Shown: positions 1-24,000, counted from the stretch's first letter. The stretch: 24,000 bases of DNA from an uncultured Chthoniobacterales bacterium (GCA_964245965.1 CAXTOP010000008.1:52081-76080); one strand, 5' to 3'. Numbers and translations are program-made. The notes: a model not told the origin generated them from the sequence alone.

Positions 1-365
1 GCGATCTCGCGCAGGGTGTCGAACTCCGGCTGCATCGCATGGACCACCAGCGGCGAGAAAACCTGTTCGAGCACGTAGCCGTTCTTCTTGAGCAGCAGCC
101 GGAAGAACTTGCGCGCGTCGTGCGTGACGAGGTCCACCTCCAGACCGCCGATGATTTGTTCCTGCGTCAGCGTCTCATCGGTCACCTCCAGTCCCAGGAG
201 CTTGTCGGAGGGCAGCAGGTGAACGCCGCGCAGATCGAAGTCGCTGTCGGCGGAGGGAAAGCCGTACAGGTGCGCCCCGCTGATCGTGGCGAAGAGCAGA
301 GGGTAAGGGTGGGCGGCGACCGCTTGGCGGAGGCGGGAGCTATCGGCAGGGTTGTCCGGGTTCAT
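1..365 (-). CDS. Pol-beta superfamily nucleotidyltransferase (COG3541 / PF10127-like), first 121 codons only; gene continues past the left window edge
   Basis: Absent from the ORF track because there is no stop in the window. Minus-strand ATG at 365..363 reads MNPDNPADSSRLRQAVAAHPYPLLFATISGAHLYGFPSADSDFDLRGVHLLPSDKLLGLEV...KFFRLLLKKNGYVLEQVFSPLVV. It carries the minimal NTase signature G-x(9-10)-D-x-D (SGAHLYGFPSADSDFD). The ATG overlaps the stop of the upstream gene (ATGA, 362..365). Confidence 0.6.
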   Translation of the reverse strand, partial: MNPDNPADSSRLRQAVAAHPYPLLFATISGAHLYGFPSADSDFDLRGVHLLPSDKLLGLEVTDETLTQEQIIGGLEVDLVTHDARKFFRLLLKKNGYVLEQVFSPLVVHAMQPEFDTLREI

Positions 366-1387
366 AGACGTGAGCGGCGGGCACGCAGCAGAAACGCGTT
401 GGCGGCGGCGTAGTCAGGCCGGTCGGGTAAGGACGTGTCGGCAAAGGCGGCGTCAAAGCGCCCGTGCAGGTCCAGGCGCAAGCGGTTAGTCTCTTCCCAC
501 GTGAGATCGCCGCGCTTAATCGCCAGCAGCTCAGCGCGCACATTCTCGGGTACCCGCACGACGAGTTCTCCCGTTTCCAGAGCCGTGATGCCCGAACGCA
601 AGAGCCGGATCAAATGCATGGCGTGCTTGCGCTTGATCTCGCCCTTGGCGCGCAGGTCCTGTTCGAGCTTCTTGAACTGGCTGAGCACGTACCCGTTGTA
701 AGTCTTGTAGATGAGCTTGGAAAGAAACACACCGCGCATGGCCAATAGTTCCAGGGCCAGTGGCTCGGCGTGTTCGATGAGCGGCGTGTGCAGGCACTCC
801 AGGATGTTGGGGTTGGCTTTCAGAGCCATGACCAGGAACTTCTGCAATTCCCAGTAGCACTCCTGATTCTCCTTGTCCTCCAACTGCTCGGGCGCGCCGA
901 AGAGGCTCCAGTGCAGGTCGGCGGGCGGCAGGTACACGCCGCGCCGGTCCGTGTCGGAGTGCTCGTCGTCCAGCCCATAGGCACGTGAGCCGACGACGCA
1001 GCAGTAGATGACAAAGGGCCGCAGATCGTCTCCGATCATCCCTGCGTGCGCTGCTGCGTCCATCTCCTCGCCGTAGTGCTGTTTGAGAATGGAAAGCTCG
1101 TGGCGATTCAGGGCGGCCTCGGTGCCGTCCGCGAAGCGCACGAGATAAGCGTGTGACGCGTCGGTGGGTACCTGGAAGACAACGCCTACCGAACCCGCGG
1201 CTTTGTCGCCAGCCCCATGGAAGCCGCGCGTTGCGATCCGCGTAACGATCCGGGTCCCCTCCGGCAGGAGCAGGTGAGATTGACGTAGGGATTCCATCGA
1301 GAGAGGATCATCGTAGGAACGGCCGTAAAAATCAAAAATGGTCGGAACCCGGATCCCTGCTGCCGGAGTCACCCTGCTTTGTCCCAC
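362..1387 (-). CDS. Pol-beta superfamily nucleotidyltransferase (COG3541 / PF10127-like) with an extra ~115-aa N-terminal domain
   Basis: 341-aa ORF. Core VVGSRAYGLDDEHSDTDRRGVYLPP (G-S...D-x-D), followed by a helical C-terminal half (LKANPNILECLHTPLI...HAMHLIRLLRSGITALETGEL) typical of this family as I recall it. Start is uncertain. GTG 1387 (GGAAGG about 13 nt upstream) would overlap the divergent creB ORF. An internal ATG at 1297 is the alternative. Confidence 0.7.
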   Translation of the reverse strand: MGQSRVTPAAGIRVPTIFDFYGRSYDDPLSMESLRQSHLLLPEGTRIVTRIATRGFHGAGDKAAGSVGVVFQVPTDASHAYLVRFADGTEAALNRHELSILKQHYGEEMDAAAHAGMIGDDLRPFVIYCCVVGSRAYGLDDEHSDTDRRGVYLPPADLHWSLFGAPEQLEDKENQECYWELQKFLVMALKANPNILECLHTPLIEHAEPLALELLAMRGVFLSKLIYKTYNGYVLSQFKKLEQDLRAKGEIKRKHAMHLIRLLRSGITALETGELVVRVPENVRAELLAIKRGDLTWEETNRLRLDLHGRFDAAFADTSLPDRPDYAAANAFLLRARRSRL

Positions 1388-2131
1388 CTCGTGCCATTAG
1401 CCTTCCATATCCTGATCGCCGAGGATGACCCGCATATCGTGGACATCCTGGACTACGCGTTGCGCAGCCAGGGGTATTCCGTTCGCAGCACGGCGCGCGG
1501 TGCCGAGGCGGTGGCGCTTTGCAGCGGGTCGCCGACACCGGACCTGCTCATTCTCGACGTCGGTCTGCCCGATGTCGACGGTTTCGAGGTTTGCCGCCAG
1601 ATCCGGCGGTTCTCGGAACGGCTGCCCATCCTCTTTTTGACTTCGCAAGGGGACGAGATCAACCGCGTGGTCGGGCTGGAGATCGGCGGGGATGATTATG
1701 TGACGAAGCCGTTCAGCCCCCGCGAACTCGTGGCTCGCATCAAGGCGTTGCGCCGTCGGATGGCTCCTCCCCCGGAGAACTCGTCTCCGGTCCCCGTGCC
1801 CGCCGCCGTGACTGCTTTCCGCTACGGCGCGCTCGAGATCGACGAGGAAAAGTTCCAGGCTCGTTACGCCGGAATTCCACTCGTGTTGACCCGCCAGGAG
1901 TTTCGTCTGCTGGCACTGCTGACCAGTTCGCCTGGACGGGTGTTCACCCGTGAACAGGTCCTTGACCGCGCCTGGGAAGACGGTGGTAGCGTCACCGATC
2001 GCACCATCGACGCCCACGTCAAAACCTTGCGCCGCAAGCTGGCCGAAGTGGCGGGGAATGGAGGCGGTAGTGGCGACGGCGTAATCGAAACGGTGCGCGG
2101 CGTCGGTTACCGCGCCCGCGAATTGCCGTAG
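1379..2131 (+). CDS. creB: OmpR-family response regulator, CreB-like
   Basis: REC domain HILIAEDDPHIVDIL...LLILDVGLPDVDGFEVCRQI...GGDDYVTKPFSPRELVARIKALRRR plus winged helix LTRQEFRLLALLTSSPGRVFTREQVLDRAW...TIDAHVKTLRRKL...VRGVGYR. By eye it is close to E. coli CreB as remembered (ILDVGLPDISGFELCRQL, GADDYVAKPFSPREV). The track start is TTG 1379; the in-frame GTG 1391 is equally plausible. Confidence 0.85.
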   Translation: MSHLVPLAFHILIAEDDPHIVDILDYALRSQGYSVRSTARGAEAVALCSGSPTPDLLILDVGLPDVDGFEVCRQIRRFSERLPILFLTSQGDEINRVVGLEIGGDDYVTKPFSPRELVARIKALRRRMAPPPENSSPVPVPAAVTAFRYGALEIDEEKFQARYAGIPLVLTRQEFRLLALLTSSPGRVFTREQVLDRAWEDGGSVTDRTIDAHVKTLRRKLAEVAGNGGGSGDGVIETVRGVGYRARELP

Positions 2132-2134
2132 CCC

Positions 2135-3657
2135 GTGGCCGTGAGCCGGCACAACCATCCACCCATGAAGTTTCGCCTACCCGGGTTGCACTCCCTCCAT
2201 TGGAAGGTGTTCGCCTTTCATCTGGCCGTGCTCGTGCTCCCGGTGGGATACCTCGCGTGGGAACTGCGCCAGAGCCTGGAAGCTACTCACCTCCGGGCGA
2301 CCGAAGAAGGCATGATCGATACCGCTGCGATGGCTGGCGACGTTTACGCCCGGCTAGCCGCGGAAACCGGCGGCGACTCCGCGCAACTTTCAGCCCGCCT
2401 CACCCGGTACCTGGCGGATTTCGAAAGCTACCGTTCGGCCAAGGCGCGACTTTTTGGTTTCACCCCCGAAGAAGCCGACACCCGCCTGATCTTCTACGAT
2501 CATGCCGGCGTCGTCCTTTACGATACCGTAGAACCGACCGCAGTGGGATGCGATCAGGGCCAGAACCTGGACGTGCGGCTCGCCCTCGCCGGACGTTACG
2601 GCAGCCGCTGGCAGCTCGACCGCCGACGCAACCGCGTCTTCATCTACTCTACTCTCCCGGTATGGCAGGGAACCCGCCTGATCGGCGCGGTCAGCGTGGT
2701 GAAACCGACGACCCGGTTGGTCCACTTCGTGGTCCGTACCTTGAAGGAATTGCTTTTACCCATCGCAGGGACAGTGATCCTGGCGGCGGCGCTTGCCTAC
2801 GTGCTTTCGGGCTATCTAACGCGCATCGTGCGTTCGCTGGCCGCGCAGGCCGAGCGCGTGGCCGCCGGGGAAAGTGGCGTCCGGCTGGAAACCTGGACTC
2901 GCAGTGAACTCGGCGGGCTGGCCCGCGCGGTCGAGCGGATGCGCCGCAAGCTGGAAGGCAAAGCGTACGTCGAGGAGACCGTGACCAATCTTTCCCACGA
3001 GTTGAAAACCCCGCTGGCGGCGATCCGCGGCGCAGCGGAGCTGCTCGAAGATGGGGCCGTGAATGATCCCGTTGCCTGCGCCCGATTTCTCGGCAACATC
3101 CAACAGGAAGTCGTCCGGCTCGACGGCATCGTAGATGGCCTGCTCCGACTCGCCCGCTTGGAAAGCGCCCCGTCCGCCGATACCGATGCGGCGCCGCTCG
3201 ACCTCAGCGCCGCGGCACGTGAACTCGCCACCCGCACCTACGTTTCACGCGCCGCCGGGTTGGGCGTGCGCTTCACCTGGGCGACGGTGGATACTCCGCT
3301 GCGCTGTCATATCTCCGAGGAACATTTCCAGCAACTCGTGGGCAATTTGCTCGACAACGCGCTGCATTTCACCCTGGCGGGCGGTGCCATCCGTCTGGAA
3401 GTATCGATAGAACTTCCAGCGAGTGAGTTCGTGCGGCTGACCGTGCGTGACGAAGGGAGGGAATCGAGCCGGAAATCCTGCCCAAGATTTTCGAGCGTTT
3501 CTTCACGACGCAGAACCCGCGCACGGGTACGCGAGGCACGGGCCTGGGATTGGCCCTGGTGAAGTCCGTGGCGCAAACTGCGCGTGGCAGTGTGGAAGCT
3601 CGCAGCGAACTGGGAAAAGGTAGCGAGTTCATCGTGCGTCTGCCGGTGGTGCGTTAA
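2135..3657 (+). CDS. creC: CreC-like sensor histidine kinase, reading frame broken by a 1-nt deficit at ~3455-3462 (pseudogene or assembly indel)
   Basis: Frame-2 ORF 2135..3562 matches E. coli CreC from memory (ATEEGMIDTAA; LALAGRYGSR; RLIGAVSVVKP; MRRKLEGKAYVEETVTNLSHELKTPLAAIRGAAELLEDG H-box; GNLLDNALHFT N-box). It degenerates into a nonsense tail after VRDEG. Frame 1 from ~3460 reads GIEPEILPKIFERFFTTQNPRTGTRGTGLGLALVKSVAQTARGSVEARSELGKGSEFIVRLPVVR with stop at 3655..3657 (G1/F/G2 boxes). The likely true start is ATG 2165 (MKFRLPGL...). Confidence 0.85.
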
Positions 3658-3680
3658 CCGCTTTTCCGTGGAGCTGCCTC

Positions 3681-3757
3681 CTGGATGGTAGGGCGACGGT
3701 CCCCGTTGCCAGGGAAAATTCGTCATTGGCAACGGGGACCGTCGCCCTACCATCCAG
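3681..3757. repeat. Perfect 30-bp inverted repeat (hairpin, 17-nt loop) downstream of creC; REP-like element or terminator
   Basis: Left arm 3681..3710 is CTGGATGGTAGGGCGACGGTCCCCGTTGCC. Right arm 3728..3757 is GGCAACGGGGACCGTCGCCCTACCATCCAG, its exact reverse complement. Loop is AGGGAAAATTCGTCATT. No T-tract follows. Confidence 0.7.
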
Positions 3758-3839
3758 AGGGATCAAATCGCGCTGAATCTTCACGAAGAAATCACGCGGC
3801 CTTCATCTTCTCTTCGTAATCAGGCGCGAGGTTCCTGGC

Positions 3840-5687
3840 ATGTCTTCTTGCCATCGGCCTTCCTGGAAAATCCTCGCCGCCACCGTCTTCACCGTGACAG
3901 GCGGCGTTCTGCAAACATCCGGCCAGCAGCCTTCTCCGGCTGGTCCGGCTACGCCGACCGCGCTCCCGACGTTCGATGCCGGGAGCATCACGCTTCCGTA
4001 TCACGAATGGAAAACCCTTTGGGAAGCAGCCCAACCCAAACCGGTACCTTCCGCCCCTGCCAAGGCTCCCGCGCCGCCTGTCGCGTTCTCCGTCCAAGCC
4101 GCCCACTACGCGGTTGACCTCGTTCCCGACGCCCGACAGGCGACCGGGAGAGCGGTGTTCGAGATCGCGAAGCTTGTCGAAGGTTGGACCGCCGTGCCGC
4201 TCTTTCCCGTTGGGGATATCAGATTGATTGGGGTCGAACCCGAGGGGACGCTCGTCACGGTACGGGAAGGGATTTATACCCTGCTGCTGGATACCCCCGG
4301 ACGCCGGACGATCGCGTTGCGGTTCTCGGTGGATTTGGCGAACGGCGACTCGCCCCGGACGCGATCCCTGCGCCTGACGGGTCCTTCCGCGCTCGTCAAC
4401 GACCTCACGGTGACGGGAGTGCCGGAAGGTTGGCTGGCCGAAGTACAAAACGCCGCGTCCGCGCTGCCTGCCCCTGTCACGTCCACCGGTAGCGGCACCG
4501 ACAAAAAGCCGGCCGTAGCGGTATTCCAGCTTGCTTCTGATCTGCCGATTGCGCTTACGGTTGTCAGCGCGGAGGATCGACAACCCGCCGCGCCGCCCGT
4601 CCCTAGCCCGTGGCAGGGTCAGGCGCAATCCTTCGTCCGCTACGACGAAGGCCAACTGGTGTATAAAACCCGCCTGCGTCTTGCCGCCGACTCGGGCACG
4701 GGCCTGGCCGCAGAACTCGCCCTGCCAACCACCGCAAACATCCTTTCGGTAACAGGCGCGGACTTGGACCGCTGGCACGTGGTCAGGCCGGCAGCCGGGG
4801 ACGCCCGCCACCTGGAAGTTTCGTGGAAAACGCCGGATGTTCTGCGGCGCGAGTTATCGCTCGACTACGAGCTTCCGCAGGCGCTGCCCGACGGCGACTG
4901 GCGCCTTGTTTCGCCTCGGGTCGTCTCCAGCGAAGGACAACTGCGGAGCGCGTTCTACGCTTTGCCGATGGTGGAAGGAGTAGAATTTGTTTCCGGTGAC
5001 GAAGCCGGTACGCCCTTGGCGGCGGGGCTGCCGCAACAACTCCCGCACTGGCTGGTGGACGAGCTGGGCGGTGGAAGTTTTGTCTCTGTCAACTTCGACA
5101 AACCGGCTCCAGCGGACAACGCCTCCGCGCTGGTGCGGGCGCGCCGTCTGCCATTGATCCACACGGCTCGGGCGACGGTCGAAGAAAGCCGTTTCCACAC
5201 GCGGCTGGTCGTGGACGGCGCCCTGCTGACCGAGGGCGCGATGAGCGTGCGCCACGACGGGCCGCTGACCTTGACGCTGACGCTTCCAACGGACGCTCAA
5301 CTGTTATCCTGCTCCGTCCAAAATCACGACGCTCTGCCGGTGGATCGGGAACAAGGGCGCATCGATTTGACCCTGCCCGCCGGGAACGCCGGAAAAGCCA
5401 CCGAGGTGAACCTGTCATACACAGGCCATCTGTCCGCGCTGGCACCCGTAGCCGGGCAGGTCGCGCTCGCCCTGCCCGAAACCGATCTCTTCGTGCAGAC
5501 GATGCTCTGGGACATCCAGATCCCCGAGGCGTACGAACTCACGGCCCTGGAAGGCAACGTGTCCCTGGTGCCGGGTGCCTCCTCCACCACGGGCAACGTG
5601 CCGCTGATCCATCTGCGGAAAGACCTGCTCAAAGGCGAAAAACCTACCGCCGAGTTGTTCTACCAGAAACGCGCCATCGCACCCTGA
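3840..5687 (+). CDS. Secreted/periplasmic protein of unknown function (615 aa) between creC and creD
   Basis: ATG ORF in operon orientation. N-terminal hydrophobic signal-like segment (WKILAATVFTVTGGVLQTSGQQ), a Pro/Ala linker (PKPVPSAPAKAPAPPVA), then a long beta-rich-looking body. I recognise no family. The antisense ORF 3792..4811 is judged spurious. Confidence 0.6.
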   Translation: MSSCHRPSWKILAATVFTVTGGVLQTSGQQPSPAGPATPTALPTFDAGSITLPYHEWKTLWEAAQPKPVPSAPAKAPAPPVAFSVQAAHYAVDLVPDARQATGRAVFEIAKLVEGWTAVPLFPVGDIRLIGVEPEGTLVTVREGIYTLLLDTPGRRTIALRFSVDLANGDSPRTRSLRLTGPSALVNDLTVTGVPEGWLAEVQNAASALPAPVTSTGSGTDKKPAVAVFQLASDLPIALTVVSAEDRQPAAPPVPSPWQGQAQSFVRYDEGQLVYKTRLRLAADSGTGLAAELALPTTANILSVTGADLDRWHVVRPAAGDARHLEVSWKTPDVLRRELSLDYELPQALPDGDWRLVSPRVVSSEGQLRSAFYALPMVEGVEFVSGDEAGTPLAAGLPQQLPHWLVDELGGGSFVSVNFDKPAPADNASALVRARRLPLIHTARATVEESRFHTRLVVDGALLTEGAMSVRHDGPLTLTLTLPTDAQLLSCSVQNHDALPVDREQGRIDLTLPAGNAGKATEVNLSYTGHLSALAPVAGQVALALPETDLFVQTMLWDIQIPEAYELTALEGNVSLVPGASSTTGNVPLIHLRKDLLKGEKPTAELFYQKRAIAP

Positions 5688-5750
5688 ACACCTGCACCGC
5701 GATAGCAGCCAGTCCGTTTCCATCTTTCTTCGATCAACAAAGACCTATTT

Positions 5751-6941
5751 ATGACCACAAAGCGTTTATTTGCCATCGTCCTCATCTTCGGCGCGACCAC
5801 GGTCGGCTGGTTTATTCTCGGTGCCAGCCTCACTCAACGCTCCAGCGAGCGTTCCAACAGCCTCGGGGCCGAGGTGGCCGGAGGCTGGGGTCCGGCGATG
5901 GACCAGCCTCACCCCGTCGTGTATTATACCTCGCCCGCCAGCGCCGACGGGAAGAAACGTATCCCGCCCGCCGCCAGCAAGGTCGCTGTTGCGCTCTCCT
6001 ACGAACCGAAGAAAAAGGGGCTGCTTCGCTATCGCACTTACCTGGTGGATTTTCAGGGGGAATACACCATCGACAATCCCACGCCGATCACGCAGACGTT
6101 TTACGTCAACTTCCAGTTTCCGGCGGTGGATGCTTCTTACGAGAATTTCTCTTTTCGATTGGGCGAAACGGCGTCCACGAAAAGTGCGGCGGCAGGCGCG
6201 GGCGTGACCGAAGCCGTTACTTTGGCACCGGGGGCCACCGCGCCGCTGCGGGTGGCCTACCGTTCGCGCGGACTGGACCACTGGGGCTACAGCTTCGGCG
6301 ACACCACGCGCGTCCGTAATTTCGCGCTCACACTGAGGACAGATTTCGCCGAGATTGATTTTCCGGCGGGCACTGCCTCACCCGGTCAGCGGACGCGCGC
6401 CGGTGAAGGCTGGCGGCTGGTGTGGAGCTACCCGGATGTCATCGGTGCGCAGCCAGTTGGCATGGCGATGCCCGGTTTGCTCAACCCCGGTCCCGTGGCC
6501 ACGCGGATCACGTTCTTTGCTCCGGTGTCTTTGTTGTTCTTCTTCACCGTATTAATTATTGTCGGTCTGCTTCGCGGGGTGAATCTGCACCCGATGAATT
6601 ACTTCTTCCTGGCGGCAGCGTTCTTCGCCTTTCAACTCCTCTTTGCCTATCTGGTGGACTTGGTTCCGCTCGCGTTGGCCTTCGTCATCGCGTCCGCGGT
6701 ATCGATGGGGTTGGTGGGCGGGTACTTGAGGGCGGTAGCGGGTAGAACGTTTGGGTGGATTGCAGTAGCCGCGCAGTTCGCCTACCTCGTGTTGTTCAGC
6801 TACTCGTTTTTCTTCGAGGGTCTGGCGGGGCTGACCATCACCATCGGTGCCGTCATTACACTCGCTCTTCTGATGACATTGACCGCCAAAGTAAATTGGG
6901 CGGCAAAGTTCGCCGGTTTGCCCATCCTTCCGACGCCATGA
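5751..6941 (+). CDS. creD: CreD-family inner-membrane protein
   Basis: 396 aa with an N-terminal TM helix (LFAIVLIFGATTVGWFILGA), a periplasmic part of about 240 aa and 5 C-terminal TM helices. C-terminal motifs NLHPMNYFFL ... LTAKVNW parallel E. coli CreD RLHPMQYLLV ... VTRNIDW (from memory). Lies downstream of creBC. Confidence 0.7.
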   Translation: MTTKRLFAIVLIFGATTVGWFILGASLTQRSSERSNSLGAEVAGGWGPAMDQPHPVVYYTSPASADGKKRIPPAASKVAVALSYEPKKKGLLRYRTYLVDFQGEYTIDNPTPITQTFYVNFQFPAVDASYENFSFRLGETASTKSAAAGAGVTEAVTLAPGATAPLRVAYRSRGLDHWGYSFGDTTRVRNFALTLRTDFAEIDFPAGTASPGQRTRAGEGWRLVWSYPDVIGAQPVGMAMPGLLNPGPVATRITFFAPVSLLFFFTVLIIVGLLRGVNLHPMNYFFLAAAFFAFQLLFAYLVDLVPLALAFVIASAVSMGLVGGYLRAVAGRTFGWIAVAAQFAYLVLFSYSFFFEGLAGLTITIGAVITLALLMTLTAKVNWAAKFAGLPILPTP

Positions 6942-6966
6942 GCGAATCTGCTCACTTTGAAGGGAG

Positions 6967-7089
6967 AAATGAGGGGTCAGGATGAATGAGGGGTTAGGCA
7001 ACAATTATTGACAGTCCAGGCTGTATTAGATATAACCCTATGGTAGTATCTTGCCTCTGTCGAGAGTTGTAGCTTGACCCCTCATTCCC
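6967..7089. repeat. AT-rich ~120-bp segment bounded by 12-bp inverted repeats (AATGAGGGGTCA / TGACCCCTCATT) with a third direct copy; MITE-like insert or element scar
   Basis: Copies at 6968..6979 (aatgaggggtca), 6985..6996 (aatgaggggtta, 1 mismatch) and inverted at 7075..7086 (tgacccctcatt). The interior is visibly AT-rich compared with its flanks. It sits next to the point where DUF6428 homology is lost. Confidence 0.45.
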
Positions 7090-7299
7090 TGTTGATCCCC
7101 TGGTTACTCTTGGCACCAGCACGCTTTCGTCAGTCGAGATTTTTCGCACGGTGCCTCCGCAGTCGATGAAGGTCTTGTCGATGCGGCCGACTCCGGTGAT
7201 GTGGGCATGCGCGGCGATCAGGTCGCCGTCCGGCAGCACGAAACGGAGTTGTTGGCTGGAGGACTGCTGCAAAGCCTCTTTGAAAGCGGAAAATTCCAC
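6994..7299 (-). pseudogene. DUF6428-family (ars-operon associated) gene, only the N-terminal ~55 codons retained
   Basis: MEFSAFKEALQQSSSQQLRFVLPDGDLIAAHAHITGVGRIDKTFIDCGGTVRK matches the DUF6428 N-terminus as I recall it (..F.LPDG..VP.HFHITE.G...K.FIDCGGT.R). After about nt 7137 the ORF reads low-complexity nonsense and runs into the AT-rich insert. Full-length family members are about 150-160 aa. Confidence 0.55.
7008..7036 (+). promoter_or_regulatory. Sigma70-like promoter motif inside the AT-rich insert (TTGACA-17 nt-TATAAC)
   Basis: TTGACA at 7008..7013, a 17-nt spacer, then TATAAC at 7031..7036. It would fire antisense into the DUF6428 remnant. Motif match only. Confidence 0.25.
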
Positions 7300-7306
7300 A
7301 AACGAC

Positions 7307-7333
7307 TTGAATATACCTTAGCGGGCATATACT
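7307..7333 (+). promoter_or_regulatory. Candidate arsR promoter/operator region in the 45-bp divergent gap
   Basis: TTGAAT (7307..7312), 15 nt, then TATACT (7328..7333), about 12 nt before ATG 7345. Direct ATATAC and ACTTG repeats flank it. The spacing is short, so this is weak. Confidence 0.25.
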
Positions 7334-7344
7334 TGTCAAGACAC

Positions 7345-7746
7345 ATGGCCGATTCCCCGCTGATCCAGATTTACCGCTGCCTGTGCGACCTAACGCGCCT
7401 GCGCATCGTTCACCTGCTCACCAAGGGGCCGCTCTGCGTGTGCCACTTCCAGGAAGTGCTCCAGGTGCCGCAAGTCGCCATCTCCAAGCACCTCGCCTAC
7501 CTGCGGAAACATGCGCTGGTTGCCTCTCACCGGCACGAGCAATGGATGATCTACGCTCTGCCTGCGGTGCCCCCGCGCGAACTCGACCTGCAACTGGCTT
7601 GCCTCCAAGACTGCGTGCAAACGCATCCGATCTTTCGGGAGGATTTACAGCGGCTCGCGGGCCTCGAAAGCGAGTGCTGCTGGATTGCGGGCGTGCTGCC
7701 CGCCGCTCCTGCGGCCAAACGCCCACGCAACGAGCAGGTGAAATGA
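7345..7746 (+). CDS. arsR: ArsR/SmtB-family metalloregulator
   Basis: [59 protein letters not shown] is a wHTH with the CVC arsenite-binding-type motif. The stop overlaps the acr3 start (ATGA at 7743..7746). The track ORF 7201.. is an upstream extension. Confidence 0.85.
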
Positions 7747-8903
7747 CCATGACAACGACCACTCTCCTAGAACCACGTGCCGCCGCGGTGAAAAAGCTCT
7801 CTTTTCTCGACCGCTTTCTGACGCTTTGGATCTTCCTGGCGATGCTCGCCGGGGTGCTCATCGCCAACTTCGTTCCCGGTGCCACCCACGCGATTACCAG
7901 TCTGAGCATCGGCACGACTTCCATTCCCATCGCCATCGGACTGATCCTGATGATGTACCCGCCGCTGGCGAAGGTGCGCTACGAGGAAATGGGCGACGTG
8001 TTCCGGGACAAGAAAGTTCTGGCGCTCTCCTTCGTGCAAAACTGGCTGATTGGCCCCGTGCTGATGTTCGTGCTGGCGATCACGTTTCTGCGGGACCGTC
8101 CCGACTACATGACCGGCCTAATCTTGATTGGCTTGGCGCGCTGCATTGCGATGGTCATCATCTGGAACGATCTCGCCAAGGGCAGCGGCGAATACTGCGC
8201 GGGGTTGGTGGCGTTCAACTCGGTTTTCCAGGTCGTCTTCTACTCCTCCTTCGCCTACTTCTTTTTGAAGGTGCTGCCGCCCAAGCTCGGGGTTCACTTC
8301 GGCAACGTGGACCTTTCCAGGCTGACGATGGGCAGTGTGGCAGCCAGCGTGTTCCTCTACCTGGGCGTGCCTTTCCTGGCCGGGCTACTTTCGCGCTTTG
8401 TGCTCCTGCGGGCCAAGGGGAGGGAGTGGTACGAGGGGAAGTTCATCCCGCGCATCTCGCCGATCACGCTCGTTGCCCTGCTGTTTACCATCGTGGTCAT
8501 GTTCAGCCTCAAGGGGCAGGAGATCGTGCACATCCCTCTGAACGTGCTGCGGATCGCGCTACCGCTGCTCATCTACTTCGCGGTGATGTTTTTCCTAAGC
8601 TTCTTCATGAGCCGGTGGCTGGGCACCGATTACGAGCGGTCGGCGACCTTGGCGTTCACGGCGGGCAGCAACAATTTCGAGCTGGCGATTGCCGTGGCCG
8701 TGGCTGTGTTCGGTCTCAACTCGGGTGCGGCGTTCGCAGCGGTCATCGGGCCATTGGTGGAAGTGCCCACGTTGATCCTGCTGGTCAACGTTGCCCTGCG
8801 AATGCGCGAGAGTTTCTTTCCCAAAGATCCCGCTGTGGGGAAGGATCGAGCGGCGGCTGGAAGCCGCGTACCAACCCTGGCGAAGCTAGAGAACGAACCG
8901 TGA
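7743..8903 (+). CDS. acr3: ACR3-family arsenite efflux permease
   Basis: [38 protein letters not shown]...[33 protein letters not shown]...[35 protein letters not shown] are classical ACR3 motifs. The track ORF start (7383) is an artefactual 5' extension overlapping arsR. Confidence 0.9.
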
Positions 8904-9220
8904 TGAACGCAGCCGCTTTCCTCTGCCCGGAGTGCGGGGCTGGGCTGGTGGCGCGCACGATCCGGCGCAACGCTCCACCGCTGCTCTTTGGCAGCCAAGT
9001 GGAGGCAAACCCGTGGCTAGTTGTCCTGGAAATCCAGGATCGCGCGTGCGGCGTGGCCGCGCGCAACTCAAGGACATGCTCCTGCAATGCTGCGAGTTTG
9101 AGCTTTCCAGCGCCGGTCACGTGCTGGACTTCTGGCCCCGGCAGGTGTGCTGCGTCCACGCCGCGCCCTGTGCAGAAACTTCATCCCAAACCAACCAAGC
9201 TCCTAGAAGAGCATCCAGCC

Positions 9221-10053
9221 ATGCCTACCGATACTACCCATCCATCTGACAATATCCGAAGCGCGGTGCGTGAACGCTACGGCTCGCTCGCGCGCAAAGA
9301 CGACGAATCCACCCGGAGGAGGACTGCTGTGGCGGGAAGGCTCCCGCCGCTGCCGGGGCGTGCTGCGGCGGCACAGTGACCACAGAGGACTATTCAACGG
9401 CGCTCGGTTACTCGGCCAAAGAACAAGCTGCGGTGCCCGAAGGCTCGAACCTCGGCCTCGGGTGTGGCAATCCCATCGCTGCCGCCAAGGTGCAGCCGGG
9501 ACAAACCGTGCTCGATCTTGGCAGCGGGGCAGGCTTTGACTGCTTCCTGGCGGCGGCGGAAGTCGGCGCGACCGGCAGGGTCATCGGTGTGGACATGACC
9601 GCCGACATGCTCGTCAAAGCACGGCGCAACGCCGAAAAGGGCGGCTACGCGAACGTCGAATTCCGCCTGGGAGAGATTGAACACCTGCCACTCGCCGACG
9701 CCAGCGTGGACGTGATTATTTCCAACTGTGTCATCAACCTTTCCCCGGACAAGCCACAGGTGTTCCGCGAAGCGTTCCGGGTGCTCAAAAGGGGTGGTCG
9801 GCTCTGCATCTCCGACGTGGTGACGGGTGCGCCGCTCTCGGAGCAAGTCCGACGCAACCTGGACCTTCATTGCGGTTGCCTGGCTGGTGCGTCCGTCGTG
9901 AGCGAGTTGCAAGCCGCTCTAACGGAAGCAGGCTTCTCGGCGGTGAAGATCCAACCAAAGGACGAAAGCCGCGAGTTCATCAAAGAGTGGGCACCCGGCC
10001 TCCAATTAGAAGAGGTCGTGGTTTCCGCGCTGATTGAAGCAGCGAAAGCGTAA
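9221..10053 (+). CDS. arsM: Arsenite S-adenosylmethionine methyltransferase ArsM, frame broken by a 1-nt deficit at ~9311-9316
   Basis: Frame 2 from ATG 9221 reads [31 protein letters not shown], then nonsense to a stop at 9377..9379. Frame 1 from ~9313 reads [54 protein letters not shown]...[16 protein letters not shown]...VIGVDMT...[34 protein letters not shown]...LHCGCLAGA. This gives the N-terminal Cys pairs, the SAM motif and the conserved catalytic Cys. Adding one C to the run ACCC|GG (9311..9316) gives ...[11 protein letters not shown].... Confidence 0.85.
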
Positions 10054-10323
10054 AAGCAACGGCTTCGTCAGACTCGAACGATCCTCGCCGCTACGCGGCT
10101 TCGTCGCCTGCCCGCCGGGATTGACGGGTCGATCTTGGGAATGGGATGGTCCGGCCTGCTGTCCCCAGAGAAATGAATGGCGACGGATAGGACAAAGCCA
10201 TCCAAGCCGCCGCCCAGAGGTTTGCGGAAGATGGAGCGCATCGGCGAGAGCCGATGGGGTCCTTTCCCCTGCCTTAACGGTACGGCAGTTGCTATTTGTT
10301 GACGCTAAACTCCGCCGTCTTCG

Positions 10324-13014
10324 ATGCAAGCCGCCCTCCCTCCCGACGAATCTGCCGGACTTGCCGCGCTCCGGGACTTCCACCTCGTCGACGCCCCGTC
10401 CGAAGCAGCTTTCAGCCGGATCGTCCACCTGGCTTGCCGGGTCTTGCGCGTGCCCATGGCGGCGGTGTCCTTGGTGGCGCATGACCGCCAATGGTTCAAG
10501 GCTTCGATTGGCCTGGCGTCTTGCGAAGCTTCCCGGGACATCCCGTTCTGCGCGCACACCATCCTGGAAGACGAGGTGTTCGTGGTGGCGGACGCCGCGG
10601 CGGACCCCCGCCTCGTGGACAATCCTTTCGTGACGGCAGGTGTTCGCCTGCGGTTCTACGCGGGTGCCGCCCTCCGGACTCCCGGTGGCCAGGCGCTGGG
10701 GGCGCTCTGCGTGGCCGACTGCCGACCGAGGCGGTTCGGCAAGCGCCAGCGTGAGACCTTGAAGGACCTCGCGGCCATGGCGGCTGCCGAGATGACGTTG
10801 CGCGCGCAGAACGATACGCTCAAGGATCTGCACGCCTCCGCCGCCAAACGGGTGGCCGAAGCCACCGAGGACCTCACCCGGACCAACCAGGAGCTTTCCG
10901 CCGTCGCCCGGCAGCGCGAACTGGCCAACGAGGAGTCGCTTCGCAAAGAGCGGCGTTTCCAGCAGATCTTCGACCAGATGAGCGACGCCGCTTTTTTGCT
11001 TGATGTCGAGGGCCGCCTCATCGACGTGAACACCCCGGCCTGCGCGTCGCTCGGCTACACCCGCGAGGAACTGCTCGCCACCAACGCCGGCGCTTTCGTC
11101 GTCGGTGCGCTGCCGGAGGACTTGCACCGGCTGTGGCGGGAAATTCCTCCCGGCGAGGCCTGGACTGTGGAGGCACGGCATCGGCGCAAGGATGGCGGCA
11201 GCTTTCCCGTCGAGGTGCGTGTCTGCGCGCTGGAGACACCCGAGGGCCGTCGCATCCTCGGCCTGGCGCGAGACACGACCGAGCGGACCCGGCACAACGA
11301 GCTGTTGTCGATCCGCGCCCGGCAGCAGCAGGTCATCTCACAACTGGGCCTGAAGGCTCTGCGTGACACCGCTCCCCAGGGAGAGGACGGTCTCGACGCC
11401 CTGCTGGCGGAGGCGATCAACCTCGTGGGCCAGACCCTGGAAACCGACGTGGGCAACGTGGTGGAATGCATGGACGAGCCGGGGCATTATCGCTGGCGCG
11501 CGACCTACGGCTGGCAGCCAAGCGCGCTCGGAGCCGTCGTCGATCTGGGTGACGACGTTGCTTCCATGTCGAATTACACGCTGGCCAATGCTCCCGTGGT
11601 CACCAACGATCTGCGCGAGGAGAGTCGCTTCACAGCGCCCGCTTCGATGTTGCAGTCGGGCTTGAGGAGCAGAGTGGCCACCGTCATCTACACCGAAGGC
11701 AAGCTGCCCTTCGGGATCATGAGTACTTACAGCCGCAGCCCCCGGCAATTCACGGCGGACGACGTTACTTTCCTGCAGGCGGTGGCCAACGTGCTGGCCG
11801 CCGCCATCACCCGGCACCGGATAGAAGGGCAGGTGCAGCGGGCGCTCGCGCAAGCCTCCGAGCAGAGACAAACCGCCGAGAAGGCCAACGCCGCCAAGAG
11901 CCTCTTTCTCTCGCGCATCAGCCACGAACTGCGCACTCCGCTCAACGCCATCCTGGGTTTCGGGCAGCTCCTTAAAATGAGCCGCCTGGACGAGCAGGAG
12001 GCCGCGAGCGTCGGGTACATTCTCGAGGGCGGCCGCCATCTGCTCTCACTCGTGGACGAGGTGCTTGACCTTTCGCGGGTGGAAGCCGGCGAGCTGCGTT
12101 TGGCGCCTTCGCAGGTGAACGTCGGTGAACTGGCCCGGCGATGCCTCGACCTCGTGGCCCGGCTGGCACAGGCCCGCCAAATCACCTGCCGCGTGGAGTC
12201 CGGCTGTTTCTCAGCCATTCTCTGGTGCGACGAGCCGAGGCTGCGGCAGGTGCTGCTCAACCTGGTTTCCAACGCGATCAAATACAACCGCGAGGGCGGC
12301 GAGGTCGTCGTGGCTTGCGAGTCGATGCCCGGCAGCCGCTTGCGGGTGAAGGTCAGTGACACGGGGTTGGGCCTCTCGGCCGAGGAGATTGGCCGCCTTT
12401 TCGTGCCCTTCGAACGTCTCACGCAGGCGTACGGCGCGGTGGAAGGCACGGGGCTCGGTCTCGTGGTTTCGCGTCGTGTGGCGGAGGCCATGGGGGGCAG
12501 CCTGCGGTTGGAAAGCGAGGTCGGACGCGGCAGCACGTTCTGGATTGAACTGCCCAACCTAGGTGTCCCAGAGGCAATGACGGCGCTCCCGGTCCCGGTC
12601 AGTGAGCCGCCCGTCCCACCCATCGCGGGGGACGGCGTTCGCCTGCTCTATATCGAGGACAACGCGTCGAACGTCCAGGTGGTGCATTTGCTGCTGGCCA
12701 AACGCCGGCCCCGGTGGGAACTCCTGTCCGCCGCGAACGGAAACAAAGGCTTGGAACGTGCCCGGCAGGACGCGCCTGATCTTATTCTCCTGGATTTGCA
12801 GCTTCCCGGTCTGCCGGGCGATCGCGTGTTGGCAGAACTGCGCCACGACCCGGCGACCAGACAGGTGCCGGTCATCGTGTTGAGCGCCGATGCCACCCCG
12901 CACAGCCGGGCGCGGCTGCTCGCCGAAGGAGCGAGCGACTACCTGACAAAGCCTTTCCAGGTCGAGCGGTTGTTAAGCCGGCTCGACCACTTCCTTTCTG
13001 CTGCCGCCCGGTGA
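10324..13014 (+). CDS. Hybrid sensor histidine kinase (GAF - coiled coil - PAS - GAF - HisKA - HATPase_c - REC)
   Basis: 896 aa. N-terminal GAF (DESAGLAALRDFHLVDAPSEAAFSRIVHLA...DRQWFKASIGL...FCAHTI...LRFYAGAAL...GALCVADCRPR). PAS (ERRFQQIFDQMSDAAFLLDVEGRLIDVN). H-box (FLSRISHELRTPLNAILGF). N/G boxes (NLVSNAIKYNREGG, DTGLGL, GTGLGLVVSRRVAEAMGG). Receiver (RLLYIEDNASN...LILLDLQLPGLPG...VIVLSADA...YLTKPF). Confidence 0.88.
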   Translation: MQAALPPDESAGLAALRDFHLVDAPSEAAFSRIVHLACRVLRVPMAAVSLVAHDRQWFKASIGLASCEASRDIPFCAHTILEDEVFVVADAAADPRLVDNPFVTAGVRLRFYAGAALRTPGGQALGALCVADCRPRRFGKRQRETLKDLAAMAAAEMTLRAQNDTLKDLHASAAKRVAEATEDLTRTNQELSAVARQRELANEESLRKERRFQQIFDQMSDAAFLLDVEGRLIDVNTPACASLGYTREELLATNAGAFVVGALPEDLHRLWREIPPGEAWTVEARHRRKDGGSFPVEVRVCALETPEGRRILGLARDTTERTRHNELLSIRARQQQVISQLGLKALRDTAPQGEDGLDALLAEAINLVGQTLETDVGNVVECMDEPGHYRWRATYGWQPSALGAVVDLGDDVASMSNYTLANAPVVTNDLREESRFTAPASMLQSGLRSRVATVIYTEGKLPFGIMSTYSRSPRQFTADDVTFLQAVANVLAAAITRHRIEGQVQRALAQASEQRQTAEKANAAKSLFLSRISHELRTPLNAILGFGQLLKMSRLDEQEAASVGYILEGGRHLLSLVDEVLDLSRVEAGELRLAPSQVNVGELARRCLDLVARLAQARQITCRVESGCFSAILWCDEPRLRQVLLNLVSNAIKYNREGGEVVVACESMPGSRLRVKVSDTGLGLSAEEIGRLFVPFERLTQAYGAVEGTGLGLVVSRRVAEAMGGSLRLESEVGRGSTFWIELPNLGVPEAMTALPVPVSEPPVPPIAGDGVRLLYIEDNASNVQVVHLLLAKRRPRWELLSAANGNKGLERARQDAPDLILLDLQLPGLPGDRVLAELRHDPATRQVPVIVLSADATPHSRARLLAEGASDYLTKPFQVERLLSRLDHFLSAAAR

Positions 13015-13286
13015 GACCTCCGATAAGGATCGGTTGGACGCCGCGCCGGGTCGTCCTCGCCGACGCTGGCAGCCGCTCCCACGCTTGATTCTCGCCAACG
13101 TTCGGAAGGTTTTACAAACCATCCACGGACCCCCGTGCGAAGTGTACTGCAAAGAACATTTCGCCTCGCCTGTCTGCGGCCCGGGAACCCGTCCCTTGAT
13201 GCTCATGAAAGTCGATGAGCCGGGACGCCTCGGCGCGCCACGCGAGCCGGCTGGTCCGGCAACCACCCGGGAAAAAGCACCGACCC

Positions 13287-14240
13287 ATGAACAAGATCGC
13301 CCTGGAAGAACACTTCAGCGTGCCGGCGCTGCCCGAATACTCGTCGCCCGCGGAGTACATCGCGGACCAACAGCAGGCGGAAGACACCAAACGGCACTTG
13401 GAGAATTTCGATGATCTCCGGCTGCAGGCCATGGACGAAGGCGGCATCACCAGGACCATCCTCAGCCACACCGTGCCGGGCATCGAGTCGGCCAGGGACG
13501 CGCGCCAGGCGATCAAGGACGCACGCACGATCAACGACTTCTTGGCGCGTCAGATCGAACGCCACCCGGACCGCTTCGGCGGTTTTGCGACCCTGCCCAT
13601 CCAGTCGCCGCAGGACGCCGCCGACGAGTTGGAGCGCGCGGTGCGGCAGCTCGGCTTTCACGGTGCCCTGCTCAACGGCCACAGCCACGGCCACTACCTG
13701 GACGAGGACCGCTACCAGGTGTTCTGGGAGCGTGTCGCGGATCTTGACCGGCCGATCTACCTCCACCCGACCAACGCGTTCCAGCTCGCGCAGAACTACC
13801 AGGACCACCCCGAGTTGCAGGGCGCGCTGTGGGGTTGGGCGCCGGAAACCGCCACGCACGTGCTCCGCCTCATCTTTGGCGGGGTGTTCGACCATTTTCC
13901 GACCGTGCAGGTCATCATCGGGCACGGCGGCGAAACCCTGCCTTACCTGCGCTGGCGCTTTGACAGCCGCTACCAGTGGGCCTTCTCCAAGCTGGGACTC
14001 AAGAAGCTGCCTTCCGCCTACTTGCGCGAAAACATCCTGATCACCACGTCCGGACTTTTCGCGACCGCGCCGCTGCGCTGCGCCCTGGAAGAGATGGGCG
14101 AGGATCGGGTGCTGTTTTCGGTGGACTACCCCTACGAGTCCAGCAAGGACGCGGGTGATTGGATGGACGGCGTGCAACTCCCCGCCGACACGCTGGCAAA
14201 GATCGCCACCAACAACGCGTCGCGCGCCCTGCGCCTTTGA
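13287..14240 (+). CDS. Amidohydrolase-2 family protein (ACMSD / gamma-resorcylate decarboxylase-like)
   Basis: MNKIALEEHFSVP...RLQAMDEGGITRTILSH...HPDRFGGFATLPIQSPQDAADELERAV.LGFHGALLNG...PIYLHP...ETATHVLRLIFGGVFDHFP.VQVIIGHGGE.LPY...FSVDYPYE is collinear with 2,6-dihydroxybenzoate decarboxylase-type enzymes as recalled. ATG 13287 is preferred over track start 13215. Confidence 0.8.
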   Translation: MNKIALEEHFSVPALPEYSSPAEYIADQQQAEDTKRHLENFDDLRLQAMDEGGITRTILSHTVPGIESARDARQAIKDARTINDFLARQIERHPDRFGGFATLPIQSPQDAADELERAVRQLGFHGALLNGHSHGHYLDEDRYQVFWERVADLDRPIYLHPTNAFQLAQNYQDHPELQGALWGWAPETATHVLRLIFGGVFDHFPTVQVIIGHGGETLPYLRWRFDSRYQWAFSKLGLKKLPSAYLRENILITTSGLFATAPLRCALEEMGEDRVLFSVDYPYESSKDAGDWMDGVQLPADTLAKIATNNASRALRL

Positions 14241-14325
14241 CCACCGGCTCACGCCCGATCCGCCCTCAATTCTTCCGCGTCCGCCGGCACGGCCGGGACG
14301 TTGAACAAAACACCCGGCAAACCCC

Positions 14326-15339
14326 ATGAAACTCATCGCCCTGGAAGAGCACTTCCTCACCGCAGACATCCTCAAGGCGTGGTCAACCCTTGGCGCCACC
14401 GAGCACGATCCCAACACCGACGGCATCCAGGCCCCTCCGATCAAAGCCAAGCTGGAGGACTTCACCGGCGAGCGGCTGCGGCAGATGGACGAGAGCGGCG
14501 TGGATGTGCACGTGCTTTCCGTGCCCCCGCCCGCCGCGCAGAACCTGAAGGATGCCGGGGCGGCGGTGGCGCTGGCCCGGCAGACCAACGACCTGCTCGC
14601 GGCGGCCATCCAGCAAAACCCGGCTCGTTTCGAGGGCTTCGCCATGCTGCCGACCCCGGACCCCGGAGCGGCGGCGCAGGAATTGGAGCGCGCGGTCACC
14701 GCTCTGCGCTTCCAGGGGGCGCTGCTCGGCAGCCGCACGCAGGGGCGCAACCTGGATCACCCGGAGTTCCTGCCGATTTTCGAGGCGGCGGCCCGGCTGC
14801 GCGTGCCGCTCTACCTGCACCCGCAGACCCCCGCGCCGGCGGTCCGGGAGGCGTACTACTCGGGCTACGAGGAAGCGTTCAACCATCTCTTTTCGACCTA
14901 CGGCTGGGGCTGGCACATCGAAGCCGGCATCCAGGCGGTGCGTCTGATCCTCTCGGGCGTCTTTGATCGCTGCCCGGATTTGCAGATCATTCTGGGGCAC
15001 TGGGGCGAGATGGTCCCTTTCTACCTGGAACGCATCGACGCGATGTCGGCGCAGGCCAAGCACCTGCAGCGGCCCATCCGCGACTACGTGCGCCAGAACT
15101 TCCACGCCACGCCCAGCGGCATGTTCAGCCCGGCGTACCTCGCCTGGACCAAACAGGTGATGGGGATCGAGCGGATCCTGTTCTCCACCGACTACCCCTT
15201 CATCATCGCGCCGGGCAGAGGCGCGCGCGACTTCGTCGAGCAGGCGGCGCTCTCGCCCGAGGAGAAGGAAATGGTGGCGCACGGCAACTGGGAGCGGCTC
15301 ACCGGGAAGAACCGGCAGGAACACGGCGCGGCAAAGTGA
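14326..15339 (+). CDS. Amidohydrolase-2 family protein, tandem paralog
   Basis: MKLIALEEHFLT...RLRQMDESGVDVHVLS...NPARFEGFAMLPTPDPGAAAQELERAV.LRFQGALL...PLYLHP...IILGHWGEMVPFYL...LFSTDYPF. Same fold and motifs as the upstream gene. Confidence 0.8.
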   Translation: MKLIALEEHFLTADILKAWSTLGATEHDPNTDGIQAPPIKAKLEDFTGERLRQMDESGVDVHVLSVPPPAAQNLKDAGAAVALARQTNDLLAAAIQQNPARFEGFAMLPTPDPGAAAQELERAVTALRFQGALLGSRTQGRNLDHPEFLPIFEAAARLRVPLYLHPQTPAPAVREAYYSGYEEAFNHLFSTYGWGWHIEAGIQAVRLILSGVFDRCPDLQIILGHWGEMVPFYLERIDAMSAQAKHLQRPIRDYVRQNFHATPSGMFSPAYLAWTKQVMGIERILFSTDYPFIIAPGRGARDFVEQAALSPEEKEMVAHGNWERLTGKNRQEHGAAK

Positions 15340-15820
15340 CCGGAGATCGTCGGGCGAGTCTCCGCGATAGGATGCACCGCTTTCTTCTTGCGCTTCCTGA
15401 TGCGCCACTCACTTGGGTTGACTGACGTAGCCACGGCGCTTGGAGAAGCCCCAGGCATCCCGCGCTGATCGCAGGCAGGCCCTCGCCGATGGCGCGAAAG
15501 TGGGACTGGCCACGGTCAACCCCCCTCAAGGCGCACGGTGCCTTGTGCATGGTGCAGGACTTTAACCTGGTACAGCGCCGATCATAACGCGTCCCCTACG
15601 TCGTCGCTAGAGTTTGACAATTTGTTGGCTGGTCGGACCGGTGGCACCGATGAGCATTGTTTCCATGAAGTGGGCGGGAAAAGTGGAATGCGCCCTTGGC
15701 TGGCACCGGCTTAGTCTTCCGGAACCGCGGGGTAAACGCGGAAAGGATGCGCAGCCGTCCAAAGGTTATCTTGCAGCCGTTTTCGCCATGATTGAGCAGG
15801 GCGGTGCTTGCAGGAGAGCT

Positions 15821-15902
15821 TGGACGGGCACGCGCCGTCGTGCCCCTGACTTTTTCTGCCTCTGCCCGGACGAAGTGGGTCACGACGGCGCGTGCCCGTC
15901 CA
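15821..15902. repeat. Perfect 22-bp inverted repeat (38-nt loop) just 3' of the hydrolase gene; REP-like or terminator
   Basis: Left arm 15821..15842 is TGGACGGGCACGCGCCGTCGTG. Right arm 15881..15902 is CACGACGGCGCGTGCCCGTCCA, an exact reverse complement. It ends 9 nt from the hydrolase stop codon (15912..15914). Confidence 0.65.
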
Positions 15903-15911
15903 GGGGCTCAA

Positions 15912-16796
15912 TCATGGTGAAGATGGCTGTAGGTGGCCAGCCAGAAAAAGGCTGGCAGTCTCCAGCATCTGCCCGGAGGCTTCGAGCTTACCCACGTTGG
16001 AAGCAAAGACGTGGGGCATGCCTTCCCAGACGTATAGTTCCGCCGCCGTGCCCGCTGCTTGGGCTCTTGCGACGTAGCGCTTCGAGTCATCGAGCAGCCC
16101 TTCGGCGTCGCCGACGTGCACCTGCACGGGCGGCAGGCCCGCCAGCTCGCCGTACACCGGGGAGGCCAGCGGGTCACGGGCGTCACGGCCCGCAAGATAG
16201 CGTTGCGTGGCGTCGGCCAGCACGTCCCGGGTGAGAAAGAATTCGGCTTCCGCGCGCGTGCGCCAGCTTTCCGACTCCAAGGCAAGATCGGTCCAAGGCG
16301 ATAGCACCACCGCCGCACGGGGAGCAGGGAACGCGGACTCTCCGACCGCCGTCTGCAGGGCCCAGGCGAGTGTCACCAGCGCCAGCCCGCCGAGTCGCCG
16401 AGTCGCCGCAGAGGCCGAGGCGCTGCCGGCCGCGTTCCGCCAACCCCCGGTACACCGCCCGCGCATCTTCCACCGCCGCCGGAAAAGGGTGCTCGGGGGC
16501 CAGGCGGTAATCCGGCACGAAGAAGTCCACTCCCGTCCGGACCGCGAACTGGCTCACGAAGGGGCAAAAGGCATCGGCTGAACCGACCACGTAAGCGCCT
16601 CCGTGCAGAAACAACACGGCACTGGCTGGGGCCGTGTTGCCGGACGGCTGGCAACACCAGCCCGGGATGCCGCCACGGTATCTTCCCGGCAGGTGACACC
16701 CTCCGCGGCCGGAGTGTGCCGCATCATCTCGCCGAAGGAGGCACGAGCCTCCGGACCAAGGGTGGTCCCCTTGAAAGGGGCTACCGCCGCTTTCAT
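15912..16796 (-). pseudogene. Alpha/beta hydrolase (HSL/esterase-lipase fold-3 type), two frame disruptions
   Basis: Three minus-strand ORF pieces are collinear with one esterase. (1) ...MKAAVAPFKGTTLGPEARASFGEMMRHTPAAEGVTCREDTV. (2) GGIPGWCCQPSGNTAPASAVLFLHGGAYVVGSADAF...VPDYRLAPEHPFPAAVEDA...LCGDSA. (3) GGLALVTLAWAL...VVLSPWTDL...PPVQVHVGDAEGLLDDS...WEGMPHVF. The HGG oxyanion motif, GDSAG nucleophile elbow and D/H of the triad are all present but lie in frames 2/0/2. The N-terminus may extend to ~16830 (SLTPADREAATA upstream of the first ATG). Confidence 0.75.
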
Positions 16797-17181
16797 CGCG
16801 GTGGCGGCCTCACGGTCGGCGGGAGTAAGGGAATGAAATGTTCCGAAGATTGCAGAGGATTCGTGTCGGTCGGTTTTGCTGAGTAGGTTGGGGTTGGGTT
16901 GGCGTGCGGCCCGCCTCGTGGTGGAAGCCGGGCAAAACAAGGCTGGTGCCATCGACTTCCACGCTGCTCTTCGCGGTTTCACGCCGGAGCACCAAGGCCT
17001 TTGCTCAAGGCAAATCGGCGGCGTTGCGCGAGACGAGCCCGAGGAAAAAATCGTTCTCCACGCCAATCGAAGGCCGCAAATTGATCGGTTCATACCTCAT
17101 CATCCGGTGGACGTCTCGAAAACGAATCGATGGATGGAACGGCGCGGCTTGGCCTGTAATGAAGCCTTCCGGGCGCTTCGC

Positions 17182-17946
17182 TCAGTTCCTGCTCGCCGCA
17201 CGCGCATCGTTTAGTTGCTTGAACAGTTCAGGCAAGACGCCGTTGGCTTCCGCGAAACGAAACGAGCGCACTCGTTCAACACACAACTCATTCTGGCGAG
17301 GTGTCGCCTTTAAAATTTGCATCGTCTCCGCGATGAAGTCGGCCAGCGGCATCGCGTGTGGGTCGGCATCGTTTCCCGGGCCTTCCAGGTTGGTTTGCAC
17401 CTTGGGCGGGATCAGTTCCAGCACCTGAACCGACGAGCCTTGGAGCTGGTAGCGCAAGGACTGCGTGTAGGAATGCACCGCCGCTTTGGAGGCGCTGTAG
17501 CTTGGCGTCAGCGCCATCGGCACAAAGGCCAGTCCCGAGGAAACCGTCATCACCGCGGCACGCGCCTGCGCTTTCAGTTGCGGCAGCAGAGCCGCCGTCA
17601 GACGCATCGTCCCGAGAAGGTTGACGCTGAAGGTTTGCTCCGCGCCGTCGATGTCGCCGTCCTGCAAACGTTCCCACCGCATGATTCCCGCGCAGTGGAT
17701 GAGGACGTTCAACTTCGGGTACCTGGACCGGAGGATGTCGGCAAACCTCCGCACCGCGTCGCCGTTCCCCACGTCGAGAGTCTCCGGGCGCAGTCCCGGG
17801 ATGGATTGAACCGTCTCCTCAAGCTGAGCTTTTTGACGGCCGGCAATGATCACCTCATTGCCCAGCGCCAGGAAAGCTTCCGCGAGACCACGCCCGATCC
17901 CGGCGCTGCCGCCGGTGATCAAGATTGTATTGCCTGTCATTTGCAT
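17182..17946 (-). CDS. Short-chain dehydrogenase/reductase (DltE/COG3967-like)
   Basis: MQMTGNTILITGGSAGIGRGLAEAF (TGxxxGIG), NVLIHCAG, SSGLAF...YSASKAAVHSYTQSL (S...YxxxK). Confidence 0.85.
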   Translation of the reverse strand: MQMTGNTILITGGSAGIGRGLAEAFLALGNEVIIAGRQKAQLEETVQSIPGLRPETLDVGNGDAVRRFADILRSRYPKLNVLIHCAGIMRWERLQDGDIDGAEQTFSVNLLGTMRLTAALLPQLKAQARAAVMTVSSGLAFVPMALTPSYSASKAAVHSYTQSLRYQLQGSSVQVLELIPPKVQTNLEGPGNDADPHAMPLADFIAETMQILKATPRQNELCVERVRSFRFAEANGVLPELFKQLNDARAASRN

Positions 17947-18058
17947 GGTGTTTTCTTTTGATAGGTTGTGAACTGCTGCCGGGCAGCGTCGCTCCGAGTG
18001 ATGGCTTGTCCCGCGAAGGATCTGGCTTTGAACTCCGCAAATGGAACGTGGAACGGTG

Positions 18059-18787
18059 CTAGACGAAGCCGCCGTTTACCCGGATGACCTGCCCGTTGAT
18101 CCAGCCCGCTTCGGCGCTGGCCAGGAAGGCGACGACCGGGACGATGTCGCCGACTTCACCGATGCGGTTGAACGGAGTCTGCTTGCTGATTCCAGCGAGC
18201 ATCTCTTCCGACTTGCCCTTCAGGAAAAGAGGGGTTTTCACGGGACCAGGTGCGACGGCGTTGACGGAGATGTGGCGCGCACCCAGTTCGTTGGCCAACA
18301 CTTTGGTGAGGCCTTCCACCCCGGCCTTCGAGGCGATGTAGGGTCCATAAGCGGGGAAGTTCTTGCCGATGACGCTGCTAGAAAAAACGATCAAGCGTCC
18401 TCCGTCGAGCAGATGGTTCGCCGCCTCGCTCATGACCAGGAAGCTTCCCCGGAGGTTGACCGCGATCACCTTGTCGAAAGCTTCGATGTCCCCTTTGGCG
18501 ATGGGAGCCAGCGGCATGATTCCGGCCGTATGCACGACGACCGAGATGGGACCAAAGGCCGAAGCGGCTTCCTTGAAGAGATGCTTGACGGCTGCCGGCT
18601 CGCTCAGGTCGGCGTTGACCGCGAGCGCCTTGCCGCCGCTGGCGGTGATGTTCCGGACGGCTTCGTCGGCCTTTTCAGCGGCACCCGAGTAATGCACGAT
18701 GACCGCGAAGCCATCCGCTCCGAGACGGGCGGCGATTCCCTGCCCGATCCCGCCTGATCCACCGGTGATGATTGCTGTTCCTGCCAT
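18059..18787 (-). CDS. Short-chain dehydrogenase/reductase (FabG-like)
   Basis: MAGTAIITGGSGGIGQGIAARL..., VVHTAG, SSSV...YIASKAGVEGLTKVLANEL, GQVIRVNGGFV. ATG 18787 is preceded by GGAAGAAAGGAAAAA, so it is preferred over track start 18862. Confidence 0.85.
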   Translation of the reverse strand: MAGTAIITGGSGGIGQGIAARLGADGFAVIVHYSGAAEKADEAVRNITASGGKALAVNADLSEPAAVKHLFKEAASAFGPISVVVHTAGIMPLAPIAKGDIEAFDKVIAVNLRGSFLVMSEAANHLLDGGRLIVFSSSVIGKNFPAYGPYIASKAGVEGLTKVLANELGARHISVNAVAPGPVKTPLFLKGKSEEMLAGISKQTPFNRIGEVGDIVPVVAFLASAEAGWINGQVIRVNGGFV

Positions 18788-18864
18788 GAGTTTTTCCTTT
18801 CTTCCTGTCGTTTGGTTGTTTGCTGTCTGGAGAAGTTTTACTCCCCACTCAACCATCAGCAAAA

Positions 18865-18890
18865 TGCAAAGTGCTTATAAGCGATATGCA
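18865..18890. promoter_or_regulatory. Candidate LysR-type binding site (interrupted palindrome) in the divergent LysR/SDR intergenic region
   Basis: TGCA-AAGT-GCTTAT|ATAAGC-GATA-TGCA. The core GCTTATAAGC is a perfect palindrome, the outer TGCA arms are symmetric, and it fits a T-N11-A-type pattern. Located between SDR start 18787 and LysR start 18935. Confidence 0.4.
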
Positions 18891-18934
18891 TTGCAATCAT
18901 ACCTGGACAGGCTTACGTGGTGCCTACTTCAGCG

Positions 18935-19882
18935 ATGGCTATCCCTCTTGAACAATTGCAGCAGGCGAACCTCAACCTGCTCGTTTACTTCGTTGTCCTG
19001 GTCGAGGAGCGGAGCGTTTCTCGGGCTGCGGCACGCCTGCGGCTAACCCAGCCTGCGGTCAGCCGGGCGTTGCAACGGCTGCGCGAGATGTTTCACGACG
19101 AGTTGCTCGTGCGGGTGGCCAAAGGCTATCAGCCGACCGTGCGGGGGCAAGATTTGCTGCAGGAACTGGCCGTTGTTCTGCCGCACATCAACAAGCTGAT
19201 CACCGGCAAAGCCTTTGATCCTTCCACGGAGGAAGCGACGTTCAAGATCGCCGCGGCCGACAGTCTCCTGCATCTCTACGGACCCGTTTTCACGGGCAGG
19301 CACGCGCTGACACCCAACATCTCGTTCCGCTTCTTGAGCTACAAGGAGGATCGCTACACGGACCTGGAAACGAACGGCCGGGACTTGGTCCTCGACGCCG
19401 ATTTCAGGACTCTGGGTCCCGCCCTGCGCAAGGAGAAACTGTTCGAGGATGAGTTCGTCTGCGCGGTCGCCAAAGAGAGCCCGCACCGGCGGAAGCTTTC
19501 CCTGGCGCAGTACCTCGACGCGGAGCACGTCTCCGTGACCATCCTGGATGATCGGCAAGCGGTTCCCGACCTCGCGCTCGCCAAACTCGGAGTCAGCCGG
19601 AAGTGTACGTTCAGCGTGCCTTACTTCGAGGTCGCGTTGCGCATGGTGTCGCGGTCAAACCTGATCGCCACCCTCCCCGGAAGCTTGGCCACCACTCTGA
19701 TCAACCCGGAGACGACGCGGCTGGTGCGACCGCCCAAGGAACTGGAGGGGTATCGCTACATCATGGTCTGGCACAAACGCCAGGAACTCGACGTTCACCA
19801 CGTCTGGCTGCGCCAGGCGTTCCGGGACGCCACGCAGGACGTGCTCGCGTTGCTCCGCGGAAAGCGGAAGTCATCGGCCTGA
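18935..19882 (+). CDS. LysR-family transcriptional regulator
   Basis: MAIPLEQLQQANLNLLVYFVVLVEERSVSRAAARLRLTQPAVSRALQRLREMFHDELLVR is a LysR HTH followed by a substrate-binding domain. Divergent from the SDR operon. The GTG at 18917 is an alternative start. Confidence 0.85.
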   Translation: MAIPLEQLQQANLNLLVYFVVLVEERSVSRAAARLRLTQPAVSRALQRLREMFHDELLVRVAKGYQPTVRGQDLLQELAVVLPHINKLITGKAFDPSTEEATFKIAAADSLLHLYGPVFTGRHALTPNISFRFLSYKEDRYTDLETNGRDLVLDADFRTLGPALRKEKLFEDEFVCAVAKESPHRRKLSLAQYLDAEHVSVTILDDRQAVPDLALAKLGVSRKCTFSVPYFEVALRMVSRSNLIATLPGSLATTLINPETTRLVRPPKELEGYRYIMVWHKRQELDVHHVWLRQAFRDATQDVLALLRGKRKSSA

Positions 19883-20038
19883 ACCTGGCGCAGCCGCGTT
19901 GCACAAGGCGCGGGAAGGCTCCGGCCCCTTGAACCGTTGGCCACCCATCCTTGGAGCGCAATTCTTTCCTTTTCCTGAGAGGACTCTTCTATCGGTGCGG
20001 CCACGGCGTTGGTTGACAGCGTACACCAGCCTGGCGAA

Positions 20039-20055
20039 GGTTGACGCTGTCAACC
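20039..20055. promoter_or_regulatory. Candidate TetR operator: 17-bp palindrome GGTTGAC-GCT-GTCAACC, 15 nt upstream of the SDR-TetR operon start
   Basis: Perfect 7-bp arms at 20039..20045 and 20049..20055. An additional GGTTGAC half-site lies at 20011..20017, and GGTTGACAGCG (20011..20021) is the exact reverse complement of CGCTGTCAACC (20045..20055). Confidence 0.45.
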
Positions 20056-20069
20056 TAAAGGAAATCATC

Positions 20070-21038
20070 ATGCCAACCACTCTTATCACCGGCGGTCATG
20101 CCGGCATCGGCTTCGAATGCGCCAAACAGCTTGCCTCTCAATCGCGTCACCACCTGGTCCTCGCCGGGCGCAGCCCGGAGCGGATGGAGGCCGCGGCCCA
20201 GCAGCTCCGGACGGCCTACGGCGTCCAGGTCACCACCCTGCCGCTCGACACCTCTTCGCTGGCCTCGGTCCGGGAGGCCGCCGCCCGGTTCCGTGCGATG
20301 CTTGACCGCGGCGAAATTGACTCTTTCCAAGCGCTCTTGTGCAACGCCGGCGGCAGACACAATGGGCCGCTCTCCTACAGCCCCGAGGGCTACGAGACCA
20401 CGTTCGCGACCAATTGCCTGGGGCATTTCCTGCTGGTCGAACTGCTTACGAATCGGTTGGCGGACCACGGACGGATCGTGTTCACCGCGAGCGGCACGCA
20501 CGATCCCGACACCACGGACGGAAAGATGGTCGGCCTCGTGGCGGAGCCGGACGCGCTTGCCCTGGCCAACGATGGAAAAGACGGCCGGAAGCCGCTCTCC
20601 GCGGGCAAGCGCTACTCGACCTCCAAGCTCTGCACGATTCTTTACGCGTATGAACTGCACCGCCGGTTACGGCGCTCCGGCAATTTGATCGCGTCGATTG
20701 CCTTCGACCCCGGGTCCATCCCCGAGACCGGGCTGCTGCGCACGATGCCAAAGCCGGTGCAGGTGCTGGCGAAAACCCGCTTCATGAAGTGGGTCATGAA
20801 GCGGGCGGGCGTCACGCAGAGCACGGTCAGCTTCTCGGGTGCCTCTCTTGCCAAGCTGGCTGCCGATCCCGCCTACGCGAATGGATCGGGCAAGTATTTC
20901 CAGTCGCAGGACGGCGCACTCCATGAGAGAAGATCTTCTAAACTGTCCTATGACGAAGCGCGCGCCCTGAAACTATGGAACGACTCCAAGACGCTCGTCC
21001 GGCTGCAGGGAAACGAAGAGTCCGTTCCGCTGCGGTGA
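20070..21038 (+). CDS. Short-chain dehydrogenase/reductase (retinol-dehydrogenase/WW-oxidoreductase-like extended type)
   Basis: MPTTLITGGHAGIGFECAKQLA..., LLCNAG, FTASGTH...YSTSKLCTILYAYEL. AAAGGAAA Shine-Dalgarno-like motif 7 nt upstream of ATG 20070. The track start 19899 is an extension. Confidence 0.8.
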   Translation: MPTTLITGGHAGIGFECAKQLASQSRHHLVLAGRSPERMEAAAQQLRTAYGVQVTTLPLDTSSLASVREAAARFRAMLDRGEIDSFQALLCNAGGRHNGPLSYSPEGYETTFATNCLGHFLLVELLTNRLADHGRIVFTASGTHDPDTTDGKMVGLVAEPDALALANDGKDGRKPLSAGKRYSTSKLCTILYAYELHRRLRRSGNLIASIAFDPGSIPETGLLRTMPKPVQVLAKTRFMKWVMKRAGVTQSTVSFSGASLAKLAADPAYANGSGKYFQSQDGALHERRSSKLSYDEARALKLWNDSKTLVRLQGNEESVPLR

Positions 21039-21670
21039 CCACCGGCCGAAGGCTGATCCTCGCGGCGGCAGCGTTGCTCGACCGCGGCGGCGAGGACGCC
21101 GTGACGCTGCGCGCGGTCGGCCACGCTGCCGGCCTCTCGCACAACGCTCCCTACAAGCATTTCGAGAGCCGGGATGCGTTGCTGGCTGCCGTCGCCGCCG
21201 CCGACTTTGCCATGCTGACGGAAGCTTTCCGGTCCGCCCGTCAGAGCGCCGCAGGACCTGCTGCGAAATTGATGAACGCGCTCCAGGTCGTCGTTGACTT
21301 CAGCGTCGAACATCCGGCCCGCTACCGGCTGCTCTTCAGCGACCCGGCGATTGCCGCGCAGAAGGGCGAGTTGGAGCGGAGCGCCTTCGCGGCTTTTGGC
21401 GAGTTTGTCGGGATCGTGGAGGAATGCCAGCTGGCGCAAGCCTTGCCGGACGTACCCGACACGACGCTCGCCGGGCTGTTGTTTGCGACAATGCACGGCC
21501 TGATCGCGCTGAAGGCGAGCGGCCGGATGCATCCCGAGAAGGGGTTGACCGGAGTGCGGAGCAGCCTCGAGTTGCTGATTGATCTCTTGTCGCCCCGACG
21601 CAAGGGGTCCGCCTCCGGAGATCAGGAAGCGGCCTCACCGGTTGGGCTGTCCCCCGAGCGCATGCGGTGA
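21035..21670 (+). CDS. TetR/AcrR-family transcriptional regulator
   Basis: TTGRRLILAAAALLDRGGEDAVTLRAVGHAAGLSHNAPYKHFESRDALLAAV is a TetR HTH. GTG 21035 overlaps the SDR stop (GTGA), suggesting coupling; ATG 20975 is the alternative. The last ~16 codons are antisense to an integrase remnant (see findings). Confidence 0.75.
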   Translation: MTTGRRLILAAAALLDRGGEDAVTLRAVGHAAGLSHNAPYKHFESRDALLAAVAAADFAMLTEAFRSARQSAAGPAAKLMNALQVVVDFSVEHPARYRLLFSDPAIAAQKGELERSAFAAFGEFVGIVEECQLAQALPDVPDTTLAGLLFATMHGLIALKASGRMHPEKGLTGVRSSLELLIDLLSPRRKGSASGDQEAASPVGLSPERMR

Positions 21671-21723
21671 CGGTCGTAGAGGCGGGTCGTGGCAACGTTC
21701 GCATGACCGTACTTGCGGTTGGC
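21622..21723 (-). pseudogene. C-terminal stub (~33 codons) of a tyrosine recombinase/integrase
   Basis: The minus strand reads ANRKYGHANVATTRLYDRHRMRSGDSPTGEAAS then stop (TGA, + strand 21622..21624). GHANxxTTxxYDR is the box II / catalytic-Tyr end of phage-type integrases. From memory, the tail resembles a subfamily ending ...YDRRxxRPEDSPTF.... There is no upstream integrase body; an in-frame stop lies at 21781..21783. Confidence 0.45.
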
Positions 21724-21881
21724 ACCAGGCGGAGGTTGGAAGCCGAAGCCGCTGGAGCGATTGCTATTTACAATAGTAGATTAACTAATAACACCATTTC
21801 TCTTGATTAGCCCAGCGTATTTAGTGCCTCTATGATGTAGGGGTAGCTGGCAAGCGAGCGCATCCGGGCGGGTTGGCTGGT

Positions 21882-22418
21882 TCAGGCCTGCAACTCGGTA
21901 TCCAGACGGGTGCGCAAAGCCGCCAGCGTACCAAAGAGGGTGTTGGAAGCGGCGCTTTTAAGTTCCTGCCACCAGCGCTCGATCGGGTTGAGTTCCGGGC
22001 AGTACGCCCGCAGGGAGAGGGAGGCGACCCGCTCGGGCCAGCACAGGGCCTTGGCGCGGTGCGGCCCGCTGTTGTCCAGCAGGAACACCTGCACCTCCTG
22101 CGGATCTTGCGCGTGGGCGGCGGCGAACGCATCGAGAAAGACCTGCAAGCAGCCGTGGTCGGTAGCGGGTAGTTCCAAGACGAAGCTCCTGCCGCTTTGG
22201 GGTTCCACGGCCCCGCACAGCCAGAAGCTTTTGAAATCCTGCTCAAAGGGGCACACCGGCTTGAGGCCCGGCAGGGTCAGGCGGCGGCGCTGGATGGTGT
22301 GCAGCCCAAGGCGGCTCTCGTCCTGTGCCCACAGGCCCACCCGCTGGTCGAGATGAGCGGCTTGGAGGGCGGCCAGCTCTTCCTTCAAGCCGCCAGGGTC
22401 ACGTCTAAATGCTTTGAC
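21882..22418 (-). mobile_element. IS630-family transposase remnant: DDE_3 catalytic domain only, N-terminal DNA-binding half missing, no Met start
   Basis: VKAFRRDPGGLKEELAALQAAHLDQRVGLWAQDESRLGLH...FWLCGAVEPQSGRSF...VQVFLLDNSGPHRAKAL...LSLRAYCPELNPIERWWQELK carries the D, D, E triad with the ELNPIE signature. Upstream of codon ~131 of track ORF 21882..22811 the frame is only CRISPR-repeat read-through. Confidence 0.7.
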
Positions 22419-22476
22419 ATTGCTGAGGAAGACCAAGGAAACACAAAAACAGATGTCAAAGAGTTTAGACGTGACC
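22397..22476. repeat. 24-bp inverted repeat (2 central mismatches, 32-nt loop) at the IS630-truncation / CRISPR-trailer boundary
   Basis: Left arm 22397..22420 is GGTCACGTCTAAATGCTTTGACAT. Right arm 22453..22476 is ATGTCAAAGAGTTTAGACGTGACC. The left arm encodes the first retained transposase codons (VKAFRRDP on the minus strand). The right arm ends 3 nt before the degenerate terminal CRISPR repeat. Confidence 0.65.
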
Positions 22477-22479
22477 CCA

Positions 22480-24000
22480 GCGGCTTCGCACGCCCGGGCT
22501 CGGAAGCCGGGGCGACGGAATACCCGCGCGACAACCGCGGGTAATGAATGTGTTTCAATACACGCCCGGGCTCGGAAGCCGGGGCGACTTGTTCGGATCG
22601 GTGATACCGGACAAGCTCGTGTTGTTTCAATACACGCCCGGGCTCGGAAGCCGGGGCGACTCGAGCGTCGGCCCCGGTTCGCGCACGACGACGATAGTTT
22701 CAATACACGCCCGGGCTCGGAAGCCGGGGCGACACGTGCACCTGGGTCGGGACGAGATCCACTTTCGGGTTTCAATACACGCCCGGGCTCGGAAGCCGGG
22801 GCGACGGGCATGGTTAGTTACCCTCCTCGGCTGTGGATGCGTTTCAATACACGCCCGGGCTCGGAAGCCGGGGCGACTTCACTGGTTGCCGATGGAGGCA
22901 CCGATTCCGAAGTTTTAATACACGCCCGGGCTCGGAAGCCGAGGCGACTTGCTGAGTTGCGTCATCGCGTCCAGCAGATCGTTGTTTCAATACACGCCCG
23001 GGCTCGGAAGCCGGGGCGACGCGGTGATCGTGGTTTTACCGGTGGCCGGCAAGGTGTTTCAATACACGCCCGGGCTCGGAAGCCGGGGCGACCGTGCTTG
23101 TTCCTGGGTTTTGAGCGTTGGTAATCAGTTTCAATACACGCCCGGGCTCGGAAGCCGGGGCGACCGGCTGGCATAGCCCTTGTGCAACTTCCAAAAGGGG
23201 TTTCAATACACGCCCGGGCTCGGAAGCCGGGGCGACGCTACCACAGAGATATTGCACACTAGGATGCCGAGTTTCAATACACGCCCGGGCTCGGAAGCCG
23301 GGGCGACCCGGAAAGGCGGATCAGCGCTTTCTTGGTCAACGTTTCAATACACGCCCGGGCTCGGAAGCCGGGGCGACGCAACTCGTGGCGCACGGCAGCC
23401 TCGCCGCACTGGTTTCAATACACGCCCGGGCTCGGAAGCCGGGGCGACGTGGGCGTTCGACAAGGACCAAGTCCCCCAGCTTGTTTCAATACACGCCCGG
23501 GCTCGGAAGCCGGGGCGACCTACGCCGTCTTTCGCAACACGAAAGACGGCAAGGTTTCAATACACGCCCGGGCTCGGAAGCCGGGGCGACTCTTATGCAA
23601 TGCCAACGCGGGTAGTATCACGCAGTTTCAATACACGCCCGGGCTCGGAAGCCGGGGCGACCTGCTTGTAAGTCTCCATCTGATCTGGCGTGAGGTGTTT
23701 CAATACACGCCCGGGCTCGGAAGCCGGGGCGACGCAATCAGAGCAGCCTCAACTGGCCATTGAGCAGGTTTCAATACACGCCCGGGCTCGGAAGCCGGGG
23801 CGACGGTGCTGACCGCCGCGTTGCCCAAGATGTTGCCGGTGTTTCAATACACGCCCGGGCTCGGAAGCCGGGGCGACCCGGGTCTTTGCCGCTCGCTGCC
23901 GGGGAAAATTCGTTTCAATACACGCCCGGGCTCGGAAGCCGGGGCGACGCAAGGGTTAGGGGGTGTTAGAGAGCCCCACTCATGTTTCAATACACGCCCG
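22480..24000 (-). CRISPR. CRISPR array, 37-bp repeat, 22 repeat copies / 21 spacers in the window, continues beyond the right edge
   Basis: Repeat on the + strand is GTTTCAATACACGCCCGGGCTCGGAAGCCGGGGCGAC. Starts are at 22480 (degenerate first 10 nt), 22552, 22624, 22697, 22769, 22841, 22912 (2 SNPs), 22984, 23056, 23128, 23200, 23271, 23341, 23412, 23483, 23554, 23625, 23697, 23768, 23841, 23912 and 23984 (cut by the window end). Spacers are 33-36 bp and all different. The reverse complement GTCGCCCCGGCTTCCGAGCCCGGGCGTGTATTGAAAC ends in ATTGAAAC and the degenerate copy is at the left, so minus-strand transcription is inferred. Confidence 0.97.

What the first reader, a model, noticed from the sequence alone, without database searches (positions are those of the whole stretch)
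22480..24000. Large CRISPR array with a GTCGC...ATTGAAAC 37-bp repeat; leader and cas genes must lie outside the window
Seen in sequence:
- 20 complete repeats, one 5'-degenerate copy and one copy truncated by the window end.
- 21 unique spacers of 33-36 bp. The left half is mostly 35 bp and the right half mostly 34 bp.
- The minus-strand repeat GTCGCCCCGGCTTCCGAGCCCGGGCGTGTATTGAAAC can form a 7-bp stem (CCCGGCT / AGC-C-CGGG, one bulged C) with a UCCG loop. This is followed by CGTGTATTGAAAC.

Established knowledge:
- A 3' ATTGAAAC handle and a 5' GTCGC are hallmarks of the repeat class used by type I-C, I-G(U) and some type III systems.
- Terminal-repeat degeneration marks the leader-distal end.

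Inference:
- The array is read right-to-left.
- The leader and cas operon (if any) are to the right.
- None of the 22 kb to the left encodes a Cas protein.
- The subtype cannot be assigned from the repeat alone, and a 37-bp version of this repeat class is longer than the canonical 32-bp I-C repeat.
Basis: partly seen in the sequence, partly recalled or inferred. Interest (0 to 1): 0.7.

Follow-up and report, generated by a model that had tools for sequence, protein, structure and literature searches.

The report
Ordinary CRISPR array, likely type I-C
This is a genuine but ordinary bacterial CRISPR immune-memory array, read right to left, whose leader and a cas2 gene lie just beyond the window and whose closest relatives belong to type I-C systems.

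Summary
Positions 22480-24000 carry 19 perfect 37-nt repeats, one copy with 2 substitutions, one terminally degenerate copy and one copy cut by the window end. They separate 21 unique spacers of 33-36 nt.

The repeat folds as a 2-nt overhang, a 10-position hairpin (9 pairs plus one C·C mismatch, UCCG loop) and an 11-nt tail. That is the type I-C repeat layout with a longer stem. No Cas protein is encoded in the 22 kb to the left.

In 120 loci with related 37-nt repeats, cas genes lie upstream of GTCGC→GAAAC:
- Cas4/Cas1 is upstream in 46 of 47 arrays and downstream in 2 of 42.
- Cas7/Csd2 is upstream in 27 of 30 arrays.
- Cas8c, Cas5c and Cas1c score above their curated cut-offs.

A spurious public ORF (P0248) from the same contig reads through the window end. 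It shows:
- five more repeats, so the whole array has 27 repeat units and ends near 24377;
- a leader of about 224 nt with the relatives' conserved box in register;
- the antisense imprint of a Cas2 C-terminus, compatible at 39 of 46 positions.

The subtype is most likely I-C, or a close I-C variant. No protospacers were found. This is a new member of a known kind and of low interest.

The parts
22480..24000 (-). CRISPR array, the part inside the window: 22 repeat units and 21 spacers. The crRNA-sense repeat is GTCGCCCCGGCTTCCGAGCCCGGGCGTGTATTGAAAC. The array continues to about 24377 outside the window.
   Evidence: 19 exact matches against 0.00 expected. CRISPR-DR9 matches on the minus strand only; continuation beyond the window.
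22480..22516 (-). Terminal (leader-distal) repeat. Its first 28 nt are identical to the consensus. Its last 9 nt read CGAAGCCGC in place of TATTGAAAC.
   Evidence: The same 3' decay of the terminal repeat occurs in related arrays (L005, L009, L012, L021, L040, L064, L083, L084, L087).
22912..22948 (-). Repeat copy with 2 substitutions. In the minus-strand sense, C7->T turns the C7-G22 pair into a U·G wobble, and G33->A changes the handle to ATTAAAAC. It is the seventh repeat unit from the distal end, counting the degenerate terminal copy.
23984..24000 (-). Repeat copy cut by the window end; 17 nt are visible.
   Evidence: Register confirmed by the translation of 23830-24000.
22387..22486 (.). 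Foldback palindrome of 100 nt: two 34-nt arms, 88% complementary, around a 32-nt loop. The left arm lies in transposase-homologous coding sequence. The right arm runs into the first 7 bases of the degenerate terminal repeat. Probably a rearrangement scar at the trailer end of the array.
   Evidence: -55.5 kcal/mol, z = -6.5. IS630 homology starts at about 22415.
21882..22420 (-). C-terminal remnant of an IS630-family (DDE_3) transposase. About 150 N-terminal residues are missing. The long ORF 21882-22811 that runs on into the array is an artefact.
   Evidence: PF13358, E = 1.4e-14, domain starts at residue 160 of the artefactual ORF; 37-45% identity to annotated IS630 transposases from query residue 19.
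23830..24000 (+). Start of a spurious plus-strand ORF (public protein P0248, 303 aa) that translates the array. Its first 57 residues are identical to the window. Its remainder reports what lies beyond the window: five more repeats, the leader, and the antisense of the cas2 3' end.

Best explanation
This is the leader-distal three quarters of a working-type CRISPR array. It sits on a 140.8-kb contig, probably from an uncultured Acidobacteriota genome.

Layout, in window-frame coordinates:
- The whole array spans about 22480-24377, with 27 repeat units and 26 spacers.
- It is transcribed on the minus strand from a leader of about 224 nt (about 24378-24601).
- A cas2 gene on the same strand ends at about 24602-24604.

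Predicted processing (inferred):
- The pre-crRNA folds at each repeat into a 2-nt overhang, a 10-position hairpin and an 11-nt tail.
- By analogy with type I-C, a catalytic Cas5c would cut at the 3' base of the hairpin.
- The resulting crRNAs would carry an 11-nt 5' handle (UGUAUUGAAAC), a 33-36-nt guide and a 26-nt 3' hairpin.
- They would load into a Cas5c-Cas8c-Cas7 Cascade that recruits Cas3.
- A Cas4-Cas1c-Cas2 module would add new spacers at the leader end, which is to the right.

What is shown and what is inferred:
- Shown: the array, its orientation, the hairpin, the absence of cas genes on the left, and the trailer end abutting an IS630 remnant with a foldback scar.
- Shown indirectly: the end of the array, the leader and cas2.
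- Inferred: the type I-C effector, the Cas5c cleavage site and the PAM.
For: Array statistics.

Repeat structure:
- The hairpin is followed by exactly 11 nt.
- The helix is supported by covariation in 56 repeat variants.

Related 37-nt arrays:
- cas genes are upstream and co-directional: Cas4/Cas1 in 46 of 47 arrays against 2 of 42 downstream, and Csd2 in 27 of 30 against 0 of 29.
- NCBIfam scores above the curated cut-off: Cas8c/Csd1 264 and 304 bits (cut-off 219); Cas7/Csd2 259 and 355 (182); Cas5c 156 (85); Cas1c 412-517 (385).
- The I-G Cas4g/Cas1g fusion model stays far below its cut-off (108-324 against 560).

This contig itself:
- P0248 is the only database protein matching the repeat peptides. 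It comes from a contig of the same length, 140,826 nt, as P0001 and P0128, which match window proteins at 100% identity.
- Its first 57 residues equal the window translation.
- It then shows five more repeats followed by 120 non-repeat residues.
- The back-translated antisense frame fits the relatives' Cas2 C-terminus (DSLRFYFLDE..EHHG..KP.DL.EPLIL*) at 39 of 46 positions. The excess score is 27.5, against 7.7 ± 1.4 (maximum 12.25) for shuffled sequences.
- The relatives' conserved leader box GGTTCGCGGAAA at -56 to -45 is compatible at 11 of 12 positions in the same register. Register 0 scores 16.75, against 9.0 ± 2.1 (maximum 15.25) over 199 other registers.
- The inferred leader of 224 nt falls within the relatives' range of 152-398 nt.
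Against: - The effector genes of this contig were never seen. The contig could not be fetched.
- cas2 and the leader are read only through a degenerate back-translation of one reading frame.
- No related array has this exact repeat. The nearest differ at 7 or more of 37 positions, and both metagenome scans found nothing.
- The three bases after the predicted cut are UGU. They are UGG in the characterised type I-C repeats (PMC8524198) and mostly CGG in the relatives fetched here. The stem also carries a C·C mismatch that most of these relatives lack.
- Some of the closest relatives (L025, L046) have a variant operon. Their large subunit is unrecognisable and cas3 sits between cas7 and cas4.
- No protospacer was found, so neither the PAM nor activity could be checked.
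Confidence: 0.78

Rival explanations
1. The array belongs to a different system that uses the same GTCGC...ATTGAAAC repeat class. That could be type I-G (Cas5-Cas6 fusion processing, fused Cas4-Cas1) or a type III system that borrows the array.
For: - The ATTGAAAC 3' end is shared by several type I and type III repeat families (established knowledge).
- The effector genes of this contig were not seen.
- The Cas3 proteins of the relatives give partial hits to the I-G Cas3g model (80-97 bits).
Against: - Among related arrays with at least 4 kb of upstream flank, 27 of 30 carry Csd2. No Cas10 and no Csb-type cluster appeared among the recurrent flank families.
- Cas1 passes the Cas1c cut-off but not the Cas4g/Cas1g cut-off.
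- The Cas3g hits are far below the cut-off of 400.
- The 11-nt tail after the stem fits Cas5c processing.
Confidence: 0.1
2. The array is a decaying or orphaned remnant. The adaptation or effector genes beyond cas2 are missing or broken, and the array is no longer used.
For: - The trailer end abuts an IS630 remnant and a foldback scar, so the locus has been rearranged.
- None of the 21 spacers matches known phages or plasmids.
- Related contigs that share the neighbouring SDR-TetR cassette have no array.
Against: - 19 of the 20 full repeats in the window are identical, and the five repeats beyond the window are conserved at the peptide level.
- The leader box and the cas2 reading frame appear intact.
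- 46 of 47 related arrays keep Cas4/Cas1 next to them.
- A lack of protospacer hits is usual for uncultured soil bacteria.
Confidence: 0.1
3. The array is read left to right. The AT-richer 22397-22479 stretch would then be the leader and the plus strand would be transcribed.
For: - The 80 nt to the left of the array are AT-richer than the 63% GC window.
- The plus-strand fold of the repeat is slightly more stable (-18.3 against -16 kcal/mol).
Against: - The repeat next to that stretch is the degenerate one, whereas a leader-proximal repeat must be intact.
- The stretch is a foldback scar that contains transposase coding sequence.
- No promoter-like site was found in it.
- All Rfam DR matches are on the minus strand.
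- cas2 and the conserved leader box are on the other side.
Confidence: 0.02

Closest known systems
Type I-C (Dvulg) CRISPR-Cas arrays, e.g. Desulfovibrio vulgaris, Bacillus halodurans and Streptococcus mutans CRISPR2 (PMC8524198)
   Same: - GTCGC 5' end and ATTGAAAC 3' end.
- A 2-nt 5' overhang, a hairpin, then exactly 11 nt.
- Spacers of 33-36 nt.
- cas2 and the leader upstream of the array.
- Related arrays are attached to cas3-cas5c-cas8c-cas7-cas4-cas1c-cas2 operons.
   Different: - The repeat is 37 nt, not 32 nt. The extra bases all lie in the hairpin: a 10-position stem and a 4-nt loop, against a 7-bp stem and a 5-nt loop.
- The stem has a C·C mismatch.
- The three bases after the predicted cut are UGU rather than UGG.
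- The effector genes of this contig were not seen.
37-nt GTCGCCCCGG...CCGGGGCGCGGATTGAAAC arrays of Verrucomicrobiota MAGs (e.g. MWFF01000094.1 = L003/L025; DAOOQY010000141.1 = L068)
   Same: - Same repeat length and same helix columns.
- Same 3'-decayed terminal repeat.
- Compatible Cas2 C-terminus.
- Conserved leader box at -56 to -45.
   Different: - At least 7 of 37 positions differ, in the loop, the stem and the handle (CGG against UGU).
- The host phylum is different: the best-named homologues of window proteins are Bryobacteraceae and Terriglobus.
- The leader is 224 nt, against a median of 190 nt.
Rfam CRISPR-DR9 (RF01322)
   Same: A 37-position model. All 19 perfect copies match it end to end on the minus strand.
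   Different: Scores of 22.7-26.4 bits are well below the gathering score of 45. The repeat is not a member of that family.

Membership tests
CRISPR array (generic) | Series of near-identical direct repeats of 23-55 nt at regular spacing | tested here: met
   22 repeat units of 37 nt, spaced 70-73 nt apart; 19 are identical. 0.00 matches expected by chance.
CRISPR array (generic) | Unique spacers of similar length | tested here: met
   21 different spacers of 33-36 nt. None matches elsewhere in the window, even allowing up to 8 mismatches.
CRISPR array (generic) | Leader and cas genes flanking one end | tested here: met
   Tested indirectly. P0248 shows the end of the array. Its antisense frame fits a Cas2 C-terminus at 39 of 46 positions (z about 14 against shuffles). 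The conserved leader box is in register. The DNA itself was not seen.
Type I-C CRISPR-Cas | Repeat RNA with a short 5' overhang, a hairpin, and an 11-nt 3' tail that becomes the crRNA 5' handle | tested here: met
   RNAfold gives a 2-nt overhang, a helix (3-12 with 17-26) and an 11-nt tail. Covariation supports the helix. The reference layout is taken from PMC8524198.
Type I-C CRISPR-Cas | Cas8c/Csd1, Cas7/Csd2 and catalytic Cas5c present, with no Cas6 | not testable with these tools
   Any such genes would lie beyond the window, and the contig could not be fetched. In the related arrays tested, Csd1, Csd2 and Cas5c score above their cut-offs. The Csd2 cluster is upstream of 27 of 30 arrays.
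Type I-C CRISPR-Cas | Cas4 - Cas1c - Cas2 adaptation module next to the leader | tested here: inconclusive
   Only the C-terminal 45 residues of Cas2 are inferred for this contig. Cas1c scores above its cut-off in relatives.
Type I-C CRISPR-Cas | 5'-TTC protospacer-adjacent motif | not testable with these tools
   No credible protospacer was found. There were no hits in phage or plasmid records, apart from one chance-level plasmid match (27 nt, E = 4). Seeds from 8 spacers gave only 20-23-nt partial matches in IMG/VR; the 23-nt one is flanked by GCC.
Type I-G (formerly I-U) CRISPR-Cas | Fused Cas4-Cas1, with Csb1 (Cas5-Cas6), Csb2 and Cas8u2 | not testable with these tools
   Not visible for this contig. 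In relatives, Cas4 and Cas1 are mostly separate genes. The Cas4g/Cas1g fusion model scores 108-324 bits against a cut-off of 560.
Rfam CRISPR-DR9 (RF01322) | Score at or above the family's gathering threshold (45 bits) | tested here: not met
   22.7-26.4 bits. There was no hit at gathering thresholds for any Rfam family.

The most novel reading that the evidence does not exclude
The array may be served by a divergent I-C-like system rather than a canonical type I-C. One candidate is the operon seen beside the closest repeat relatives (L025, L046). It has a 780-aa large subunit that no NCBIfam model recognises, a weakly Csd2-like Cas7, and cas3 moved between cas7 and cas4. In that case the unusual UGU handle start and the C·C-interrupted stem would reflect a processing nuclease with altered specificity.
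Probability: 0.15. Interest if true: 0.3.

Novelty: new member of a known kind. Interest (0 to 1): 0.14.

Why it matters
It matters little beyond annotation. The result adds one more CRISPR locus, with a repeat variant not found in the collections scanned, to a probably acidobacterial soil genome.

Two practical points follow:
- 37-nt GTCGC...ATTGAAAC repeats should not be read as atypical for type I-C. In the loci sampled they are the usual partner of canonical I-C operons, and the extra length lies in the hairpin.
- Public protein databases hold "proteins" that are translations of CRISPR arrays. Here such an entry (P0248) could be used to read beyond a truncated window and recover the end of the array, the leader and cas2.

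The 26 spacers are a record of unknown mobile elements. They could be matched to viral contigs from the same sample.

Tried and rejected
- **First genome-contig scan.** The pattern was mis-specified: one base too long and out of register. It found nothing.
- **Second genome-contig scan.** The absence of the exact repeat from GTDB representative genomes is therefore not established.
- **Metagenome scans.** The exact repeat, and a version fixing only the GTGTATTGAAAC handle, gave 0 hits.
- **Fetching the source contig.** Look-ups failed with the TetR ORF, the SDR ORF, P0001, a second SDR ORF, P0128 and P0248. The contig is not in that index.
- **Contigs with the 90%-identical SDR-TetR cassette (L121-L123).** They share only 20005-21708 with the window and carry no array, so they do not help with the locus.
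- **Window against plasmid records.** Only scattered hits, mainly to arsB.
- **Spacers against public records.** No match in phage records. One chance-level 27-nt hit in plasmids (E = 4). In IMG/VR, spacer 19 has a 23-nt match and spacer 15 a 20-nt match, and the rest of each spacer mismatches. About one 20-mer hit is expected by chance over 8 scans (my rough estimate from the size of the collection), and the flank of the spacer-19 match is GCC, not TTC. Both were rejected as protospacers.
- **The palindrome at 22387-22486.** I considered it as a leader, a terminator or a MITE. It has no T-run and no promoter-like site, it occurs only once in the window, and its left arm is transposase coding sequence. 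I read it as a rearrangement scar.
- **The 8-nt GGAAGCCG match at 21739.** I considered it a possible relic repeat and rejected it, because its flanks do not align.

Full report
**Observation.**
Reading 22000-24000 and running two repeat finders confirms a regular array from 22480 to the window end. An exact tally gives:
- 19 perfect copies of the 37-nt unit (plus strand GTTTCAATACACGCCCGGGCTCGGAAGCCGGGGCGAC; minus strand GTCGCCCCGGCTTCCGAGCCCGGGCGTGTATTGAAAC);
- one copy with two substitutions (22912-22948);
- one degenerate copy at the left end (22480-22516), with 7 mismatches in its first 9 plus-strand bases;
- one copy cut by the window end.

A degenerate version of the repeat matches 19 times, against 0.00 expected in shuffles. 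The 21 spacers are all different, measure 33-36 nt, and have no second copy in the window. Two small corrections apply. The cut copy is 17 nt (23984-24000), and the last spacer is 35 nt.

**Repeat structure.**
RNAfold gives ..(((((.((((....)))).)))))........... for the minus-strand RNA (-16 kcal/mol). That is a 2-nt 5' overhang, a helix pairing 3-12 with 17-26 that is interrupted by a C8·C21 mismatch, a UCCG loop, and an 11-nt tail, UGUAUUGAAAC.

I aligned the consensus repeats of 55 related arrays with this one. In the same ten columns, 92% of cells are paired, against 41-70% when the partner columns are slid. Four pairs show compensatory changes.

Characterised type I-C repeats have a 2-nt overhang, a 7-bp stem, a 5-nt loop and an 11-nt overhang. 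[quoted passage not shown] The repeat here keeps both overhangs. All five extra bases lie in the hairpin.

**Surroundings in the window.**
Pfam scans of the 20 best-supported ORFs found no Cas domain. The ORFs encode:
- two-component sensors and regulators;
- an ACR3 arsenite carrier;
- a methyltransferase;
- two amidohydrolases;
- several short-chain dehydrogenases;
- LysR, TetR and ArsR regulators;
- an RlaP-family protein.

PADLOC found nothing in the unannotated ORFs. tblastn with all Cas proteins collected from relatives gave only one noise-level hit. "No Cas in the left 22 kb" therefore holds.

**The left edge of the array.**
Immediately left of the array lies the C-terminal half of an IS630-family transposase (DDE_3). 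The 309-aa ORF that seems to extend it into the array is an artefact.

Between the transposase remnant and the array lies a 100-nt foldback (22387-22486; 34-nt arms, -55.5 kcal/mol, z = -6.5). Its left arm is transposase-homologous coding sequence. Its right arm runs into the degenerate part of the terminal repeat. I read it as a rearrangement scar.

**Related arrays.**
The source contig could not be fetched. The exact repeat is absent from the JGI metagenome collection.

A degenerate pattern pulled 120 loci from GTDB representative genomes. The loci are mostly Verrucomicrobiota, with some Chloroflexota, Planctomycetota, Myxococcota, Proteobacteria and Acidobacteriota. None carries the exact repeat, and the nearest differ at 7-8 positions.

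I clustered the ORFs in their flanks. Every recurrent family lies on the 5' side of the GTCGC->GAAAC orientation and on the same strand:
- Cas4/Cas1 is upstream of 46 of 47 arrays and downstream of 2 of 42.
- Csd2 is upstream of 27 of 30 and downstream of 0 of 29.

NCBIfam identifies these families with scores above the curated cut-offs, as Cas8c/Csd1, Cas7/Csd2, Cas5c, Cas1c, Cas4 and Cas2. The full order cas3-cas5c-cas8c-cas7-cas4-cas1-cas2-leader-array is seen in L029 and L041.

A minority of loci (L025, L046, L008, L073) place cas3 directly before cas4. In L046 an unrecognised 780-aa protein stands where Cas8c would be.

At least nine related arrays end, on the side away from the cas genes, in a repeat with an intact 5' part and a decayed 3' part, exactly as here. 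Rfam's nearest family, CRISPR-DR9, matches only the minus strand and stays below threshold.

**Reading beyond the window.**
Gene callers often translate GC-rich arrays. I therefore searched the 5.8-billion-protein collection with a chimera of the repeat-encoded peptides. The single hit, P0248 (303 aa), comes from a contig of 140,826 nt. That is the same length as the contig carrying the 100%-identical TetR (P0001) and amidohydrolase (P0128).

Its first 57 residues equal the translation of 23830-24000. After the copy cut by the window end, it contains five more repeat peptides. Their register places the repeats at 24056, 24127, 24199, 24270 and 24341. After them come 120 residues with no repeat. 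The whole array therefore spans about 22480-24377, with 27 repeat units and 26 spacers.

I back-translated the 120-residue tail into codon sets and read the three antisense frames. One frame is compatible with the strongly conserved C-terminus of the relatives' Cas2 (DSLRFYFLDE..A.QR.EHHG..KP.DL.EPLIL, then a stop) at 39 of 46 positions. The excess score is 27.5, against 7.7 ± 1.4 (maximum 12.25) for shuffled Cas2 tails. This places a cas2 stop codon at about 24602-24604 on the minus strand and gives a leader of about 224 nt. In relatives the distance from the cas2 stop to the first repeat is 152-398 nt, with a median of 190 nt.

The relatives' leaders share a box, GGTTCGCGGAAA, at -56 to -45. 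The degenerate sequence here reads RRTTNGCRCANA at exactly those positions, compatible at 11 of 12. Over all conserved leader columns, register 0 scores 16.75 of 27, against 9.0 ± 2.1 (maximum 15.25) for 199 other registers. These are indirect readings of one frame, not DNA, but they agree with each other.

**Mechanism.**
- Shown: a minus-strand array with its leader-distal end at 22480.
- Shown indirectly: the leader and cas2 to the right.
- Inferred, from the repeat layout and from the company its relatives keep: a type I-C system. Cas5c would cut each repeat after G26 to give crRNAs with the 11-nt handle UGUAUUGAAAC. Cas5c-Cas8c-Cas7 Cascade and Cas3 would carry out interference. Cas4-Cas1c-Cas2 would insert new spacers at the right-hand end.
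- Differences from characterised systems: the longer, C·C-interrupted stem, and UGU instead of UGG after the cut.

**Targets.**
No spacer matches the phage records. The plasmid records gave one chance-level hit (27 nt, E = 4). Twenty-nucleotide seeds of eight spacers gave only a 23-nt and a 20-nt partial match in IMG/VR. Neither extends, and there is no TTC flank. This is the chance level.

**Host.**
The best-named homologues of window proteins are from Bryobacteraceae (67% identity) and Terriglobus (71% identity). This suggests an uncultured member of Acidobacteriota. It is a hint only.

**Verdict.**
This is a real, ordinary CRISPR array. The subtype can be narrowed to I-C or a close I-C variant. 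A 37-nt repeat of this class is common rather than odd. The array is a new member of a known kind and of low interest.

Noticed in passing
window 22387-22486: A very stable 100-nt foldback: 34-nt arms, 88% complementary, -55.5 kcal/mol, z = -6.5. It sits between the IS630 transposase remnant and the array. The left arm is transposase-homologous coding sequence, and the right arm overlaps the first 7 bases of the degenerate terminal repeat. It looks like an inverted-duplication scar.
   Followed up: partly
window 21744-21755 and 22477-22488; AT-rich stretch 21756-21830: A perfect 12-nt inverted repeat (CGAAGCCGCTGG / CCAGCGGCTTCG) brackets the AT-rich stretch, the transposase remnant and the foldback. 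Its right copy ends exactly where the terminal repeat's homology to the consensus begins. It could mark the ends of a decayed mobile element, or it could be chance (about 0.03 expected in this region; my own rough estimate, not a tool result).
   Followed up: no
window 20005-21708: The SDR-TetR gene pair is 90% identical at the DNA level to contigs from other metagenome assemblies (L121-L123), whose flanks are otherwise unrelated. Similarity stops at 21708, just before the AT-rich stretch and the IS remnant. The array therefore sits at a synteny break.
   Followed up: partly
window 23830 to beyond the window end (about 24741): A public protein entry (P0248, 303 aa; NCBI and ENA) is not a protein. 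It is the plus-strand translation of the CRISPR array, the leader and the antisense of cas2.
   Followed up: yes
L046 2-2341 and 2371-5609; L025 223-4107: Beside the repeats closest to this one, some Verrucomicrobiota loci carry a variant operon. It has a 780-aa protein with no NCBIfam match where Cas8c should be, a weakly Csd2-like Cas7 (65-88 bits against a cut-off of 182), and cas3 placed between cas7 and cas4. Cas4, Cas1c and Cas2 are normal.
   Followed up: partly
L001 1564-7919: In a Nitrospirota MAG, a Cas4-Cas1c-Cas2 module with only a two-repeat array has no effector genes within 7.8 kb upstream. Instead it follows UvrD/PcrA-like helicase fragments and an ORF with a weak hit to a retron effector endonuclease.
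   Followed up: no
Leaders of about 45 of the 60 related loci with a recognised cas2 (e.g. L114, L025, L068, L094), positions -56 to -45 before the first repeat: The distance from the cas2 stop to the first repeat is remarkably constant, at about 190 nt. These leaders share a conserved box (GGTTCGCGGAAA) and a TGCGGC...GCCGCA hairpin-like element that ends at the first repeat. Both hold across many 37-nt type I-C loci.
   Followed up: partly
window 23520-23553 (spacer 15): This spacer is itself a near-perfect hairpin (GCCGTCTTTCG CAACA CGAAAGACGGC), as if it had been taken from a terminator-like site in its source.
   Followed up: no
window 23805-23840 (spacer 19); L124 1072-1094; L125 5736-5758: The 23 nt of spacer 19 nearest the leader match two IMG/VR contigs exactly. 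The other 13 nt do not match, and the flank is GCC rather than TTC. I judged this to be chance.
   Followed up: yes
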